Below are positions 1 to 51,313 of a stretch of DNA of 51,313 nucleotides, in pieces. The translations under genes were made by a program, and so were the position numbers. Each line of letters opens with the position of its first letter. Positions within the stretch are counted from its first letter, which is position 1. The stretch lies in contig CAZXCI010000001.1 in NCBI GenBank assembly GCA_964639285.1, forward strand, positions 285,757-337,069, written 5' to 3'. The DNA comes from an uncultured Candidatus Saccharibacteria bacterium. Its GTDB lineage: Bacteria; Patescibacteriota; Minisyncoccia; Phycocordibacterales; XYD1-FULL-46-19. The notes below the pieces were generated by a model. It was not told where the DNA came from and made no database searches. It worked only from the letters and a program-made list of their open reading frames with translations.

Positions 1-311
1 TTTATTCTATCATATTCCCAAAAATCCTTGCTAATTAAATCCCCTATACTAAAACATAGATAGTTGTTCTCTTTGGCCAGGAATCGAAGCACGCTAGGAG
101 TTTTTCCTTCAAGTTCTTTAAACCTAACTCATCTTCGTTTCCTTTCTTCTCCCTCCACCCTTGCTTCTTCGGAAGTCGGGATGGTTTTTTAATCTAATTC
201 CTAATTACACCACACCTTCTTTTTTCCAATAGTGCGTGTTTAATATTACAACACATTTGACCCCCATACCAAGGACGGTCCTCCTACTCTCTACTCTTTA
301 ATTAACAAGGG

Positions 312-1610
312 TTATATACTCCTCCCTGCGACATAGCCGGTGGTCCAGCAGAGTTGGAGGGAGAAGCCACCGGAAGGGCGAGAGATATTGAGGAGATCGC
401 CGGTCACATAAATATTATCGTGGAGGCGCGAGCGCATGGTGCGAAGATCAATTTCGGCAAGTTCAACTCCCCCATCCGAAACCACCGCACGATCGAAGCC
501 CATGAGGCCGGTGATAGTGAGGGGTAAGGCCTTGAGCAAGTCGACAATGGCTCGACGCTCGTCTTTGGTCACACTATGAACTTTTTTATCAAGATCAATT
601 TTCCTGGCTAATAAAGTAACGAGAGCAGGACCAAGACCATCTGGCGAGACTTCAGGTAAAACGTTCTTGAGAGTTTTGTTTTTGTGCTGATCCAAAATTT
701 TAATCACTTGCTTCTCAAGTGAGCCAATATCAGTATCAGGATAAGTGTCTATTGTTGCCGTAACTATTCCTCCTGTTTGAATTAAATATTTTACCTCGCG
801 AGCCAGATTGAGAATAAGCGGGCTGGATAGGCCGAAGTGAGTAAAGAGAATTTTGCCTTTTTTTGCGAACTTTTTGATCCCATCTAAGAAAAAAGTTATC
901 TTCATAAATGAGAGCGACACGCCCGAGAGATCCTTGGCCCACCTCTCTTTGACGGCGAGTGGGACAATATCAGGCGAAGGCTCTTTGACCGTATGACCAA
1001 GCGAGCGGAGCCAGGTAAAACCATCTCCTGTGGCACCAAGTTCGGGATGAGAGAGACCGCCAGTGGCAAAAATGAAATTTTTTGCGTAGTACTTACCGCC
1101 TTCAGCCTTCGCCAAGGCTACGGCCGACGCGTGCGTGGCTATTACCCCGATTACTTGCTGATTGTTGTTCTTGATTAGTTTGACTACTTTAGTTCCCGTC
1201 TTGACAACGACGCCACCGCCGCGCATAAATTTTTCTAAAACTCTGAAGACATCTTCAGCCCTCTGTGTCGCCGGGAAAACTCGTTTGCGTGCTTCAACAA
1301 CAAGAGGCAAACCCCGTGATTCAAAAAATTTAAAGGTGTCAGCCACGCCAAATTGAGCAAAAGGCGATTGAAGGAAATCTTTGGCCTGACCATAATGACG
1401 AAGAAATATCTCCTTGTCTTCCTCTGCATTAGTGATATTACATCGGCCCCCACCGGTTGCCTTAAGTTTGTCGCCCAATCTCTCATTTTTCTCTAACAAC
1501 AAAACTCGTTTCCCTTTCTCGGCTGCAATTCCCGCTGCCATCATACCCGACGGACCACCGCCAACTATGATAACGTCATAAATATCATTTTTTGTTTCTG
1601 GTTTTCTCAC
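312..1610 (-). CDS. HI0933/YhiN (BaiN-like) family flavoprotein, NAD(P)/FAD-dependent oxidoreductase
   Basis: GGGPSG dinucleotide-binding motif, KLKATGGGRCNITN, ATGG, TGDG and GGF family motifs; carries an in-frame palindromic insertion at ~1097-1130. Confidence 0.92.
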   Translation of the reverse strand: MRKPETKNDIYDVIIVGGGPSGMMAAGIAAEKGKRVLLLEKNERLGDKLKATGGGRCNITNAEEDKEIFLRHYGQAKDFLQSPFAQFGVADTFKFFESRGLPLVVEARKRVFPATQRAEDVFRVLEKFMRGGGVVVKTGTKVVKLIKNNNQQVIGVIATHASAVALAKAEGGKYYAKNFIFATGGLSHPELGATGDGFTWLRSLGHTVKEPSPDIVPLAVKERWAKDLSGVSLSFMKITFFLDGIKKFAKKGKILFTHFGLSSPLILNLAREVKYLIQTGGIVTATIDTYPDTDIGSLEKQVIKILDQHKNKTLKNVLPEVSPDGLGPALVTLLARKIDLDKKVHSVTKDERRAIVDLLKALPLTITGLMGFDRAVVSDGGVELAEIDLRTMRSRLHDNIYVTGDLLNISRPSGGFSLQLCWTTGYVAGRSI

Positions 1611-1614
1611 AAAT

Positions 1615-2400
1615 CTATTCTATCACTACCCAACGCCATTTGCCGAATTGGTCTTGGTGGAATTTATAATAACCATAATCGAATGACTTAATTAATTTCT
1701 CAATTTTAGCCTTCTGGCCATAGCCAAATTCAAGGTAGATACGTCCCTCGGGGCTGAGATAATCCTTCGCTTGTTTAAGAAATTTTTTGATTATAGCCAA
1801 GCCATCGGGACCGGCATAGAGAGCCTCCTTAGGCTCCCACTCCTTCACCGATTTTTGCACCTTAGATTTCTTGGTTGGGACATAGGGCGGGTTAGCGAAA
1901 ATAATATCGAACCGGCCTTTAATATTAGAAAAAATATCTGTCTTGATGATTTTGCGATTCACGGGATAGAGATCACCGAAGGTTACTTTTGCTTTTGGAA
2001 AATGTTTTTGGACAGCCAGGCCAATGCAGCCGGAACCAGAGAACAAGTCCAGAACTCGAAGAGAGCGTGAGAAGTCGTTTTTTGTGGAACTAAATGCGAC
2101 TTCGCACGTGGCTTCGGTTTTGCGACGATCTTTCAAAACTTCGCCGACCCAAAATTCAGTTTCTTCACGAGGGATAAGTGGACGAGAAGACAAATCAATC
2201 TTGCAACCCAAAAATTTCTTCCAACCAATAACATAATCAATTGGTTCGCCCATCTGTAGCCTCTTGACGTCCCCTGTAAGCCGATTTTTATTTGTGCGAG
2301 ACCTGCCTGCGCAGGCAGGTTGGATATCGCACATTTTATATTTATCGCGTTTAAGCCAAGAAATCTCCTTATGCAAATTTTTTAGACTTTTCTTCTTCAC
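1615..2400 (-). CDS. prmC: Release factor glutamine methyltransferase (HemK/PrmC)
   Basis: GEPIDYVIG, LIPREETE, DLFSGSGCI (SAM motif I), NPPY; two in-frame palindromic insertions. Confidence 0.92.
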   Translation of the reverse strand: MKKKSLKNLHKEISWLKRDKYKMCDIQPACAGRSRTNKNRLTGDVKRLQMGEPIDYVIGWKKFLGCKIDLSSRPLIPREETEFWVGEVLKDRRKTEATCEVAFSSTKNDFSRSLRVLDLFSGSGCIGLAVQKHFPKAKVTFGDLYPVNRKIIKTDIFSNIKGRFDIIFANPPYVPTKKSKVQKSVKEWEPKEALYAGPDGLAIIKKFLKQAKDYLSPEGRIYLEFGYGQKAKIEKLIKSFDYGYYKFHQDQFGKWRWVVIE

Positions 2401-2442
2401 CGCTATACCTTAACACAAGCTCCGCCTTTTGCTAACAAAAAT

Positions 2443-2471
2443 TCCCCCGAGCGTGCTTGCACGCCCGGGGG
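2443..2471 (-). terminator. GC-rich hairpin, probable intrinsic terminator of the small minus-strand ORF at 2484-2603
   Basis: cccccgagcgtgc-tt-gcacgcccggggg stem; followed by aatttttgtt on the minus strand. Confidence 0.55.
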
Positions 2472-2483
2472 ACACAAAAAAAG

Positions 2484-2603
2484 CTAGAACGAAAAGATAT
2501 CATCGTTGTCGTCGCCCGCAATGAGACAAATACCCAACCCAATGATAGCGAAAACAATGATGACGAAAAAAACCACTCCCAACCAGAAGAAAAAGCTTGT
2601 CAT
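2484..2603 (-). CDS. 39-aa single-TM small protein (MTSFFFWLGVVFFVIIVFAIIGLGICLIAGDDNDDIFSF), not in ORF track
   Basis: Hand translation; GGAGG SD upstream of ATG; hydrophobic helix plus acidic tail; downstream hairpin. Confidence 0.65.
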   Translation of the reverse strand: MTSFFFWLGVVFFVIIVFAIIGLGICLIAGDDNDDIFSF

Positions 2604-2773
2604 ACGAACCTCCCTCCAGTTCCCCTAAAGGAACCATGTTTGATTTGCTTTTATTTCAGAGAACGATTCTATATATGTTTTACTAGACAAAGGTAATTCT
2701 GTCAATTTTTTTAATTTAGGTAAAATTTGTTATAATTTGTTTTAGTAAAAATATTATTAGTAATAATTAAAAA

Positions 2774-3472
2774 ATGGAAAATAAAACATTCTTCGGTATT
2801 ATCTTGGCCGCTATCGTTATTGCTCTCGTCATTGTCGGCTGGAGAACAACGCGCTCCAACAAAGTCCCAGTCGAATTATTGAATATTACAAATTCGACAA
2901 GTTCACCCCAAATAATGGGAACTTCCACTCAAGCTACAAGCTCCGAACAAATTAATCAGGATAACAATAATAAAATGTCGCCAATCATAACTTTAGAAAC
3001 TTCGCTCGGCACTGTCCAATTTGAAACTTATCCCGATGACGCTCCCAACACCGTTGCCAACTTCATCAAATTAGCAGAACAAAATTACTACAACGGCCTC
3101 AGCTTCCACCGTGTAATCGACGGCTTCATGATCCAAGGCGGTGACCCTAATTGCACCGACGGACGGTCTAATGGTCCTTGCGGTACCGGTGGTCCTGGAT
3201 ACCAATTTGCCGACGAGCTTGACCCTAATACTCCCTCTTACAAAGCCGGATACCAGAAGGGGGTAGTCGCGATGGCCAACGCTGGCCCTAATACCAATGG
3301 TTCTCAATTTTTCATCATGTTAGAAAATAATCCCTTGCCCAATGCTTACACCATCTTCGGCAAAGTCATCAAGGGCCAAGAAGTCGTCGAAAAAATTGGC
3401 AAGACCAAGACTACTTCTGATGACCGACCAATTGAAGACATTCTTATTAAGAAAGTTACTGTGACCAAATAA
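2774..3472 (+). CDS. Cyclophilin-type peptidyl-prolyl isomerase with N-terminal membrane anchor
   Basis: FHRVIDGFMIQGGDP, AMANAGPNTNGSQFFI, YTIFGKV; N-terminal hydrophobic helix and S/T-rich linker. Confidence 0.95.
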   Translation: MENKTFFGIILAAIVIALVIVGWRTTRSNKVPVELLNITNSTSSPQIMGTSTQATSSEQINQDNNNKMSPIITLETSLGTVQFETYPDDAPNTVANFIKLAEQNYYNGLSFHRVIDGFMIQGGDPNCTDGRSNGPCGTGGPGYQFADELDPNTPSYKAGYQKGVVAMANAGPNTNGSQFFIMLENNPLPNAYTIFGKVIKGQEVVEKIGKTKTTSDDRPIEDILIKKVTVTK

Positions 3473-3477
3473 CCTTG

Positions 3478-4185
3478 ATGAAACTCCTCTTTTTGGACAC
3501 GGAAACGACTGGTAATGATGTAGCTAAAGATCGACTTTGCCAGATTTGCTATAAAACTGGAGATAAAATCAAAACCGCCTACTTCAAACCTCCAGTTCCC
3601 ATCTCCACAAAATCCTCAAGTATCACCCATATTACCAACAAAATGGTGGGAAATAAGCCACCTTTTGAAGGGAGCCTCGAGCAAAAAGATCTCCGCGAGC
3701 TACTCAAGAACCATGTATTAGTTGCTCATAATGCCAAGTTCGATATCGCAATTCTCGAAAATGATAACGTGGGTGTCCCTCAATACATCTGCACTCTTCG
3801 TATTGCTCGTCATCTAGACGAGAACGCCGTCATCCCCGAATATAATCTACAATTCTTGCGCTATTACTTAGACCTCGAGATTGAAGGTCTAGCTCATGAT
3901 GCTTGCGGTGACGTCTTAGTGACCGAAGCCATCTTCAATCGACAACTTCAAAAATTCTTAGAAAAAGGAATGAGCGAGACTGAGGCGGTTGAAGAAATGA
4001 TAAAAATCTCAAGCCAACCCTCCCTTTTCAAAAAAATCCCATTTGGTAAGCACAAAGATAAAACCTTAGAAGAAATCGCTAAGACTGACCGAGGTTATCT
4101 CGAATGGCTATACAAACAAAAACTCGAAGACGGCGAAGAAGATGAAGATTGGCTCTTCACGCTTAAACATTATTTAGGAAAGTAA
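3478..4185 (+). CDS. DEDDh 3'-5' exonuclease (DnaQ/ExoX-like) with C-terminal DUF3820-like domain
   Basis: FLDTETTG, AHNAKFD, HDACGD motifs; C-terminal PFGKHK...YLEWL. Confidence 0.88.
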   Translation: MKLLFLDTETTGNDVAKDRLCQICYKTGDKIKTAYFKPPVPISTKSSSITHITNKMVGNKPPFEGSLEQKDLRELLKNHVLVAHNAKFDIAILENDNVGVPQYICTLRIARHLDENAVIPEYNLQFLRYYLDLEIEGLAHDACGDVLVTEAIFNRQLQKFLEKGMSETEAVEEMIKISSQPSLFKKIPFGKHKDKTLEEIAKTDRGYLEWLYKQKLEDGEEDEDWLFTLKHYLGK

Positions 4186-4205
4186 AAAACCACCAACGAA
4201 CTTAC

Positions 4206-4291
4206 AAAAATCACGAGTAAGCTTCTAAAAAGTCCTCGGATCTTCTCGCTACGCTCGGCCAGACATTTTTATAAGCTTACTCGTGATTTTT
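4206..4291. repeat. Perfect 19-bp inverted repeat (4206-4224 / 4273-4291) forming a long hairpin between convergent genes
   Basis: aaaaatcacgagtaagctt ... aagcttactcgtgattttt, extended inward by taaaaagtc/gacattttta; MITE-like or bidirectional terminator. Confidence 0.8.
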
Positions 4292-6122
4292 AGTTCACTC
4301 CAGGTTTGAAAGTTGTGCGTTTACTACGTGAACGTTCAGTCTCGGTAAGAAGGGCTTTACGCAAGCGAACGGACTTTGGCGTAATTTCAAGATATTCATC
4401 GTCAGCAATAATTTCAAGTCCTCGTTCAATGGTAATGACAAACGGTGGTGCCAACATCACCTTGTCATCCGTCCCGGCTGCCCGCATATTGGTAAGTTGC
4501 TTGCTTTTAATCGGATTAACAGGCATTTCTTCGCCCTTAGAGGTGTTACCAATAACCTGTCCTTCATAGACTTCATTGCCAGGCGCCACATAGAGTGTCC
4601 CCCGTGTCTGGAGATTATCTAGAGCATAGGCCAGAACTTTGCCAGTGATCATCGAAATCATCGAACCATATTGCGTCTTCTTAATTTCTCCAGTAAAAGG
4701 ACGAAAACCGATAACACGAGAAGACATTATTCCCTCACCCTTGGTATCAATTATAAATTGGTTACGATAGCCTAAGAGGCCCCGCGTTGGCCCTTCGAAG
4801 ATTAAACGCACGGTCGAAGAACTATGATGGATAGGTCGGAGGCAAGTCATAATCGCTCCCCGCTGACCAAGACGATCAATGATCGCACCCTGAAATTCGC
4901 TCGGGGTATCAATAGTCACTTCTTCAAACGGTTCAACTCTCTCCCCCGCCTCTTCCTTAACAATAACATGAGGCTGAGAAACACTAAGTTCGTAACCCTC
5001 GCGACGCATATTCTCAAGAAGAATGGCGATATGAAGTTCTCCTCGGCCAAAAACTTGATATTTGTCGTTAGAAGAGAAATCAACCTTGAGCCCGACATTA
5101 ACTTCGAGCTCGCGCTCAAGACGTTCACGGATCTGACGGCTAGTAACATACTTCCCCTCCCGGCCGGCAAAAGGTGAATCATTGACCATAAAATTGAGAG
5201 AGATGGTCGGTTCGTCAATCTGGATAGCCGGCAATAATTCACTCTCCGCATCGGCACAGATCGTCTCCCCAATATAAATCTCCGGAATACCAGCAATCAT
5301 CACAATGTCGCCAGACACAGCCTCCTGAACTTCTTCCCGGTCAAGACCTCGGAAGGTATAGAGCTTGGTAATTTTGCCCGTGTAATCAGGCGCTCCTAAT
5401 TTCTTAACAACGACCGCATCTCCCGACTTAACCACCCCCTCGTAAACACGGCAAATCGCCAAGCGTCCCAAATAATTATCGTAGGCAAGGTTGAAAGGTT
5501 GGGCCCGGAAGGGAACATCTATCTTAGCTGTGACCGGAGGAATTTTTTCTAAAATTATGTCAAGAAGAGGAAAAATGTTTTCGCTCTTATCATCGAGATT
5601 CAACTTGGCCATCCCGTCACGACCAATAGCATAGACAACTTTGAAATTCATTTGATCTTCGGTCGCACCAAGATCCATGAAAAGTTCTAAGACTTCCTCC
5701 TCAGCCCGATGAGGATCAGCCGCCGGTTTATCAATTTTGTTAATAACAACAATCGGTTTGAGGCCAAGTTCAAGAGATTTCTTAAGAACAAAACGCGTCT
5801 GGGGCATTGGGCCCTCTTGGGCATCAACCACCAAGACGACGTCATCAACCGAGCGCAAAACCCGCTCAACTTCAGAACCAAAGTCGGCATGACCCGGAGT
5901 ATCGACAAGATTGATCTTCGTCGGGGCTCGACCTGAACCAGCCAAAGGATAGAAAAGAGAGGCATTTTTAGAATAAATAGTAATCCCTCGCTCTTGCTCT
6001 AGAGCATTGGTATCCATACTGAAGCCTTCGGGCACCATCCCCGTCTGACGCAACATGGCGTCGGTCAAAGTTGTCTTACCGTGGTCCACGTGAGCGATAA
6101 TTGCAATATTACGTATTTCCAT
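4290..6122 (-). CDS. typA: Translational GTPase TypA/BipA
   Basis: [34 protein letters not shown]-terminal TPKSVRLRK. Confidence 0.97.
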
Positions 6123-6237
6123 CTTTAAGTAAAAAATTCTCCCCAGAGGAGAACCTTTATCCAGTATACTCCAATTGCTTTAATTTTACAATTGTTCTAT
6201 AATTGACGAATTATCAGTTTCCATTAATTTAAATAAA

Positions 6238-6387
6238 ATGGACGACGAAACAAAGAAGTGTGTTTGCACTGATGACTGCACTTGCAAGTGCAACGACGTA
6301 AACTGTGGCTGTTGTGAAAAAACAGACGCAGGTGAGGACGTTGACCCTGAGGCTGAGATAGACGAGGAGACCGAGGACGCTTACTAG
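6238..6387 (+). CDS. 49-aa Cys-rich acidic peptide, metallothionein-like (MDDETKKCVCTDDCTCKCNDVNCGCCEKTDAGEDVDPEAEIDEETEDAY), not in ORF track
   Basis: Hand translation; 8 Cys in CxC/CxCxC/CxCC clusters; followed by a terminator. Confidence 0.7.
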   Translation: MDDETKKCVCTDDCTCKCNDVNCGCCEKTDAGEDVDPEAEIDEETEDAY

Positions 6388-6404
6388 TTTCCGATTTAGA
6401 GAGA

Positions 6405-6441
6405 ATAAATAAAACCCCCTAATATTAGGGGTTTTATTTAT
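6405..6441. terminator. Bidirectional intrinsic terminator
   Basis: ataaataaaacccc...ggggttttatttat inverted repeat between convergent ORFs. Confidence 0.75.
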
Positions 6442-6680
6442 TGAGCAATTTTCTGACCGCCGCCAGCCTCTTTTCTTTTTTTCTTTTTTTGTCTAGATTT
6501 AGCAATTTCAACCCTGGCTAATTCCCGCCCCCGATCACAAGCAAAGCAGGGCCCAGAACCACCACAGACATTACAATCTATTTCATATTCTGGGGCACGA
6601 GGGTATTCCTTCGCCGGAGAAGTAATAGCTTCCCTTTCTGGCTTTTTCTCCTCTTCTTCTGGCAAGTCCTCAAAATACAT
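6438..6680 (-). CDS. Small protein with CxxCxGxG-CxxC zinc-finger motif
   Basis: CNVCGGSGPCFACDRG; AGGAG SD before ATG at 6680 (ORF track start at 6734 is probably too long). Confidence 0.6.
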   Translation of the reverse strand: MYFEDLPEEEEKKPEREAITSPAKEYPRAPEYEIDCNVCGGSGPCFACDRGRELARVEIAKSRQKKKKRKEAGGGQKIAQ

Positions 6681-6758
6681 TTGTTCTCCTACTTCCTTCA
6701 TACATTTATTGTACCATATTGAAAAATAAGTCAAAAAGGGCTAAGATAAACAAGTAAT

Positions 6759-6832
6759 TGCGGGATCGTCTAAAGGTAGGACAGCAGCCTTTGAAGCTGT
6801 GAATCTTGGTTCGATTCCAAGTCCCGCAGCCA
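6759..6832 (+). tRNA. tRNA-Gln (anticodon UUG), CCA encoded
   Basis: Acceptor TGCGGGA/TCCCGCA, anticodon stem GCAGC/GCTGT with loop CT-TTG-AA, T-loop GGTTCGATTCC. Confidence 0.95.
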
Positions 6833-6969
6833 ACTTGTGCTAGCACGAGATACGTGTTGTAATATAGAACTTGAGCTAGTTAAAAATGCCTAATTATTTT
6901 TTCAAATTAACACCGTCTATATTTTTAAAAAGCTCGAAATAGCTGATATTTTGTTGTATAATCGTAAAC

Positions 6970-7578
6970 ATGGACGAAATCGTATATGTTTTAATAAATG
7001 AAGCAATGCCCGGTTATGTAAAGATCGGGTTGACTAATGGTTCACTTGAAGAGAGAATCCGTTCCCTCGATACAACAAGTGTCCCTCTTCCTTTTGAATG
7101 TTTTTATGCAGCCCGGGTAAAAAATTGTCGAGAAGTTGAGAAATTACTTCATGATGCCTTTTTAGATCATCGGATCCGTTCAAATAGAGAATTTTTTGAA
7201 ATATCTCCTGAGCGAGTGGTCTCGGCCATTAAACTTGCTGAAGTAGAAAATGTAACTCCTAAAAAAGATTTTGTTGAATCTGAGGAAGATCAAAAGGCCT
7301 TAAATCAAGCTCGAGAAAAAAGATCGGCCTTTAATTTCGGAATGGTTAATATCCCAATTGGAGCTGAAATAGCTTTTGTAAACGACGAGAATATAAAGGC
7401 AAAAGTCGTTAAACTTAGCGGAAAAAGAAGCATTGAATTTAATGGTGAACTCACTAGCCCTTCCACTGCCGCCCAAAAAATTCTCGGTTATCCATACAAT
7501 GTACAAGGAACTGTTTATTGGATGTATCAGGGAGAGACTCTTGATGAACGAAGACGAAGACTAGAGAATGAGGAATAA
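6970..7578 (+). CDS. GIY-YIG (T5orf172/MUG113-like) nuclease with C-terminal RAMA-like domain
   Basis: VYVLINEAMPGYVKIGLT, VPLPFEC, EKLLH, NREFF; C-terminal SPSTAAQKIL...GTVYWMY. Confidence 0.8.
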   Translation: MDEIVYVLINEAMPGYVKIGLTNGSLEERIRSLDTTSVPLPFECFYAARVKNCREVEKLLHDAFLDHRIRSNREFFEISPERVVSAIKLAEVENVTPKKDFVESEEDQKALNQAREKRSAFNFGMVNIPIGAEIAFVNDENIKAKVVKLSGKRSIEFNGELTSPSTAAQKILGYPYNVQGTVYWMYQGETLDERRRRLENEE

Positions 7579-7583
7579 TATTT

Positions 7584-10136
7584 ATGAAAGATAAAGAAGC
7601 ACAAGCTAGAATAAAGATAAACAAACTTTTAGAACAAGTAGGTTGGCGTTTTGAAGATTCAGAAAAAGGTAAAGCAAATATCTCTCTAGAGCCTGGAGTG
7701 ACTATTGCTGATGCTGGGGACGATTTTGAGAACATTCCTAAGGGATACATAGACTATCTTCTGTTAGACAAAGATGGTCGTCCTCTTGTTGTACTTGAAG
7801 CTAAAAAAGAATCCATTGAGCCACTTTCAGCAAAAGAACAAGCTCGTAATTATGCGAGAAATGTAGGTGCTCGTTTTGTCATACTTTCAAACGGAAATCT
7901 TCATTATTTTTGGGATACTAAACACGGCAACCCTGATACTATCGCTCGTTTCCCTACACAAGAATCCATAACTCAATTTGAAAGCTACACACCAAACCCC
8001 CAAGAACTAGCTTCTACGGTCGTAGATGAAAATTACATAATCGCTTCCCAAATGCCTGGCTTTGAGAATGATCCATCTTTCAAAGATGGCTCTTTGCTAT
8101 CAGAATTTCTTAGAGCAAACAATTTAAAACAAATGCGTCCATATCAAGTGGAAGCAATTAAAGCAATTCAACAATCAGGACTTCAAGGAAACACTCGTTT
8201 CTTGTTTGAAATGGCGACTGGTACAGGAAAAACACTGACTTCAGCCGCGGTAATTAAACTATTTTTAAAATCTGGTAATGCCCGACGAGTTCTTTTCTTG
8301 GTAGACCGTATTGAACTTGAAGATCAATCATATAAAGCTTTCAGACAATACCTCGGGCGTGACTATACTTGCGTAATCTATAAAGATGCTCGTGATTCTT
8401 GGCAACGTGCACAAATTGTTGTTTCAACAATCCAGACATTCATGGCGAATGATCGGTATAAGAAAGAATTTTCTCCAACCGATTTTGAGTTTGTAATTTC
8501 AGACGAAGCCCACAGATCTATCGGTGGAAACTCACGTGCGGTATTTGAATACTTTGTTGGGTATAAATTAGGGCTAACAGCTACCCCTAAAGACTATCTC
8601 AAGGGGCTTGATGGTGAAGACGAAAATACTCAAAGAGAATTTGAGCGAAGACAAATGTTGGATACCTATAAAACATTTGGTTGTGAGCCGGGTCAGCCAA
8701 CATATCGGTATGATCTTCTAAAAGGTGTACAGGATGGATTTTTAATAAACCCTATTGTTGTAGATGCTCGAACAGAGATCACTACAAAACTTCTCTCTGA
8801 TGACGGATTCGCTGTTCACACAACAACAGAAGACGGAGAAACAGTAGACCAAATCTTTAATGAAAAACACTATGAGAGAAAGTTCTTCAATGAAGAAACC
8901 AATATTGCTATGTGTAAGGCATTCATTGAAAATGGTCTCTTTGATCCTGTTGCAAAGCAAGTAGGTGTACCTTTATTCGGTAAAGGTATTGTTTTCTGCG
9001 TATCTCAAAAACACGCCGCTCGAGTAACTAATATCCTCAATAAACTCGCTTTTCAAAAATGGCCAGATCTTTACAAAGAATCTGATTTTGCGATGCAAGT
9101 AACTTCACAAGTTTCAGATGCACAGCAAATGACTATTAATTTCTCAAATAATAAGTTAGGTGGATCAATTTCTGTTCCTGCTGGATATGATTCTGGCAAA
9201 ACTCGTGTTGCGGTTACGGTCGGAATGATGACAACAGGATATGACTGTCAGGATCTTTTGAACATCGCTTTAATGCGACCAGTATTTAGTCCGTCTGATT
9301 TTGTGCAGATTAAAGGTCGTGGTACACGAAAACATCTTTTCAATTTTACAGACTCAGAAACAAATGAAAATTATCGTGCTGAAAAAGAAACTTTCAAATT
9401 CTTCGACTTTTTTGCAACATGCGAATACTTTGAGAAAGAGTTCAAGTATGACGACAAAATAAAACTACCTGTTATCAAAAAGGTTTCGAGTGCTGACCCA
9501 GTTGAATCTACTCAAGGAGAATTCGTTGATGAAAATGGTGAAAAAGTATTCAAGGGTCCAATAGATCTGCAGTCTGACGACAAGATAGTTTCTGTATCTC
9601 ATACCGAAGTTGGTTCTGACGGTATGCGTATTGACCGTGAAGGCTTTCGTAGAGCTGTGGAAGAAGATATTCTTGCCAACGCTGTGCTCTCTAACCTTTG
9701 GAAGAACGGCGATATAATTGAAGCAGAAGAGTACACCAAAAAACACATATTCGACAAGCCAGCACATTTCTTGAACCTTGAGAAAATCAGAAAGGTTTTC
9801 AATGTAGATCGTAGAATCAGTATTCGAGAATTCCTGCAGATTGCTTTTGGAGAAAAAGATACTTTTGAAAGTAAAAACGAGCTACTTGATGGACAATGGG
9901 ACAAATTCGTAGAGCTTCATCCTGTAGACCCAGATCATTACTATCAAGCAAAGGACTTCTTCAAATCATATATATCTGATTCAGAAGTACGAGATATTAT
10001 TGATCGAAAGGCATACGGTGAACTCTTCCACTCGCCAGCACTATCATTTGAAACATGGAATGCATGTAACGGATATAAAGACATTATTCCTCGATACATC
10101 AAAGACTATGTATCACTTAACACATTTATGAATTAA
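7584..10136 (+). CDS. hsdR: Type I restriction endonuclease subunit R
   Basis: N-terminal PD-(D/E)xK (DYLLLD...LEAKK), MATGTGKT, DEAH, GLTATP, MMTTGYD, QIKGRGTR. Confidence 0.9.
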   Translation: MKDKEAQARIKINKLLEQVGWRFEDSEKGKANISLEPGVTIADAGDDFENIPKGYIDYLLLDKDGRPLVVLEAKKESIEPLSAKEQARNYARNVGARFVILSNGNLHYFWDTKHGNPDTIARFPTQESITQFESYTPNPQELASTVVDENYIIASQMPGFENDPSFKDGSLLSEFLRANNLKQMRPYQVEAIKAIQQSGLQGNTRFLFEMATGTGKTLTSAAVIKLFLKSGNARRVLFLVDRIELEDQSYKAFRQYLGRDYTCVIYKDARDSWQRAQIVVSTIQTFMANDRYKKEFSPTDFEFVISDEAHRSIGGNSRAVFEYFVGYKLGLTATPKDYLKGLDGEDENTQREFERRQMLDTYKTFGCEPGQPTYRYDLLKGVQDGFLINPIVVDARTEITTKLLSDDGFAVHTTTEDGETVDQIFNEKHYERKFFNEETNIAMCKAFIENGLFDPVAKQVGVPLFGKGIVFCVSQKHAARVTNILNKLAFQKWPDLYKESDFAMQVTSQVSDAQQMTINFSNNKLGGSISVPAGYDSGKTRVAVTVGMMTTGYDCQDLLNIALMRPVFSPSDFVQIKGRGTRKHLFNFTDSETNENYRAEKETFKFFDFFATCEYFEKEFKYDDKIKLPVIKKVSSADPVESTQGEFVDENGEKVFKGPIDLQSDDKIVSVSHTEVGSDGMRIDREGFRRAVEEDILANAVLSNLWKNGDIIEAEEYTKKHIFDKPAHFLNLEKIRKVFNVDRRISIREFLQIAFGEKDTFESKNELLDGQWDKFVELHPVDPDHYYQAKDFFKSYISDSEVRDIIDRKAYGELFHSPALSFETWNACNGYKDIIPRYIKDYVSLNTFMN

Positions 10137-10138
10137 TT

Positions 10139-12124
10139 ATGCTTACACAAGACACAAAAAAACACATAGACGCCGCGAGACAGATTCTTGTTGGTGTTGT
10201 TCCAAATCCAATGTCTCAAGTGGAGCAAATTACCAATGCTCTTATTTACAAATTCATGGACGACATGGATCAACAAGCTATCAAAGCTGGTGGTGATCCC
10301 TCTTTCTTCGTAAAAGACCTTGAAAAATACGCTTGGACAAAAGTAATGGATTCTCGTTTAGGTAACCAAGAACGAATGAACCTCTATACCGAAGCGTTGA
10401 TGAAATTTTCAGAAGCAAAGCAACTACCACAGCTTTTCAGAGATATTTTCAAACAAGCATTTTTGCCATATCGAGATCCAGAAGTTCTTGGTCTTTTCCT
10501 AAAAGAAATTTCATACTTTGATTACACCCATTCAGAAGAACTCGGAAATGCATATGAGTATCTTCTTTCAATTATGTCATCACAAGGTGATGCAGGACAA
10601 TTCCGTACACCTCGCCATATTATTGATTTCATTGTTGATGTTCTCGTCCCAACTAAGGACGACACTATTCTAGATCCTGCTTGTGGTACTGCTGGATTTT
10701 TGATTAGTGCGTACAACTATATCAAGAGACAAAACGAAGGTGTCGATCCAGAGACTGGAAAGATGCGACAGCTTACAGCAGACGAACGCAGAAAACTGGT
10801 AAATAACTTTGAGGGATACGACGTTGATCCGACTATGGTTCGTATGTCACAGGTAAACATGTATTTGCATAAGTTTACTACTCCAAAAATCTACAACTAC
10901 AACACCCTTGCAAGTGAAGAACGCTGGAATGATAAGTTTGATGTTATTTTGGCGAATCCTCCGTTTATGTCTCCAAAAGGAGGTATAAAGCCACATAATA
11001 AATTCAGTGTTCAAGCGAACCGTGCCGAAGTTCTCTTTGTGGATTACATAATGAATCACCTTAAGCCAAAAGGACGAGCAGGCATTATCGTTCCAGAGGG
11101 TATTATCTTCCAATCAGGAAAAGCATATAAGGAACTTCGTAAGAATCTCGTGAATGACGGACTGTTTGCCGTTGTATCACTCCCTGTTGGGGTGTTTAAT
11201 CCATACTCAGGAGTAAAAACCAGTATTCTATTTTTTGATAATGAAGTAGCAAAGAAAACAAAAGATTTGTTGTTTGTAAAAGTAACCAGTGACGGATACG
11301 ACCTTGGTGCGCAACGCAGAAAGATTGATAAAGATGACTTGCCAGATGTTGGAAGTATTTTGAAGAATTTCCGAGGGCAGGTTAACGCTGGAAAAGATAC
11401 AGAGACCATTCAATCTTTTGTAGAAAAGTCAGATAAGGCTTTATTGGTTTCAAAAGAAAAAATTGCAGAAAATGATGAGTATAATCTTTCAGCCGATAGG
11501 TATAAAGAAATAAATACATATGAAAATGCAAAATGGGAAGTTATTGAATTAGGGAAATTAGAAGATGAGGGTAAAATTGAATTTCTAAGAGGTCAAGGAA
11601 TATCTAAAAAAGATATTGTCGATGGTGGTAAAAATAAATGCATACACTATGGTGAAATATACACTTTATACCAACCAGTAATTTCTAATGTAATAAGTAG
11701 AACAAATTTTGAGGGAAAAATTCGATCAGTCAAGGGTGATGTTTTAGTCCCATCAACAACCACAGCAGATGCCTACGGAATAGCAGTTGCTAGGTCATTA
11801 AATGAAGATGGTGTAGTTTTGGGTGGAGATATAAATATAATAAGAACAAAGAATCAATATTTATTATCTGATTTTCTTGCTTATTTAATTAGTAATTCTG
11901 AAGTTAAAAATCAACTTGCAACTTTTGCAAAAGGCGTAAATATCCTGCATCTTTCTAACTCCGATCTTCGAAAATTAAAGATTCCTCTTCCTCCACTCGA
12001 AGTTCAAAAAGAAATTGTTGAACAAATTGAGGTAAAACAAAAAGCCATTGAGGGTGCAAAACAAGTCATCGAAAATCTAGAGAGAGAGAGAGACGATATT
12101 TTGGTCAGTCACTTAGGAAGTTAG
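10139..12124 (+). CDS. hsdM: Type I R-M methyltransferase M fused to first specificity (TRD) domain; 5' part of a frameshifted M-S fusion
   Basis: GQFRTPRHII, DPACGTAGF, NPPF (m6A); C-terminal TRD ending IPLPPLEVQKEIV. Confidence 0.9.
   Translation: MLTQDTKKHIDAARQILVGVVPNPMSQVEQITNALIYKFMDDMDQQAIKAGGDPSFFVKDLEKYAWTKVMDSRLGNQERMNLYTEALMKFSEAKQLPQLFRDIFKQAFLPYRDPEVLGLFLKEISYFDYTHSEELGNAYEYLLSIMSSQGDAGQFRTPRHIIDFIVDVLVPTKDDTILDPACGTAGFLISAYNYIKRQNEGVDPETGKMRQLTADERRKLVNNFEGYDVDPTMVRMSQVNMYLHKFTTPKIYNYNTLASEERWNDKFDVILANPPFMSPKGGIKPHNKFSVQANRAEVLFVDYIMNHLKPKGRAGIIVPEGIIFQSGKAYKELRKNLVNDGLFAVVSLPVGVFNPYSGVKTSILFFDNEVAKKTKDLLFVKVTSDGYDLGAQRRKIDKDDLPDVGSILKNFRGQVNAGKDTETIQSFVEKSDKALLVSKEKIAENDEYNLSADRYKEINTYENAKWEVIELGKLEDEGKIEFLRGQGISKKDIVDGGKNKCIHYGEIYTLYQPVISNVISRTNFEGKIRSVKGDVLVPSTTTADAYGIAVARSLNEDGVVLGGDINIIRTKNQYLLSDFLAYLISNSEVKNQLATFAKGVNILHLSNSDLRKLKIPLPPLEVQKEIVEQIEVKQKAIEGAKQVIENLERERDDILVSHLGS
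12079..12093 (+). repeat. (AG)7A dinucleotide tract at the M-S frameshift point
   Basis: ct-agagagagagagaga-cgatat; deleting one AG unit fuses 10139.. in frame with 12136..12657 without stops. Confidence 0.85.
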
Positions 12125-12135
12125 ATGACATTGAA

Positions 12136-12657
12136 ATGATTGAGTTAGCTCAAATTGCTGATGTTACAGCAGGACAGTCACCAGAAGGAAAATATTACAA
12201 TGAGAATAGAGACGGTGTGCCATTTTACCAAGGAAAGACTGAGTTTGGAGACATGTTTATCGGTGAGCCAAGAGTGTGGACGACTAAGGTCACAAAAATT
12301 GCAAAAGCTGGTGATATTCTTATGTCTGTTAGGGCACCAGTCGGTCCTGTTAATCTTGTAAATGAGAAGGTATGTATTGGTCGAGGTCTTGCTTCTATTA
12401 GACCAAAAAATATAGAGCAGACGTATTTATTTAATTATTTAAGATCAATACAGGATGAAATCATAGGGAATGGTGGTGCGGTTTTTGATTCTATAAACAA
12501 GTCACAAATTGAAAAAATTCTTATACCAGTTGTCTCGATTGAAAAACAAAAAGAAATTGTCAAAAAATTAGAAATTGAAGAAGAGATAATTGAATCAAAC
12601 AAAAAACTTATTGATTTAATGCAGAAAAAGATAGAGGAAGTTTTATCTGAAATCTAA
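12136..12657 (+). CDS. hsdS: Type I R-M specificity subunit, second TRD (3' part of the frameshifted M-S fusion)
   Basis: GQSP, GDILMSVRAPVG, IGRGLASI, IPVVSIEKQKEIV; single TRD only. Confidence 0.88.
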   Translation: MIELAQIADVTAGQSPEGKYYNENRDGVPFYQGKTEFGDMFIGEPRVWTTKVTKIAKAGDILMSVRAPVGPVNLVNEKVCIGRGLASIRPKNIEQTYLFNYLRSIQDEIIGNGGAVFDSINKSQIEKILIPVVSIEKQKEIVKKLEIEEEIIESNKKLIDLMQKKIEEVLSEI

Positions 12658-12665
12658 AGCAATTT

Positions 12666-13421
12666 ATGAAGTTTATATTTATTGATGAGTTTAAATATAA
12701 TCATAAAAAAGACTACAGGGTTTATGGTCTTGCCTTAGTGATAATAGACTCAAATTTTTATCCAGGTTTTAAGAAGACATTTTATAAAGAAATTGAAAAA
12801 ATTGGTTGGGATAAAAATTTTGAATTTAAAGGTAAATCCTTGTTTTCTGCTTCCGATGGAGATATAAGGGTTTCGGTTGAAAAAAGAATCGATTGTATGG
12901 AAAAAATAGTTAATTTAAGTACTACCAAATCTGGGAAAATAGCAAAAACGCCAGTTTATGTATCATTAGAATTATTTGATAATAAGACGAGTGAATACGA
13001 TTGTTATAAAGTATGCCTAGAGAAAATAATTAAAAAGTTGCCAAAAGTGAATAATGCTAAAAAATCTTTGATTTCGGTTTCTTATGATGAAAATGAGAGT
13101 CTAGAAAAAGATTTTGATAATGTTATTGAATTTTTGTTGCAAAAAAGAGGGTATGTTTTATTTGAAAAGCCATACAGCGTTAAATCTTCACTAAAAGTTC
13201 CTGGGATTTTATTTGCGGATTATGTTTGCTATTTTCATCAGACTTTTTTTACTCAATCAAAATTTAGAAAAGAAAATGCTCAAGAAATTTTATCTATCTT
13301 GGAAAAAGAAAATAAGACAGGGGAAGATGAAAAGAAAATACAGACAGTGATCTATAATTATAGAAAAGAATCAAAGACCAAAGATCTGATTCTTTCAATA
13401 AAAAAGGTAGTATATGTATGA
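12666..13421 (+). CDS. DUF3800-like (RNase H fold) protein
   Basis: N-terminal FIDE and C-terminal GILFADYV pattern typical of DUF3800. Confidence 0.6.
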   Translation: MKFIFIDEFKYNHKKDYRVYGLALVIIDSNFYPGFKKTFYKEIEKIGWDKNFEFKGKSLFSASDGDIRVSVEKRIDCMEKIVNLSTTKSGKIAKTPVYVSLELFDNKTSEYDCYKVCLEKIIKKLPKVNNAKKSLISVSYDENESLEKDFDNVIEFLLQKRGYVLFEKPYSVKSSLKVPGILFADYVCYFHQTFFTQSKFRKENAQEILSILEKENKTGEDEKKIQTVIYNYRKESKTKDLILSIKKVVYV

Positions 13422-14127
13422 AGACTTACGAGGCATTAATGCATATTTGTCCGTAAAAAACGAGAGTGAGGAAGAACAGAAATATCTCTCTGGACTATAT
13501 ACTCAATATATAAATGCTACAGAGTCTGAATCGTATCATTTAGCGCTTTTTGCATACCATCTTTTATTTATGTCTTTTGTGTATCAAACGATGTATAAAA
13601 TTAAAGAGTGGTATCCTGAAAAATTTAAGCTGGCTCTCATAACCTCATCGAAACAAGAGAGGGATGAATATTTAGAGACAAAATCTTGTTGGATATTTTC
13701 AAAAATTAGAGAGAGAACAATATTTAGTTTGATTCATATATTGGCAGATAATGATGGACTGGTTGAAAGTTGTAAGAAGAAGATAGTTGATTACAGAAAT
13801 GAAAAACTTGGACATGCTAACCCAATAATGGTTGGCGAATTTGAATTTAACCAAAAAATAAAAGAGTACAATGAAATAGCTTGTGATATTCAACAAATGG
13901 CCCACGAAAAACTAGGCGCACTATTTCAAGAATTCACTGAGCTTTTTGAGGAAACCGATAAAATAACAAAGGACGATCTTGAGTTAAATCTGATCATTAA
14001 CAATAGATTGAGTGAAAAAGATTTAGAATGTCTTGGTGCTGAATGTACGATACAAAACACTATCATCCATAATAAAATTAAGGATGTATTGATAAAAGAT
14101 TACGGTATTGAAATCACTGTAATTTAA
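13414..14127 (+). CDS. Hypothetical protein, possible HEPN domain
   Basis: Helical acidic protein with YRNEKLGH (Rx5H) motif; overlaps the upstream gene by 8 bp. Confidence 0.5.
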   Translation: MYEDLRGINAYLSVKNESEEEQKYLSGLYTQYINATESESYHLALFAYHLLFMSFVYQTMYKIKEWYPEKFKLALITSSKQERDEYLETKSCWIFSKIRERTIFSLIHILADNDGLVESCKKKIVDYRNEKLGHANPIMVGEFEFNQKIKEYNEIACDIQQMAHEKLGALFQEFTELFEETDKITKDDLELNLIINNRLSEKDLECLGAECTIQNTIIHNKIKDVLIKDYGIEITVI

Positions 14128-15436
14128 CGGTTTTATCTTGTAGGGTCATTTTCGATTTAAAACAAGTGAGTAATTCTCTCTTTTCTTCAGTAGACCCATC
14201 TTTTAAAATAAACTTGGCGTAGTCTCTGATATCGACATCTTTTATTTGTGGTGGCTGTTTTACTCCAAGAACCGATTGATTAAATTTCTTTATTCGTTCG
14301 ACTTCTTCTTTGATCCTCTCCTTCATCCCAATTTCATCGATATCAATAGTTTCGATTAAGTTCTGAAGCTGTTTTACTAGGTCTTCTTCTTTAACATATC
14401 CACACTTACAATTCTTATCCCTAGCCTTAGTACAACCATAATATACATAGCGATGAGTATTGCCATTCTTTTGTTTTTTAAATTTTTCATCGGCACAGAT
14501 ACCAGAACCACATAGACCACAAGTCATCAGTTTAGTAAAAGCAAATTCTTTAGGTTCTTGAATCCTTAACACTTGGCTTTTGATCTGTCCTTGAACCTGA
14601 TCAAACAATTCTTTAGTTATTAATGGTTGATGTTTTCCTGTATACCAATTACCACTTTTTACTGGGTATTCAAAGACTCCGTAATAAAAAGGATTTTGTA
14701 AGATCTGATAAATGTTGCCGAGAGTTAGCCCTTTGTTCCCTGTCACACTCTTAAAATTAAGCTCAAATTTCAGCCAATGAAAAACCTTTCGACCGCTCCA
14801 TTTTTCGTAAGCGACCTTTTCAAATATCTTTTTAATAATCGGGCCACGTTCGGGATCAATTATAACTTGGCACTTCCGATCCATATGTCTTTCGTTTATA
14901 TAACCAACCACAGCTGGCCCAGGTCTTAATCCCATTTCACACCTTGTTCTTAATCCTCGTTTTACGTTAATACTTTTATTATCATTCTCAAGCTTAGCTT
15001 GAGAACATAAAATCATGAGTAAAAACTTGTCGTTTGGTGAATTTTTAAAATATTGACCAAAAGTGCGAATTTCAAAAAGAAGTTTCTGATCCATTAAATC
15101 AACAAGTGAACCTAAGTCCCCAGCGTTACGACTTAAACGGTCTGGTGCCCATGTCAGAATTCCATTAAATCGGCCTCGTCTAATATCTTCTAGTAATTCC
15201 TTAAAAACAGGTCGTTGCCCTGAGTCTTTGGCGGAATGAGATTCTCGTCTTATGTCTATAATTTCCAAGCCCTCCCTTTCGGCGATCTGAAGCATTTCCT
15301 TAACTTGAGATTCAATCGATAATGCCTGTTTTTCGTCTGATTCGGTCGACTTACGAGCATAAAGACAGTATTTAACCTTTTGGGTCGGTAGGGCTATTGG
15401 TTGGCCTATTTGGGCACTTATGGCTTGTATTTCCAT
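14114..15436 (-). CDS. Large serine recombinase (resolvase + recombinase + Zn ribbon)
   Basis: YARKS catalytic Ser, DRLSRN, CGLCG...YYGC...C zinc ribbon. Confidence 0.92.
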   Translation of the reverse strand: MEIQAISAQIGQPIALPTQKVKYCLYARKSTESDEKQALSIESQVKEMLQIAEREGLEIIDIRRESHSAKDSGQRPVFKELLEDIRRGRFNGILTWAPDRLSRNAGDLGSLVDLMDQKLLFEIRTFGQYFKNSPNDKFLLMILCSQAKLENDNKSINVKRGLRTRCEMGLRPGPAVVGYINERHMDRKCQVIIDPERGPIIKKIFEKVAYEKWSGRKVFHWLKFELNFKSVTGNKGLTLGNIYQILQNPFYYGVFEYPVKSGNWYTGKHQPLITKELFDQVQGQIKSQVLRIQEPKEFAFTKLMTCGLCGSGICADEKFKKQKNGNTHRYVYYGCTKARDKNCKCGYVKEEDLVKQLQNLIETIDIDEIGMKERIKEEVERIKKFNQSVLGVKQPPQIKDVDIRDYAKFILKDGSTEEKRELLTCFKSKMTLQDKTVKLQ

Positions 15437-15463
15437 ATTATATTGATGACAGACCCTGGAACC

Positions 15464-15519
15464 TTGTAAAGCTATGCAGAATTGACCGTTTATTACATAA
15501 TCGTGGGCTAGCTTTACAA
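15464..15519. repeat. 11-bp inverted repeat with 34-bp spacer just upstream of the serine recombinase; candidate att/binding site
   Basis: TTGTAAAGCTA (15464-15474) / TAGCTTTACAA (15509-15519). Confidence 0.5.
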
Positions 15520-15601
15520 ATTATTTGATCAGCGATAGGGTTGGACGGATACAATTTTTGTTGTATTATTACATTAACAATTTAATAAGAAGTAGCCTAA
15601 A

Positions 15602-15765
15602 CCAGTAAGCAATTTCTGGCATGGCGAATAAGACCAACCAAGGCAAAAAACTCCTCGTCAGAGTTTGCCTTGGTTGGCCGTACCCCGAAAGGGGCACGTG
15701 CAGTCGAAAGACTGCGTTCTGGCGGGGAGCTTTTTGTTCCCAAATATTGTATGACCAACCAAGGC
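15602..15765 (+). promoter_or_regulatory. Structured leader / candidate cis-regulatory RNA of the UDG-like gene
   Basis: Long hairpin 15634-15677, two GAAA tetraloop hairpins (15683-15694, 15700-15715), hairpin 15725-15741, 13-nt direct repeat 15632-15644 = 15753-15765. Confidence 0.55.
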
Positions 15766-16254
15766 TTAGAAAAAATAAATACTCAAGTTAGAGAATTGGC
15801 TCAATCAGCGAAATATTACACTGGTCGTTTTATCCCCAAAATCAGTGAGGATTTCTCCAGTAAGGTAATGATTATTGGCGAGATGCCAACGGCTCCTAAG
15901 CAAGAAAGGGAGTGGGATCCTAGTGATAATTTCTTCCTTTCGAAAACTGATCTTAAATTTAACAAACTTCTAAACAAATTAGGTCTAAGCGGTAGCTACA
16001 TAACTGATATTGTTAAGACCTGTGCTAAGGCTCGTCGGCCGACGGTCGAAGAAATTGAAAAATTCAAAGCGATTCTATTGGATGAGATAGAAATTATCAA
16101 ACCTGAGATAATTCTCTCCCTTAGCAAGAATGCCAGTAATATTCTTGACGAAATGGGAATCAAAAATACCTGTATCTGGCACCCTTCCTATGTTGAGAGA
16201 TTCAATCGGTGGACAGAGTACGAAGAACAACTAAGGGCGGTTATTAGTCGTTAG
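15751..16254 (+). CDS. Uracil-DNA glycosylase superfamily protein (family 4/5-like, without Fe-S cysteine set)
   Basis: IIGEMP motif A, YITDIVK, EIEIIKPEII, WHPSY motif B; ATG at 15751 preferred to the track start, which lies in the leader. Confidence 0.75.
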   Translation: MTNQGLEKINTQVRELAQSAKYYTGRFIPKISEDFSSKVMIIGEMPTAPKQEREWDPSDNFFLSKTDLKFNKLLNKLGLSGSYITDIVKTCAKARRPTVEEIEKFKAILLDEIEIIKPEIILSLSKNASNILDEMGIKNTCIWHPSYVERFNRWTEYEEQLRAVISR

Positions 16255-16654
16255 CCTCTTTGATGATTTCTTGAGGGGCTTCGTCGTCAGGCTTACGTCC
16301 CGGGACAATTTCAATTGTGATCTTTTCAATTTTATTCTCATTGGGGGCGTACTTTTCCCAGAAGCTCTTCGGTCTTGGTCGCACATAGTTTTTCTTGTTG
16401 TTGTCTAGAAAGTACTTAATTGCCCAAGGTTTGCCATCTCGGGCCGCTTTAATTAACCCACTTTCCGCTATATCGGTACTATAATCAATTCCCATGGCCA
16501 TTGCTTTGTCCATAGCTTGTTTAAACTCGAGGTCTTCTTCTCGCCAGCGATAAACGGTATTCCTCGCTAGCCCAACCTTGGAGCAGACTGAACTAACAAT
16601 TGGCACCAAGGCGAGTTCCTCTAAGAATTTTTTAGCTAATCTGGGCTTCTTCAT
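16244..16654 (-). CDS. HTH protein resembling a phage terminase small subunit (phBC6A51-like)
   Basis: ACSKVGLARNTVYRWREED-type HTH (VCSKVGLARNTVYRW), AESGLIKA, WAIKYFL; next to ParB-MTase. Confidence 0.6.
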   Translation of the reverse strand: MKKPRLAKKFLEELALVPIVSSVCSKVGLARNTVYRWREEDLEFKQAMDKAMAMGIDYSTDIAESGLIKAARDGKPWAIKYFLDNNKKNYVRPRPKSFWEKYAPNENKIEKITIEIVPGRKPDDEAPQEIIKEAND

Positions 16655-17915
16655 TATCTCTTATCACCTCGACCTTTTTACCGGTTAATGCTTCGTACCG
16701 TTTGATTGCCAAGTCGCAGAAGATTGGCTCAAGTTCGACAGCGTAAATTCTTCGTTTTAATTGTTCCCCGGCAATTAGGGTACTGCCTGAGCCCGAGAAG
16801 CTGTCTAAGATGATGTCACCAGGCTTAGTACAACGCAGAATTGCTTTGTGATGAAGCTCTGGTGGTTTAGTGGTGGCATGCTCGTAATCCTTGCTTGCTA
16901 CTCTCTTGGCTGTCCAAATGTCACCAATTTCTTTTAAGAGGTCGTTCCCTGTGCTTAACTCCTCGTTCATCACTTCATTAAGGTCAGTCTTCCCTTCGGC
17001 GATATATGGCTTGCCTTTAGTGCCGTAAGTGCAAGGCTCATAACATTTGTTGAAGGCGACCCCAGGGGTGGGATTCTGGCTGTTCTTGATCCAGAGACAG
17101 ACTCGCTTGTTGTCGATTCCTAGCTCACGGTAGAGGGTCTGAATTAGCCAGATATACTTCTGGTCAGACCAGTAAAAGATGTGGATGTCGGGCGAAGAAA
17201 CGAGTAGTGCGTTTTCGAGACTCTTTTTGAGAAAGTCGTGATATTCGTTATCAGTTCGGCTGTCGACAACCGCCCCGCCGTAATTGTTCTTTCCCCCAAT
17301 TCCACCGTTATAGTCAATTTTGATATTGTAGACCGGGTCGGAGTAGATCATAGTAGCTTTGTCTTCACCAAAGAGCCGTTTAAGGACTTCGGGGTCAGTT
17401 GAATCGCCACAGATGAGCTTGTGGCTACCTAAGATGATTAAGTCACCTTTTTGGGTTTTAGGCTCCTTAATTTCCTTGAGAGCCTTCTTGATGTCAAAGT
17501 TCTCCTCCTTAGTTTCTTGGTCGTCCCAAAAACTAGCGAGTTCGATTGGGTCGAAGCCAATATCAGTGAGAAAGTCGATGTCGAAGTCTTTAAGGGCTTC
17601 ATAATCCCAATCACCTGTGACAGCGTTACTGGTCAATAGATATCGCTCATACTCCTCTTGGGTTAAGGGGCGATTAGGAATGCGGACGTCGATTAATTCT
17701 TCCCCTCGGCCCAATAGTTGCAGGGCTTTAATGCGTTGGTGGCCAGCGATGATCTTGTTATCAGTATCAATCGCTGGGATTTCGACTAAGTTGAATAATT
17801 TGAGGCTTTTTTTCAGGTCAGCCATTTGCTTGTCTGAAATCAAGCGAGGGTTCTTAGAGAAGGGTAAGAGTTCGTTGACTTTGCGCTTCTCGGTGGACCA
17901 GATTAAGTTGTCCAT
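16632..17915 (-). CDS. ParB/Srx-domain fused N6/N4 DNA methyltransferase (phage-type)
   Basis: N-terminal KNPR...IAGHQRI; SDPVYN (DPPY variant), HATTKP, DSFSGSGST. Confidence 0.88.
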   Translation of the reverse strand: MDNLIWSTEKRKVNELLPFSKNPRLISDKQMADLKKSLKLFNLVEIPAIDTDNKIIAGHQRIKALQLLGRGEELIDVRIPNRPLTQEEYERYLLTSNAVTGDWDYEALKDFDIDFLTDIGFDPIELASFWDDQETKEENFDIKKALKEIKEPKTQKGDLIILGSHKLICGDSTDPEVLKRLFGEDKATMIYSDPVYNIKIDYNGGIGGKNNYGGAVVDSRTDNEYHDFLKKSLENALLVSSPDIHIFYWSDQKYIWLIQTLYRELGIDNKRVCLWIKNSQNPTPGVAFNKCYEPCTYGTKGKPYIAEGKTDLNEVMNEELSTGNDLLKEIGDIWTAKRVASKDYEHATTKPPELHHKAILRCTKPGDIILDSFSGSGSTLIAGEQLKRRIYAVELEPIFCDLAIKRYEALTGKKVEVIRDNEEAQIS

Positions 17916-18259
17916 ATAATTTTATAGTTATTAAGCTTTCTAATAAATTGTATGGTGATAGAAAAAACCTATCTCATACAAAAGAACGCTGGAGTTTGAT
18001 TAAAACATCACTTTTGCATGGAATAGGTAGGTCCTCGAGGACGCACTACGCTATTTTTTTTGTTACTCAGGCAGATTTTGGTTAGGTCATAGGCGTTTTG
18101 GTTAAACTGATAATTAAGTAGCTACTTTTAGTATAGGGCATCTCTAAAACGCAACGTCCTTATTGGGCATCTAAGCTTACAAAACTGGGGATAACTTTTT
18201 GATAAAAGTGGAAATTGTTTTAGAGGGCAAGATGTGGTATAATATGGTCATAATTTCTT

Positions 18260-20566
18260 ATGATTTCGAAGATAAATAAGATTAAAAAGTTGGGGATATT
18301 TGACAGTTACGTCCCTTTGCCGACGCTAAAAGATTTTAAGAAGTATAACCTTATTTACGGCTGGAATGGCTGTGGCAAGACTACCCTTACTAGACTATTT
18401 AGTTCTTTAGAGATGGGGTTTAATGAAGAATATCCTGATCTAGAGTATGAAATACAGAATGAATCTTCATTAAGATTTACCAATGGGGCACAATTTAATC
18501 AGAAAATTCGCATATTTAATCAAGATTATGTAAGCAATAACCTTGCGATAAGAGAAGGAAAAACTAAGTCTATAACTTTAATCTTGGGAGATGCAAGTAA
18601 AGAAGTAGTATCCCAAATAGAAGAGGATGAAAAAAGCATTTTTAAGAAAAATCTAGATCTTTCCAACGGAAACAAGATACTAGAATTAAAAGAAAAAACT
18701 AGAGATAAAATTTTTTCTGATGTTGCTAAAAATATTTATACGGCCATCTTCGGTAGTGCAATAAGAAATTATAAAAGTAATAATGCGAAAGATGATTTTA
18801 AAAAGTTAGCAAAGAAAAATATATTACAAGACGGTGACTTGGACAAGCTGATCGTTGCCGTTAAGCAGTCACCGTTGCCACTCATTGATCCTCTAAAGAA
18901 TATAGAATTTGACATATTGAATAGTGAGAGAAAAGAGAGCCTAAAAGACAAAATACAACAAATTGTAGATGCCTCAAAATCATTAGTGGCAGAAAAAGTT
19001 GAGTCTATTTTTATTGAAAGATTGCGTAACAATAGAGAGATTTCTAATTGGGTAGAAACAGGGCTTAAAATACATCTTAATAATAAATCGAGTAGGTGCG
19101 AATTTTGTAGTCAACAAATACCACAAATAAGAATTGATGAATTATCGAAGTATTTTAATGAGGCAGATAAAATCTTAAAAGAAAAGATAGATGTTCTTAT
19201 TGGCGAAATAAATATTGTAAAAGAAAAAATAGAGGGATCAAAAAATATTCCAGACATCGCAAGGCTATATAAAGAATTAATGGAAGAATATAAGATAGCC
19301 AGTATCAATTTCCCCAGAATTGCAGACCATTTGTTAATCGAGATAGAAAAATTTATAGAAATACTAAAAGATAAAAAAGCAAAGACAACGGAATCGGAGT
19401 CCCTAGATAATGAGATCAATTTAAGCGAGTTTGAAGATGCTTTTACTCGCATAAATAATTTCATAAATACACATAACAAGAAGACTTCGGCATTTGAAAA
19501 AGAGCAAGAGGCTAACATAGAAAAGATAAAGGAACATTACTTAAGCTCAATCTCTGACGAAGTGATTAGTGTGGAGGAAGAAATAAAAAAATTGAAAGAA
19601 GACATAGAGATACTAAAGAATGGAGACAAAAATAAACCAGAAGATTTAGGAATTAATCAATTAAATTTAAGAATAATTGAAAATAGATCAAAAGTATCCT
19701 CTACTCAAAAAGCCTGCCTTGACATCAATAAGGGGTTAGAGACTTTTCTCGGGAGAAAAGAACTGGTGTTTGAATCACACAAAATAAAGATAAAGGATGA
19801 AAACGGGAATGATACAGAAATAGATGATGGCTACTTGATAAAAAGAGAGGGTAAAATAGTTAAAAATTTAAGTGAAGGAGAAAAGACGGCGATAGCTTTT
19901 GTCTACTTCATCATCCACTTAAAAGATCCGTCCTTTAACAAAGAAGAAGGGATAATAGTGATAGATGACCCGATCTCAAGTCTGGACTCCAATTCCATAT
20001 TTCAAGCTTTTAGTTTTTTAAAAAATTCAGTAAAAGACACACAGCAAGTTTTTATATTAACTCACAATTTCGACTTTTTAAGACTACTTTTAAATTGGCT
20101 GAGTTATCGTGATCTTAAAAACGATTCTTCTTTTTATATGATCAACAATAGAGAAACTTCTTTGGGGAGAGAGGCGTTTATCGATAAATTGGATGATGAT
20201 TTAGAAAAATATGAGACAGAGTATAACTACTTATTTAACAAATTAATAAATTTTGAGTCTAAAGGAACTATTGAATCTGTTTATAATCTCCCAAACATAA
20301 CAAGAAAAGTTTTGGAAACTTTTCTAATGTTTAGAGTCCCAAGCAACGATAGTTTCTACAAAAAACTTGAATATCTGAAGACATATTTTGACGAAAACAA
20401 AATAACGGCAATATATAAATTTACTAATGACCAATCTCATATCACTGGAAAAGGTTTTGGCCCTTGTCTAGTTCCGGAAACGCAGAAGGTTGTCAAATAT
20501 ATGTTGGATCTTATCGAAGCAACATTTCCAGATCATTACAGAATAATGACAACCAAGAATTTATGA
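18260..20566 (+). CDS. RloC-like ABC/SMC ATPase with zinc hook and C-terminal HEPN nuclease (AAA_13)
   Basis: GWNGCGKT Walker A, CEFC zinc hook in coiled coil, LSEGEK signature, IDDPISSLD Walker B, LTHN, RKVLETFL...NDQSH. Confidence 0.82.
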   Translation: MISKINKIKKLGIFDSYVPLPTLKDFKKYNLIYGWNGCGKTTLTRLFSSLEMGFNEEYPDLEYEIQNESSLRFTNGAQFNQKIRIFNQDYVSNNLAIREGKTKSITLILGDASKEVVSQIEEDEKSIFKKNLDLSNGNKILELKEKTRDKIFSDVAKNIYTAIFGSAIRNYKSNNAKDDFKKLAKKNILQDGDLDKLIVAVKQSPLPLIDPLKNIEFDILNSERKESLKDKIQQIVDASKSLVAEKVESIFIERLRNNREISNWVETGLKIHLNNKSSRCEFCSQQIPQIRIDELSKYFNEADKILKEKIDVLIGEINIVKEKIEGSKNIPDIARLYKELMEEYKIASINFPRIADHLLIEIEKFIEILKDKKAKTTESESLDNEINLSEFEDAFTRINNFINTHNKKTSAFEKEQEANIEKIKEHYLSSISDEVISVEEEIKKLKEDIEILKNGDKNKPEDLGINQLNLRIIENRSKVSSTQKACLDINKGLETFLGRKELVFESHKIKIKDENGNDTEIDDGYLIKREGKIVKNLSEGEKTAIAFVYFIIHLKDPSFNKEEGIIVIDDPISSLDSNSIFQAFSFLKNSVKDTQQVFILTHNFDFLRLLLNWLSYRDLKNDSSFYMINNRETSLGREAFIDKLDDDLEKYETEYNYLFNKLINFESKGTIESVYNLPNITRKVLETFLMFRVPSNDSFYKKLEYLKTYFDENKITAIYKFTNDQSHITGKGFGPCLVPETQKVVKYMLDLIEATFPDHYRIMTTKNL

Positions 20567-21654
20567 CGGGAAGTCTCCGGGACAGACAGTATTATTCAGA
20601 TCTCTACGACCGCCACACTGTCGAAGAATGTCGACGTTGGGTCAAAAAATCAGACGATAAAGAACAAATAGATAAAGGGGTCAAAAATCTCAAGATAACC
20701 AGAGCGAAGGCAAAAATCGTGCTCAAGTGTGTTAACGAGCTTTCACTTTATTTTATCTCTGGCGAACGCTATGCCAATAAATCAACGACTATTCGTGAAT
20801 GGGAAGAAAGAGATAGAGCCAGAGATGAGTTACTAGAAAATGCTAAAGCCCCTGATTCAATCGCTTGTCTATCCTGTGGCCGTCTAATGTTTGTTTCTTC
20901 TAAACACCTTGATCTTGGAGGCTTAAAAGGTCCCGAGCGTGTCCTCTTTATGTACGACTGTCCTCTTGACCACTTACCACGTCGAGCTTTCTACCACACG
21001 GGTGAAGAATGGCGTTGTCCTCCTCACGAGTGTCCTAAATGTAAAGCTGAATTTAAAAGAGAAACAGAACGAGAAGAAGGCAAAAAGATTATTATAAAAT
21101 ACACTTGTCGTAAATGTGGCTATGTCGAAAATGAAGAAATAGATCTAACTGATAAACCTAAGGAAAAAGAGAAAATCGACCCAGAGTTTGCAAAGGATAG
21201 AGATCGTTTTTGTTTGTCCGAGGAAGATGGTGGGAAATATGTTCAGGAAAAAGCAAAGTTAGAATCAATCGGCCCTTTCCTTGAAGAATGGAAGAAAAAA
21301 GAAGAACATAAAGAAGAATACGAAGCTGTCTCTAGGCTCAAGAAATTAAAGATAACCGAGCTCGAGGAATTACTAAATCCTATTTTAGAAAAAGCTGACT
21401 ATATTAAACTCCAATTCAAAGATCCTGAAATGAACAAGGACGTTTTTCTACCTTTTGTTGTTTATGACAAACAGGCCAATCGGGGTGATCGAGAAAGTGA
21501 GATTAAACTCAAAAAATTGATTAATAAGACCCTTGAAGATACCAATTGGCGACTTATGAGTGACGGAGTTAATTATCGCTTAGGAATGCTTAGCGGACGT
21601 CTAAGGGGTTATGAGAGAGAGGAAGATTTAGTTAAAATTGTTAATAGAAAGTAA
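20563..21654 (+). CDS. Hypothetical zinc-ribbon protein
   Basis: CLSCG, CPLDH, CPKCK, CRKCG motifs; ATGA overlap with the upstream stop gives start 20563. Confidence 0.7.
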   Translation: MTGSLRDRQYYSDLYDRHTVEECRRWVKKSDDKEQIDKGVKNLKITRAKAKIVLKCVNELSLYFISGERYANKSTTIREWEERDRARDELLENAKAPDSIACLSCGRLMFVSSKHLDLGGLKGPERVLFMYDCPLDHLPRRAFYHTGEEWRCPPHECPKCKAEFKRETEREEGKKIIIKYTCRKCGYVENEEIDLTDKPKEKEKIDPEFAKDRDRFCLSEEDGGKYVQEKAKLESIGPFLEEWKKKEEHKEEYEAVSRLKKLKITELEELLNPILEKADYIKLQFKDPEMNKDVFLPFVVYDKQANRGDRESEIKLKKLINKTLEDTNWRLMSDGVNYRLGMLSGRLRGYEREEDLVKIVNRK

Positions 21655-21655
21655 A

Positions 21656-22960
21656 ATGTCAACTCTGGGTCCAACAATAATTTTTGATAAATCATTACTT
21701 CAATCATTAAGTGAAGATGAATCTGTTTGGCTTGATGCTTTTTACCACTCAATAATTACACCATTATTTTATATTGAAACTCTTGCTGACCTAAAAAAAG
21801 AGACAAACGCACGTCTTCCAGAAGATATTGTCCGCATAATTGCGAATAAGGTTCCAGAGATGAGTTCCAGTCCTAACACTCACCACCGAGAATTGTGCAT
21901 CGCGAATCTTCTAGGGCACGAAATAAGTTTTTCACGAAGACCCGTCCTTAACGGAGGAAAATTTTATACCTTAAACAATAAAATAGGAGTCGTCTACGAC
22001 GAACACCCGGAAATCCAAGCTTTCCAAAGATGGCAAAAACAGGAATTTTTAGAAATAGAAAAAGAAATTGCCTCACTATGGAGGAACTCCCTTGTTGAGT
22101 TTGATTACGACTATTTTTTAAAAAAGATACAAGAAATAACCGGCAGTAGTTTTCAAAAACCAAAATCTGTTAAAACGGCTTTTAATATAGCAACAAGTAT
22201 TATCAATGGTCATGGTGACAGGTTTAAGACACTTCAATTACTTCGAGAACTTCTCAATATAAATAGTGAGACTTTTAAAAGAGTGACTAATTTATGGAGC
22301 CAAGAAGATATGGTTCCGATTGGAGTTTTTGCACCTTATTCCTCCCATGTATTAAAAGTCGACATCTTTTTTATTCTGTGTATTAGTAACGGCTTAATCT
22401 CTAGGGTAAGGAAGAGTAACCGAGCGGATGTTGCTTATCTTTACTATTTACCATTCACAAATATATTTACTTCCTGTGATAATCTACACAAAAGAATTGT
22501 GCCCTTGTTTTTAGAATCAGACCAAAGATTTATCGCGGGAGAGGATCTTAAGGATGATCTTTCTAAACTAGATCAGTACTTTGATGAATTAAAAACTAAA
22601 AAGGAAAAAAGTGATGGTGTTTACAGCTTCGCTTGGTATCCTCCCAATAATGATAGGTTTTTGACGGCAAGAATGTGGGATGATCTTAGACCGAAATGGA
22701 GACTAATTGAAAATTCCCCAAGATCAACGGGACGAAAGAATCAAAATGTTCCAGAGGGTCTAAAAGATCATATAAAAAAAGCTTATGAAGAGACAAGGAA
22801 ACAAGAAGGACAAAGGATTCCTCCAGAATTTAATCTTGAAAAGGCAGACGATGTAATCGTTAAAAGACAAATCAGGGGAAGAAGAGGTAAATGGCAATTA
22901 TTCTCTGATGAGATTTTGAATTCTAAAGAGAGGCTAATGGATGATGACAGTAAAACGTAA
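21656..22960 (+). CDS. Hypothetical protein, possible PIN-like fold
   Basis: N-terminal IIFDKS, later DVAYLYYLPF...FTSCD acidic pattern; ATG 1 bp after the upstream stop. Confidence 0.55.
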   Translation: MSTLGPTIIFDKSLLQSLSEDESVWLDAFYHSIITPLFYIETLADLKKETNARLPEDIVRIIANKVPEMSSSPNTHHRELCIANLLGHEISFSRRPVLNGGKFYTLNNKIGVVYDEHPEIQAFQRWQKQEFLEIEKEIASLWRNSLVEFDYDYFLKKIQEITGSSFQKPKSVKTAFNIATSIINGHGDRFKTLQLLRELLNINSETFKRVTNLWSQEDMVPIGVFAPYSSHVLKVDIFFILCISNGLISRVRKSNRADVAYLYYLPFTNIFTSCDNLHKRIVPLFLESDQRFIAGEDLKDDLSKLDQYFDELKTKKEKSDGVYSFAWYPPNNDRFLTARMWDDLRPKWRLIENSPRSTGRKNQNVPEGLKDHIKKAYEETRKQEGQRIPPEFNLEKADDVIVKRQIRGRRGKWQLFSDEILNSKERLMDDDSKT

Positions 22961-23023
22961 ACTATAAAAAGTGTCACTTTTGTCACTTTTTGTTAAAATG
23001 AGATTGCTAGAATTTCTTAAACT

Positions 23024-23566
23024 ATGAACTCACATCTTAAAAATATTCGCTTGTGTGAGGGGAATTTGAGGAAAAAGAACAAGATAAGAGACAAATTCAA
23101 GAGTACAAGGCTAAAATCAATCACCCCTGCTCAGGCGGTGCTTTTTCGTGCCCTAGGTCCTTTGAGCAAAGAGTATGAGTTTAAAGTAGTTAAAGAAAGA
23201 GAAATTTATACTAAAAATGGCGTGCGGTTTGCGGACCTCTTTATAAAGAAATATGGATTAATAATCGAGGTCGATGGAGGTTATCATTCAACTACTGAGC
23301 AGAAAGAAAAAGATTTACAGCGTGATAAAGAGATATGGGATAAAAAGAGAATTCTTACATTAAGGGTCAATAATCAGGAGATATTAAACAATATAGATGA
23401 AACTCTTAATACTATAAGATCTGTTCTGTTAAGATTATCAACTTTGCCAAACTATAAATCGCCGGGAAAAAGAAAGAATCTTGCCACCACGTTAGCCAGA
23501 AAAAAGATTTCTAGTGATATCAAGAAGAACAAGTCTTTGTTGGGTGCTCAAGTTGCGTCAAACTAA
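23024..23566 (+). CDS. DUF559/Vsr-like endonuclease
   Basis: FADLFI, IIEVDGGYH, RDKEI, LRVNNQEI. Confidence 0.8.
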   Translation: MNSHLKNIRLCEGNLRKKNKIRDKFKSTRLKSITPAQAVLFRALGPLSKEYEFKVVKEREIYTKNGVRFADLFIKKYGLIIEVDGGYHSTTEQKEKDLQRDKEIWDKKRILTLRVNNQEILNNIDETLNTIRSVLLRLSTLPNYKSPGKRKNLATTLARKKISSDIKKNKSLLGAQVASN

Positions 23567-23615
23567 ATTATAAATTACACTAAAAATAACCTTACAGGGC
23601 TTGGTTCAAGACAGT

Positions 23616-23800
23616 TCGAGCTCTAGTCGGCCAGCAGCCAAGTGAGAGCTATCGAGACTCTTAAAATCGCTATATTTTGCAAAGCATTTTAAGAATGAGT
23701 CATGGGCACGAACCCTCCAAAGGGGTGTCCTAGACTCCTCAAGTTTCGGTAGAAATCATAGGTACTATTCCGCACATTGCATACCTGCTGAGAGCAGTAA
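23616..23800. ncRNA. Candidate multi-hairpin structured RNA/ssDNA element at the right end of the island
   Basis: Five consecutive hairpins: 23616-23655, 23660-23693, 23697-23737, 23761-23785, 23785-23797; no family recognised. Confidence 0.35.
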
Positions 23801-23804
23801 CCAG

Positions 23805-23838
23805 AACATAAAAGCACCCAATTGGGTGCTTTTATGTT
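23805..23838. terminator. Perfect 34-bp palindrome, probable bidirectional terminator
   Basis: aacataaaagcacccaa/ttgggtgcttttatgtt. Confidence 0.75.
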
Positions 23839-23942
23839 TCTTGTCCGGAATTGCTTGCCAAGAAATAGAATCATCCCGTTTTTCTCAGTAACTCTTCTTA
23901 AGTTGGTATTTTCTTAGCTTGCGGTGTCATTATCTTTTATCC

Positions 23943-25067
23943 TTATTTTATCGTCGGAGGAAAGTCAATATCTTTTCTTCTGAGGATGAAAACTGCCAGA
24001 AGGGTCGTGATGGGGACGGCTAAAATAAGGCCAATGCTACCAATAATCGTCCGAATAATTTCCGTAGCGAAAATTTCTCTATTAATCAGATTGGCAACGG
24101 AATCTGTTCTGTTGACGGTAAGAAGAAGAAGTAAAGGCAAGGAAGCTCCTGTGTAAGCTAAGGCGAGAGTATTAACCATTGCCCCAACATGCTCTTTGCC
24201 AATCCTTAAAGCTCGGCGATAAGCAGACCAGGGAGACAGGGACTCACCAGAACGATAGATTTCTGACACCACCACCGTCTGAGTGATAGCAATATCATCT
24301 AAGACACCCAAAACTCCAATGATGATTCCGCCCAGTAACAAGCCCGAAAAGTTTAAGGCCCCTTTTGTACTAACATCGAGATACACAGACTCATCAGCGG
24401 AAAGGCCGCTCAGTCTTCCCCATTCTACTCCCCAATAAGCCAAGATTCCTGTCAAAACAACGGCTAAGACCGTACCGAGAAAAGCAACGAGCGACTCTCG
24501 ATTGAAGCCATGAGTTAAGAAGATGGCTAAAGATAAAATGACTGAGGCCAGAACAACACTTGTCAGGATGGGAGGATATCCATTTACGAGACTCGGCAAC
24601 AAGATATAAAAAATAATAAAAAAACTTCCAGCCAGAGAAAAGAGGGAACGAATCCCTTGTTTCCCAGAAAAGATAATAATTACTCCGACAAATAAGGCAA
24701 GGAAAATTAATAAGACCCAACTTCGGTCGACATCGCGGACAGAATAAATTTTCGAACCATCATCATCGACAAATAAAGAGAGGATAACTTTATCTCCCTC
24801 ACGCAAGACGATAAAATCATTTTCTAAAGTGAGTTCTTCCCCCTTATCCTCTCCTTCTAAAAACTCAAGGCTGATGATTTGTTTAGTCACTTTCATCCCT
24901 GTATCTTCGGCAACCTCTTCGGTCTGAGACAAAATCTGCCTGACTTGGGCCTTAAGTAGAGAGATCTGTCCTCCAAGTTCTATCGCCTCAGATCTAGCAA
25001 CAAAATTACTCCCAGGCAAAAAGACCGAAAGGATAAGAAGGATGATAATAGTTTTTATTGATTTCAT
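23943..25067 (-). CDS. YibE/F family membrane protein
   Basis: GIRSLFSL, GVLDDIAITQ, GKEHVGAMVNTLALAYTGASLP, EIIRTIIGSIG. Confidence 0.9.
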   Translation of the reverse strand: MKSIKTIIILLILSVFLPGSNFVARSEAIELGGQISLLKAQVRQILSQTEEVAEDTGMKVTKQIISLEFLEGEDKGEELTLENDFIVLREGDKVILSLFVDDDGSKIYSVRDVDRSWVLLIFLALFVGVIIIFSGKQGIRSLFSLAGSFFIIFYILLPSLVNGYPPILTSVVLASVILSLAIFLTHGFNRESLVAFLGTVLAVVLTGILAYWGVEWGRLSGLSADESVYLDVSTKGALNFSGLLLGGIIIGVLGVLDDIAITQTVVVSEIYRSGESLSPWSAYRRALRIGKEHVGAMVNTLALAYTGASLPLLLLLTVNRTDSVANLINREIFATEIIRTIIGSIGLILAVPITTLLAVFILRRKDIDFPPTIK

Positions 25068-25071
25068 ATTT

Positions 25072-26328
25072 TTAACCAAACATCAAAAGTTCCGGTCGGA
25101 AGATTAGAAGAAGACCGATCAAAATCATAATGATCCCTCCAACCAAACGGGACAAACGAGAATATTTATCACTAAGATTGGTCATCTTGAGAGTAACCAT
25201 AGCGATAGCAAAGACAGCCATATCATCAAGCATAAAGAAGAAAATATAGAGTAGAAGATAAGCGTAATATTGCCAAGTTGTCAGCTCACTAAGAGCTAAG
25301 ACCTGTGTATAAATTGCTGGCAGACCCGCTGAACAAATCATCTCAACCAGATTAATGGCTACCGCCAGGATAATAATTCCCCCTAAGGCTAACCAGAAAT
25401 TGTTTTGCTGGACGACTAATCTCATCTTATCAAGAAACTTTTGTTGTTTTTCCCCACGACTGACCTCGCAGACATTTTGTTTCTTTGTAAAATAATCACG
25501 CAAACTATAGGCACCACCACCAAGAGCCAAGAGACCAATCCCCCACCTTAGCCAAACGATAAAGCCGAGAAGGAGAATAATATTAAGCCAAGCAGACATG
25601 AAGAAGAAATAGACAACCGCTGAGGTAAAGATGAAGGCTGAACCCAAAACCCAGACCCGCTTTCGGTCCTCGACCCCCAACAGCAAAGTAATAAGGAAGA
25701 CGAGAGCCCACATCGCGCAAGGATTAAAACCATCGAGTAAGCCCATCACGATCGTCAAGAGAGGAAGAGAGAAGCTAACCGGATCAACTTCGCCTAATAA
25801 AGGCAGAGCAATTAATTTACTTGACGTGCTAACGGTTGTCGTCGCCGACACCCCTGATCGCTCAATAGAGGGAAATTTAACAGAAAGATTTGGCTGTCCA
25901 TCGTTAATTACTGAAGCTTGCTGATCTTGGTTCAAAAGAGGAACAACGAGATCAGGACAAACCCTCGTCAGGCAAGAATCAATTTGTTGTTTAATTTCCC
26001 GATCGGTAATTCCCTTCCCGAAACCAATAAAGGGTTTGTCGCCGATAACCAGAAAGGGGACGCCAGCAACTTTAACTTGGAATTCATCGGCAACCTTTTC
26101 AAACAAAGAACTATTTTCTTGATTAAAATAGACTTCATACTTATTGATTATCAAATCTGGGTATTCTTTTAATAAATCGCTCTTAAAGAAATCTTCCGCC
26201 TTGGCACAGTGAAGACAACCATCACCATAAAAAAAATAGAGATCCGGCACAGATCCTAACACACGAATCGGGCTCAATAATAAAAGACCAAAGAGAAAAA
26301 CTGGTAAAATAATACGATTAAATTTCAT
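25072..26328 (-). CDS. Glutaredoxin/thioredoxin-like domain fused to CcdA/DsbD-type membrane domain
   Basis: Signal peptide, GCLHC, then TM helices with DGFNPCAMW and EMICSAGLP. Confidence 0.82.
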   Translation of the reverse strand: MKFNRIILPVFLFGLLLLSPIRVLGSVPDLYFFYGDGCLHCAKAEDFFKSDLLKEYPDLIINKYEVYFNQENSSLFEKVADEFQVKVAGVPFLVIGDKPFIGFGKGITDREIKQQIDSCLTRVCPDLVVPLLNQDQQASVINDGQPNLSVKFPSIERSGVSATTTVSTSSKLIALPLLGEVDPVSFSLPLLTIVMGLLDGFNPCAMWALVFLITLLLGVEDRKRVWVLGSAFIFTSAVVYFFFMSAWLNIILLLGFIVWLRWGIGLLALGGGAYSLRDYFTKKQNVCEVSRGEKQQKFLDKMRLVVQQNNFWLALGGIIILAVAINLVEMICSAGLPAIYTQVLALSELTTWQYYAYLLLYIFFFMLDDMAVFAIAMVTLKMTNLSDKYSRLSRLVGGIIMILIGLLLIFRPELLMFG

Positions 26329-26337
26329 AATACTCTA

Positions 26338-26616
26338 TCATTTATTAATAATTTTGATGGCTTTACCGTTAATCAAGGCTTCAGCAATTTTTTCATAAGC
26401 CGAATACAGAATTCTCTGGTAAGTACTAGCCGAAGTTGACATCTCCCGTGCCGCTTCTTTTTGGTCTAAATTACGAGCGTGACGTAATCGATAGGCTTCA
26501 AGTTCTTCCGTACTTAATTCTACCACTTCTAACAAACGAAGTGGAATCCCCTGCGGTTTAAAATAAGTGACTCGAGGGTCAAATTGAATTTTACGACACA
26601 GTCTTGGTCGAGGCAT
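26338..26616 (-). CDS. DUF134 family DNA-binding protein
   Basis: MPRPRLCR, FKPQG, EELEAYRL, QKEAAREM, KIAEALINGK. Confidence 0.9.
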   Translation of the reverse strand: MPRPRLCRKIQFDPRVTYFKPQGIPLRLLEVVELSTEELEAYRLRHARNLDQKEAAREMSTSASTYQRILYSAYEKIAEALINGKAIKIINK

Positions 26617-26689
26617 ATTTTTATATTTTAAAATTATTTAACTGACAAAGCTACCCGCGCGCAGGGTAACCTCATCAAAAGAAAATGGG

Positions 26690-26902
26690 CTAATCGAGCT
26701 TAGCAATCTCAGATTCAATTGCTTCTTTTTCTCCCAGCAAGAGGTTTTTTTGTTCCTCTTTACTTAAAGCTTGATTGTTGAGACGTGGACACCAACGGCA
26801 AAAGCGACCAAAGAATCCTCGACCAGCACCAGAGCAATTACCCATTCCCCGGCCAGTCATTGGCCCTTGCCCCATTGGACCGGTTCCATCTAATCTAGGC
26901 AT
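26690..26902 (-). CDS. DUF5320 family small protein
   Basis: MPRLDGTGPMGQGPMTGRGMGNC plus C-terminal coiled coil. Confidence 0.88.
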   Translation of the reverse strand: MPRLDGTGPMGQGPMTGRGMGNCSGAGRGFFGRFCRWCPRLNNQALSKEEQKNLLLGEKEAIESEIAKLD

Positions 26903-26957
26903 AATTATTTATATTTTAGTTAAGATGATTAAGTCGACCTTTAATTAACTTACATTC

Positions 26958-26988
26958 TGAGTATATACCCATTACTATTTCTTGTCAA
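26958..26988 (-). promoter_or_regulatory. Sigma70 promoter (TTGACA-17-TATACT) with overlapping imperfect palindrome TGAGTATATACCCA
   Basis: -35 at 26983-26988, -10 at 26960-26965, palindrome 26958-26971, upstream of the DUF5320-DUF134 operon. Confidence 0.7.
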
Positions 26989-27015
26989 GAATATAGACAT
27001 AATCAAAGATTTCTC

Positions 27016-28047
27016 TCACGATTTTAAAATCTTTATAAGCGCTAATTCAAGAGGAACTTGAGGCAAGAAAGAGCCCCCGATCTGACCATAAGTATCAAGA
27101 AATTCACGGAGAGCCCCGGCCAAGTTTTTGGCCCCTGGTTTGGTCGAAAGTGTGGCAAAAAATTCATTTTCCTTATCTCCCGCTTCGGCCAAAATTTTCT
27201 CTTTGAGCGCGGGAGACATAACGGTGAGTAAGGCCAAACGAATTTCCCTCATCACTAACTTAAGAAAAATTTTGAAGTCTGTCCCCGCTTCAGCTGTCCT
27301 ATCAATAATCGCCAATGATCGGTCGAGATCGTTATCAGCGATAGCTTCGATTAAGTCATAGACCAATTTGATAGCCGGAGCCCCGGTAATCTTCTCGACT
27401 TCATCAAGAGCAATCTTTTTATCCGCCGAGGAGCTAATTATCTTTTGCAAAATCCCGATGGTATCGCGGAAGGAACCATCACCCATGAAGGCAAGCAAGT
27501 CGGCCACGTCATCGGCAATGGTATAGCCCTCACTCTTAGCGATATCCTTAGCCACTTTCTTCAAAATTTCGATGGTCGGCTTCTTGAAGACGAAGGTTTG
27601 GCAACGAGAGATAATTGTGTCGATGACCTTATGTTGTTCGGTTGTTGCTAAGATAAAAATAACGTGAGCCGGCGGTTCTTCCAAAGTCTTCAGCAAGGCA
27701 TTGAAGGCATCTTTAGTAAGCATATGGACCTCGTCGATAATATAGACCTTATACTTCGACTCAAAGGGTAAGGTGCGCACTGCCTCCCGCAAAGCTCGTA
27801 TTTCGTCAATCCCTCGATTAGAAGCCCCATCAATCTCAATAAGATCATTGTCGCTCGTCCCAATCGCTCGGGCAAAGATACGAGCCACGCTTGTCTTCCC
27901 TGTTCCCCGCGAACCGACGAAGAGGTAGGCATGGACCAGGTGGTGTTGCTCAATCGCTGACGCCAAGACACTCGTCACCTGGTCTTGACCAATAACCTCA
28001 CTAAACTTGGTCGGGCGATATTTGCGATAGAGGGCAAGTTCAGACAT
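27016..28047 (-). CDS. dnaX: DNA polymerase III subunit gamma/tau (short form)
   Basis: LYRKYRP, GSRGTGKT, IDEVHML, NALLKTLEEPP, SRCQ. Confidence 0.96.
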   Translation of the reverse strand: MSELALYRKYRPTKFSEVIGQDQVTSVLASAIEQHHLVHAYLFVGSRGTGKTSVARIFARAIGTSDNDLIEIDGASNRGIDEIRALREAVRTLPFESKYKVYIIDEVHMLTKDAFNALLKTLEEPPAHVIFILATTEQHKVIDTIISRCQTFVFKKPTIEILKKVAKDIAKSEGYTIADDVADLLAFMGDGSFRDTIGILQKIISSSADKKIALDEVEKITGAPAIKLVYDLIEAIADNDLDRSLAIIDRTAEAGTDFKIFLKLVMREIRLALLTVMSPALKEKILAEAGDKENEFFATLSTKPGAKNLAGALREFLDTYGQIGGSFLPQVPLELALIKILKS

Positions 28048-28054
28048 AGAGAAA

Positions 28055-29128
28055 TTATAGCAGAAAATTAGAAATAATCTCCTTGACCTCTTCAGAATTC
28101 TGGGCCTCCATTAGCTTGGCTCGTAGGGCCGTGGCCCCCTTGAAACCTGAGGCATAGGCCTTGAAGTGCTTGCGCATGACGGCAAAGTTCTTAGTGTGAC
28201 CGGCAAAAAGTTTATCGTTAGTCGGACCAGGCAGATAGAGCTTCTCGAAGAGTTGGGCGTGCTCAAGCATGACTTTAAATTTGGTCGGCAGGTCTGGCTC
28301 GGTCGTGCGAAGTCGCATCTGGCTACGCGAGAAACGACTTCTCACAACCGGACTTCGCACCTCCGCATCTGCAAACAGCCACGGTTTGCCAAAGGCTCCT
28401 CGGCCAATCATCACTCCGTCCACCCCGTATTTTTGCGCCAATTCTTTGCCTTCCTCGACACTCTTAATATCACCATTAATAATAAGGGGTACACCAGCCT
28501 CACGAGCCAGCTTAACCAAATCGGGCACGACTTCAAAATGGGCCTTAGCTTCGGACATTTCTTTTCTCGTGCGAAGATGAACAGTAAGAGCATCAGGCTG
28601 GGCTTCCAGAATTGTCTTAATCCAATCAAGATCAATCTTATTATAACCAAGTCGCGTCTTCACCGAAACCGGCATACCTCCAGCCACTTTTTTAGCAACA
28701 GAAATTATTTCTTGGGCTAATTTGGGGTTTTTTATCAAAGCTGAACCAGACCCCTGTTTTTCTACCGCTCGATCAGGACAACCCATATTGATGTCAACGC
28801 CGTCAAAACCTAGGTCTTTGACAATCTTCACCGCTTTCTCTATTGTCTCTGGCCGAGAACCAAAAATTTGAGCCACAATTGGTCGCTCGGCTTCAGTGTA
28901 ATAAAGTTCACGGAGAAGTTTGGATCGACCCTCCTCGCTCGCTAATCCGTCAGCGGAGACAAACTCGGTGAAAAGAATAAGCGGGGCCTTGCTGTATTTA
29001 ACAAACATCTGCCGGAAGGCGGCATCCGTGACATCATACATCGGAGCAAGACAAAAAAACGCCCCCTCCTTGGTCGAGGACTGCCCTTGTTCTCGCCAAA
29101 AATTTCTTATCTTATTGCTTGTCCCCAT
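28055..29128 (-). CDS. tRNA-dihydrouridine synthase (Dus family)
   Basis: LAPM, TEFVS, DINMGCP, SVKTRLG, NGDI, MIGRG, RKH; ~25-aa in-frame palindromic insertion near 28290-28365. Confidence 0.93.
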   Translation of the reverse strand: MGTSNKIRNFWREQGQSSTKEGAFFCLAPMYDVTDAAFRQMFVKYSKAPLILFTEFVSADGLASEEGRSKLLRELYYTEAERPIVAQIFGSRPETIEKAVKIVKDLGFDGVDINMGCPDRAVEKQGSGSALIKNPKLAQEIISVAKKVAGGMPVSVKTRLGYNKIDLDWIKTILEAQPDALTVHLRTRKEMSEAKAHFEVVPDLVKLAREAGVPLIINGDIKSVEEGKELAQKYGVDGVMIGRGAFGKPWLFADAEVRSPVVRSRFSRSQMRLRTTEPDLPTKFKVMLEHAQLFEKLYLPGPTNDKLFAGHTKNFAVMRKHFKAYASGFKGATALRAKLMEAQNSEEVKEIISNFLL

Positions 29129-30506
29129 CCTTAACAAAATATATGTTATTCCTGATATAGTCCAGTAGTTTCTCAGTATCCCCGTCTCGATCATCGCTCT
29201 TCAAAACAATTATGGCGATGCGTCGTTTTTCTTGGCCAAATGGTAGTTCAAAGATATTAAGCGAGGTTTGCTTGGCAATCTCAGTTTGATCATTCTTGCC
29301 ACCAAGGAAACCTTCCCACTTAACAAAAGGGTTAGTATTCCTCCAAATATGACGGCCTAATTCAAATTCCTCGTGACGGGAGAGAGAGAAAATATAATTT
29401 TTTTCGAAAAAGATATGCTTCGCCAACAAGAAAAGTTCTTCGACAGAAGAGACATTGTTGGCATCAATTCCTGCGGGATCGGCAAATTTAGTATTAGTGA
29501 GACCTATTGTTCGCGCTCGATTATTCATCTCCGCCACGAATCTTTTTTCTCCAATGCTCATGGCCAAAACTTCAGCCGCCTTATTGCTGGATTCGAGAAG
29601 CAGAGGCCAGAGCAAATCTTTAGCCACAAAGATTTCTCCCGGTTCAAGATTACCAACATGACGATAAGGGATAATTTCCTGATCTTGGCCAACAATTACC
29701 GTATCGATAGGATTAACCTGATCAAGAAAGACCAATGCGGTCATGAGCTTAGAGAGAGAAGCGATTGGGTAGAGCTTCTGACTATTTTTCTTAACCAAAG
29801 TAGCCCCAATATCCAAATCTGCAACCAAATAACTATCGGCAGTAACCAATGGTAAAAGGTTCTTAGTTTTGGCAACATAGCGACCAAAGGAGCTATTAAG
29901 CTGATTGTCCGCCCCAACAATAAGTGGTGTTCCCCGATCGACAAAAGCAAAAATCTCTTTCGCCGACTCAGTTTCCAAACGAATGCAGCCACCCGAATAG
30001 CCAAGACCAACGGGGGTTAGATCTTCATAGTATGGCCAACCGTGAATAAAATAATTGCCCAAAAATTGCATACTATAAGGCATCCAAACATCCGTAATTG
30101 AAGATAGATGATTTTCCTCTTTGTTTAAAATATTAAATTGGCCACGAGGTGTCTCCCAAGGTAGACCCGGCTTACCGACAGAGATAATAGGGAAACTTCT
30201 CACCAAACGGCCATCTTGATAAAGAAACAAACTCATCTTCTGGATGTCGGCAAAGATTGCCTTCCCGACCCTGGGGATCTCTAAAAAATCTTGACCGATG
30301 AAATCGACGGTTCCCGCCACTTCAGCCAAATCGCGATAAACCAAATTTTGTTTTTTAGAATAATCAATCGATTGATAGCTCGTTGTCGTCGCCCAAGCCC
30401 AAACTTGAGAAAAATTAAGATCGATAAAAAAATAGCTGATAGTGACAACAAAAAAAACAAAGAGGGCCAGTGTCAGAAAGAAAAATACCACCCACTCCTT
30501 CAACAT
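29112..30506 (-). CDS. L,D-transpeptidase (YkuD) fused to S11 D-Ala-D-Ala carboxypeptidase, N-terminal TM
   Basis: IHG...SGGCIR (YkuD); ASLSK (SxxK), SSN, FADPAG, GGKND. Confidence 0.88.
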   Translation of the reverse strand: MLKEWVVFFFLTLALFVFFVVTISYFFIDLNFSQVWAWATTTSYQSIDYSKKQNLVYRDLAEVAGTVDFIGQDFLEIPRVGKAIFADIQKMSLFLYQDGRLVRSFPIISVGKPGLPWETPRGQFNILNKEENHLSSITDVWMPYSMQFLGNYFIHGWPYYEDLTPVGLGYSGGCIRLETESAKEIFAFVDRGTPLIVGADNQLNSSFGRYVAKTKNLLPLVTADSYLVADLDIGATLVKKNSQKLYPIASLSKLMTALVFLDQVNPIDTVIVGQDQEIIPYRHVGNLEPGEIFVAKDLLWPLLLESSNKAAEVLAMSIGEKRFVAEMNNRARTIGLTNTKFADPAGIDANNVSSVEELFLLAKHIFFEKNYIFSLSRHEEFELGRHIWRNTNPFVKWEGFLGGKNDQTEIAKQTSLNIFELPFGQEKRRIAIIVLKSDDRDGDTEKLLDYIRNNIYFVKDGDKQ

Positions 30507-30515
30507 AATATCTTT

Positions 30516-31508
30516 TTAGTTCGGTACTTCTGAGCTAGGAACAACGGGGACAAAACCATTTTTACCGCCAAGATAAGAAGTGTAGCGAGTAAGATAATTA
30601 ATTAATCCTCGAGTATCATTCTTGCGATCACTGCTTTGGAGGAGGACGAGGGCAAGCAGACGACTCTTCTTCTCAACAGCCCCATTGTTAGCCGAAGACG
30701 AGCTTGTAATTGGCACCTGGAAGATGGAGACAAGGGTTCGATCGGCCTCTTCGGTATAACCATTTTTACCACCGACATAATTACTCATTAACGAAATGTT
30801 GTTGAGATTTGTCCAAGTATGTCTACCGAGACGGTACTGCTTCTCTCGGGTAATTGCCAAAATCTTAGGACGAGACTTATAAAGATAGTCCGCCAGCTTA
30901 GCTAAGTCCTTGGCCGTCGCTGTATTGGCCGGAGACAAACCGCTTGGATCAGCAAAAAAGGTGTCCTCCAGGCCAAGAGACTTTGCCCGCTGGTTCATTT
31001 CGGCGATAAATTTGTCCCGACCAACCGCCTCAGCGAACGCCTCGGCCGCATCATTACTAGAAGAAAGCAGGAGAGGGTAAAGAAGGTCCTTAGCTGAAAT
31101 TTTTTCCCCCACTGACAAATTGCCGGTGTTGCCATAGGTATTATACGCCGAACGAGAAATAGTAATGATTTCGTCTGGTGGCAAAAGATCCTCAGCCACG
31201 ATAGCGGTGATTAATTTTGTCAGAGAAGCGATAGGCAAAACCTTCTTTTCATTTTTATTAATAACCGTTTCATTACTTTCAAGATCAACAACCAGATAAG
31301 AGTTGGCAGAAAGGGTGGGGGCTTCCCCTGTTTTATCAAAAAGATAAGACGAAGCGACAAGTTCTCCCTCTTCTGCTCCACCAAAATTAGCGCTATAAAC
31401 TAGAACTCGAGATGGCCCCAAAAAAACAAATCCGGCTATCCCGAGAGCAAGAAGCCCAGCACTAACAAAAAAATATCGCGCCAGTTTTTGCAAAATTACT
31501 TTGATCAT
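30516..31508 (-). CDS. S11 family D-Ala-D-Ala carboxypeptidase
   Basis: ASLTK, SSNDAA, FADPSGL, GGKNG. Confidence 0.88.
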   Translation of the reverse strand: MIKVILQKLARYFFVSAGLLALGIAGFVFLGPSRVLVYSANFGGAEEGELVASSYLFDKTGEAPTLSANSYLVVDLESNETVINKNEKKVLPIASLTKLITAIVAEDLLPPDEIITISRSAYNTYGNTGNLSVGEKISAKDLLYPLLLSSSNDAAEAFAEAVGRDKFIAEMNQRAKSLGLEDTFFADPSGLSPANTATAKDLAKLADYLYKSRPKILAITREKQYRLGRHTWTNLNNISLMSNYVGGKNGYTEEADRTLVSIFQVPITSSSSANNGAVEKKSRLLALVLLQSSDRKNDTRGLINYLTRYTSYLGGKNGFVPVVPSSEVPN

Positions 31509-33952
31509 AATTTCTTAACTGCTAGTTTTGGCCGTTTGTTATCTAGATCAGCAACAAAATTAACCACCGAGCCACTCCTCACTTCCCCCTTAATAATAGC
31601 GTCAGCAACTTGCTGCTCAATATTATCCTGAATAAAGCGTTGCATTGGACGAGCACCGAAAACATCATTAGCGCCCAACTCCGCCACGGCCTTTATAACA
31701 ATATCGTTAATTTCGAAACTAACCCCCTGAGTTAAAAGACGTTTGGCCAACTTACCAAGCATCAAGCGGGCAATCTGACTGAGCTCACCTGGCTGGAGGG
31801 GGTGGAAGACAACAACCGAATCAAAACGATTGATAAGCTCAGGTTTGAACGTCCCCTTCTCGACAATATGATTTATTAGTTCATCAACTTTATCTTGAGG
31901 CTTAGTACCGGCCCGAACCATTTGCCAAATAATATCCGCCCCTGCATTCGAAGTAGCAATGATAATTAGGTTGCGCAGACTAACCCGTTGCCCAGATTTA
32001 TCGGAGAAAAAGCCTTCATCTAGAACTTGGAGGAAAATATTAAGAACATCAGGATTAGTTTTCTCAAACTCATCGAGCAAGAGAACACCGTAAGGGTTCT
32101 CTCTGATTAAATCCGCCAATATCCCGGGTTGACCAGTAGAGAATGAGCCAATAAGTTTGTCTACCGCATCGGGAGTCTGGTACTCAGACATATCAAGGCG
32201 AACCATCTTGGTATCTTGACCAAACATTACTTCGGCGAGAGCTTTGCTTGTCTCCGTCTTACCCACGCCAGTTGGCCCCAAGAAGAGGAAAGAGCCAATT
32301 GGTCTCTCCGAATTGCGAACGCCTGCCCGAGCTCGACGCAAAGCGTTGCTGATAGAAATAATAGCTTCTTCTTGTCCAACGACTCGAGCATGCAAATTTT
32401 TCTCAAGAGACATTAGGCTCTCCCGCTCTGCCGGCTGGAGTCGACCGACAGGAATTCCGGTCTTCGTCCGAACCAATTCTTCAACTTCCTCCTGACCAAT
32501 AACTCGATAACCACGACTTTTGGCCCAAGGGATGATTTCTGTCAAAAGGTCAATGGCTTTATCGCCAGAATCACTTTGGGTAAAATAACGACTAGCGTCA
32601 CGAGCAATCTCAAGCAAAGCGGGGTAAGTAAAGAAAAGATTATTCTTTTTCTCAGCCTGCCAAACCGTTTGCTCTAAATTATGGATAATTAATTCTTCCG
32701 GCAAAGGACGAATAAAGATTCGATCGAAGGTCGTCATGAGAGTCGCATTGGACTCTAGAACTTGGTGAAAATCATCATTGCCCGAGAGACCAAGAATCTG
32801 AATAGAATTAGAGGTCAAAGCGGGATAGACAAGACTTACGAAGTCGGTCCCCAAAGCCGTTATTCCCCTCAAGAGGCCGGCAAAATTATCAAAAACAAGA
32901 ATGATGTTCCCAGCCCGACCCGCCTCAGCCAGAACCTTCAAGAGCTCAGTCTCAAGAGCTGATTTGTCTTTGAAATGAGAGAGGAAAGTGGCCGTGTTGA
33001 AGAGAACCGGCCTTTTGTGCTCAAGGGCCGGCGGAGTAACGCCGTCTCGAATACGTCGGACCAAGTGCCAGACAACATCCATCCGCTCGCTCGCCGAATC
33101 AGCAACAACGAAGACATTGGCCTCTCTTTCTTTAGACAAAATATTCTCAATTTGCGATATCTCATCCGAACGGTTGGAGTATTCATAATCTGATGCCGAA
33201 TAACTTAAACCATAGAGTAAGTCCCAACTATATTTGTCGAGGCTATAGGTATTGCCGAAACCCCAATCTTTCGCGATGCCAGGAATCTTGGCGAGATTGG
33301 TCTCACTCCACCAACGCTTACGATATTCGCCATATTCAATCTCATAGACGACCCAGCCGACAGCACCAATAAGTTCCGCTTCATTGATCCCCGCCTCAGC
33401 CAACCAATTGGCAAAAGCGCTATCATTTTCGAATAAAAACTGAACAAGATCCCGCACCTTGAGAACCTCACCCGCATTAAGAGGTAATTTGTAAAAAGTT
33501 TCTTCTCCTCGCTGTTGCAAGAACTTAACGACCTCGCGATCAGACAAACCACAACGCTGAAGAATTCGTCGGCCAACCTTCGAAAGAAGGAAACCCTCAA
33601 GGACGTCATTGTCTTTAACCCCCAAGAGAATACGGCCAACAGTGAAAGTGAAAATATCTCCTGGATGATAACGATTGAGAGCGACATTATCAAAATAATA
33701 AGAAGAGTTAAAATAATATTCGACCATCTTGGCGACAAAGAAGAAGAACAAACTAAGAAAAATTAGCCCCCAAACTTTAGGCGCAAAGGCCTCCAAGCCA
33801 GAGAAGGAGAAGAAGGCCGCCAAGAGAACAAGAAAAACAAAAAGTCCCCCGCTAATCTCGATAAGACGCGTGCGAATACGACTAGACAAAATGGACTCCA
33901 AAATAAGAATTGGGTAGAGCGGGCTATTCTTAACTAATTGCGAAATATTCAT
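31505..33952 (-). CDS. ClpA/B-like AAA+ ATPase with N-terminal transmembrane helices
   Basis: Two N-terminal TM segments; degenerate AAA-1; intact AAA-2 GPTGVGKTE, LLLDEFEK, PELINRFD, GARP. Confidence 0.85.
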   Translation of the reverse strand: MNISQLVKNSPLYPILILESILSSRIRTRLIEISGGLFVFLVLLAAFFSFSGLEAFAPKVWGLIFLSLFFFFVAKMVEYYFNSSYYFDNVALNRYHPGDIFTFTVGRILLGVKDNDVLEGFLLSKVGRRILQRCGLSDREVVKFLQQRGEETFYKLPLNAGEVLKVRDLVQFLFENDSAFANWLAEAGINEAELIGAVGWVVYEIEYGEYRKRWWSETNLAKIPGIAKDWGFGNTYSLDKYSWDLLYGLSYSASDYEYSNRSDEISQIENILSKEREANVFVVADSASERMDVVWHLVRRIRDGVTPPALEHKRPVLFNTATFLSHFKDKSALETELLKVLAEAGRAGNIILVFDNFAGLLRGITALGTDFVSLVYPALTSNSIQILGLSGNDDFHQVLESNATLMTTFDRIFIRPLPEELIIHNLEQTVWQAEKKNNLFFTYPALLEIARDASRYFTQSDSGDKAIDLLTEIIPWAKSRGYRVIGQEEVEELVRTKTGIPVGRLQPAERESLMSLEKNLHARVVGQEEAIISISNALRRARAGVRNSERPIGSFLFLGPTGVGKTETSKALAEVMFGQDTKMVRLDMSEYQTPDAVDKLIGSFSTGQPGILADLIRENPYGVLLLDEFEKTNPDVLNIFLQVLDEGFFSDKSGQRVSLRNLIIIATSNAGADIIWQMVRAGTKPQDKVDELINHIVEKGTFKPELINRFDSVVVFHPLQPGELSQIARLMLGKLAKRLLTQGVSFEINDIVIKAVAELGANDVFGARPMQRFIQDNIEQQVADAIIKGEVRSGSVVNFVADLDNKRPKLAVKKL

Positions 33953-33964
33953 CTAAATATCCAT

Positions 33965-34357
33965 TTATTTAAAAAGTAAACCGAAGCCAATAAAGAAAAT
34001 TACCACCACGACAAACGGCAGAATGAGCCAGCATAGCAAGGCCACAGGGTAACTCAATATCAGCAGAAGAGTAAAAGCCATGCCTACAACAATAACAATG
34101 CCTCGCATGAAGATGCCGACCAGACGCATAATAAGATTGACGAGGAAAACAGAAAAATAATCGAAGGGCTCAACACTCCGCTCAGGATATTCTTCCCCCA
34201 TCCGACGCCACGGAGAGAAAAAGGAAACAACCAAAATTGGGACCGAAAAGAAATTAAAGATAAAGACGATAAGATTCCGATAAATCCTCGTCAAATCTTT
34301 AATCGCTCGGCCATAATGCCAGATAAAATAATGCCCTAAAACAGTCGCAAAGCGCAT
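33965..34357 (-). CDS. Conserved hypothetical membrane protein, probably co-transcribed with the Clp-like ATPase
   Basis: Hydrophobic; FFSPWRR motif; 12 bp upstream of the Clp-like gene. Confidence 0.7.
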   Translation of the reverse strand: MRFATVLGHYFIWHYGRAIKDLTRIYRNLIVFIFNFFSVPILVVSFFSPWRRMGEEYPERSVEPFDYFSVFLVNLIMRLVGIFMRGIVIVVGMAFTLLLILSYPVALLCWLILPFVVVVIFFIGFGLLFK

Positions 34358-34415
34358 GTCCTGATTATACTACAAATCACCCCCTTTTGACCGCCCAAGG
34401 TGTGTATAAAGAAAT

Positions 34416-35282
34416 TTACTTGAACTTATAAAAAACCTTATTATCGAAACGAAGATCAAGATAATCTAGCATCTTAGAAGTGGCCCAGTCTTTAGTTAGG
34501 GTTGGATCTTTGACCAAAGAATGAAAGTTGGTAATTAATTTGTCGGCTGAAGCCCTGGTATTAAAGAAAAGGCTCCAAGAGTCATCAGGGTTCGTTGCCG
34601 AAACCACAATCGCCTCAAAATCTTGAAGGGGCAAAACCTTCACGCGAGAAAGTTTGTAGGCCGGACGAGAATGAGGCCAATCGACAAGGACCGTCTTTAA
34701 GAAATTTAAGAAAAGTTTAGCCTGAGCAAGATCCTTTGGGTCGGTAACTTTAGTATTAATCTTCTTCACCACCGTCTCACTATCAAACTCCATTATGATT
34801 GAGTCTGAGAAATTTGGAGCGACTTGATACACAAAGCCCTCATCATTGAGATAAAAGCAAATTTTGCTTTTATCAGAAACATTACACCAAAGAACTTTAG
34901 AGTCACGATCTGACAAACTGATGATTAAGGAATTGAGGTCAGGCGAATCAATCTCAACCGACTGAAGGCCAGGAAATTTTTGCTTCAGGAGAGTGGCCAA
35001 ATTATTTTTAGAAAAGAAGAAGATGCTATTCCTCGGAACAAGAAAAAGGTGTCGGCCACTTAATTCCCCCCTTATGGTCTGCTTAATGGCGGTAAGATCT
35101 TGGCCTGTCTGGCCCAAAAGACTAAAGGATGTTAGACAGAGAAACCTAAGATTAAGGAGGGAGAAAAATCCTCCAACAATAACAAAAAGAACAAAGAAGC
35201 CCAGAAGGCGCCTCTTAGTCTTCATCTTCTTCTCACGCTCACGGCTCGAGCGAAGAATTTCGGTCTTGGAGCAAGCAGGCAT
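34416..35282 (-). CDS. FtsQ/DivIB-like cell division protein
   Basis: Basic N-terminus, single TM, POTRA-like region, C-terminal YLDLRFDNKVFYK. Confidence 0.7.
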   Translation of the reverse strand: MPACSKTEILRSSREREKKMKTKRRLLGFFVLFVIVGGFFSLLNLRFLCLTSFSLLGQTGQDLTAIKQTIRGELSGRHLFLVPRNSIFFFSKNNLATLLKQKFPGLQSVEIDSPDLNSLIISLSDRDSKVLWCNVSDKSKICFYLNDEGFVYQVAPNFSDSIIMEFDSETVVKKINTKVTDPKDLAQAKLFLNFLKTVLVDWPHSRPAYKLSRVKVLPLQDFEAIVVSATNPDDSWSLFFNTRASADKLITNFHSLVKDPTLTKDWATSKMLDYLDLRFDNKVFYKFK

Positions 35283-35305
35283 AAATTTTTAATTTGAGAG
35301 CAAAC

Positions 35306-36568
35306 TTACTTAATCACTTCTCGCCCCCCAAGAAATGGCTGAAGAACTTTAGGGATCAAGATGCTACCGTCCGCCTGCTGATAATTCTCAATCAGAGAAA
35401 CAAGAATACGGGGCGAAGCCAAAGCGGTGCCATTGAGTGAGTGAGCAAGGCGCATCTTGCCATTGGCATCCTTATACTTAATATTAGACCGACGAGTTTG
35501 GAAGTCATGGAAATAAGAAATCGAATGTGTTTCTCGATATTTGTTCTCCGTTGGCACCCAGGCCTCGATGTCATATTTCTTAACCTGACCTTGACCCAAA
35601 TCACCAGTACAATTGACAACAACATGATAAGGAATCTCGAGCCCCTGCATAATTTTCTCGGCATTAGCGAGAATTGCTTCGTGATGCTTCACACTCTCTT
35701 CGTGGTCGGCCTCACAGAGCACAACTTGCTCAACTTTATAAAATTCATGGACGCGAATAAGTCCCTTGGTGTCTTTGCCATGACTCCCCGCCTCGCGACG
35801 ATAACAAGGAGAAAAGGCAACAAATTTGACCGGGAGATGTTCGCGCGGAATAACTTCATCAAAATAATAACCCATAGTTGGCACTTCAGCGGTGCCAGCA
35901 AGATACTCGCCATCTTGAATCTTATAGAGATCTTCCTCACCTTGAGGGAGATAACCTGTCCCCATAAACATCTCGGGGCGATCAATAATCGGCGCCATCA
36001 TTGGAGTATAACCATCTTCTCGAGCCACGCTCATGGCATATTGCCAAAGAGCTAAAGAAAGTTCAGCCCCTTCATTCTTTAAAAAATAACCTCGAAAGCC
36101 GGCCACTTTAGAACCTCGGTCAAAATCAGCCAACTTGAGAGCTAACATCAAATCAATGTGGCTCCTGGGAATGAAATCGAATTTGCGTCGCTCGCCCCAG
36201 GCCTTAATTTCTTGATTGCCACTATCATCATCCCCCTCGGGCACACTCATGTCGGGAATATTAGGAACAAAGAGCATGAGCGATTGCCAAGTCTTCATCA
36301 CCTCCCTCAGGGCTTCTTCACTTTTCTGAAGCTCGATTTTAACCTTAGACATCTTCTCAATAAGTTCGGCCTTCTCGTCCCCCTCGGCCTTGGAGATACC
36401 TTCACTGGCTTCATTTTGCTGGCGGCGAAGCTCATCGACTTGGCCCACCAACTTAACCCGCTCGTCGTCAGCCGTCAATAGTTCCTCAACTTTGAAATCC
36501 ATGCGCTTCTTGCGCGCGGCCTCGGTAATTAGATCCTTATTTTCACGAATAAATTTGATGTCTAACAT
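35306..36568 (-). CDS. serS: Serine-tRNA ligase
   Basis: MLDIKFIREN, LAGTAEVP, FSPCYRREAG, RVHEF, HSLNGTALA. Confidence 0.97.
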   Translation of the reverse strand: MLDIKFIRENKDLITEAARKKRMDFKVEELLTADDERVKLVGQVDELRRQQNEASEGISKAEGDEKAELIEKMSKVKIELQKSEEALREVMKTWQSLMLFVPNIPDMSVPEGDDDSGNQEIKAWGERRKFDFIPRSHIDLMLALKLADFDRGSKVAGFRGYFLKNEGAELSLALWQYAMSVAREDGYTPMMAPIIDRPEMFMGTGYLPQGEEDLYKIQDGEYLAGTAEVPTMGYYFDEVIPREHLPVKFVAFSPCYRREAGSHGKDTKGLIRVHEFYKVEQVVLCEADHEESVKHHEAILANAEKIMQGLEIPYHVVVNCTGDLGQGQVKKYDIEAWVPTENKYRETHSISYFHDFQTRRSNIKYKDANGKMRLAHSLNGTALASPRILVSLIENYQQADGSILIPKVLQPFLGGREVIK

Positions 36569-36611
36569 ATTGCTTAAAATAATAACAGGAATCCGAAGAA
36601 AAGACAAAACT

Positions 36612-36642
36612 CCCCCGTCCCTCGATAAACTCGGGACGGGGG
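36612..36642. repeat. REP-like hairpin between the small ORF and serS
   Basis: cccccgtccc-tcgataaactc-gggacggggg. Confidence 0.6.
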
Positions 36643-36660
36643 CAACAAAAGATAACGGGG

Positions 36661-36939
36661 CTAAATTTTTTGCGGGGGAGGATCTGCCCTTCCGGAAAGA
36701 TAGTCATCAGGATCTCTGGATTTTCCAGAAGGGATTCCCCCTTCAGCAGAGAGTGAAGCTTCTTGGGCCATTTTCTTAGCCACACCCAGGACTCTTCTTC
36801 CCAGTTCAGGAGAACGAACAAAAGCCACTAATTGAGCGGAGGTGAAGTCCTTCGCCAGACCAAGCTCATAAAGCATCGTTGCTATATTCTGAGACAGGGC
36901 TAGGAAAGGATCTTTGGTTGTTAAGGTTTTCATAGACAA
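36661..36939 (-). CDS. Hypothetical protein
   Basis: Fills the intergenic gap; AGG upstream; no recognised motif. Confidence 0.45.
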   Translation of the reverse strand: MSMKTLTTKDPFLALSQNIATMLYELGLAKDFTSAQLVAFVRSPELGRRVLGVAKKMAQEASLSAEGGIPSGKSRDPDDYLSGRADPPPQKI

Positions 36940-37079
36940 ACCCTTTCTTTAGGTTAGAACACATCTTTTATTGAGAACATTTCACCTGTCATTATAAACA
37001 CAGAGTTAGAGGCTTTGCAAACAGTGTCAGAAATTTTTTAATTTGTTAGAATAAGCTTGCCCCGCCACGGCGGGGTAAG

Positions 37080-37955
37080 ATGAAATCTAAATTCAAAAAA
37101 ATTCTTCCGCCAAATTTTCCTTCTCTTCTTAAAGAAATCAATGACCCGCCCGCTGAACTTTATTTAGAAGGAAGTTTACCTAAAGAAGACGAGAACAAAT
37201 TCCTCGCGGTTGTTGGCTCCCGTAAATATTCACGTTATGGCAAAGAAGCTTGCGAAGAATTAATCGCAGGGCTTGCCGGTTACCCTATTGTTATTGTCTC
37301 TGGCCTAGCTTTAGGAATTGATGCTATTGCCCATCAGAGCGCCTTAAAAAATAAACTCCTAACAATCGGCGTCCCCGGCTCGGGTCTCGCTCGCGAAGTT
37401 CTCCACCCTTTCTCCAATCATCGCCTCGCCGACGAGATTGTTGAAGCGGGGGGTTGCCTCTTGTCAGAACTTGAGCCAGAGTGCCCGGCTGGTCTACACA
37501 CCTTCCCAAGACGCAACCGAATTATGGCCGGCTTATCTCATGCTACTTTAATAATAGAAGCGGGGGAGAAATCGGGGACTTTGATCACGGCTCGCTTGGC
37601 TATGGAGTACAACCGTGACGTTCTCGTTGTCCCCGGCTCAATTTTCTCTCCCGGCTCTCGAGGCGCAAATTCGCTGATTCGCCAAGGAGCGATGCCCGTG
37701 AATAAAAGTGAGGATATTCTCCAAGCTCTTGGTTTCAATACCGAAGAAGCCCTGGCCGACAAACAAGGCAAACTTTTTGCTGATCTTTCTCTCGTTGAAC
37801 AAAAAATTATTGAGATATTATCGAGCGACAGTCTCCCCCGCGATGAACTTATTGAGCTGGCCGAAATTTCTATAACTGAAGCAAACATCATTCTCTCCGC
37901 CCTAGAAATTAAAGGCCTCATCCGCGAATCCCTCGGCGAAGTAAGATTGGTTTAA
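37080..37955 (+). CDS. dprA: DNA-processing protein DprA
   Basis: LAVVGSR, IVSGLALGID, FPRRNRIMAGLS, SGTLITA, AMEYNRDV, C-terminal winged helix. Confidence 0.96.
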   Translation: MKSKFKKILPPNFPSLLKEINDPPAELYLEGSLPKEDENKFLAVVGSRKYSRYGKEACEELIAGLAGYPIVIVSGLALGIDAIAHQSALKNKLLTIGVPGSGLAREVLHPFSNHRLADEIVEAGGCLLSELEPECPAGLHTFPRRNRIMAGLSHATLIIEAGEKSGTLITARLAMEYNRDVLVVPGSIFSPGSRGANSLIRQGAMPVNKSEDILQALGFNTEEALADKQGKLFADLSLVEQKIIEILSSDSLPRDELIELAEISITEANIILSALEIKGLIRESLGEVRLV

Positions 37956-37958
37956 AAA

Positions 37959-38522
37959 TCAGGCAAGCCCGAAGATTTTTTTAAATTTTTCTTCGTTATC
38001 AATTTTATCGGCAACAATATAAATAACACTCCGCCCCAAACCAACATCGGTTTTAAGAAGATTAATATAATCTTCGCACTCATGGGGACTTATCCACACA
38101 CTGTTTTGCAATTTGATGAAACCAAAATCGGATAACTCTTTTCTCAAAAAATCTCTTTTTTTGCGACTTCTTTCCCAAATATCAAATGTCACTATTCGCC
38201 ACTTGCCATCCCACCTTTTCTTGGGCTTTAAATCTTCTTGATATTTCAATAATCTTAATTCCCCTTTTGAAGTCAGCCTTAATCGACCTTCCTTGTCTTT
38301 AACTATTAAACCCTTTTTGATTAACCCCTCGAGGCAAGTTTTCACCCGTGAAAGACAGTAGTTCTTGTCCTTCTTAAACAATTTTAAAACTTGCACCGTC
38401 CCAGGAACCGCGACAACAAGGGCCACCAAACCAGTCGTGGCAATAGTTGCCAAGAGAGCAAGGGGAATGCTTATTTCATCGACGTCCAGTTCGCTGGGCT
38501 TAAGTTTCAAACTAAATTTCAT
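37959..38522 (-). CDS. PaaX-like winged-helix protein with C-terminal Cas2-like ferredoxin fold
   Basis: WDGKWRIVTFDI, LQNSVW; start could be 38561. Confidence 0.8.
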   Translation of the reverse strand: MKFSLKLKPSELDVDEISIPLALLATIATTGLVALVVAVPGTVQVLKLFKKDKNYCLSRVKTCLEGLIKKGLIVKDKEGRLRLTSKGELRLLKYQEDLKPKKRWDGKWRIVTFDIWERSRKKRDFLRKELSDFGFIKLQNSVWISPHECEDYINLLKTDVGLGRSVIYIVADKIDNEEKFKKIFGLA

Positions 38523-38646
38523 CCTCCTTCTATTATACTCATAAACCTCACGGTCGTACATATTTTGAGTAGTGTTTTTTCTAGTGTTTTTTCTGAAGGG
38601 ACTCGAGGGAAAAATCCCTTGATGAGGTCGGGTTGGTTTAAAAAAC

Positions 38647-38675
38647 TTGACAAATAGTTGCTTAGGGTATATAAT
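38647..38675 (+). promoter_or_regulatory. Consensus sigma70 promoter TTGACA-17-TATAAT
   Basis: ttgaca 38647-38652, tataat 38670-38675. Confidence 0.8.
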
Positions 38676-38733
38676 ATAGAATAGGATAAGTTGTAAATTC
38701 CAGCGTCAAAAAACAAAAGAAAGGACCAAAAAA

Positions 38734-39024
38734 ATGTTCCCTGTAACGCTCTATGTGGAGATAATCGGCGAAAGCCAGGAGCAAGGTTTGGCTTATTGCA
38801 AAGAACTCGGACTACCCATTCCCCCATTTATCGGACTGGAGTTTTCTCTGGAAGAAGGAGGATTGCCTTTTGAAATCAAGGTAGACAAAGTCGAGATCAT
38901 CCTTGGAGATACAGAGGTTCTCGTGTGGGCCAGTTGCAGACAAGAACTACCCAACGATGAAGGGACAAACTTCGTCCAGAACGCCAAGAATTTCTTTGGA
39001 CGCACTGGGTGGAAAAAACTTTAA
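38734..39024 (+). CDS. Hypothetical protein
   Basis: Own promoter, AAGGA SD and downstream terminator. Confidence 0.7.
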   Translation: MFPVTLYVEIIGESQEQGLAYCKELGLPIPPFIGLEFSLEEGGLPFEIKVDKVEIILGDTEVLVWASCRQELPNDEGTNFVQNAKNFFGRTGWKKL

Positions 39025-39035
39025 CCAGTTCCCCC

Positions 39036-39085
39036 CCCCCTGACATTACGGAAAGACCCCGTACGTGTCAGCGGGGTTTTTCTTT
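39036..39085 (+). terminator. Intrinsic terminator
   Basis: ccccctgacattacgg...ccgtacgtgtcagcgggg followed by tttttctttt. Confidence 0.7.
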
Positions 39086-39186
39086 TTCTTATTTTTTCCT
39101 GGTAATATTATAATTCTCACACTGCAGAAAAAATCCTCAATTTGACAAATTGTGACAAGAAGACTAATACTTGCTACACTAGCAAA

Positions 39187-41355
39187 ATGAAATTACTTAT
39201 TGTTGAATCGCCAGCGAAGGCGAAGACCATTGCAAAATATTTAGATAACGCCTACACCGTCAAAGCGAGTGTGGGGCATATTCGTGATTTACCCAAATCG
39301 AATAAAAATGCAATTGATATCGAAGGGGGCTTCGTTCCTCGTTATGAAATTAGTAAGGGCAAAGAGCATGTCATTAAAGAACTGACCCAACTAACAAAAA
39401 AAGCTGATGAAGTCTTACTCGCAACTGACCCCGACCGTGAAGGTGAGGCTATTGCTTGGCACCTGCAACAAGAACTTAAATTAAAAAACCCAAAACGTGT
39501 TGCTTTCAACGAAATTACTAAGGAGGCGGTCCAAGAAGCGATGAAGCACCCACGGGGCATTGATACAAATTTACGTGTCGCCCAAGAAGCCCGACGTGTC
39601 TTAGATCGACTCTTCGGTTATGATCTCTCTGCTCTCATTTGGCAAAAGGTGCGCTACGGCCTCTCCGCTGGTCGAGTACAGTCCCCGGCCCTGCGTCTTA
39701 TCGTCGAGAAAGAAAAGGAGGTCCGCGCCTTTATTCCCGAAGCCTATTGGGTAATTGACGCCCTGTTTGAAGACAAAAAGAAAAAGCAGATTCCTTTCAA
39801 ATGTTCCATCGAACCCAAAACTGAGAAAGAGGCGGACGAAATTGTTGACCGAACCCAAAAATCTGCTTGGCAAGTCGAGAAGATCGAAGAAACCAAGGTT
39901 AAACGTTCGGCCCGAGCCCCCTTCACCACCTCAACCTTACAACAGAGTGCTTCTTCCCGACTCGGCTACGCTCCAAGCGTAACCATGCGTCTGGCTCAAA
40001 AACTCTATGAAGCGGGACATATTAGTTATATGCGCACTGACAGCACAACCTTAAGTCAGCAAGCGGTGGGAGAAATTGCCGAGGTGATTAAAAAGAAGTT
40101 TGGCGATGATTATTCTGACCCCAAACAATTCAAGACCAAGAGCAAGAATGCTCAAGAGGCCCACGAAGCTATCCGACCAACCCATGTCAGTGTTGGAAGC
40201 GCCGGAACCAGTCCTCAAGAAAAAAAGTTGTACCAATTAATCTGGCAACGCACTGTCGCCAGCCAAATGGCCGATGCCGAAACCCTCCGTACCAAAATTA
40301 CCGCTAAAGCTAGTGATGACAAGATTCCTAGTTTTGAGACATCTGGCTCTCATGTTCTCTTCGATGGTTGGCTCAAGGCCGACCCCGAAGCCCGGGGCGA
40401 AGAAGTTGACTTGCCCAAACTTGCCCAAGGTGACCTACTCAAACTTATAAACATCAATTCGACTGGTAAAGAAACTGAACCTCCTCATCGTTATACCGAA
40501 GCGGGGTTAATTAAAGAACTCGAAAAACGAGGTATCGGCCGACCAAGTACTTACGCCTCTATCATTAAGACAATTCAAGATCGTGATTATGTAATCAAAG
40601 AAAACAAATCCCTTAAGCCTACGGACACCGGCGAAGTGGTTAGCGATTTTCTTAGTGAATATTTTGCCAATTACATCAGTGACACCTTCACCGCCGAAAT
40701 GGAAAATGAGCTGGATGAAATTGCTACTGGCGGACGAGATTATGTCAAAACACTTAAGGATTTCTACGGGCCATTTACTAAAGAGATCAAAAGCAAAAAG
40801 AAAATTGAAAAAATTACTAACCTGGGCGAAGCGCCAAAAGGTATGAAGTGTCCTAAGTGCGGTTCCGAAATGATTACCAAACTCGCCAAGAGTGGCAAGT
40901 TCTATAGTTGCTCTCGTTTTCCTGATTGTAATGGAGCCCTGACGATAGAGGGTAAAGAACTCGAAGGCCCGAAGATAACAGGAGATAAATGTCCTGAGTG
41001 TAGCGGTGATCTCATCGAGCGCGATGGGAAATTTGGGCGTTTTGTCGCCTGCTCAAAATATCCCAAATGTCGCTATATTAAGAAAGATGCCGTGATTGAA
41101 GGCCAGGAGAAACAAGGTGACACTGGCGTCGAGTGTCCGATATGTAAAGCAGGTTCGATGGTAGAAAAGAGGGGCCGTTTTGGTGTCTTCTATGGCTGTT
41201 CAAATTATCCAAAATGTAAAAATATTATTAAGACCAAACCTACTGGCCGAATTTGTCCCGAATGCAATAGCCTGATGATGGAAGGGACCAAAACCATCCC
41301 CGAACGCTGTTCTAATAAAGCCTGCCCTAATCACAATCCTCATCGGATGAAATAA
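39187..41355 (+). CDS. topA: DNA topoisomerase I
   Basis: LIVESPAK, ATDPDREGEAIAWH, SAGRVQ, SYMRTDS, GIGRPSTYA, C-terminal C4 zinc ribbons. Confidence 0.98.
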   Translation: MKLLIVESPAKAKTIAKYLDNAYTVKASVGHIRDLPKSNKNAIDIEGGFVPRYEISKGKEHVIKELTQLTKKADEVLLATDPDREGEAIAWHLQQELKLKNPKRVAFNEITKEAVQEAMKHPRGIDTNLRVAQEARRVLDRLFGYDLSALIWQKVRYGLSAGRVQSPALRLIVEKEKEVRAFIPEAYWVIDALFEDKKKKQIPFKCSIEPKTEKEADEIVDRTQKSAWQVEKIEETKVKRSARAPFTTSTLQQSASSRLGYAPSVTMRLAQKLYEAGHISYMRTDSTTLSQQAVGEIAEVIKKKFGDDYSDPKQFKTKSKNAQEAHEAIRPTHVSVGSAGTSPQEKKLYQLIWQRTVASQMADAETLRTKITAKASDDKIPSFETSGSHVLFDGWLKADPEARGEEVDLPKLAQGDLLKLININSTGKETEPPHRYTEAGLIKELEKRGIGRPSTYASIIKTIQDRDYVIKENKSLKPTDTGEVVSDFLSEYFANYISDTFTAEMENELDEIATGGRDYVKTLKDFYGPFTKEIKSKKKIEKITNLGEAPKGMKCPKCGSEMITKLAKSGKFYSCSRFPDCNGALTIEGKELEGPKITGDKCPECSGDLIERDGKFGRFVACSKYPKCRYIKKDAVIEGQEKQGDTGVECPICKAGSMVEKRGRFGVFYGCSNYPKCKNIIKTKPTGRICPECNSLMMEGTKTIPERCSNKACPNHNPHRMK

Positions 41356-41382
41356 TCTCCCTTTTATGCTATTTTAGAGGCA

Positions 41383-42843
41383 ATGATAGATGCCCAAGAG
41401 ATCATTGGATTAATAAAAAATCCAAAAGAAAAAGATAAGGCATTGATAAAAAGAGCCTTGGCTTTTGCCGAGGAAGCTCACCAGGGGCAACTTCGAGCCT
41501 CTGGCGATCCTTATATTATCCACCCTTTCAACACTGCCCTCATCTTGGCTGAGTTTCAAGCCGACGCCGAAACTATCGCCGCCGGACTCTTGCACGACAC
41601 TGTTGAAGACACAAAAATTACTCTTGCCGATATCGAAAAAGAGTTTGGTAAGCAAATCGCCTTCATGGTAGAAGGTGTGACAAAGCTCGGCCAACTTAAG
41701 TATCGTGGAGTTAAGCGCCACACGGAAAGCTTGCGCAAACTTTTCGTCGCAATGTCTGAAGATATTCGCGTAATCATGATCCGACTCGCCGACCGCCTGC
41801 ATAATGTTAGAACTCTTGAGTTCTTACCGCCAGACAAACAAAAACGTATCGCCCTAGAGACATTAGAAATTTATGCTCCACTAGCCAACCGTCTTGGCGT
41901 CTGGCGACTGAAAGGGATGCTTGAAGATGCTAGTTTCCCTTTTGCTTATCCAGAAGAATACAAGAAGGTTGTCGCCCTAAGAAAAACAAAGGGGAAAGAA
42001 ACAGTAAAGCGCTTAGAAAAAATTTATCGAGCAATCCATAAGGAGCTATCCGCCAGAGGCCTTAAGAATTTCTCTATTGATTACCGTATTAAATATCTCT
42101 TCAGCTTATATTCAAAACTTTTAAAAAAAAACATGAATATCGATGAGATTTATGACATCTCAGCCCTACGTGTAATTGTAAAGACGATTGACGAGTGCTA
42201 TCAAGTCTTGGGGGTTATCCATAATCTTTGGCGCCCGATTCCTGGTCGACTTAAAGATTATATCGCGAATCCTAAACCAAATGGTTACCAAAGTATTCAC
42301 ACCTCAATCTTCACTGGTGACGGGAACGCTGTCGAGATCCAGATAAGGACTGAGAAAATGCAACATGAAGCCGAATTCGGAATTGCCTCTCACATAATCT
42401 ACGAAGAGGTAGGCAAGAAAAGTAGCAAAAAATTAACAAAAGATATGAGCTGGGTTGAAGAACTTATCGACTGGCAAAAGCATCTCAAAGAAGACAGCAA
42501 ATTCATCAGTCACATTAAGGATCACTTAAAGCATGATCGAATTTTCGTCTTCACCCCTAAGGGCGAAGTTGTTGAATTACCAAAAGATTCTACCCCTATC
42601 GATTTTGCCTATGCTATCCACTCAGATGTCGGCCAACATGCAGCTAGTGCCAAAATAAATGGAAAAATGGCCGCCCTGGGAAGTAGCCTCAAAAATGGCG
42701 ATGTCGTTTTTATTACCACCAATAAAAACAATCACCCTACTTCTAAATGGCTAAATATTACAAAAACAAATGCTGCAAAAAAACACATCAAAAACTTTCT
42801 CCTGGCAGATAAGGAAAAAGTGGCTAAACTGAAAAATTCTTAA
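41383..42843 (+). CDS. RelA/SpoT family (p)ppGpp hydrolase-synthetase with TGS domain
   Basis: HD motif (LLHDTVED), ADRLHN, KPNGYQSIH, EIQIRT, TGS domain. Confidence 0.93.
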   Translation: MIDAQEIIGLIKNPKEKDKALIKRALAFAEEAHQGQLRASGDPYIIHPFNTALILAEFQADAETIAAGLLHDTVEDTKITLADIEKEFGKQIAFMVEGVTKLGQLKYRGVKRHTESLRKLFVAMSEDIRVIMIRLADRLHNVRTLEFLPPDKQKRIALETLEIYAPLANRLGVWRLKGMLEDASFPFAYPEEYKKVVALRKTKGKETVKRLEKIYRAIHKELSARGLKNFSIDYRIKYLFSLYSKLLKKNMNIDEIYDISALRVIVKTIDECYQVLGVIHNLWRPIPGRLKDYIANPKPNGYQSIHTSIFTGDGNAVEIQIRTEKMQHEAEFGIASHIIYEEVGKKSSKKLTKDMSWVEELIDWQKHLKEDSKFISHIKDHLKHDRIFVFTPKGEVVELPKDSTPIDFAYAIHSDVGQHAASAKINGKMAALGSSLKNGDVVFITTNKNNHPTSKWLNITKTNAAKKHIKNFLLADKEKVAKLKNS

Positions 42844-43813
42844 TAAAATATAGATCCTCGTCGTCTTCCTTGGCCGCTTCTTCTGCGGCTGGAGCCACCG
42901 CCATCTCCTCACTCAAAGAAGGTTTGATCTCTTCTGCCTCTAAGCTGTCAGGACTAAGAGGAACATCGATTACACTATTTGGCCCTCCCTGCTCAAGCAT
43001 AGAAAGGATGCGCTTAAGTTCTTCAGCTGAAGTATAATCAATCATGATACGTCCACCGGTCTCACCTTTCATCTCCACCTTCACCCGATTACCGTACTTC
43101 TCAGTCAACTTATCTTCAATCTCGATAATTTCTGGCTGGACGAGGCTCGCGTGCTTGCGCACTTTGTCATAAGCAATCCGCCGAGCAATTTGCTCAGTAT
43201 CACGAACATTGAGACGCTTGATTATAATTTCCTTAAAGAGAGTTAATTGTTCTTCTGGCCGATCGATAAGCATCAAAAGAGGTCTGGTGTGCCCCTCAGC
43301 AATCTGACCGTTGACCACAGCATCGAGCATGTCCTGAGGCAAGTTAAGAATACGTATAGTGTTGGAGACATATTCACGACTGCGACCAACTCGCTTACCC
43401 ACCTCGGTGTGAGACAAACCAAATTCATTGACTAACTTGAAAAAAGCTTGAGCTCGATCGATCGGATTAAGATCTTCGCGCTGAAGGTTCTCAATAATGG
43501 CTAACTCCAACTTCTCTTTGTCGCTTTGCTCACCAGTGCGAATGACCGCCGGAACTTGAGACAAGCCCGCGATCCTGGATGCTCGCCAACGACGCTCGCC
43601 AGCAATAATTTCGTACTCAGTATAAAGGCTCCCATCATCTCGCTCGACTTCATTTCTTGTCACCACGAGAGGTTGCAAGACACCATACTGCTTAATAGAG
43701 TCGGCCAAATCTCGCAAACGCTCCTCGTTGAATTCATGACGGGGCTGATAAGGGTTGGGCTTGATCTTCTCAACCTCAATTAGAAAAATTTTGTCTTCGT
43801 AGTTATTGGCCAC
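42824..43813 (-). CDS. parB: ParB/Spo0J chromosome partitioning protein
   Basis: NPYQPR, GVLQP, IAGERRWRAS, IENLQREDLNPI, GHTR. Confidence 0.93.
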   Translation of the reverse strand: MANNYEDKIFLIEVEKIKPNPYQPRHEFNEERLRDLADSIKQYGVLQPLVVTRNEVERDDGSLYTEYEIIAGERRWRASRIAGLSQVPAVIRTGEQSDKEKLELAIIENLQREDLNPIDRAQAFFKLVNEFGLSHTEVGKRVGRSREYVSNTIRILNLPQDMLDAVVNGQIAEGHTRPLLMLIDRPEEQLTLFKEIIIKRLNVRDTEQIARRIAYDKVRKHASLVQPEIIEIEDKLTEKYGNRVKVEMKGETGGRIMIDYTSAEELKRILSMLEQGGPNSVIDVPLSPDSLEAEEIKPSLSEEMAVAPAAEEAAKEDDEDLYFIKNFSV

Positions 43814-43891
43814 CCTCTAATTCTATCACAAATTGCTTTTTGGCAAAATTTGGGTAAAATATAAGAGGTTCCTAATCTGAATAGCAGACGG

Positions 43892-43973
43892 GCCGGAGTG
43901 ATGAAATTGGTAAACATGCACGACTCAAAATCGTGTGCCGCAAGGTTTGTGGGTTCAAGTCCCACCTCCGGCA
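43892..43973 (+). tRNA. tRNA-Leu (anticodon CAA), long variable arm, CCA not encoded
   Basis: Acceptor GCCGGAG/CTCCGGC, anticodon stem CACGA/TCGTG with loop CT-CAA-AA, T-arm GTGGGTTCAAGTCCCAC. Confidence 0.95.
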
Positions 43974-44554
43974 CTTTCAAAAAATATTCCCAAAAAGAGA
44001 ATATTGCATATCTCGTAGGTCTATCATTGGGTGATGGCAATTTATCTAACCCGAACGGACGAGCAGTGAGATTGCGTATCACTTGTGACAAAAAGTACCC
44101 CGAATTAACAAGGAGGATAATTTTGTTACTTCAAGGCTTGTTTCCTAAAAATAAGATTGGTGTGATAAAACGAAATGATTCTTGTTTAGATATTAGTTGC
44201 TATTCTAATAAGCTGGAGGGGATGTTGGGATGGAAGGCAAAAAATGGTTCAAAAATTAAGCAAAAAGTTGCCATCCCTTCTTGGATTAAAAAGGATGTAA
44301 ATTATATTAAACCATGTCTTAGGGGTTTGATTGAAACTGACGGTTCCATCTATCAAGACCATAAATATTTAATGGTAAATTTTGTCACAGTTATCCCGAA
44401 TTTAGCTAGCGACTTTGTTTTGTTGGTTCAAAAACTTGGCTATACTTGCAACACCAAAATTAATCAACCCAAAATCGGCCTGGCCAAATATACAATTCGT
44501 ATCTCACGAAAAACAGAGGATTTTATAAAACTAATCGGCATTGACAAGAATTGA
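43901..44554 (+). CDS. Two-motif LAGLIDADG homing endonuclease; start codons lie inside tRNA-Leu
   Basis: AYLVGLSLGDG and CLRGLIETDG motifs; true start uncertain. Confidence 0.82.
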   Translation: MKLVNMHDSKSCAARFVGSSPTSGTFKKYSQKENIAYLVGLSLGDGNLSNPNGRAVRLRITCDKKYPELTRRIILLLQGLFPKNKIGVIKRNDSCLDISCYSNKLEGMLGWKAKNGSKIKQKVAIPSWIKKDVNYIKPCLRGLIETDGSIYQDHKYLMVNFVTVIPNLASDFVLLVQKLGYTCNTKINQPKIGLAKYTIRISRKTEDFIKLIGIDKN

Positions 44555-44771
44555 TGCCTACAGACACGCAGGTCCAAAAAAAATTAAACCCTCTCCCATT
44601 TGACAGCTGAGGCAAAGACGTTTAGTTCTTGGCTGTGTTGCTCTGGTGTCGCCCGGATAGTGGCAAATCTCTCTTGGCCAGGAGTCCAAGTGGAAGTATT
44701 AATGTCCTCAAGAAAATTATTAATCTTTGAATTTTTCTTACCTTGAATTATAAATGTGAAAAATTCCTGAA

Positions 44772-44808
44772 CCGGATATGCCGTGTTGTGCGATGCCCGC
44801 ATTTGCCC
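44772..44808 (-). other. Half attC-like site (R''/L'' side only) and distal inverted arm of cassette 3
   Basis: Minus strand GCACAAC-ACGG-CATATCCGG; 44785-44808 is inverted relative to 45449-45472 (19/24). Confidence 0.55.
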
Positions 44809-44844
44809 GCCCTTGTTAATGGCACGAATGGATGCCCTGAAATC

Positions 44845-45423
44845 CTATTGCAAAATCTTTTCCAACAATTCAGGAAACTCCTCGGTTTTCATATCTCCCA
44901 AGCAATAATGCCCTCGCCCTGACAGTTCAACAATCTCGCCACCAAGCACCTCATGAAAAATTTTTAAACTTTTTTTGCCGTCATCTTCCTCGTCATCGGC
45001 GGTGAATATCACTATTTGATTGATTCTATCTTTAATTGTTGGGTCAATCGGATAAGTGTAAAAATCCACATCTGCGCCATTTCTTTTTTCTTGCGGAATT
45101 TTCCAAGGCGCGACTAAAAAAAGTTTAAAAATTTTGGTCTTAGTCTCACCAAGCCAGCGAACCAAGAAAGCGCAACCGCAACTATGTCCTACCAAAATCG
45201 TGTTTTCATTAACAGCATATTTTTCAAATTCAGCTTTGAATTTTTCATAATCAGGTTGCCAGGGTGAGGGCATGAGAGGAGTTTCCGTCTCAATATTTTT
45301 TGCAATAAGATTTCTTTTTGTCCACGGAATCCAGTGTTTATCATAAGTTCTTGTTTCTGGATTCATCGCTTTTTCAGCATCAGAGGGGCATCCATGGATT
45401 ATTATACAGTTTTTCATTGTCAT
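44845..45423 (-). CDS. RBBP9/YdeN family alpha/beta hydrolase (cassette 3)
   Basis: IIHG, VGHSCG nucleophile elbow, LVAPW, DDE, RGH. Confidence 0.9.
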   Translation of the reverse strand: MTMKNCIIIHGCPSDAEKAMNPETRTYDKHWIPWTKRNLIAKNIETETPLMPSPWQPDYEKFKAEFEKYAVNENTILVGHSCGCAFLVRWLGETKTKIFKLFLVAPWKIPQEKRNGADVDFYTYPIDPTIKDRINQIVIFTADDEEDDGKKSLKIFHEVLGGEIVELSGRGHYCLGDMKTEEFPELLEKILQ

Positions 45424-45465
45424 ATGGTTAAATGTTATTTTAGCACTAGGGCAAATGCGGATTTC

Positions 45466-45559
45466 TCACATCGTTAGGGATATGAGAAGTTGCGACCGAA
45501 GGGAGCAATTTGGGTGGAGAAGTCTGCAAGACTTCGTAACCTCATATCCCTTGTTATAT
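45466..45559 (-). other. attC-like recombination site 2 (94 bp)
   Basis: Minus strand ATATAAC-AA-GGGATATGAG ... CTCATATCCC-TAAC-GATGTGA, with two internal hairpins. Confidence 0.72.
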
Positions 45560-45646
45560 TCCCCGAAGGGCTGAAATTTAGTGCAACGTCCCGAAGGGAA
45601 ATTTCAGAGTTGTCGTGTCTAAAATAAAATTGTAGTCGGATACACA

Positions 45647-46684
45647 TTAATCTTCAAATATTTTTTCAATCAATTTAAATTCTTTTTTATGGCAATCAAA
45701 CTCGACTTTTATTCCTAATGGCAAAATCCATTGAGGGTCTGTATGTCCAAAATCCATATTCGTTATAATCGGAAGACTTGAATTGTGAAATTCTGTATTA
45801 ACCACATTGAGAACATTTTCGTTTAAACTTTTCTTTTCATCTTCAGAATAGTCCCTTGGTCTTCCGATGAGCAATGCGGATATTTTGTCAAACACCCCTT
45901 GCATTCCATAGTTTCGTAACATCCATTTGACTTGGTCTGGAGATGGCTTGTCTTCAGATGTTTCTAAGAAAAGGATTTTGCCATTCCAAAAATCATCATT
46001 AGACCAATATTTTGTGCTTTTCATAAATTCAAGAACTTCAATACAGCCACCAAATAATTCTCCTTGAACTTTTGAACTGCCCTGCAAAATATTCCAACCT
46101 GTGTTTTTTGACATTGGTTTTACTTGTCCAACATTGGACTTGTCACCCCAATCTAAATATCCCTCTGCGTAAGAATCATATGGTTTGTATTCATAATTTG
46201 CAGGATTTTCAAATAGAATTGTTTTGATATGCTCTTGAAAATTTGTACCTAATGCATCCCATTGAGAAAATCCTGCCATGATTGCAGGACCATGTAGAGT
46301 GACAAGTCCTAATTGATTAAAGTATGTCAAAAGAGTGGTTGTATCAGAATATCCAATAATGATTTTTGGGGTTTTTCGAATTATTTCTGCATTTAGAAAA
46401 GGCATTATTCTTACGGAATCATCTCCGCCTATTGATACAAAAATCGCTTTAACTTCTTCATCAGCAAAAGCATCATTTATGTCTTTGGCTCTAAATTCTG
46501 GATTTTTGTAAAGATAATCTGCGTCTTTTCTTGCGGAGGGATATTCTTTAATTTTAAGACCTAAATTTTCAAGTGTCTTAATGCCTGATTCATAAATATG
46601 AGGAAAAACACTTGGGCCTCCCCACGATGGAGATACGACTGCAATGGTATCTCCTTTTTGTAATTTTTTTGGTTTGATTGCCAT
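45647..46684 (-). CDS. S66 peptidase (LD-carboxypeptidase/MccF-like) (cassette 2)
   Basis: GDTIAVVSPS, IGGDDS, IGYSDTT, LFLETSE, DFGHTDP. Confidence 0.92.
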   Translation of the reverse strand: MAIKPKKLQKGDTIAVVSPSWGGPSVFPHIYESGIKTLENLGLKIKEYPSARKDADYLYKNPEFRAKDINDAFADEEVKAIFVSIGGDDSVRIMPFLNAEIIRKTPKIIIGYSDTTTLLTYFNQLGLVTLHGPAIMAGFSQWDALGTNFQEHIKTILFENPANYEYKPYDSYAEGYLDWGDKSNVGQVKPMSKNTGWNILQGSSKVQGELFGGCIEVLEFMKSTKYWSNDDFWNGKILFLETSEDKPSPDQVKWMLRNYGMQGVFDKISALLIGRPRDYSEDEKKSLNENVLNVVNTEFHNSSLPIITNMDFGHTDPQWILPLGIKVEFDCHKKEFKLIEKIFED

Positions 46685-46758
46685 ACTATTTTGATGAATT
46701 GATTGATTTATATAATTTGTGCACCCGACTACTCCTAATTAATTTACACGACAATTGA

Positions 46759-46908
46759 ATATAACGTTTCTGAATATGAGAAGTTTTTGCCCGCCTCCTT
46801 ATTATATTTAAAAAGAAGAAAAGGGCAAAAATTTGGGTAAAAAATGAAATTCAAGTCCAGAATCATATAAATGTGAATTTCATTTTTTCCTCATATTCGG
46901 TGTTGTGC
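46759..46908 (-). other. attC-like recombination site 1 (150 bp)
   Basis: Minus strand GCACAAC-ACC-GAATATGAG ... CTCATATTC-AGAAAC-GTTATAT; internal hairpins 46784-46831 and 46839-46888. Confidence 0.78.
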
Positions 46909-47032
46909 GATGTAAATTTTTTATCTCGTTGTTTATTGAGCTAATCTTTATGCTAATAATAGAAAATTTGATTTTTTGTTTTTAAAAAATGGAAGAGTGG
47001 CAGGGGTGAATTCCATTTTTTAAAAACTCCCC

Positions 47033-47659
47033 TTAGTTACCGTCTTTTTGTCGAAAGTAATCTTCTCTCTGTTGAATCAACCTCTTTGCCTCAGTTTTGC
47101 CGAATTCAGTAATAAACTTAGGAATTCTTGTCTCGAGCATTGCCTTCATGAATTTTTTATTTGACACGGCATCATATGCTGGTTTACCAGCGCTAACCTG
47201 TAAAGCGCTTAACATATCGGCCTCCATTAAAACTAACTCGTCAGTATCTTTAATTTCAAACTTTTTATCATGAACTGCCACAAGGTGAATGCAGCGATTT
47301 TTTTGCGAATCAGTCAAAAACGAAAAGAAATCGTCTTGCAATAAAGCTGCTATTTTCTTCGCACCCAATTCCATATGCAATTGTTTGGCATTTTCTACAA
47401 TTTCAAAATTCATAACTTGGCTCTCTTTGAATATGTCAGAATAACCCCAATCGTGGGCATAAGCTGCGATTACCAAAATATTTCTATCGAGATTAAACTG
47501 GGGATTATGATCTATAATCTGTTTAATCCAACTAATCACCTCCAGCGTGTGTACCTTATCAAAACCACCACGACTTTTTTCTAAATCAGGCAATATTTTT
47601 TCTTTCAGATACTCTTCTATCTTATTTAACTCCATATTCATAAAAATTAAAAACAACAT
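47033..47659 (-). CDS. HD-domain protein (cassette 1)
   Basis: H...AHDWG...H...AD pattern; GAGG SD before ATG 47659 (alternative start 47635). Confidence 0.8.
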   Translation of the reverse strand: MLFLIFMNMELNKIEEYLKEKILPDLEKSRGGFDKVHTLEVISWIKQIIDHNPQFNLDRNILVIAAYAHDWGYSDIFKESQVMNFEIVENAKQLHMELGAKKIAALLQDDFFSFLTDSQKNRCIHLVAVHDKKFEIKDTDELVLMEADMLSALQVSAGKPAYDAVSNKKFMKAMLETRIPKFITEFGKTEAKRLIQQREDYFRQKDGN

Positions 47660-47729
47660 TAAACCCCTCACTATAAAATAAAAATCAAAATTTCTTCGTT
47701 GTTTGATGCGCCGAACTTTGATTTGCCAC

Positions 47730-47772
47730 CGAGATAAAAAATTTATTTCGCACAACTCGTTTCTATACGAAT
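47730..47772 (-). other. attI-like junction at the start of the cassette array
   Basis: Minus strand TCGTATAGAAACGA-GTTGTGC; 47730-47756 is inverted relative to 46902-46928 (25/27). Confidence 0.6.
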
Positions 47773-47872
47773 TAATTTATGATATAATACTTAAAATGGT
47801 GTTTTATGCGAATATCAAATCAAGCCTTCACTTTTGATTCTTTGGTTAATTATACCAAATAAAACATATAAT

Positions 47873-48685
47873 ATGCAATTATTCCTCCAAAAGATGGAAA
47901 TTGAACTTAAAATCAGGAATTATAGCCCCAGAACACTCGAGGCCTATTTGGCTTGCATGAAGGATTATTTTGAATATAAACAAATAAATCTAGATAAATT
48001 AGATCAGGATAATATCCGTAGTTATCTGCTGCAGAAGCAAGGCAAAAACTACTCACCCCAGACTATAAATCTCTATCTAAACGCCATTAAATTCTTTTAC
48101 CATGATATAATTAGGTCGATAGAGCCGATTAACGTCAGATTTGCCAAAAGAAATAAGAAGCTTCCAGTGGTTTTAAGTCGGACAGAAATCCAAAAGTTGT
48201 TGTCAGTGATTAAAAATACTAAACATCAATTATTGCTGTCCCTATCTTATGGCGCCGGTTTGCGTGTAAGCGAAGCGGTTGGCTTGAGATTCAAAGATTT
48301 GAATTTAGATGAATTGACTATCCACTTGAAGCAGGCGAAGGGAAAGAAGGATCGCCTGACTTTGATTCCGGAAAAGTTAGTCGATGATTTGCGCAATATC
48401 ATTGCTGGCAAGTCGGGTGACGACTATGTTTTTGCCAGCGAACGAGGAGGCAAATTGACGGAACGCACTGCCCAAAAAGTCTTTGAGAATGCCCTAAAAA
48501 AAGCAGGGATTAAAAAAGACGCCACCTTCCATAGCTTGCGCCATAGTTTTGCCACGCATTTGCTGGAAAACGGGACAGATGTGCGTTATGTGCAGGAATT
48601 GCTGGGCCATGCCAATATCCGAACGACGCAGATTTATACGCACGTTACTAATCCGGCAATTAGAAATATTAAAAGTCCTCTCTAG
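47873..48685 (+). CDS. Tyrosine recombinase with N-terminal SAM-like domain, integron-integrase-like but lacking the IntI insertion
   Basis: RNYSPRT, LPVVLS, GLRVSE, KGKKDR, HSLRHSFATHLLE, LLGH, TQIYTHV; 270 aa; divergent from the array. Confidence 0.92.
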   Translation: MQLFLQKMEIELKIRNYSPRTLEAYLACMKDYFEYKQINLDKLDQDNIRSYLLQKQGKNYSPQTINLYLNAIKFFYHDIIRSIEPINVRFAKRNKKLPVVLSRTEIQKLLSVIKNTKHQLLLSLSYGAGLRVSEAVGLRFKDLNLDELTIHLKQAKGKKDRLTLIPEKLVDDLRNIIAGKSGDDYVFASERGGKLTERTAQKVFENALKKAGIKKDATFHSLRHSFATHLLENGTDVRYVQELLGHANIRTTQIYTHVTNPAIRNIKSPL

Positions 48686-48688
48686 GCG

Positions 48689-49549
48689 ATGAAAAAGAAC
48701 CAAACTAAACCCAAAATCTATGTTATCGTCGGGCCAACCGCCAGTGGCAAGACGGCTTATTCGATCAAGCTAGCCAAAAAAGTAAAAGGTGAGATTATTA
48801 GTGCTGATTCACGCCAGGTTTACAAAGGTTTAGATATCGGCAGTGGCAAAGTGACAAAGAAAGAGATGGCCGGTATTCCCCACCACCTTCTCGATATCGC
48901 CAACCCGAAGAAAGTCTTCACCGTCGCCGACTTTAAAAAACTAGCTGAGAAAAAGATTAGAGAAATATTAGATCGAGGTAAAACACCAATAATTGTCGGC
49001 GGTACCGGTTTCTATATTCAAGCAATTGTTGATGATCTCATTTTGCCAGAGGTCCCACCTGATAAAAAACTACGAGCAGAATTAAAAAAACTCACGACCG
49101 CAAAACTTTTTAATTTGCTGAAGAAACTCGATCCAGCCCGAGCCAAGACAATAGATAGCCAAAATCCCGTGCGTCTAATTAGGGCAATTGAAATTGCTCA
49201 GGTCATGGGTAAAGTCCCTGAGTCTGGACTTCATGATCCACAATATAACTTTGAAGTTATTGGGATTAAGATTCCCCAAGAAAAATTAAATACGAAAATT
49301 CACGAAAGACTGGCCAAACGAATGAAAAAAGGACTCATCGGTGAAGTGAAAAAATTGCATGAGAATGGCCTAAGTTGGAAACGAATGGAGGAATTAGGTC
49401 TCGAGTATCGTTATCTTGGGCGCTTCTTACAAAATAAAATCACTAAACAAGAGATGCTCACCCAACTAGAAAGAGAGATTATTAAATATTCTAAACGCCA
49501 AATGACCTGGTTCAAAAAAGACCAGAGGATTAAGTGGCGAGAAATTTAG
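48689..49549 (+). CDS. miaA: tRNA dimethylallyltransferase
   Basis: GPTASGKT, ISADSRQVYK, PHHLLD, VGGTGFY, YSKRQMTWF. Confidence 0.97.
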   Translation: MKKNQTKPKIYVIVGPTASGKTAYSIKLAKKVKGEIISADSRQVYKGLDIGSGKVTKKEMAGIPHHLLDIANPKKVFTVADFKKLAEKKIREILDRGKTPIIVGGTGFYIQAIVDDLILPEVPPDKKLRAELKKLTTAKLFNLLKKLDPARAKTIDSQNPVRLIRAIEIAQVMGKVPESGLHDPQYNFEVIGIKIPQEKLNTKIHERLAKRMKKGLIGEVKKLHENGLSWKRMEELGLEYRYLGRFLQNKITKQEMLTQLEREIIKYSKRQMTWFKKDQRIKWREI

Positions 49550-49584
49550 GCGGGTTTACCCGCCGAAGCCTTGGCGAAGGCGGG
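49549..49584. repeat. REP-like palindrome cluster abutting the tRNA-Trp 3' end
   Basis: ggcggg-ttta-cccgcc-gaagccttggcgaa-ggcggg; 18/19 match to the reverse complement of 1105-1123. Confidence 0.75.
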
Positions 49585-49651
49585 CCCACGAGGACTCGAA
49601 CCTCGATTAATGGTTTTGGAGACCATCGTTCTACCATTGAACTATAGGCCC
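49581..49651 (-). tRNA. tRNA-Trp (anticodon CCA), CCA end not encoded
   Basis: Acceptor GGGCCTA/TGGGCCC, anticodon stem ATGGT/ACCAT with loop CT-CCA-AA, T-arm CGAGGTTCGAGTCCTCG. Confidence 0.95.
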
Positions 49652-49678
49652 AGAATTAACTTTTCTATCCTAACATAA

Positions 49679-51313
49679 CTAGTCCTCTGAGGGAACGGTC
49701 GGCTCGCTTGAGATTGGGTCAGAAGAGGAGGGAAGAGACTCAACCTCAGAAAGAGTCTCAACAATTGGCAACTCTGTTTCCGTCGAATCTTCCTCTTCTT
49801 CCTCCTCAATTGCCGGAGTGGTACTTGAAGCCACTTCTTCCTTTTCCGGCACCGGAGAAAGCTCAGAATTTGAGTTATTGATAGCTGGAGCTGGAGATTC
49901 TACTGGAGCTAGAATCTGAGGAGCTAAACATTCTCCTTTTGCCTTTTGCCAATCACCATTGACGATAGTGACACAATAAGTCTCCCCCGTAACAGCATCT
50001 TTAATTTCCATCCCCCGCTCTACTCGCAAAGTTTCAGTCTCTAAAACCTTAGTCTTGACGAAGTCGAAGACTCCGATCATTGCTACCAAACGTTCAGCAA
50101 AGAAATTCTTGATAATCGAATAACCGGCACTTAGACGTTCAGCCGTGAGAGACTGGGCGGTGGAGGTTGGAGCAAGATCGAAGTCGGTATCTAAGAAACC
50201 GTTTTCGTCAAGACTTAGAGTCGTGCTTGCATTGAAAATTAGAGAAAATTGGTCCGATAATCTCTCAATCTGTTGTTGTTGCTCTTGAATTCCCTTAGTC
50301 AACAAAGCGGTCATTATCGAGTAATGCAAACCGTAGGAACCCTCTTCACCAGAAACAATTTCGGGGATTATATCTTTAACTTCTTGAGCAATAAAACCAA
50401 GACTGTTTTTACCTGTCCTAAGATAATCAAAGCTAACCGGTCTCAAGGCTAAGATGTCGTCGAGTCCATAGTTCAGATCACTGATGTTAGTCTTCAAATT
50501 ACGATCTGATGATTCATTAATAGGAACATCAAAATTATAAGCGGTGGCACCAGAGAAAGATAATTCGGCCGAGGTGGTGCTAAAAGTAATTTGAGCAATT
50601 GAACCGTTCAATATGTCAGAGATGTCATTGGCGGCAAAAGTAATATTAGGTGAGTCATCCTCAGGATTCCCACTACCATATAAATCTTCAACAATAATCA
50701 GACCGTTATTTATTGCCCCGGTATTATTGTTCAGGACATCGCTACTGTTATGGAATCTAATCAGGGGAATTTGATTTACGGAAAATCCTAAATCTCCTGG
50801 ATCACTCAGATTAGTTGATTCAATTGAAAAATAACTACTTAAATCAACCGAGCCAATCTTACTTTCGTAAGCCATCGTTGTTGTCGATAGGGTAGAATAA
50901 CCCGAGACATGGAGACTGGTCGTCGTCGCATTGGTTGTTGTCGAGTTTTCTAAAATAGCATTCAATCCTCCAGAAAGGTCAGTGAGGTATGAACCAAGAT
51001 CCGAGATCTGAGATTCAGTGATGGAGAGATTTGACAGTTCTGTGATGGAAGCGACGGAGGTGGTGCCAAGATGAATAGAGAGAGGATCAGTTTCGTCGTA
51101 ACTGGTCAAATACCCCGCCCCAGCATGATTGCCCCAACCAAAAGCGGTGACAGCATTGGCTAAAGTCGTGGCCAAAGTCGAAGAGGCCCAGATATCCGTC
51201 CAGACTTTGGCTTGGGTATAGAATTGGTTGGTCAGGCCTTCAGTGAGAGCGTCACTGGTCGTACCCCAGCGAAGTAGAGTGGAAGAAGCGGCGGCGTAAT
51301 CGGGATCAGATTC
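49679..51313 (-). CDS. C-terminal part of a large surface/tail-fibre-like protein with peptidase S74 intramolecular chaperone domain (5' end outside the window)
   Basis: Frame is open to the window edge; ESDP/ETDP repeats, SDRNLKTNI...LRPVSF...GFIAQEV, coiled coil, acidic P/E tail. Confidence 0.85.
   Translation of the reverse strand, partial: ESDPDYAAASSTLLRWGTTSDALTEGLTNQFYTQAKVWTDIWASSTLATTLANAVTAFGWGNHAGAGYLTSYDETDPLSIHLGTTSVASITELSNLSITESQISDLGSYLTDLSGGLNAILENSTTTNATTTSLHVSGYSTLSTTTMAYESKIGSVDLSSYFSIESTNLSDPGDLGFSVNQIPLIRFHNSSDVLNNNTGAINNGLIIVEDLYGSGNPEDDSPNITFAANDISDILNGSIAQITFSTTSAELSFSGATAYNFDVPINESSDRNLKTNISDLNYGLDDILALRPVSFDYLRTGKNSLGFIAQEVKDIIPEIVSGEEGSYGLHYSIMTALLTKGIQEQQQQIERLSDQFSLIFNASTTLSLDENGFLDTDFDLAPTSTAQSLTAERLSAGYSIIKNFFAERLVAMIGVFDFVKTKVLETETLRVERGMEIKDAVTGETYCVTIVNGDWQKAKGECLAPQILAPVESPAPAINNSNSELSPVPEKEEVASSTTPAIEEEEEEDSTETELPIVETLSEVESLPSSSDPISSEPTVPSED

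What the first reader, a model, noticed from the sequence alone, without database searches (positions are those of the whole stretch)
12079..12138. (AG)7 slippage tract splits a type I M-S fusion: candidate phase-variable restriction system
Seen: hsdM-TRD1 ends 11 codons after an (AG)7A tract. Removing one AG unit gives ...ENLERERRYFGQSLRKLDDIEMIELAQ..., running stop-free into the downstream TRD2 ORF to make one ~838-aa M-TRD1-TRD2 protein. Established: SSR slippage in hsdS/mod genes produces phase-variable methylation (phasevarions), mostly described in host-adapted pathogens. Inference: the switch could be ON/OFF, or it could change specificity (symmetric TRD1 dimer versus TRD1+TRD2), because both halves can still be translated.
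Basis: partly seen in the sequence, partly recalled or inferred. Interest (0 to 1): 0.7.

Follow-up and report, generated by a model that had tools for sequence, protein, structure and literature searches.

The report
Repeat-driven switch in fused restriction-methylase gene
A run of seven GA units sits at the hinge of a fused methylase/DNA-recognition gene of a restriction system in a tiny uncultured bacterium, and near-identical relatives differ by exactly one unit there, so the gene most likely flips between a one-reader and a two-reader enzyme with different DNA targets; this kind of switch is known, but here it is in an unusual fused gene and looks purpose-built.

Summary
(GA)7 lies at 12080-12093 and is the only dinucleotide run of 6 or more units in the 708,803-bp genome. 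It ends a 661-aa HsdM~TRD1 ORF 10 codons later. Removing one unit gives an 838-aa HsdM~TRD1~TRD2 protein.

- Homologues form two length classes: ~805-860 aa (…ENLERER-RYFGQSLRKLE…) and ~632-672 aa (…ENLERER-DDILVSHLGS*). Both read the same DNA in two frames.
- In 68 related loci the tract is (GA)6 in 41, (GA)7 in 18, and (GA)5 or (GA)8 in a few.
- Three near-clonal contig sets (3.6-9.8 kb, 0-4 SNPs) differ by exactly one GA unit.
- TRD2 stays intact in 23 of 24 out-of-frame loci.
- Both off-frames keep a stop at a fixed place in 58 of 58 sequences, through invariant third codon positions.
- The frame-2 tail copies the normal C-terminal helix end.

Most likely this is a heritable slipped-strand switch of specificity between an asymmetric TRD1+TRD2 site and a symmetric TRD1 dimer site. 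It resembles NgoAV, in a natural M~S fusion family common in CPR bacteria. This genome carries the split allele. No methylation data exist.

The parts
7584..10136 (+). hsdR: Type I restriction/motor subunit (850 aa), intact, ending 2 nt before the M~S gene
   Evidence: Pfam HSDR_N_2 + ResIII + SWI2_SNF2. NCBIfam's nearest model is the EcoAI/FtnUII R family, at 223 bits, below the 550-bit cut-off. PADLOC REase_I.
10139..12124 (+). HsdM~TRD1 ORF (661 aa): gamma-class N6-adenine methyltransferase fused to the first target-recognition domain and the conserved helix. This is the 'short form' made by the (GA)7 allele.
   Evidence: Pfam N6_Mtase 133-461 and Methylase_S 466-648. The AF2 model has pLDDT 84 and a terminal helix at residues 620-659. 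The best fold match is 7EEW, the V. vulnificus intact MTase.
12080..12093 (+). (GA)7 tract, encoding E-R-E-R and the first two bases of the next codon; the slippage site
   Evidence: It is the longest dinucleotide run in the genome. Relatives have 5-8 units at the same place.
12094..12124 (+). Dual-coded stretch. In the (GA)7 frame, whose first codon GAC begins at 12092 with the last tract unit, it gives the tail DDILVSHLGS and TAG (12122-12124). In the (GA)6 frame it gives the linker RYFGQSLRKLD. The third frame stops at TAG 12114-12116.
   Evidence: Codon 7 (CTT/ATT) and codon 10 (TTA/ATA/CTA/GTA) keep invariant third bases in 58 of 58 distinct sequences, so both off-frame stops are preserved. 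The tail aligns without gaps to the C-terminal end of CR2.
12136..12657 (+). TRD2 plus distal conserved helix (173 aa from its own ATG). It becomes the C-terminal part of the 838-aa fusion when the tract is (GA)6.
   Evidence: Pfam Methylase_S 2-160. PADLOC Specificity_I, 172 bits. The frame is open from 12094. The same TRD2 is fused in P0003, P0005 and P0056.
6970..7578 (+). Context: T5orf172/GIY-YIG-like gene directly upstream of hsdR (candidate defence gene PDC-S57)
   Evidence: Pfam T5orf172. PADLOC PDC-S57, 241 bits.
12666..14127 (+). Context: two overlapping cargo genes (251 aa with a weak DUF3800 match, and 237 aa with no match) in the variable slot behind the RM genes
   Evidence: The same slot holds an AIPR gene in L001, a 352-aa gene with no match in L209 and a 778-aa SEC-C protein in L213.
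14114..15436 (-). Context: large serine recombinase closing the island
   Evidence: Pfam Resolvase + Recombinase + Zn_ribbon_recom. A recombinase also lies next to the locus in L001 and L209. The locus is absent from 60 related genomes.

Best explanation
This is a Type I-like restriction-modification operon: a separate HsdR plus a natural HsdM~HsdS fusion. The specificity part carries a hypermutable (GA)n tract in the last turns of the central conserved helix. Slipped-strand mispairing during replication adds or removes GA units, heritably and reversibly. With n=6 (or any n that is a multiple of 3), one 838-aa M~TRD1~TRD2 protein is made and should read an asymmetric two-part site. With n=7, as in this genome, translation shifts frame. 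It adds a 10-residue tail that completes the helix in the manner of the normal C-terminus, then stops. The resulting 661-aa M~TRD1 'half' should pair with a second copy through the helix, giving two methylases and two identical readers, and so a symmetric site. TRD2 remains as a separate ORF that may be translated by re-initiation. With n=5 or n=8, a third frame stops after 7 residues. A clonal population therefore holds cells with different restriction and methylation specificities. What is shown: the anatomy, the tract-length polymorphism, near-clonal pairs that differ by one unit, the conserved off-frame stops, and the helix completion in the models. What is inferred: slippage in this organism itself, dimerisation of the short form, the change of specificity, and translation of TRD2.
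For: 1. Anatomy of the tract and the two ORFs.
2. Two length classes of homologues share the DNA after ERER, read in two frames: RYFGQSLRKLE versus DDILVSHLGS*.
3. In 68 family loci, 44 are in frame, 19 are in frame +2 and 5 are in the third frame. Pure tracts: (GA)6 in 41, (GA)7 in 18, (GA)5 in 5, (GA)8 in 1.
4. Three near-clonal sets differ by one GA unit:
   - L156 versus L157: 9.76 kb, 4 SNPs.
   - L209-211 versus L212: 3.6 kb, 1 SNP.
   - L213 versus L214-216: 7.9 kb, 0-2 substituted bases.
   P0025/P0035 and P0088/P0085 are 100% identical over 624 and 637 aa yet differ in state.
5. On a tree of the M domain, the state needs at least 16 changes among 49 loci. The five label shuffles that were printed gave 17-20.
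6. The TRD2 frame is open for 176-203 codons in 23 of 24 out-of-frame loci, so this is not decay.
7. Both off-frame stops are kept in 58 of 58 distinct sequences through invariant third positions. Neighbouring third positions have entropy of 0.5-1.4 bits, and the first base of codon 10 takes all four letters.
8. GAG is 27% of Glu codons and AGA is 28% of Arg codons, so a pure GA coding of ERER is expected in about 0.5% of cases. It is seen in 10 of 13 loci that were not selected for the tract.
9. CR1 plus the frame-2 tail (AIEGAKQVIENLERERDDILVSHLGS*) aligns without gaps to the CR2 consensus (IIESNKKLIEIMEKKIEEVLSEI*).
10. The AF2 models give a 40-residue terminal helix in the short form (620-659). 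The fused homologue has a 40-residue CR1 (618-657) and a 38-residue CR2.
11. Precedents: NgoAV and the SSR survey (PMC7383803); engineered MSfus and M-half-S fusions, both active with HsdR (PMC6158711); the natural M~half-S 'intact MTase' 7EEW as best fold match.
Against: - No reads could be examined for this genome, so a mixture of alleles in this population is not shown.
- The window's own small clade in the DNA sample (WIN, L001, L129, L173, L165) is all (GA)7. Protein hits of the same clade are mostly fused.
- There are no methylome or expression data.
- (GA)6-7 is short for a dinucleotide contingency tract, so the switching rate may be modest.
- The conservation of the off-frame stops and of the tail is not corrected for shared ancestry.
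- The metagenome sample was ascertained with a pattern that fixed CGMTATTTTGG.
Confidence: 0.75

Rival explanations
1. Plain ON/OFF switch. Only the fused (GA)6 protein is functional, and the (GA)7 and (GA)5/8 alleles are null states of the restriction system. These nulls could serve, for example, to let foreign DNA in or to escape self-restriction.
For: The fused state is the majority, 44 of 68. The engineered EcoKI M~S work shows that assembly is sensitive to stoichiometry (PMC3510504). In one lineage the state change coincides with an hsdR A8/A7 frameshift.
Against: The frame-2 tail is conserved, mimics CR2 and ends at a fixed stop. The short form is modelled with a full-length helix. Unshifted M~half-S proteins exist in the same family, for example P0072, P0100 and P0114. 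M~half-S fusions are active (PMC6158711), and one has been crystallised as an intact MTase (7EEW).
Confidence: 0.12
2. Static frameshift or fixed split gene. The tract is an evolutionary polymorphism that changes only rarely, and in this genome M~TRD1 and TRD2 are simply two permanent genes, or a young pseudogene.
For: All five members of the window's DNA clade carry (GA)7. TRD2 here has its own ATG 11 nt after the ORF1 stop. Out-of-frame loci have ATG at that codon more often, 9 of 22 versus 6 of 42, p=0.03 uncorrected.
Against: In three near-clonal sets the GA unit changed while 3.6-9.8 kb accumulated only 0-4 substitutions. The state is nearly random on the tree. TRD2 is intact almost everywhere.
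Confidence: 0.08
3. Recoding. One allele yields both products, through ribosomal slippage by two bases on the GAGAGA run or through polymerase stuttering. This would supply the extra M that a two-TRD fusion may need.
For: tRNAs can re-pair perfectly after a 2-nt slip in the repeat (inference). The EcoKI MS fusion needed added free M in vitro (PMC3510504). No other hsdM or hsdS exists in the genome.
Against: DNA-level length differences already explain both forms. There is no unusual RNA structure downstream, z = 0.16. No precedent was found in the literature searches.
Confidence: 0.04
4. Assembly or sequencing error in this genome: the true tract is (GA)6.
For: Reads could not be checked.
Against: (GA)7 with the same tail occurs in 18 independent assemblies, and about 20 database proteins carry the same tail. 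A 95%-identical relative from another run also has (GA)7. A 14-bp dinucleotide run is not error-prone for short-read consensus (general knowledge).
Confidence: 0.03

Closest known systems
NgoAV Type IC system of Neisseria gonorrhoeae, and the SSR-bearing hsdS genes surveyed by Atack et al. 2020 (PMC7383803)
   Same: A simple-sequence repeat between the two TRDs of the specificity gene shifts the frame. The result is either a full two-TRD S or a truncated one-TRD S that dimerises and changes specificity. The tract meets that survey's criterion of GA[5] or longer inside an ORF.
   Different: Here the S part is covalently fused to HsdM, so the switch toggles M~S against M~half-S. The repeat is a dinucleotide conserved across a large environmental family dominated by CPR bacteria, not a poly-G in a host-adapted pathogen. 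There are three defined frames with conserved off-frame stops and a tail that mimics the C-terminus. R is closest to EcoAI (Type IB)-like enzymes, not Type IC.
Engineered 'MSfus' and 'M-half-S fus' derivatives of S. aureus CC398-1 (Bower et al. 2018, PMC6158711) and the EcoKI MS fusion (Roberts et al. 2012, PMC3510504)
   Same: The two states of this locus have the same domain orders as the two engineered proteins. Both engineered proteins methylated and, with HsdR, restricted, with asymmetric and symmetric targets respectively.
   Different: Those were laboratory constructs made separately. Here nature encodes both in one gene, selected by repeat length.
Vibrio vulnificus YJ016 'intact MTase' (PDB 7EEW)
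   Same: Best structural match of the 661-aa short form. The alignment spans the whole chain (699 columns), Foldseek E = 1.8e-26. It is a natural methylase chain that also carries a recognition domain and helix.
   Different: Only 19% identity, TM about 0.45-0.48 because domain orientations differ. I know of no repeat tract or downstream second TRD in that system (not checked).
Single-chain Type IIB/IIG enzymes: HaeIV (R~M~[TRD], homodimer) and AloI/PpiI/TstI (R~M~TRD~TRD), as tabulated in Loenen et al. 2014 (PMC3874165)
   Same: Both M~one-TRD and M~two-TRD layouts exist as working natural enzymes.
   Different: Those enzymes carry the nuclease on the same chain and have no motor subunit. Each layout is fixed in those enzymes, not interconverted by a repeat.

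Membership tests
Type I restriction-modification system | HsdR with an N-terminal nuclease region and an SF2 motor | tested here: met
   HSDR_N_2 + ResIII/SWI2_SNF2. PADLOC REase_I. The EcoAI-family model scores 223 bits, below its 550-bit cut-off.
Type I restriction-modification system | Gamma-class N6-adenine methyltransferase of the HsdM type | tested here: met
   Pfam N6_Mtase, 189 bits. PADLOC MTase_I, 343 bits. PDB hits are HsdM chains 5YBB, 2OKC and 2Y7C.
Type I restriction-modification system | Specificity module with two TRDs separated by two conserved helices | tested here: met
   Two Methylase_S domains. The fused homologue model has CR1 at 618-657 and CR2 at 798-835. In this genome the module is split by the frameshift.
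Type I restriction-modification system | M and S are separate subunits assembling as R2M2S1 | tested here: not met
   M and TRD1 form one ORF. The family norm is an M~S fusion. No free hsdM or hsdS lies elsewhere in the genome. It is therefore best called a Type I-like 'M~S fusion' system.
Type I restriction-modification system | ATP-driven translocation and cleavage far from the site | not testable with these tools
   Needs biochemistry.
SSR phase-variable hsdS (NgoAV type; Atack et al. 2020 criteria) | Repeat unit not a multiple of 3, at least 5 dinucleotide units, inside the ORF | tested here: met
   (GA)7 at 12080-12093 within ORF1. The criterion is quoted.
SSR phase-variable hsdS (NgoAV type; Atack et al. 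2020 criteria) | The repeat lies between TRD1 and TRD2, so that a frameshift gives full-length versus truncated S | tested here: met
SSR phase-variable hsdS (NgoAV type; Atack et al. 2020 criteria) | Tract length differs between otherwise identical strains or populations | tested here: met
   Met in three related lineages.
SSR phase-variable hsdS (NgoAV type; Atack et al. 2020 criteria) | The two forms give different methylation specificities | not testable with these tools
   Needs methylomes of each allele.
Phasevarion (phase-variable regulon) | Switching of the methyltransferase changes the expression of a set of genes | not testable with these tools
   No expression or methylation data. 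HsdR is intact here, so a defence role is at least as likely.

The most novel reading that the evidence does not exclude
The (GA)n tract is not an accident of one genome. It may be a selected, dual-coded, three-state contingency element shared by a whole clade of natural HsdM~HsdS fusion systems that spread on recombinase-bearing islands among CPR/Patescibacteria and other uncultured bacteria. The same 30 nt would encode either the linker to TRD2 or a C-terminus-mimicking helix end, with hidden stops kept in both off-frames. One gene would then produce nature's versions of the engineered 'MSfus' and 'M-half-S fus' enzymes, and clonal populations of ultra-small symbionts would hedge their restriction specificity against phages. 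In some lineages an hsdR poly-A tract would add a second switch.
Probability: 0.45. Interest if true: 0.7.

Novelty: new variant of a known kind. Interest (0 to 1): 0.55.

Why it matters
Phase-variable Type I specificity has been tested in one pathogen (NgoAV) and otherwise predicted from REBASE, mostly for cultured, host-adapted bacteria. This locus shows the same principle built into a fused M~S gene family that is abundant in uncultured ultra-small (CPR) bacteria. Population-level evidence of switching comes from metagenomes, and there are signs that both reading frames are under selection. If confirmed, three things follow. First, contingency loci would be part of phage defence in episymbiotic bacteria with minimal genomes. 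Second, there would be a natural pair of enzymes (M~S and M~half-S) for studying how Type I cores assemble when M and S are one chain. Third, annotators would have reason not to call such split genes pseudogenes. My full-text search for Patescibacteria together with restriction-modification and phase-variable found no paper.

Tried and rejected
- Relatives of the host: the locus is absent at the DNA level from 60 related genomes, including 8 of the same genus. No orthologous comparison within the genus was therefore possible.
- Frameshift-stimulating RNA structure downstream of the tract: none, z = 0.16.
- A second switch in hsdR as a family trait: rejected. Only 2 lineages (4 of 32 loci) have A8 runs in hsdR, and the window has none.
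- A literature search for the V. vulnificus M~half-S paper did not find it in the library. Only the PDB title is cited.
- My first regular expressions for the long-form tails were wrong and returned nothing. They were fixed.
- The label-shuffle comparison on the tree printed only five shuffles, so it illustrates the point and is not a test.
- L147 counts as third frame only because of an upstream disruption. L202 is the single out-of-frame locus with a shortened TRD2 frame.
Full report
**1. The observation.**

The window reads ...ATCGAAAATCTA-(GA)7-CGATATTTTGG... The pure repeat is at 12080-12093, or (AG)7A at 12079-12093. Tandem Repeats Finder lists it at 12079-12093 with 7.5 copies and 100% match.

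- ORF1 (10139-12124, 661 aa) runs through the tract and stops at TAG 12122-12124, after the tail DDILVSHLGS.
- ORF2 (12136-12657, 173 aa) lies in the frame reached by removing 2 nt.
- Removing one GA unit in silico gives a single 838-aa protein with no stop, reading ...ENLERERRYFGQSLRKLDDIEMIELAQ....

In the whole 708,803-bp genome (29 contigs, 99.96% complete) there are 119 dinucleotide runs of 4 units, 6 runs of 5 units, none of 6 and only this one of 7. It is not a chance feature of composition.

**2. What the genes are.**

| Coordinates | Gene | Evidence |
|---|---|---|
| 7584-10136 | HsdR-type nuclease/motor | HSDR_N_2, ResIII; nearest NCBIfam model is the EcoAI family, below cut-off; PADLOC REase_I |
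| 10139-12124 | HsdM methyltransferase fused to one target-recognition domain (TRD1) | N6_Mtase, PADLOC MTase_I 343 bits, plus Methylase_S |
| 12136-12657 | Second TRD plus the distal helix | Methylase_S |

No other hsdM or hsdS exists in the genome.

The operon lies in an island:
- A T5orf172/PDC-S57 gene is directly upstream.
- Two cargo genes with no firm family match are downstream.
- A large serine recombinase closes the island.
- The locus is absent from 60 related genomes, including 8 of the same genus.
- Relatives carry other cargo in the same slot, and recombinases beside the locus.

**3. The family and its two forms.**

A protein search with ORF1 returned thousands of relatives. The best 120 fall into two length classes, ~805-860 aa and ~632-672 aa.
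- The long proteins read ...IEVKQKAIEGAKQVIENLERER-RYFGQSLRKLE-TRD2.
- The short proteins, with many different TRD1s, all end ...ENLERER-DDILVSHLGS* or a close variant.

The two continuations are the same DNA read in two frames.

A wider subfamily of M~S fusions has a different centre (ENWKPKIDIDPEW) and no tract. M~S fusions as such are common: at least 579 loci among species-representative genomes of many phyla, mostly CPR.

**4. DNA evidence for length variation.**

*Loci chosen by protein similarity only.* Thirteen of these loci have the ERER-type centre, and all write it with GA repeats:
- 10 are pure: (GA)5, (GA)6 or (GA)7.
- 3 are interrupted.

*Pattern scan of metagenome contigs.* The pattern allowed 4-10 units and added more loci. 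The 68 family loci in total divide as follows:

| Tract | Loci |
|---|---|
| (GA)6 | 41 |
| (GA)7 | 18 |
| (GA)5 | 5 |
| (GA)5AAA (interrupted) | 2 |
| (GA)8 | 1 |
| Interrupted form equivalent to 7 units | 1 |

By reading frame, 44 are fused, 19 are in the +2 frame and 5 are in the third frame.

*Near-clonal sets.* Most telling are three sets of nearly identical contigs from different samples:

| Contigs, (GA)7 versus (GA)6 | Aligned length | Differences other than the GA unit |
|---|---|---|
| L156 vs L157 (sibling JGI samples) | 9.76 kb | 4 SNPs and an A5/A6 indel |
| L209-L211 vs L212 | 3.6 kb | 1 SNP |
| L213 vs L214-L216 | 7.9 kb | 0-2 substituted bases and an A8/A7 change in hsdR |

At the protein level, P0025/P0035 and P0088/P0085 are 100% identical over 624 and 637 residues, yet one of each pair is short and the other long.

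On a tree of the methylase domain, the frame state needs at least 16 changes among 49 loci. That is close to what shuffled labels give (17-20 in the five shuffles printed).

The tract therefore changes far faster than the surrounding sequence, which is the signature of a contingency locus.

**5. Signs that both frames are used.**

(a) In 23 of 24 out-of-frame loci with enough sequence, the TRD2 frame is still open for 176-203 codons, as in the fused loci. The split state is therefore not decay.

(b) Both alternative frames always terminate at fixed places. The +2 frame stops after 10 residues and the third frame after 7.
- These stops are made by codon 7 (CTT or ATT, followed by AG or AA) and codon 10 (TTA, ATA, CTA or GTA, followed by G or A) of the fused frame.
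- The third base of both codons is invariant in 58 of 58 distinct sequences.
- Third bases of neighbouring codons have 0.5-1.4 bits of entropy, and the first base of codon 10 takes all four letters.
- xTA codons are only 27% of Leu codons, and ATA is 17% of Ile codons, in these genes.

(c) GAG is 27% of Glu codons and AGA is 28% of Arg codons. ERER would therefore be written as a pure repeat only about 0.5% of the time.

(d) The central helix plus the +2-frame tail (AIEGAKQVIENLERERDDILVSHLGS*) aligns without gaps to the consensus of the distal helix end (IIESNKKLIEIMEKKIEEVLSEI*). DDIL falls on EEVL.

(e) AlphaFold models support a complete helix in the short form.
- The window's 661-aa protein (pLDDT 84) ends in a 40-residue helix, 620-659.
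- A fused homologue with the same TRD2 (P0003, pLDDT 83) has a 40-residue central helix (618-657) and a 38-residue distal helix (798-835).

The short form thus keeps a complete pairing helix.

(f) Unshifted M~half-S proteins occur in the same family, for example P0072, which ends NLEKEIQEVLSEV*.

Caveats: points (b)-(d) are not corrected for shared ancestry, and CGMTATTTTGG was fixed by my search pattern.

**6. Mechanism.**

The best-supported reading is heritable slipped-strand mispairing at (GA)n.

| Tract | Product | Expected behaviour |
|---|---|---|
| n=6 | M~TRD1~TRD2 | Asymmetric two-part site |
| n=7 (this genome) | M~TRD1 with a helix-completing tail | Expected to dimerise and read a symmetric site |
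| n=5 or n=8 | M~TRD1 with a different 7-residue tail | Unknown; possibly a crippled form |

With n=7, TRD2 may be translated separately. Its ATG (12136) lies 11 nt after the ORF1 stop. Out-of-frame loci have ATG at that codon more often than fused loci: 9 of 22 versus 6 of 42, p=0.03, uncorrected.

Published work makes both main forms plausible enzymes:
- Engineered MSfus and M-half-S fusions of a staphylococcal system both methylated and, with HsdR, restricted (PMC6158711).
- Truncated S subunits dimerise and give symmetric targets, and co-expressed halves regenerate the parental specificity (PMC3874165).
- NgoAV switches specificity through a poly-G tract in hsdS (PMC7383803).
- The best structural match of the short form is the V. 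vulnificus 'intact MTase' chain 7EEW.

One puzzle remains open. An EcoKI M~S fusion needed extra free M in vitro (PMC3510504), and it is not known how a 1 M: 2 TRD protein assembles.

**7. Rivals.**

- *Plain ON/OFF switch.* Less likely, because of points 5(b)-(f).
- *Static split gene.* Contradicted by the near-clonal pairs. However, the five DNA-sampled members of the window's own clade all carry (GA)7.
- *Recoding on the repeat.* Has no support: there is no downstream RNA structure, z = 0.16.
- *Assembly error.* Unlikely, because (GA)7 recurs in 18 independent assemblies and in a 95%-identical relative.

**8. Comparison and novelty.**

Placing an SSR between the TRDs of a Type I specificity gene is a known design. 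NgoAV has been tested, and 7.8% of REBASE hsdS genes are predicted to carry such repeats (PMC7383803). This locus differs in four ways:
- The switch sits in a natural M~S fusion.
- It is conserved across a large environmental family centred on CPR bacteria.
- It has three defined frames with preserved hidden stops.
- Its alternative tail mimics the normal C-terminus.

A full-text search for Patescibacteria together with restriction-modification and phase-variable found no paper.

Earlier AI notes of this scan reported the same (AG)7 tract in other genomes and reached the same general reading. I treated them as leads only and re-derived the evidence here.

I rate the finding as a new variant of a known kind, with interest 0.55.

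Noticed in passing
L213:1238 versus L214/L215/L216 (hsdR of a related lineage): The near-clonal contigs that differ by one GA unit also differ at a poly-A run in hsdR. With A8, HsdR is intact (838 aa) and the locus carries (GA)7. With A7, HsdR is split into 262 + 530 aa and the locus carries (GA)6, in three samples. This may be a second switch that turns restriction off. It is not a family trait: A8 runs occur in only 4 of 32 loci, and there is none in the window.
   Followed up: partly
L156:1682 versus L157:660: An A5/A6 indel just upstream of an ATG (…GATAT(A)AAAAATG…), 5.7 kb upstream of the GA tract. Apart from four SNPs it is the only other difference between the two near-clonal contigs.
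   Followed up: no
window 39031-39040: A C10 homopolymer lies in the intergenic stretch between a 96-aa ORF and topA (39142-41355), next to a terminator-like hairpin. The genome holds eight G or C runs of 9-10 bases, which may be further contingency sites.
   Followed up: partly
window 12122-12139: The ORF1 stop TAG is followed at once by an ATG (12126). This opens a 4-codon mini-ORF (MTLK) whose TGA overlaps the ATG of the TRD2 ORF (ATGA at 12136-12139). AGGAAG lies at 12115-12120, 5 nt before the mini-ORF's ATG. This could be a coupling relay for TRD2 translation, but it is not conserved in relatives.
   Followed up: no
window 6970-7578: The T5orf172/GIY-YIG-like gene ending 5 nt before hsdR is a strong match to the PADLOC candidate defence family PDC-S57 (241 bits). 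L209 has an HTH gene at this position instead.
   Followed up: partly
window 12666-14127; L001:5276-7030; L209:5474-6532; L213:5448-7784: The slot directly behind TRD2 holds different cargo in each relative: a DUF3800-like plus 237-aa pair here, AIPR in L001, a 352-aa gene with no match in L209, and a 778-aa SEC-C-motif protein in L213. A serine recombinase follows in the window, L001 and L209.
   Followed up: partly
P0072 (641 aa), P0100, P0104, P0114-P0116: Relatives that are M~half-S without any frameshift. P0072 ends ...AIENLEKEIQEVLSEV*. That is a CR1/CR2 hybrid helix, as if TRD2 had been deleted by recombination between the two conserved helices.
   Followed up: no
L150 and L190: Two fused-state loci carry an in-frame insertion (…RYFGQALIRRRQGFGGQEKLEG…) in the linker just after the tract. 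Its DNA (TCCGCCGACGCCAAGGCTTTGGCGGAC) is palindrome-like.
   Followed up: no

Follow-up and report, generated by a model that had tools for sequence, protein, structure and literature searches.

A LAGLIDADG endonuclease family flush against tRNA-Leu(CAA) in Patescibacteria, and a member that appears to lack a start codon

INTRODUCTION

How might a protein be made from a gene whose only canonical start codons lie inside a tRNA gene? The question is raised by an open reading frame (ORF) in an uncultured Candidatus Saccharibacteria bacterium, the genome of which is of the Patescibacteria type (709 kb, 99.96% complete). The ORF encodes a LAGLIDADG endonuclease and abuts a tRNA-Leu gene, an arrangement that its relatives share in more than a hundred further species. 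It lies in the window, as we call the whole stretch of 51,313 nucleotides that was analysed (assembly GCA_964639285.1, contig CAZXCI010000001.1, positions 285,757 to 337,069); all coordinates below are those of the window. A reading of the window made earlier from the letters alone, here called the sequence-only reading, offered two answers. Either the precursor tRNA doubles as an mRNA, such that tRNA processing competes with translation and limits a toxic nuclease, or a free-standing homing endonuclease borrows the tRNA promoter and homes to the tRNA 3' flank. Here, we compare the locus with its relatives and with the rest of its genome. We think it probable that the gene is a mobile endonuclease of the tRNA-Leu(CAA) flank, that it is expressed by read-through from the tRNA, and that its start codon is mutated in the window.

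RESULTS

The endonuclease frame runs back through an uninterrupted tRNA gene

The tRNA-Leu(CAA) gene occupies positions 43892 to 43973 of the forward strand and is uninterrupted (Rfam RF00005, 60.8 bits; ARAGORN called 43892 to 43974). The discriminator is the A at 43973; C and T come next, and the gene encodes no CCA. Starting at 43865, the endonuclease frame stays open until a TGA at 44552 to 44554 and therefore passes through the tRNA, where five canonical start codons lie in frame between 43898 and 43951: GTG 43898, ATG 43901, TTG 43907, ATG 43916, and GTG 43949, the last in the variable arm/T arm. From 43974 to the first LAGLIDADG helix, ATG, GTG, and TTG are absent in frame, and the sole near-cognate codon is the ATT of codon 10 (44003 to 44005). 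The next canonical codon in frame, TTG 44027, is already within motif 1. All of this agrees with the sequence-only reading, which had noted the open frame, the starts inside the tRNA, and the lone ATT.

Ten codons free of starts have a chance of about 0.6 and so are not improbable alone. The gap is noteworthy because coding constraint extends right up to the tRNA end. Moreover, the start codons inside the tRNA are by-products of the tRNA sequence, namely, of U8-G9, the AUG/CAU D stem, and the UUGG of the D loop, and in the window copy we treat them as candidate starts only.

An intron or ribozyme was not found at the locus, as Rfam at an E value of 1 or less returned the tRNA alone. Likewise, blastn-short found neither a displaced tRNA fragment nor a target-site duplication within 5 kb on either side. 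The searches thus bear out the earlier statement that no intron or duplicated tRNA half is visible. A putative promoter common to the tRNA and the endonuclease lies on the forward strand at 43833 to 43860, 31 nt upstream of the 5' end of the tRNA, and consists of TTGCTT (43833 to 43838), a 16-nt spacer, and TAAAAT (43855 to 43860). It was read by eye, and a consensus promoter scan gave no forward-strand match over threshold. The promoter block aaattgctttttggcaaaatttgggtaaaat is kept upstream of the tRNA in G002, L131, L132, L133, and L135.

The ORF encodes a predicted monomeric LAGLIDADG homing endonuclease

The coding region that is conserved among relatives spans 43976 to 44554 on the forward strand (192 codons plus TGA) and is of the monomeric two-motif type. 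Its first conserved codon is the TTC at 43976 to 43978, at position +3 from the discriminator, and we number the protein from there. Motif 1 (LVGLSLGDG, 44012 to 44038) carries Asp20 and motif 2 (LRGLIETDGS, 44318 to 44347) carries Asp122, both at catalytic positions. In the family alignment (A1), G19, D20, and G21 of motif 1 and T121, D122, G123, and S124 of motif 2 are invariant. Mean column identity in the same alignment is 69% and 51 columns are invariant, more conservation than is usual among homing endonucleases. The Pfam model PF14528 (LAGLIDADG_3) matched the second half of the protein only (33.2 bits, against a cut-off of 22.5). The WhiA Pfam model stayed under its cut-off, and the protein has no helix-turn-helix (HTH) domain. 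The window genome holds one copy of the gene.

An AlphaFold model of the protein (pLDDT 89, pTM 0.87) has the predicted fold alpha-beta-beta-alpha-beta-beta-alpha twice over and is pseudo-dimeric. No PDB entry matched by sequence at an E value of 0.01 or less. By fold, the top Foldseek match in the PDB was I-DmoI (TM score 0.71 to 0.77, E value 1.4e-9, about 21% identity), and the endonuclease domain of PI-SceI was matched as well. Helix 1 of the model comprises residues 6 to 20. Thus, the stretch right after the tRNA is structural, and a start at ATT 44003 would cost four residues of the helix.

On the motifs and the model, we conclude that the ORF encodes an I-DmoI-like, monomeric homing endonuclease of the LAGLIDADG type, with DNA cleavage as its predicted activity, and that the gene is free-standing. 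It does not belong with the endonucleases encoded by introns or inteins: the tRNA is uninterrupted, extein flanks are absent, and the insert is essentially the ORF.

The family has tRNA-Leu(CAA) as its address

Homologues of the endonuclease number 1108, and nearly all are labelled as Patescibacteria lineages. Loci were surveyed in the best 80 of 185 by score, a sampling biased against broken copies, and the close relatives of the window's clade were gathered by exact-protein look-ups, as a metagenome scan alone gave 3 loci. Among the best 80 of 185, ARAGORN placed tRNA-Leu(CAA) as the nearest upstream tRNA on the same strand in about 65 of the 76 loci that bear the motif, and the distance from its end to the first GDG motif was 43 to 108 nt. 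The remaining loci were mostly contig ends or masked sequence. Upstream, parB (often with parA) is widely kept; downstream, the neighbours vary, and miaA follows in a subset.

Several gene calls in relatives include translated tRNA at their beginning, such as MKLVNMHDSKSCAARFVGSSPTSGT... or ...WEFESPPGHQ.... That the frame runs on into the tRNA is thus a recurrent annotation artefact of flush abutment. The sequence-only reading had asked whether genes that both abut a tRNA and lack a start recur among homologues. The first half recurs, at more than 60 loci, and the second is atypical, as only 10 of 78 loci are without a start (see below). We conclude that these genes form a Patescibacteria family with the 3' position of tRNA-Leu(CAA) as its address. 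The family is apparently undescribed; full-text searches of the literature gave no account of a LAGLIDADG family linked to tRNA-Leu or of leaderless, tRNA-abutting genes in CPR bacteria.

The gene is sporadic and a tRNA allele is statistically linked to it

A true orthologue was found in 1 of the 9 genomes of the window's genus, in 2 of 41 relatives, and in 5 of the 401 genomes of a phylum sample (about 1%). In same-genus genomes without the gene, tblastn detected no remnants. A phage or viral vector was considered and dropped, as neither GenBank phages nor IMG/VR viral contigs held a copy.

Gene order in the genus is relA/HD, parB, tRNA-Leu, miaA, and tRNA-Trp, and both empty and filled sites occur. 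In G005, the site is empty and miaA begins about 17 nt past tRNA-Leu. Filled sites include those of G000 and G030. The order tRNA, endonuclease, and miaA is seen in G030 and in loci L002, L130, L133, L045, L052, L061, and L065, and in all of them the miaA start is at most about 25 nt from the endonuclease stop or overlaps it. Thus, the insert is essentially the ORF alone. In the window, a variable segment (44555 to 48688) that is missing in relatives, with no DNA match there, separates the endonuclease from miaA. It contains a Ser_hydrolase gene (44845 to 45423, reverse strand), an LD-carboxypeptidase gene (45647 to 46684, reverse), ORF240 (47033 to 47755, reverse), and a tyrosine recombinase gene (47834 to 48685, forward), the three named genes being Pfam assignments. 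The miaA gene follows at 48689 to 49549 on the forward strand and by blastp is 66 to 76% identical to that of relatives; its homologues carry Pfam IPPT.

Endonucleases and hosts are related in different ways. Within the clade, identity to the window endonuclease is 68 to 77% and does not track ParB identity, which is 58 to 88%. The clade tree of the endonuclease is star-like, and host incongruence is judged here by endonuclease identity against ParB identity. The linked tRNA-Leu allele is 95 to 100% identical across the same hosts, whereas same-genus genomes without the endonuclease, with ParB 76 to 95% identical, carry another allele with 76 to 87% identity. The two differ in the D arm, which reads GTGATGAAATTGGTAAACATG in the linked allele, including that of the window, and GTGGCGGAATTGGTAGACGCG in the same-genus genomes without endonuclease.

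The D arm of the linked allele occurs in 4 of the 401 phylum genomes, two of which have the endonuclease, and in roughly 40% of endonuclease-bearing loci. About half of those loci have ordinary D-arm alleles, and G280 and G375 have the linked allele and no endonuclease. Thus, the linkage of allele and gene is a statistical one. In G006, the endonuclease is absent, and the linked allele runs into CCTTGAAA, with which the clade ORF begins. We also considered the D-arm allele as a supplier of an in-frame ATG for the endonuclease and dropped the idea, as the allele is found beside endonucleases in all three frames and in two genomes that have no endonuclease.

These comparisons are consistent with homing in which the tRNA gene is co-converted. 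A break made by the nuclease in or beside the tRNA gene and repaired with co-conversion of the flanks would yield such a pattern, and the gene would spread horizontally as an ORF-sized insert of about 580 to 600 bp that often takes the tRNA-Leu allele along. The second proposal of the earlier reading, a free-standing nuclease tied to the tRNA 3' flank, is in this respect well supported by the more than 60 loci, the patchy spread, the incongruence with hosts, and the travelling allele.

Relatives start next to the tRNA end, and so do other genes of the genome

Where the endonucleases of other loci start was surveyed in 78 loci. The first in-frame start past the discriminator was at +2 (8 ATG and 7 TTG) or at +3 (7 ATG and 5 TTG) in 27 of them, and it was within +7 in 40, often overlapping an encoded CCA. 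In 10 loci there was no start, and 2 of the 10 are visibly broken; L053 and L060 have their visible breaks near the N terminus. The gap between the tRNA and the family start is too short to hold a promoter or ribosome-binding site of the gene's own, which favours the earlier suggestion that the tRNA promoter is borrowed.

Other genes of the genome share the habit. Shine-Dalgarno-like 4-mers precede 8% of ORF starts and 8% of control positions, and hexamers resembling a -10 element peak genome-wide 12 nt upstream of start codons. A long ORF starts 0 to 6 nt after 9 of the 45 tRNAs. Random positions gave 2.8 such cases on average and at most 7 over 200 trials, and the antisense control gave 1. 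Eight of the nine belong to clear Pfam families: a release factor, a class IV aminotransferase, MgsA, TspO, a methyltransferase, two VTT-domain proteins, and RNHCP. Moreover, parB starts 5 to 13 nt past an inverted tRNA-Leu in four relatives. The endonuclease would be transcribed by read-through from the tRNA promoter, and the cleavage that matures the tRNA at its 3' end would release an mRNA whose start codon stands 1 to 6 nt from the 5' end. The flush starts, the lack of a Shine-Dalgarno signal, and the eight tRNA-abutting genes together suggest that read-through from tRNAs with 3' processing, yielding a near-leaderless mRNA, is likely a general mode of expression. The family and the eight genes have a start near the tRNA end, whereas the window copy has TTC at +3.

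Codon 1 has changed repeatedly in an otherwise conserved gene

The clade of the window was sampled at 12 loci with 11 distinct endonuclease sequences (L134 repeats L125). At codon 1, which is position +3, the relatives have TTG five times, CTA three times (L125, L126, and L134), TTA twice, and ATA once, and the window has TTC. On the clade tree, TTG is the ancestral codon, and the TTC of the window is its positional homologue and differs from this clade start by one base. At codon 10, the relatives have TTG five times, TTA three times, and ATG and ATC once each, where the window has ATT. Of the 11 clade members, 6 have a codon other than TTG at this place. Each of the six encodes a hydrophobic residue there and keeps T at the second codon position, which none of the 9 base changes touched, a weakly significant bias [(2/3)^9 = 0.026]. 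Codon 1 therefore looks like a translated sense codon of a leucine-like kind (TTG, TTA, and CTA).

The rest of the gene is intact. Each of the 11 sequenced clade members is exactly 192 codons long and free of indels, and clade dN is about 0.16 with dN/dS at or below about 0.1; dS is saturated, so these ratios are upper bounds only and branch tests based on dS do not apply. A set of 108 more distant homologues has 50 columns with conservation of at least 95%, and L125 and L126, which like the window copy have no canonical start, keep all 50. The window copy keeps 49, the exception being R129H, although its terminal branch is long (about 0.3 substitutions per site). The sequence-only reading had named, as the case against itself, homologues with a normal N terminus beside a copy truncated at its 5' end with raised dN/dS. 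The homologues do have a normal N terminus, but the window copy shows neither truncation nor relaxed constraint, as dN is 0.164 for pairs that contain it and 0.160 for the rest. The sense-like codon 1 and the intact start-less copies make translation seem independent of codon 1. Either the codon-1 changes would all be recent, or translation would not depend on that codon.

DISCUSSION

Why the window copy has no start where its relatives have one may be explained by ordinary decay. The copy would recently have lost its start by a change of TTG to TTC, would yield little or no protein, and would stand early in a cycle of invasion, degeneration, and loss. Such decay is compatible with our account of the family and rivals it solely on the fate of the window copy, and we rate it as a serious contender with somewhat less than an even chance. 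A single base separates codon 1 from the clade start, R129H alters a highly conserved column, L053 and L060 are broken near the same end of the gene, and G006 has seemingly lost the gene and retains the linked allele and the first bases of the ORF. Against decay, the ORF is full length and as constrained as its relatives despite its long branch, and two or three more lineages without a canonical start are equally intact. The mutational target for breaking an ORF is far larger than three bases, and so repeated loss of the start in intact genes is unlikely if such a loss is lethal to the gene. Weak initiation at a non-canonical codon past the tRNA, for example, at ATT 44003, is what we would tentatively propose for the window copy if it is translated, a possibility that we hold at rather below even. 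Initiation within an unprocessed tRNA precursor is, for this copy, unlikely.

A stronger claim is that the RNA has a dual use by design, such that endonucleases of the clade are translated from the GTG, ATG, or TTG codons inside the tRNA on precursors that escape 3' processing. Doing so would add 9 to 27 residues (e.g., MKLVNMHDSKSCAARFVGSSPTSGT), and the competition between tRNA maturation and translation would throttle a toxic nuclease. We consider this improbable. In its favour, with TTC instead of TTG at 43976, the codons inside the tRNA are the only canonical starts left in the window, as they are in L125 and L126. Moreover, the frame is open across the tRNA in 8 of the 8 intact loci without a start and in 35 of the 68 loci with one, codon 1 behaves as a sense leucine codon with a constant second position, start-less copies show no loss of constraint, and a GGAG (tRNA positions 4 to 7) stands 8 nt ahead of TTG 43907. 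The 8 open loci, however, represent about 4 independent clades (P of about 0.07), and all three frames of tRNA-Leu are often open. The genome shows no sign of using Shine-Dalgarno sequences, which leaves the GGAG without an evident role, and a tRNA that is folded and rapidly processed is ill suited to initiation. Finally, the same tRNA allele also accompanies endonucleases that lie in frames 1 and 2 and have an ATG or TTG of their own at +2 or +3, and the TTG at +3 is kept in 5 of 11 clade members and in the remnant of G006.

The comparisons show that the start-less look of the window copy comes from flush abutment and a point change and not from an RNA designed for dual use. The first proposal of the sequence-only reading is thus not supported as a design of the family: most relatives start 2 to 7 nt past the discriminator, the allele is found with endonucleases in all three frames, and the TTC is one base off TTG. 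Were initiation inside the tRNA nonetheless to be true, the endonuclease of the clade could dispense with its own start codon, each RNA molecule would end up as a tRNA or else serve as the 5' coding portion of an mRNA, and the dose of a selfish nuclease would depend on tRNA processing.

That the protein has been domesticated for a cellular role at the tRNA-Leu or parB-miaA locus and is no mobile nuclease is very improbable, since the high conservation, the single copy per genome, and the WhiA-like label that source annotations give some relatives (WhiA being a domesticated LAGLIDADG protein) are outweighed by its presence in about 1% of phylum genomes and absence from 8 of the 9 genomes of its own genus, by its incongruence with hosts, by both catalytic-position Asp residues, and by a WhiA match under the cut-off in a protein with no HTH.

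The mobile endonuclease that we prefer has partial counterparts in known systems. I-DmoI, the endonuclease of the 23S rRNA intron of Desulfurococcus mobilis (PDB 2vs8 and 1b24), is likewise monomeric, of about 190 residues, and has an acidic residue in each of two motifs. It differs in being archaeal, intron encoded, and only about 21% identical, whereas the window gene lies outside any intron or intein and after an uninterrupted tRNA. SegB of phage T4 is reportedly a free-standing GIY-YIG endonuclease in a tRNA gene cluster that cuts the rival allele and co-converts flanking markers, such that its own tRNA region is inherited. As with SegB, a tRNA allele travels with the Patescibacteria endonuclease, a possible hint that the enzyme cuts alleles without the endonuclease and spares its own. 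Unlike SegB, the family is LAGLIDADG, resides in bacterial chromosomes, and is bound to a single tRNA species and flush with its 3' end.

In mitochondria, tRNAs punctuate transcripts, and their excision yields leaderless mRNA ends (the model of Ojala, Montoya, and Attardi). The endonuclease family and the eight genes of the window genome resemble this arrangement in their starts 0 to 6 nt past tRNA ends and the lack of a Shine-Dalgarno signal. The differences are that the host is a bacterium, that only some genes are so placed, that processing is presumed from gene positions, and that the window copy has no start at its would-be 5' end. Nearer in phylogeny, insertion sequences in CPR rRNA genes hold LAGLIDADG genes, including LAGLIDADG_3 in 16S rRNA insertions (PMC11270868). 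These share the phylum, the superfamily, and the sporadic spread, but they lie inside rRNA genes, often in group I or group II introns, whereas the tRNA-Leu family is intergenic and linked to a tRNA; the word "tRNA" is absent from that report (PMC11270868).

A homing endonuclease of bacterial chromosomes that would be dedicated to a single essential tRNA gene, with no intron or intein, is a known element at a new address. If the tRNA allele is carried along, the element would in effect be a natural gene drive at a tRNA locus, and this in a phylum whose horizontal exchange is difficult to study. Moreover, a gene flush with its tRNA, in a genome without Shine-Dalgarno signals whose housekeeping genes share the habit, would make a compact test of whether tRNA processing creates translatable mRNA ends in Patescibacteria, and the start-less yet constrained copies raise the question of how initiation works in these organisms.

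Finally, we note a consequence for annotation. Gene callers either extend the endonuclease into the tRNA or truncate the gene. The public call for the window locus (P0009, 143 amino acids) starts at TTG 44123 and has lost motif 1.

Results and Discussion

Genes that begin directly after a tRNA are frequent in the window's own genome (G000). The start of a long ORF lies 0 to 6 nt downstream of 9 of its 45 tRNAs, versus about 2.8 expected, and eight genes at that distance belong to clear Pfam families. They are located at C1:193023, C2:95907, C3:90078, C3:95073, C4:60191, C4:60871, C4:68065, and C4:68864, where C denotes a contig, and encode two VTT-domain proteins, a release factor, a class IV aminotransferase, RNHCP, MgsA, a methyltransferase, and TspO. 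In two of the eight, a CC-ATG start overlaps the encoded CCA. A genome-wide survey of start codons (512 ORFs of at least 150 amino acids) found no enrichment of Shine-Dalgarno-like motifs upstream of the starts (8%, versus 8% in the control), and TAnWWT hexamers peaked at position -12. These two features suggest that initiation in G000 is mostly leaderless or Shine-Dalgarno independent.

Judged against window positions 43814 to 43973, the tRNA-Leu(CAA) gene is inverted by itself in four relatives (L118 in G003, L119 in G004, L120 in G008, and L121 in G010), with parB and miaA on either side. The 3' end of the inverted tRNA is directed towards parB, and the parB ATG lies 5 to 13 nt downstream of the discriminator base. 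The orientation of tRNA-Leu(CAA) would decide which gene the tRNA feeds, miaA or parB. At L142, a locus of the endonuclease-bearing genome G435, about 170 nt of inserted GC-rich sequence (1576 to 1743) lie between the tRNA and the endonuclease, and thus the flush layout can be broken.

The gap between tRNA-Leu and miaA is a variable hotspot within the genus. In the window, a 4.1-kb segment (44555 to 48688), bordered by the endonuclease and miaA and absent from relatives, contains a 240-amino-acid ORF along with genes for a Ser_hydrolase protein, an LD-carboxypeptidase (Peptidase_S66), and a Phage_integrase-type tyrosine recombinase. In G001, G002, and G006, the gap carries differing cargo. At L115 (3659 to 3760), G006 lacks the endonuclease but has the endonuclease-linked tRNA-Leu allele, 98% identical to that of the window. 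After the allele comes CCTTGAAA, which corresponds to the first 8 nt of the ORF region in the clade; the sequence beyond it is unrelated and ORF-free for 700 bp. The linked allele and CCTTGAAA may be a scar of endonuclease loss.

In a short ENA contig (L134, 1 to 120), an endonuclease of the L125 type (L125 is a clade member without a canonical start) is preceded by sequence that is not a tRNA. The homologous stretch starts at CACC|CTAAAA, the last bases of the tRNA. L134 is thus one of two things: a chimera produced during assembly, or an ectopic copy, which would show where the mobile unit ends on its left side. Contigs frequently end within or just upstream of the endonuclease or the tRNA (G030 contigs C118 and C124; loci L011, L030, L039, L050, L071, and L072). 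Such breaks would be expected if populations were polymorphic for the insert and also if co-occurring species shared near-identical tRNA-endonuclease cassettes.

Follow-up and report, generated by a model that had tools for sequence, protein, structure and literature searches.

Among described systems, two kinds of integron come closest: sedentary chromosomal ones, exemplified by IntIA/VCR of the Vibrio cholerae superintegron, and those reported from archaea (Ghaly et al. 2022, PMC9668308). In these, the integrase faces away from attI and from a same-strand array of cassettes, which are mostly promoter-less and hold one or two genes. Their sites combine RYYYAAC...GTTRRRY outer boxes with an inner stem conserved in structure, and crossover takes place at G|TT, so that a cassette's opening bases are the complement of its own R'' box. 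Close relatives differ in their cassettes, and within chromosomal arrays the sites resemble one another. The I2 domain of IntI has been reported as necessary for activity (Messier & Roy 2001, as cited in PMC9668308). IntegronFinder assigns attC sites without an integron integrase to the classes CALIN (clusters) and SALIN (single sites). Among other tyrosine recombinase systems, archaeal XerA and bacterial XerC/D, XerH and XerS are housekeeping enzymes of dimer resolution at one dif site, and the plasmid-borne pdif modules of Acinetobacter are discrete gene modules found in various contexts and bounded by 28-bp double-stranded XerC/D sites in alternating orientation, with no dedicated recombinase.

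The integron features listed above recur in the window (the whole stretch of 51,313 nt that was analyzed), which comes from a 0.71-Mb genome (708,803 bases). The features are as follows.

43892-43974, plus strand: tRNA-Leu(CAA), distal boundary (tRNA search)
to 44554 (boundary region 43892..44554), plus strand: LAGLIDADG-type ORF after tRNA-Leu (PF14528 match)
44729..44795, minus strand: attC-type site 3, 5' half only (identity to intact sites in L063 and L077)
44729..45471, minus strand: cassette 3, YdeN/RBBP9-type serine hydrolase gene (ORF 44845..45423; PF06821, Ser_hydrolase, match)
45466..45559, minus strand: attC-type site 2 (covariance-model match 45458-45567, 66.3 bits)
45472..46764, minus strand: cassette 2, Peptidase_S66 (LD-carboxypeptidase) gene (ORF 45647..46684; PF02016 and PF17676 matches)
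46759..46908, minus strand: attC-type site 1 (covariance-model match 46751-46916, 48.1 bits)
46765..47755, minus strand: cassette 1, HD-domain gene (ORF 47033..47641; PF01966 match)
47744..47780, minus strand: attI-like insertion site (motif upstream of the recombinase in relatives)
47784..47812, minus strand: candidate Pc-like outward promoter, TTCGCA, 17 nt, TATTAT (consensus scan; directed into the array)
47873..48685, plus strand: tyrosine recombinase, 270 aa (PF00589 and PF13495 matches)
48689..49549, plus strand: miaA, proximal chromosomal flank (PF01715 match)

The recombinase points away from the attI-like site, and beyond that site lie the HD, S66 and YdeN-type cassettes. A sequence-only reading had described this arrangement of three minus-strand genes divergent from a 270-aa recombinase, which coordinates and Pfam matches confirm, and its attI-like GTTGTGC junction is indeed present (47756->47750, minus strand). 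It had begun the feature at 44772; the locus is real, but extends down to about 44729. The attC-like site that it had placed after each gene holds for two complete sites; the third lacks its 3' half, and the second carries GAT in place of GTT as its R' triplet. The Pc-like promoter is weakly supported and remains an inference only, because matches to the promoter consensus are no more common here than in shuffles. A 72-aa ORF at 44584..44802 was rejected as a gene, being merely site 3 in translation.

In the attI-like site a conserved left half, TTCGTATAGAAACGA, precedes G|TTGTGC; the crossover point falls between 47756 and 47755, and cassette-derived GAAAT comes next. In 11 relatives the motif TTCGYATAGAAACNAG|TT precedes the recombinase start by 91-121 nt, with the 4 nt after GTT varying among most of them. 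In its own genome it occurs once, at the attI position, and a looser match to the search pattern yielded one more, on C2, unlike the site. Cassette 1 runs from TTGTGCGAAAT to its own attC plus G, and its first 30 nt are 90% complementary (27/30) to the 30 nt ending in its R'' box, forming inverted repeat I1 (47727-47756 and 46902-46931). Site 1 consists of R'' GCACAAC (46908->46902), L'' GAATATGAG, L' CTCATATTC, the spacer AGAAAC and R' G|TTATAT (46765->46759), has a three-way junction with a CCCAAAT motif in its interior, and folds as single-stranded DNA at -25.5 kcal/mol (z = -6.2 versus shuffles). Cassette 2 begins with TTATATTC, complementary to its own R'' GAATATAAC; the complementary start/R'' pairs are GTTGTGC/GCACAAC and GTTATATTC/GAATATAAC. 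Site 2 (fold z = -2.5 versus shuffles) comprises R'' ATATAAC (45559->45553), L'' GGATATGAG, CCCAAAT, L' CTCATATCC, the spacer CTAAC and R' G|ATGTGA (45472->45466), its triplet mutated from the conserved GTT, and cassette 3 correspondingly starts with ATGTGA where TTGTGC is expected. What remains of site 3 is CATC-GCACAAC-ACGGCATATCCGG and the first hairpin (R''-L''-hairpin), broken off in the loop without the CCCAAAT box, L' and R'; it is identical over 61 nt to the intact site in L063 (100%) and 97% identical to that in L077, diverging at 44729.

A covariance model trained on sites from relatives matches only sites 1 and 2 in the whole genome, and these are more than chance. Exact GTTGTGCGA has only three copies in the 51-kb window, all within the feature. 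To judge by these sequences, the array in its own genome is partly decayed and partly fossil: only the HD cassette has an intact crossover site on either side; the S66 cassette terminates in the GAT-mutated site, and the YdeN cassette in a site that has lost its 3' half. With two of the three window sites damaged, it is uncertain whether the array is active in this genome today.

The recombinase resembles Xer proteins in length and domain layout (PF13495/PF02899 plus PF00589). It narrowly passes the NCBIfam 'XerA/integron integrase' model NF040815 (score 227, cut-off 220) and falls below both TIGR02249 (222 bits, cut-off 265, the match split into two stretches) and NF011946 (141 bits, cut-off 435). 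Its top PDB match, both by sequence and by fold, is VchIntIA (2a3v), the nearest solved relative, in which chain residues 183-241 lie opposite its residues 179-194, a deficit of ~43 aa that is the IntI-defining insertion (I2 helix). No extra helix is present at residues 177-197 of its AF2 model (pLDDT 88). The catalytic residues R131, K156, H220, R223, H246 and Y255 show no variation in the family alignment. The earlier observations of a short stretch between KGKKDR and HSLRH and of a protein that is not a canonical IntI are thus upheld; its 'different integrase clade' needs amending. The enzyme is insertion-less and falls outside XerA and XerC/D, but short recombinases and canonical IntI (four sequences only were included) form one clade with support 99/98. 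Because of this joint clade, with XerA and XerC/D outside, the short recombinases are inferred to be a sister or stem lineage of IntI that is without the insertion, and not an unrelated Xer.

What the protein lacks coincides exactly with the IntI-specific region, as would be expected if this were a canonical integron whose intI had suffered an internal deletion and become a pseudogene. That explanation is effectively refuted: at E <= 1e-20 the database holds more than 7,700 matching proteins, nearly all of the best 120 of these are 266-293 aa long, the short forms make up their own well-supported clades in CPR, DPANN and Bacteroidota, and dN/dS against the 96%-identical copy in L143 is 0.15, from which purifying selection on the gene is inferred.

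Across a phylum sample of 401 genomes, the recombinase occurs in 41, the sites in 58 and both in 34 (odds ratio 68, Fisher p = 7e-27). Every site match in the vicinity of a recombinase (31/31) is located upstream of it and on the other strand, and those around YdeN cassettes lie on the gene strand (59/59). More distant recombinase loci (31-41% identical; mostly Bacillota, Dehalococcoidia and Bacteroidota) gave no site matches. This association bears on whether the enzyme could be a XerA-type chromosome-dimer resolvase, with the hairpins being terminators or REP-like RNA or DNA structures between accessory genes. The narrow pass of NF040815 fits such a role, as do the location of the hairpins downstream of ORFs and their conserved G.U-type pairs, which would suit RNA too. 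We nevertheless regard it as highly improbable. The recombinase is absent from 8/8 congeners and missing in about 90% of the phylum sample, a patchy distribution therefore unsuited to a housekeeping resolvase, and the same genome has a separate XerC/D-like gene (L002 1015..2040). Among recombinase loci, sites are found only beside this kind of recombinase, and terminators would leave both the start/R'' complementarity and the identical cassettes at G|TT unexplained. Arrays of hairpin sites also differ from the one dif site of Xer systems.

Sequence comparison of 74 sites indicates conservation of structure: 94.8% of cells are paired, versus 74% in shuffles and 17-42% with the partners slid, and double-sided changes number 234, versus 77 in shuffles. 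The outer boxes follow RYYYAAC/GTTRRRY (R' triplet GTT in 63, ATT in 9, GAT in 2), and the 12-bp L (inner) stem is variable in sequence, with compensatory changes preserving 10/12 pairs. Once folded, the R and L boxes are split by an asymmetric loop of 1-3 nt versus 4-6 nt, and a three-way junction carries an unpaired CCCAWAT motif; neither the split nor the junction is a feature of classical attC. A G.T pair is conserved as well. With the CATC and GAAAT flanks the R stem can reach 30 bp, again unlike classical attC, and the two classical extrahelical bases have no obvious counterparts. Cassette limits fall at G|TT both across the family and in the window, which follows the integron rule and supports the original reading of a cassette platform. 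In 24/45 cassettes R'' matches, without a single mispair, the complement of the 6 nt that follow the preceding site's G (controls: own R' 6/74; random pairs 6%).

Cassette content varies among near-identical platforms, and identical cassettes are found in diverged ones. In L143, where the recombinase is 96% identical in amino acids and likewise adjoins miaA, the array runs from a 236-aa gene through an MTase plus HinfI restriction-modification cassette to S66. The S66 cassettes of the two genomes show 0 differences in 1185 nt (100% DNA identity), whereas the recombinase genes differ at 49/810 nt (dS about 0.2); the homology starts exactly at G|TTATATTC, and the preceding cassette is not the same. 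The fixed gene order that would have told against a cassette platform was not seen: G020, G021, L143 and L144 hold other cassettes beside 64-96% identical recombinases (L143 sharing S66), those of G020 and G021 in other chromosomal contexts. Many arrays contain copies of the YdeN cassette (>= 89% amino acid identity) with intact sites or attI on their flanks, and the one in the window is a copy of this widely circulating cassette.

The YdeN copies vary in the 4 nt after GTT, and the same ORF plus R'' is fused to different L''-loop-L' bodies. This pattern suggests exchange points on either side of the R box, which one-strand, one-cleavage attC recombination does not predict. The same platform might instead use Xer/Cre-like chemistry on a double-stranded core made up of the R box and its flanks, with both strands exchanged at either end of a 6-7 bp overlap and the hairpin having another purpose or being a by-product of circularization. 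The YdeN copies look as if exchanged on both sides of the 7-mer, the enzyme is of Xer-like length, passes NF040815 and is without I2, attI is a conserved double-stranded sequence, and complementarity is perfect at only the 24/45 junctions. Imperfect junctions can also be explained by undetected sites or mutation, however, and a purely double-stranded core does not require compensatory changes in the L stem; arms 50-200 nt apart, the loop asymmetry and the G.T pair are single-strand features. We consider double-strand chemistry unlikely, though not negligible.

The chromosomal setting raises a further question. The LAGLIDADG-type ORF, array and recombinase form a 4.7-kb block, missing between tRNA-Leu and miaA in congeners G004 and G008; because tRNA-Leu directly adjoins miaA there, the block is an insertion or a deletion relative to these two. 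The miaA start lies 3 nt past the recombinase stop codon; in L144, L145, G020 and G021 the recombinase has other neighbors. A tRNA adjoins the array end here, as it also does in G021 and L175. An ordinary integrative island beside tRNA-Leu would fit the absence of the block in two congeners and the tRNA at the array end, the recombinase being its integrase, the genes cargo and the hairpins unrelated repeats. No tRNA 3'-end repeat was found flanking the block, however, and relatives vary cassette by cassette at G|TT and not by whole island. The recombinase is closest to IntI, not to phage-type integrases. Congener G006 has attI and one cassette at the same locus with the recombinase gone, as in CALIN or SALIN. 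An island of this kind therefore has only a slim chance of being correct.

We conclude that the locus is quite likely a chromosomal integron-type gene-cassette platform whose integrase belongs to a large IntI-related lineage without the IntI insertion, recombination itself being untested. The recombinase would bind attI, a conserved sequence, in double-stranded form and the attC-type sites as folded hairpins, and would cleave at G|TT; cassettes would be excised as circles by attC x attC or attI x attC recombination and inserted at attI. The asymmetric loop and G.T pair may stand in place of the extrahelical bases read by the I2 domain in classical integrons. Against the integron-type reading, the I2 domain reported as needed by IntI is missing, no recombination event was directly observed, site sequence is better conserved from genus to genus than in mobile-integron attC, the extrahelical bases lack obvious counterparts, and the YdeN copies show exchange points on both sides of the R box. 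Unlike CALIN and SALIN, the locus has a recombinase, tied to the sites and failing the intI-specific profile, and where standard tools pick up such loci at all, they would most likely class them as attC clusters lacking intI. Like pdif modules, the cassettes are bounded by tyrosine-recombinase sites, but these are 70-215-nt hairpins in a single orientation with a dedicated recombinase and attI adjoining.

A literature search found no paper describing an insertion-less integrase with such a cassette array. The hosts also differ from those of the closest systems: they are CPR bacteria, and relatives are found among DPANN archaea and Bacteroidota. On the integron-type reading, a tiny CPR/Patescibacteria genome would carry an integron-style gene-capture array without the recombinase domain considered essential, which bears on how integrons function and on their origin.

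The array lies in a genome of CPR/Patescibacteria type (0.71 Mb, 29 contigs), whose family includes one record named 'Candidatus Vogelbacteria'. The features of the locus are as follows.

43892-43974, plus strand: tRNA-Leu(CAA)
43975-44554, plus strand: ORF with a LAGLIDADG_3 domain, directly 3' of tRNA-Leu
44845..45423, minus strand: YdeN/RBBP9-type serine hydrolase
45647..46684, minus strand: S66 LD-carboxypeptidase
47033..47641, minus strand: HD-domain protein
47873..48685, plus strand: tyrosine recombinase, 270 aa
Beginning 3 nt past the recombinase stop codon: miaA

The sequence-only reading had described single-gene cassettes on the minus strand that follow an attI-like GTTGTGC junction and diverge from a recombinase, and this layout was borne out for the HD, S66 and YdeN genes, with the recombinase gene pointing away from attI and the co-oriented array. 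On the minus strand, the recombinase-proximal intergenic region reads TTCGTATAGAAACGA-G|TTGTGC-GAAAT (G at 47756). The HD unit starts with TTGTGCGAAAT and ends with ...ACATC-GCACAAC-ACC-GAATATGAG...CTCATATTC-AGAAAC-G|TTATAT; the R''-like box of this terminal site is exactly complementary to the first seven bases of the unit, and the complementarity extends to 27 of 30 nt (inverted repeat I1). The S66 unit starts with TTATATTC and is likewise self-complementary with its own site, GAATATAAC-AAG-GGATATGAG...CTCATATCC-CTAAC-G|ATGTGA, while the YdeN unit start, ATGTGAGAAATCCGCATTTGCCC, pairs with ...GGGCAAATGCGGGCATC-GCACAAC at the unit end (I8). Integron cassettes recombine at G|TT, which puts the six final bases of a cassette's own R' box at the start of its linear form, and the start-to-R'' self-complementarity of the window units is thus a hallmark of integron cassettes. 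The 30-nt inverted repeat around the HD gene was also considered as an invertible segment or IS-like element; this was dropped, as the cassettes of all arrays show the same complementarity.

Three attC-like sites had been proposed. Two are complete and fold as single strands into a stem with a three-way junction (z = -2.5 and -6.2), but the third retains only its 5' part; this stretch matches intact sites at two related loci (L063, L077) with 100% identity over 61 nt of their 5' part and then ends in the loop at 44729. No Rfam family matches the hairpin sites. The upstream junction of the YdeN cassette is G|ATGTGA in the window and G|TTGTGC in other copies. With half of its site lost and its junction mutated, the YdeN cassette of the window is a decayed copy. 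In the terminal site of the S66 cassette, GTT has become GAT, and only the HD cassette has intact crossover sites on both sides (attI and attC1). The window array may be active for one cassette at most, or silent.

Between tRNA-Leu and the truncated last attC lie the LAGLIDADG_3 ORF, which is missing from the congeners examined, and 175 nt without assignment (44555-44728). The ORF or the adjoining segment may be an insertion that truncated the array end. A 72-aa ORF at 44584..44802 was ruled out as a gene because its sole similarity is to translated attC sites. A promoter and terminator scan of 44500-48000 gave no excess over shuffles, so the candidate for a Pc promoter is only a guess. Unrelated to the array, the Rfam LOOT RNA (RF03000) was found at window positions 15594-15715 on the plus strand, with 88.4 bits against a gathering score of 46.4. 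The genome also has a second, chromosomal YdeN-type hydrolase (C1:250546-251031), which shares 28% identity with the cassette-borne enzyme.

When 18 sites from many genomes were aligned, the consensus consisted of an R-box helix and a 12-bp L-box helix; compensatory changes were seen in 9 pairs. The covariance model built from aligned sites (R1) was used as the site detector. It replaced a loose hairpin scanner of our own (AAC, 9-mer, loop, reverse complement, GTT) that was unspecific, with 492 matches in the genome versus 373-456 in shuffles. Within its own genome, the model found only the two window sites. Across 74 aligned sites, 94.8% of stem cells were paired, versus 74% in shuffles and 17-42% with the partners slid, and double-sided changes numbered 234 versus 77 in shuffles; the 12-bp L stem alone contained 10 covarying pairs. 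R'' ends in AAC in 72 of the 74 sites and R' begins with GTT in 63. The definition of attC sites as imperfect R''-L''...L'-R' palindromes with RYYYAAC/GTTRRRY boxes, conserved in structure over sequence, is met. Sequence motifs (a TAT core, CCCAWAT and CATC/GAAAT) are nevertheless unusually conserved, and the design differs from classical attC in several respects. The R stem is often lengthened to 20-30 bp via the conserved CATC/GAAAT flanks with a 2x2 mismatch, the unpaired spacer is asymmetric (1-3 versus 4-6 nt), the 12-bp L stem has the conserved TAT core and a conserved terminal G.T pair, and two inner hairpins flank the unpaired CCCAWAT. For the two classical extrahelical bases, the hairpin sites showed no clear equivalent.

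The cassette boundary expected of integrons, at G|TT and with the first 6 nt complementary to the cassette's own R'', was found beyond the window. Among 45 cassettes with detected sites at both ends, 24 had an R'' that was fully complementary to the six bases following the preceding site's G, as compared to 6/74 for the own in-array R' and 6% for random pairs. Both testable cassettes of the window matched at 6/6. Sites and recombinase also co-occur: in a phylum sample of 401 genomes, with thresholds of E <= 1e-50 for the recombinase and E <= 1e-5 for the sites, 41 genomes had the recombinase, 58 had sites and 34 had both (odds ratio 68, Fisher p = 7e-27). Several of the seven genomes with a recombinase and without sites have contigs that end just upstream of the recombinase.

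Orientation was assessed in 80 loci from one-genome-per-species records. All 31 model hits lay upstream of the recombinase and on the opposite strand. In 11 relatives, attI was conserved 91-121 nt from the recombinase start codon; the integron arrangement of an integrase gene reading away from attI and a co-oriented array is met. CPR-type recombinases, 52-79% identical to the query, adjoin 29 of these hits, the exceptions being one Woesearchaeota locus and one weak hit in a Balneolaceae locus. Three records with a CPR-type recombinase and hits are labelled 'uncultured Gammaproteobacteria' or 'uncultured bacterium'. The remaining, more distant recombinase loci of the 80-locus set (31-41% identical; mostly Bacillota, Dehalococcoidia and Bacteroidota) gave no site hits. 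About half of the CPR contigs break less than 600 nt upstream of the recombinase. Contigs that end a few hundred bases upstream, on the array side, include L064, L066, L067, L073, L078, L087, L047, L051, L058, L059 and L061, a pattern suggesting that repeated sites or cassette variation among strains broke the assemblies.

Comparison of related loci, proposed earlier as a check for variable cassettes, did reveal differing contents. Two other genera of the family (genomes G020 and G021) carry the recombinase at 77% and 64% identity in different chromosomal contexts. Their loci have the same attI motif, followed by divergent arrays of unrelated small genes with sites of the same design; one cassette lacks an ORF, and the start-to-R'' rule is kept. 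A public contig from SRR8925766, L143, encodes a recombinase with 96% protein identity that adjoins miaA as in the window, and its array holds a 236-aa gene, then a methyltransferase and HinfI-type restriction-modification cassette, and, last, the S66 cassette. Over 1185 nt this S66 cassette and its counterpart in the window are identical, with homology beginning exactly at G|TTATATTC, and the site preceding it comes from a different cassette than in the window. The recombinase genes themselves differ at 49/810 positions (dS ∼0.2, dN/dS 0.15). As the S66 cassettes show 0 differences while the recombinase genes have diverged, the cassette was exchanged long after the platforms diverged. By sequence comparison, this shows recent exchange of the S66 cassette despite the decayed array.

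The YdeN-type cassette is widespread, with copies of at least 89% protein identity in more than 12 metagenome arrays. These copies have intact sites immediately upstream and downstream, and in one related locus (L165) the cassette lies directly at attI. At loci with YdeN cassettes, 59/59 model hits were on the gene strand. Integrons are expected to show variable content in related platforms and cassettes common to unrelated ones, and both were observed. With the HD and S66 proteins as queries, tblastn against the related loci collected first yielded no further copies.

Several recurrent elements were noted alongside the cassettes. A ∼60-nt perfect-stem hairpin (GTTTTTAAAAAATGGAA...TTCCATTTTTTAAAAAC; window 46964-47030, minus strand) lies just past the HD stop codon and recurs at 77-88% identity behind unrelated genes, after the HinfI gene in L143 and in L065, L069 and L054; it may represent a terminator-like module common to these arrays, placed between ORF and attC. 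A ∼130-nt non-coding leader at the start of the L143 restriction-modification cassette (∼3826-3959) recurs at up to 97% identity at other cassette starts in at least 10 arrays (L043, L044, L050, L068, L074, L077 and others), and may be a mobile promoter or leader module. Ends of arrays, or lone cassettes, also seem to adjoin tRNA genes repeatedly. On one metagenome contig (L174) the YdeN cassette lies right after an apparent tRNA 3' end with no flanking attC, and on another (L175) its attC is truncated beside a tRNA gene, like that of the window.

Within the genus, RelA, ParB, tRNA-Leu, miaA and tRNA-Trp are syntenic, and the recombinase was not found in any of the eight same-genus genomes. 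In G004 and G008, tRNA-Leu lies ∼70 nt from miaA, while G001 and G002 have other genes between the two. Another congener, G006, retains a remnant platform at this position (L160 7283-7780), with a conserved attI (TTTTGCATAGAAACGAG|TTATACGAAAT), no recombinase ORF, a 61-aa membrane-like ORF and a degenerate attC (21.7 bits). These loci imply that the platform sat at the tRNA-Leu/miaA site in the genus and was eroded or lost in some members. The platform is a sedentary chromosomal element with moving cassettes, patchily distributed.

The recombinase contains PF13495 and PF00589 domains, and its catalytic R, K, HxxR, H and Y residues are invariant in a 30-sequence alignment. Its short Xer-like stretch in place of the IntI insertion, noted at the outset, was verified. 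The nearest solved sequence, VchIntIA (2a3v), is matched in two pieces; query residues 179-194 lie opposite chain residues 183-241, so that 59 chain residues are skipped opposite 16 query residues, a deficit of ∼43 aa. The AF2 model (pLDDT 88) has no helix at the I2 position and none between H167-177 and H197-210. The best fold match of the model is again 2a3v (E = 8e-18, TM 0.76), above XerA. The additional domain of IntI (about 35-45 aa around patch III, with the I2 helix) is absent, and the claim that the protein is not a canonical IntI held when the IntI profiles were run: TIGR02249 scored 222.3 in two stretches against a cut-off of 265, and NF011946 scored 141 against 435. Database matches at E <= 1e-20 number at least 7,762 proteins. 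Nearly all of the best 120 have a length of 266-293 aa, and pipelines differ in labelling them XerD or 'integron integrase'; NCBI names close homologues 'site-specific tyrosine recombinase/integron integrase'.

In a maximum-likelihood tree, short forms from CPR (14), Bacteroidota (9, one of them from an Aeromonas plasmid) and DPANN (6) and canonical IntI (4) formed one clade with 99/98 support. The canonical set comprised IntI1, one 76% relative, IntI2 and the aligned parts of VchIntIA; it was limited to four because the IntI1 homologue search returned solely IntI1-like proteins (at least 71% identity). Few IntI were thus sampled, and the branching order within the clade is unresolved. The tree is discordant with CPR taxonomy, which fits horizontal spread. 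An Aeromonas veronii IncA plasmid of clinical multiresistance type (L148; NZ_CP083462.1) carries, at 4001-4753 and directly upstream of blaVEB-3, a short IntI-like recombinase fragment that has 43% identity to the query and groups with the Bacteroidota short forms.

Could the enzyme instead be a XerA-type dimer resolvase? Its score for NCBIfam NF040815, 'XerA/integron integrase', is narrowly above the cut-off (227.2 bits versus 220). A housekeeping resolvase should be near-universal, but the recombinase occurs in 0/8 congeners and 41/401 genomes of the phylum, and its own genome has a separate XerC/D-like gene. That protein falls outside the clade of IntI and the short forms, as do two solved XerA, E. 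coli XerD and other Xer proteins. The pdif-type Xer modules have short double-stranded sites in alternating orientation, whereas the sites of every array here share one orientation and are hairpins of 70-215 nt. IntI-driven integrons share the architecture, but the recombinase lies outside the IntI-defined family, with neither the defining domain nor the profile cut-offs met. The initial observation stands with three corrections, and its interpretation as an integron-like cassette platform is supported; that the platform works like an integron is likewise supported, with biochemical and read-level proof missing.

The data establish the architecture, the structural conservation of the sites, the crossover position, the co-occurrence and the exchange of cassettes, while the recombination steps are inferred by analogy with integrons. 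The recombinase would synapse either two folded sites or one folded attC-type site and double-stranded attI. Cleavage at G|TT would release cassettes as circles to be inserted at attI, although neither excision nor integration has been demonstrated. In an excised HD cassette circle, the attC1 end (...CATATTCAGAAACG) would join TTGTGCGAAATAAATTT, and an attI x attC1 deletion would join ...GTATAGAAACGAG to TTATATTCAATTGTCG. The two strands are unlike in their spacer asymmetry and G.T pair, and these features could, as speculation, supply the strand choice that I2 and the extrahelical bases give in IntI systems. Two features of the YdeN copies do not fit this simple model: the four bases after GTT vary, and the same ORF and R'' occur on several different site bodies, as if exchange also took place at AAC|AC. 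The misfit could stem from homologous recombination among arrays, from the other strand being used occasionally, or from Xer-like double-strand exchange over an overlap of 6-7 nt.

Taken jointly, these results may describe a whole lineage of working integrons whose integrase never had or has lost I2, widespread in CPR (∼10% of sampled genomes) and related to forms in DPANN archaea and Bacteroidota. The choice of strand and site would then rest on another design of the folded site: the asymmetric spacer, the G.T pair, CCCAWAT in a three-way junction and, possibly, an exchange that can take place on either side of the R box. We consider the case for this reading to be evenly balanced.

The defining feature of IntI integrases is an additional domain, which reads extrahelical bases in folded attC and has been reported to be required for activity, and integron detection tools rely on this domain. 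In the literature, no description was found of integrons or attC arrays with such an integrase in CPR/Patescibacteria, nor of XerA-type integrases with attC sites. A study of archaeal integrons reported 539 attC sites but only 6 IntI genes, and stressed that its IntIs carry the additional domain (PMC9668308). In a 2026 permafrost study, attC sites could not be detected on 97% of the contigs that carried 'integron-type' recombinases, and novel attC sites were proposed as one explanation (PMC13323075). Both observations fit an undetected class like that of the window. If the reading is true, many orphan attC arrays and orphan 'integron-type' recombinases in metagenomes would be explained, and, if the lineage branches below canonical IntI, the Xer-to-integron transition would become visible and the 'defining' IntI domain would be a later addition. 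A widespread cassette system of the same architecture that lacks the domain makes the minimal requirements for hairpin-site recombination testable and bears on the origin of integrons from Xer-like enzymes. It further suggests that a large reservoir of cassettes in ultra-small bacteria and archaea, with restriction-modification, cell-wall and hydrolase genes among its contents, escapes integron surveys.

Follow-up and report, generated by a model that had tools for sequence, protein, structure and literature searches.

The window, i.e., the whole stretch of 51,313 nt that was analysed, carries an integron-like array of three cassettes in the genome of an ultra-small bacterium of the candidate phyla radiation (CPR). 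Its features are listed in Table 1. As in integrons, a tyrosine recombinase gene adjoins a co-oriented array of unrelated genes and is divergent from it, which supports the view of an integron-type cassette array at this locus.

Table 1. Features of the recombinase gene and cassette array, in array order; motifs are given for the minus strand
Feature	Position	Strand	Description	Evidence
Tyrosine recombinase	47834..48685	+	related to XerA and IntI	Pfam Phage_integrase 5e-45
attI-like region	47757..47833	-	...TTCGTATAGAAAC-GA- directly 5' of the first GTT	read from the sequence
Cassette 1 leader arm	47730..47756	-	GTTGTGC-GAAAT-AAATTTTTTATCTCG; GTT, predicted crossover box	
Cassette 1 leader, inner paired block	47672..47695	-	pairs with 46961-46984 (24 nt, 83%)	paired in fold
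Cassette 1 cargo	47033..47641	-	HD-domain protein, 202 aa	Pfam HD 7e-08
Cassette 1 trailer	46961..47027	-	local hairpin 46978-47027 (17 bp, 100%) with C-rich loop, then inner block 46961-46984	
Cassette 1 trailer arm	46902..46928	-	CGAGATAAAAAATTT-ACATC-GCACAAC; ends in R''	
attC-like core 1	46766..46901	-	spacer A, L'' box, branched terminal structure, L' box, AAAC	stem finder, position-weight matrix, fold
G of R' of attC-like core 1	46765	-		
Cassette 2 leader arm	46718..46765	-	GTTATATTC AA TTGTCGTGT ..13.. GTAGTCGG GTG CACA	
Cassette 2 cargo	45647..46684	-	LD-carboxypeptidase (peptidase S66), 345 aa	Pfam PF02016 and PF17676
Cassette 2 trailer arm, outer part	45609..45646	-	pairs with leader arm up to the stop codon	fold, alignment
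Side-hairpin module	45562..45608	-	47 nt, GC-rich, with ACGTTGCACT; interrupts cassette 2 trailer arm	
Cassette 2 R'' and 2 extra nt	45553..45561	-	GAATATAAC, perfect complement of the cassette start GTTATATTC	
attC-like core 2	45473..45552	-	perfect 11-bp L box AGGGATATGAG / CTCATATCCCT	
Cassette 3 leader arm	45449..45472	-	GATGTGA-GAAAT-CCGCATTTGCCC	
Cassette 3 cargo	44845..45423	-	serine hydrolase (alpha/beta fold), 192 aa	Pfam PF06821 2e-12
Cassette 3 trailer arm	44785..44808	-	GGGCAAATGCGG-GCATC-GCACAAC; ends in R''	
Terminal site of the array	44728..44784	-	5' half only: spacer A, L'' box CGGCATATCCGG, start of terminal structure	

The recombinase measures 270-283 aa (270 aa in the comparison with IntI proteins, which have about 320 aa). 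The window protein scores 226.9 with NF040815, over the cut-off of 220, and 222 with TIGR02249, under the cut-off of 265; the latter match falls into two stretches and leaves model positions 178-236 unmatched. The additional domain specific to IntI (the I2 helix around patch III) is missing. Among solved structures, VchIntIA (2a3v) is closest in sequence, again with the match split in two stretches, and XerA comes next. The catalytic residues are intact, R131, H220, R223, H246 and Y255 being invariant. The gene is missing from all eight genomes of the same genus and occurs in 13 of 61 relatives, with a patchy distribution in the family; in relatives, the locus reads parB-tRNA-Leu-miaA without a recombinase. 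Like XerC/D and archaeal XerA, the recombinase is Xer-sized, and it scores as XerA; unlike Xer, it is not a housekeeping protein, and its closest solved structure is an IntI. Chromosome-dimer resolution of the Xer/dif kind was rejected, given that absence from the genus and the arrangement of the sites in arrays.

The sites between the cassettes belong to a conserved attC-like family, R''-A-L'' (11 bp)...L'-AAAC-R', bordered by ACATC and GAAAT. We surveyed 91 arrays adjoining related recombinases, from CPR genomes and metagenomes: the geometry AAC-N-11 bp...11 bp-N4-GTT is common to 47 seed sites, and 86 complete sites were found. A homologue of the first window core, 83% identical, occurs in locus L071. 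The second core has a degenerate R' (GAT at 45470-45472). The arrays usually terminate in a half site. The window half site matches, at 84-97% identity, sequences from L017, L082, L071 and L092 that are array-terminal or attC; no L'-R' half was found 3' of it, and the orphan 5' half scores 39.5. The layout of the attI-like region (L'-like sequence, AAAC, 2 nt, GTT) recurs in arrays G020 and G021, and the first-cassette starts of related arrays cluster some 100-300 nt upstream of the recombinase start. A strict site pattern matched 24 of 301 genomes of the class, with one to four matches each, mostly clustered on one contig; a control pattern matched once. As in dif, the two arms of the site (12-nt R, 11-12-nt L) flank a short central region, but dif is a single duplex site, whereas the sites here are folded hairpins in cassette arrays.

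The preliminary description of the locus had pointed to a long inverted repeat around every cassette, far beyond the 7-bp R box. When the sequence was re-read, the coordinates and match counts of all three cassettes held. In cassette 1, 25 of 27 nt match, and an inverted-repeat search extends the arms to 30 nt at 90% (27/30). In cassette 2, the blocks GTTATATTC, TTGTCGTGT, GTAGTCGG and CACA are present in both arms with an equal spacing of 13 nt, while in cassette 3 the match is 19/24 (22 nt at 82% in the inverted-repeat search). The region is AT-rich and the same search lists many weak repeats, as would be the case if the matches were random similarity in non-coding DNA. Leaders were aligned locally with reverse-complemented trailers, excluding the 7-nt R box, and the scores compared with those of dinucleotide shuffles and non-cognate arms. 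Cassette 1 scores 48 (reached by 1/1000 shuffles and 3/104 non-cognate arms), cassette 2 scores 33.5 (2/1000 and 0/104) and cassette 3 scores 24 (0/1000 and 0/104). Of the three non-cognate arms reaching the cassette 1 score, at least one, from L082, has the leader and trailer of cassette 1. Controls with non-cognate arms and within arrays stay at background, and 72 arm pairs of at least 18 nt recur among the 91 arrays. Together these results refute chance similarity, the probability of which we consider negligible. Circularised cassette junctions, folded in silico, form long continuous stems (-73.7 kcal/mol, z = -9.8; -47.6 kcal/mol, z = -8.2), in agreement with the earlier suggestion that an excised circle would fold into a much longer stem than the R box affords.

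The arms are likewise present in the homologous arrays. There, a cassette begins with ~25 nt that reverse-complement the stretch finishing in its own R'' box, often with more paired blocks beyond. Ungapped complementarity spans 18-32 nt (median 25, interquartile range 22-27) and, past the crossover, up to ~75 nt are paired in blocks, so that the complementarity of the ends is not limited to roughly the 7-bp R box as it is in integrons. To judge significance, we used cassettes whose ends were set without reference to arm sequence (52 internal cassettes for gapped scores, 50 for the structure count). Of the 52, 24 have gapped scores above the 99th percentile of the non-cognate scores and 31 above the 95th (Mann-Whitney p = 4e-14); at positions 13-30, an identity of at least 12/18 is attained in 15 of 44 cassettes versus 0.33% of non-cognate pairs. 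About 40-50% of internal cassettes are without a significant arm, which may reflect decay, missed sites or composite cassettes. Arms of different cassettes do not pair in the non-cognate control, and pairing between the two flanks of one attC in an array is at chance (mean 4.9/18; one of 86 reaches 12). Approximately 11 class 1 integron cassettes, which make up the classical control, pair over 7-13 nt only; long arms are absent from these class 1 cassettes.

Twenty- to thirty-nucleotide inverted repeats that are family-conserved while the bracketed cargo differs are also typical of transposons with terminal inverted repeats (TIRs) and of MITEs. In contrast to those elements, the repeats here start at the recombinase core box (GTT/AAC) beside structured attC sites, and there are no dispersed copies; no target-site duplication or transposase gene was seen. 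A TIR transposon or MITE was rejected, as the only sites in the whole 708-kb genome are the three of the window array. A tyrosine recombinase adjoining genes bordered by inverted repeats with a conserved core could also be a phase-variable switch, in which the repeats are the sites where the enzyme flips the genes. However, the longest open reading frame (ORF) lies in array direction in 66 of 69 arm-bracketed cassettes (opposite in three), conserved structured sites (R''...R') separate the units, and one and the same leader/trailer scaffold recurs at differing array positions in differing genomes, which fits excision and insertion, not inversion. We regard a switch of this kind as very improbable.

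The arm sequence had been described as differing between cassettes. This is so past position 12, but not at positions 8-12, which in most cassettes are conserved site sequence: they read GAAAT at the cassette start and ACATC at the cassette end (reverse complement, GATGT), and the GAAAT/GATGT combination occurs in 45 of 72 arm pairs. Within it lies a fixed 2-nt mismatch: among 50 cassettes, position 10 is unpaired in 45 and position 11 in 42. The mismatch reads A.A plus A.C on the coding strand and T.T plus G.T on the other. In cassette 2, the side-hairpin module occupies the exact place of this mismatch; module and attC-like core 2 together are 96.7% identical to the Peregrinibacteria locus L040, and in similar inserts in L070, L119, L123 and L127 the arm resumes past the insert. 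Within the R box, position 1, to the left of the putative G|TT crossover, is not inherited with the cassette (non-G in 7 of 50), while positions 2-3 are invariant. As such a crossover would predict, a cassette start complements its own R'' and not that of the upstream attC: most cognate R boxes match at 7/7, but only 3-6/7 match across one attC in the array.

The pairing is kept while the sequences diverge. Over 50 cassettes, 60.4% of cells are paired versus 48.9% in shuffles (0/500) and 34-41% with the partners slid, and the covariation score is 0.34 versus 0.175 (0/500). In arms with a likeness of 70% or more, pairing is retained at 223 differences that affect both sides, versus 66 that affect one side; homologous families in L025, L039, L082, L089 and L159 show such changes. 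These data bear on the proposal, already in the preliminary description, that the arms record how cassettes are made, by a hairpin-primed or fold-back capture step. As a relic of fold-back synthesis or palindromic fill-in without present function, they could well be near-perfect, with an abrupt end and a narrow range of lengths, as observed, and the occurrence of unrelated cargo on one scaffold and of "empty" cassettes consisting of arms and loop only suggests template-built cassettes. A neutral scar should, however, decay one side at a time, whereas diverged homologous cassettes keep their pairing through two-sided changes (between L079 and L123, which share no more than 80% identity, both arms have changes at several positions of the R box) and the 2-nt mismatch has been neither repaired nor spread. 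Complementarity kept through divergence and a conserved mismatch point to a maintained, functional stem; no record of fold-back capture was found, and we hold the scar reading to be quite unlikely.

On these comparisons, the arms are probably the outer parts of an unusually long, imperfectly palindromic analogue of attC, in an integron-like cassette system of the XerA/IntI-related recombinase without the IntI-specific domain. Excision, circles and the G|TT crossover point are predictions for this system. Classical integrons have their G|TT crossover 6 nt inside the edge of the attC palindrome; in the present system, the distance would be some 25 nt and often, counting interrupted blocks, more than 100 nt. 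Upon integration of a circle, everything 3' of the crossover (TTNNNN-GAAAT-arm-leader) would become the cassette beginning, and the complement (trailer-arm-ACATC-NNNNAAC) would stay behind at the cassette end, immediately 5' of the attC core. With the crossover deep in the palindrome, integration would split the latter and leave each cassette bracketed by its own inverted repeat; the flanks of one attC in the array would stem from different cassettes, hence their lack of pairing. In the free cassette, be it a circle or a single strand, the halves would rejoin and the long stem re-form, comprising past the R box 2 more bp, the fixed 2-nt mismatch, 12-18 bp and often further blocks split by small side hairpins.

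The conserved 12-nt GTTNNNNGAAAT/ACATCNNNNAAC may be the R-side binding arm of the recombinase, Xer-sized rather than 7 bp long. The outer duplex would clamp this R arm with its strand-asymmetric mismatch, and the free cassette would thereby offer attI a substrate that is stable and in the correct orientation for capture; the clamp could stand in for the structure recognition that IntI owes to its extra domain. The array state would be devoid of the clamp, such that attC x attC excision would take place on weaker R arms.

The pairing extends in blocks nearly as far as the ORFs and takes in conserved hairpins, which is more than a clamp on the R arm needs and counts against it. Other arrays have homologues of the cassette 1 trailer hairpin whose stems covary and whose loop is conserved. 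Both the arms and the blocks beyond them are situated in untranslated leaders and trailers, nearly up to start and stop codons, as would suit a function in RNA: leader and trailer of a cassette might pair in the array transcript and loop the cistron, be it for processing (as RNase III does on rRNA leader-trailer stems), for stability or as a shield of translation against the attC structures. Within an array, both arms can be part of one transcript, whereas pairing in DNA calls for circular or extended single-stranded DNA, and the conserved, C-rich loop of the trailer hairpin is complementary to a G-rich leader segment. On the other hand, an RNA role does not account for pairing that sets in precisely at the recombination box and runs on without a break from R''/R'. 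Wobbles of the G.U type are not in excess on the coding strand: transition mismatches lean to the other strand, though not significantly (59 versus 42, p = 0.11), a lean that also bears on which of the two strands folds, and the conserved mismatch is the worse one on the coding strand. Furthermore, no Rfam family matched, and promoter-like and terminator-like sites are not enriched. We consider an RNA function unlikely as the explanation of the arms.

The arms had also been taken as a sign that every gene has its cognate ends. This was not borne out: where two cassettes have leaders and trailers that are homologous, their genes are unrelated in 15 of 16 cases. The ends form part of a reusable non-coding scaffold rather than of the gene. 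On scaffolds with 86-98% identity, the cargo is entirely different, and homology ends some 0-50 nt from the ORF ends. Nor is the attC core always inherited with the trailer: window cassette 1 and a cassette in L082 share a trailer and are followed by different sites, and the homologue of the first window core in L071 follows a different cassette. A simple unit of "gene + attC" does not predict this mixing of trailers and cores. Tentatively, and with considerable doubt, we suggest that cassettes are built on a reusable palindromic scaffold of ~250-400 nt (trailer, attC and leader), with unrelated ORFs or small operons at its open tip; in the free circle, trailer, attC and leader would then make up one long, rod-like hairpin. 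Such scaffolds with different cargo would imply an active process by which ORFs are loaded or exchanged on a scaffold that already exists. Swapped cargo does bear on how cassettes are made, albeit otherwise than the fold-back proposal had it. If the scaffold reading is true, the making of integron cassettes would be directly open to study, and the "empty" cassettes, which recur among the arrays, would be unloaded scaffolds.

The system shares much with classical integrons, both class 1 and sedentary chromosomal ones such as the Vibrio superintegron: a divergent tyrosine recombinase and attI beside a one-directional array of unrelated genes, imperfect palindromes R''-L''...L'-R' with invariant AAC and GTT between the genes, first bases of the cassette that complement its own R'', ORF-less cassettes, and site families common to cassettes with unrelated cargo, as known from the Vibrio cholerae repeats (VCRs). 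It differs in the absence of the IntI-specific domain, in a conserved R arm of 12 nt with a fixed 2-nt mismatch, in the extra L-box bases on the L' side, in arrays that usually end in a half site and, as compared with the class 1 cassettes checked, in the extent of complementarity. We know of no ordinary integron in which one long hairpin is split across cassette ends.

By the established view of integrons, the stem of a folded attC ends at the 7-bp R box, and the recombinase needs the IntI-specific domain to recognise it. The recombinase of the present system does not have that domain and, in many CPR lineages, goes together with sites unlike the classical ones: an Xer-sized 12-nt R arm, a strand-asymmetric mismatch and a long, cassette-variable stem that would exist only in the free cassette. 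This offers a testable picture of how an Xer-like enzyme might act on folded single-stranded sites, the proposed intermediate between Xer and IntI; a model of IntI evolution from Xer is that of Escudero et al. (2016, PMC4792948). A further prediction is an inherent asymmetry, in which capture would use a clamped and excision an unclamped substrate. Annotation tools that require the IntI domain and the classical attC model are likely to miss such platforms or to misplace cassette boundaries. Conserved non-coding scaffolds with unrelated genes provide a new entry point to the origin of cassettes, and the split hairpins one to their recognition and building.

The genome to which the window belongs (708 kb, 29 contigs) has as its relatives MAGs of Patescibacteria (candidate phyla radiation, CPR), e.g., Vogelbacteria and Paceibacterota. 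Its tyrosine recombinase retains the catalytic residues R-H-R-H-Y and scores 226.9 with model NF040815 "XerA / integron integrase", above the cut-off of 220, and 222 with the integron-integrase model TIGR02249, below the cut-off of 265. The latter match is split in two, and model positions 178-236 are without a match. The nearest solved structure is VchIntIA (2a3v), also matched in two pieces, with XerA next. Structured non-coding elements lie between the three genes of the array, which point away from the recombinase. The features of the locus are collected in the table.

Features of the recombinase-array locus (window coordinates; paired arms are separated by a slash)
Feature	Position	Strand	Details
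Whole platform	43975-48688		~4.7 kb; recombinase, array and LAGLIDADG ORF
LAGLIDADG endonuclease ORF	43892-44554		overlaps the 3' part of tRNA-Leu, adjoins the array end
Terminal 5' half site	44728-44794		67 nt; R''-A-L'' alone, L'-R' half missing
Cassette 3 arms	45449-45472 / 44785-44808	minus	19/24
Module, attC2 and 12 nt	45460-45611		152 nt compared with L040
Type 2 module, cassette 2	45562-45608		47 nt
Cassette 2 arms	46718-46765 / 45553-45646	minus	identical blocks, equal 13-nt spacing; 47-nt insert within trailer arm
Cassette 1 arms	47730-47756 / 46902-46928	minus	25/27; 30 nt at 90% by repeat search; second block 24 nt at 83%
Trailer opening with (T)AAGGAG	46963-47029		
attI-like region	47757-47790		resembles 3' half of attC
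Tyrosine recombinase	47834-48685	+	profile matches
HD-domain protein		minus	points away from recombinase
LD-carboxypeptidase		minus	points away from recombinase
Serine hydrolase		minus	points away from recombinase

The platform sits between tRNA-Leu and miaA. Nothing is inserted in the parB-tRNA-Leu-miaA stretch of two genomes of the same genus (comparison of L192-L195), and a third (G006) carries a relic of the first ~30 codons of the recombinase just upstream of miaA. Because of the empty locus and this remnant, the platform seems to be ancestral at the tRNA-Leu/miaA locus and to have been eroded or lost in relatives. The attI-like region consists of an L'-like CGTATAG and AAAC, with 2 extra nt before GTT, an arrangement that also occurs in G020 and G021.

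On the minus strand, each unit reads GTTNNNN-GAAAT-arm, gene, arm'-ACATC-NNNNAAC, followed by an attC-like core. The preliminary description had stated that every cassette of the window is bracketed by its own inverted repeat; its positions and match counts hold, and with the 7-nt R box excluded, the observed alignment scores were matched by 1, 2 and 0 of 1000 dinucleotide shuffles for cassettes 1, 2 and 3, respectively. Cassettes 1 and 2 were circularised in silico and their junctions folded, as had been proposed; an unbroken long stem with attC at its tip resulted for cassette 1 (-73.7 kcal/mol, z = -9.8) as well as for cassette 2 (-47.6 kcal/mol, z = -8.2).

We collected further loci with homologous recombinases (61-89% identity), 80 each from genomes and metagenomes, in which a simple stem finder detected 47 sites of a single geometry: AAC and 1 nt precede an 11-bp stem, whose complement lies beyond a variable centre and is followed by 4 nt (usually AAAC) and GTT. 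The consensus is ACATC-nnnTAAC-A-[L'']-GTTC...AAC(A/T)TC-[L']-AAAC-GTTAnnn-GAAAT. Counting from the G of the inferred crossover G|TT, arm positions 8-12 are thus conserved site sequence, since they fall within this consensus. They include a fixed mismatch at positions 10-11: GAAAT faces GATGT in 45 of 72 arm pairs, and positions 10 and 11 are unpaired in 45/50 and 42/50 cassettes. The opposed bases are A.A and A.C on the coding strand, T.T and a G.T wobble on the opposite one. Orphan 5' half sites usually terminate related arrays; the terminal half site of the window is 84-97% identical to those at the array ends of L017, L071 and L082, and in L092 its counterpart opens a complete attC.

Pairing specific to the individual cassette was scored beyond position 12, with cassette ends set by the inner parts of the sites alone and arm sequence left unused. 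At least 12 of the 18 bases at positions 13-30 match in 15 of 44 cassettes, versus 0.33% of non-cognate start/end pairs. As the ungapped metric undercounts cassettes with a 47-nt side module, gapped scoring was adopted; in a larger set, 24 of 52 cassettes exceeded the 99th and 31 the 95th percentile of non-cognate pairs (p = 4e-14). Long arms recur throughout the homologous arrays: ungapped arms of 18 nt or more occur in 72 distinct cassettes, with a median length of 25 nt (interquartile range 22-27, range 18-32). Many cassettes have extra paired blocks with local hairpins between them, up to ~75 matched bases in total. Arms are also present on first cassettes adjoining attI, and a significant arm is missing in about half of the internal cassettes. 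Across 50 cassettes, 60.4% of cells were paired, versus 48.9% after shuffling (0/500 as high) and 34-41% with partners slid, and the covariation score was 0.34, versus 0.175 (0/500 as high) and 0.146-0.188. The extended pairing of cassette ends is real and general.

Within the arrays, the two flanks of a single attC pair at chance level (mean 4.9/18; at least 12 in 1 of 86), and R boxes match at 3-6 of 7 positions, versus mostly 7/7 between cognate ends. All R-box positions are co-inherited with the cassette except position 1, to the left of G|TT. Both the in-array non-pairing and the behaviour of position 1 are predicted by integration of a circle at G|TT, if the palindrome reaches far past the crossover. 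The structural origin of the arms as one long palindrome split between the cassette ends is well supported by these sequence comparisons. In the free cassette, the outer stem would clamp the R arm, which we infer to be its function. The attC core is not always inherited together with the trailer, i.e., the stretch at the cassette end. Inversion of gene segments is an unlikely account of the repeats, array orientation being kept in 66 of 69 cassettes. We also considered a dispersed vehicle, in which a gene would be enclosed by two copies of a mobile palindrome that subsequently recombine; this is excluded for these genomes, as the window genome is without sites beyond the array, positive genomes class-wide have 1-4 mostly clustered matches each, and the in-array attC flanks are not palindromic.

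Arms that are at least 70% alike differ by 223 two-sided, pair-keeping changes versus 66 one-sided ones, the pairs compared not being independent. Positions 13 and 22 are altered on both arms in clearly homologous cassettes (L025, L039, L082, L089, L159), and in L079 and L123, whose shared cargo is 80% identical, several R-box positions differ on both arms. Two-sided changes of this kind could arise by selection or by gene conversion inside the fold, and for either process the fold has to form. As judged from these comparisons, the pairing appears to be maintained and not just inherited. That the arms may record how cassettes are made had been suggested earlier; neither the compensatory changes nor the conservation of the mismatch is easily squared with a pure genesis scar.

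A role in RNA, by leader-trailer pairing in the transcript, is possible but less likely, and the crossover box is precisely where the pairing begins. Arm mismatches of the transition type, scored per strand as G.T wobbles, were split 17 versus 7 (p = 0.06) and, with more data, 59 versus 42 (p = 0.11); a wobble bias toward the coding strand is absent (42 versus 59). An Rfam scan of 44400-47900 returned no family, a chance miRNA match (E = 0.21) being the sole hit, and promoter and terminator scans stayed at background, with counts equal to those in shuffles, which leaves arms as promoter/terminator pairs without support.

The idea that each gene is paired with its cognate ends did not stand: homologous leaders and trailers link 16 cassette pairs between arrays, and in 15 of them the cargo is unrelated. 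L039, L082 and L159 have in common a 130-nt leader (95-98%) and a 115-139-nt trailer (86-98%), and no significant DNA or protein similarity was found between their 2-2.4-kb interiors. Leader and trailer of cassette 1 are 73-89% like those of L082 and L071 cassettes whose products, 463 and 290 aa long, are unrelated. Homology ends within ~0-50 nt of the first start codon on the leader side and within 0-12 nt of the last stop codon on the trailer side, and one scaffold was found at differing array positions. Shared ends around unrelated cargo thus make the arms part of a modular non-coding scaffold.

Trailers of "type 2" have, exactly at the mismatch position, a GC-rich module of ~45 nt with ACGTTGCACT or a relative, and the arm continues beyond it (cassette 2 of the window, L070, L119, L123, L127). 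In cassette 2 the module is a side hairpin that contains ACGTTGCACT. Module, attC2 and 12 nt of the window are 96.7% identical to Peregrinibacteria L040 (733-884), where the flanking cassettes are different; on this match, the movement or recombination of site modules does not seem to be tied to cargo. Many trailers open with (T)AAGGAG right after the stop codon (in the window, L036, L070, L073, L084, L094, L039, L082 and L159). The hairpin that follows, possibly a functional scaffold element at the DNA or RNA level, has covarying stems and a conserved loop, TTCACCCCTnnCCCCTCT, complementary to a G-rich leader segment (AGAGGGGT..AAGGTG). Mini-cassettes without an ORF (L051 148-182; L066 688-733; L090 1207-; L092 146-180; L182 961-) consist of 12-17-nt arms (GTTnnnCAAAAT...ATTTTGnnnAAC) around a GC-rich loop of 5-18 nt, e.g., TCCGCTCCGCTCC, a loop motif that full leaders also carry, on top of a hairpin at the end nearest the cargo.

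The comparison with canonical integrons was made on three class 1 plasmid arrays (L100-L102; ~11 distinct cassettes), scored like the CPR arrays. Their anchored GTT/AAC arms measure 7-13 nt (dfrA1, 7 nt; aadA5, 11 nt; aacA4, 12 nt; catB3, 13 nt) and none exceeds 19/30, whereas CPR arrays reach 21-29/30. Some class 1 cassettes (catB3, aacA4, aadA5) thus pair past the 7-bp R box, so that a modest extension is normal; in CPR, the arms have roughly double that length and are multi-block. A literature search of incomplete coverage brought up neither CPR arrays of integron-like type nor extended cassette-end stems, and the feature is apparently undescribed. Integrons are defined or customarily marked by an integrase with the IntI domain and by complementarity that stops at the R box. 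The CPR arrays share their organisational logic but neither of these two features, and vary the integron cassette design in a new way.
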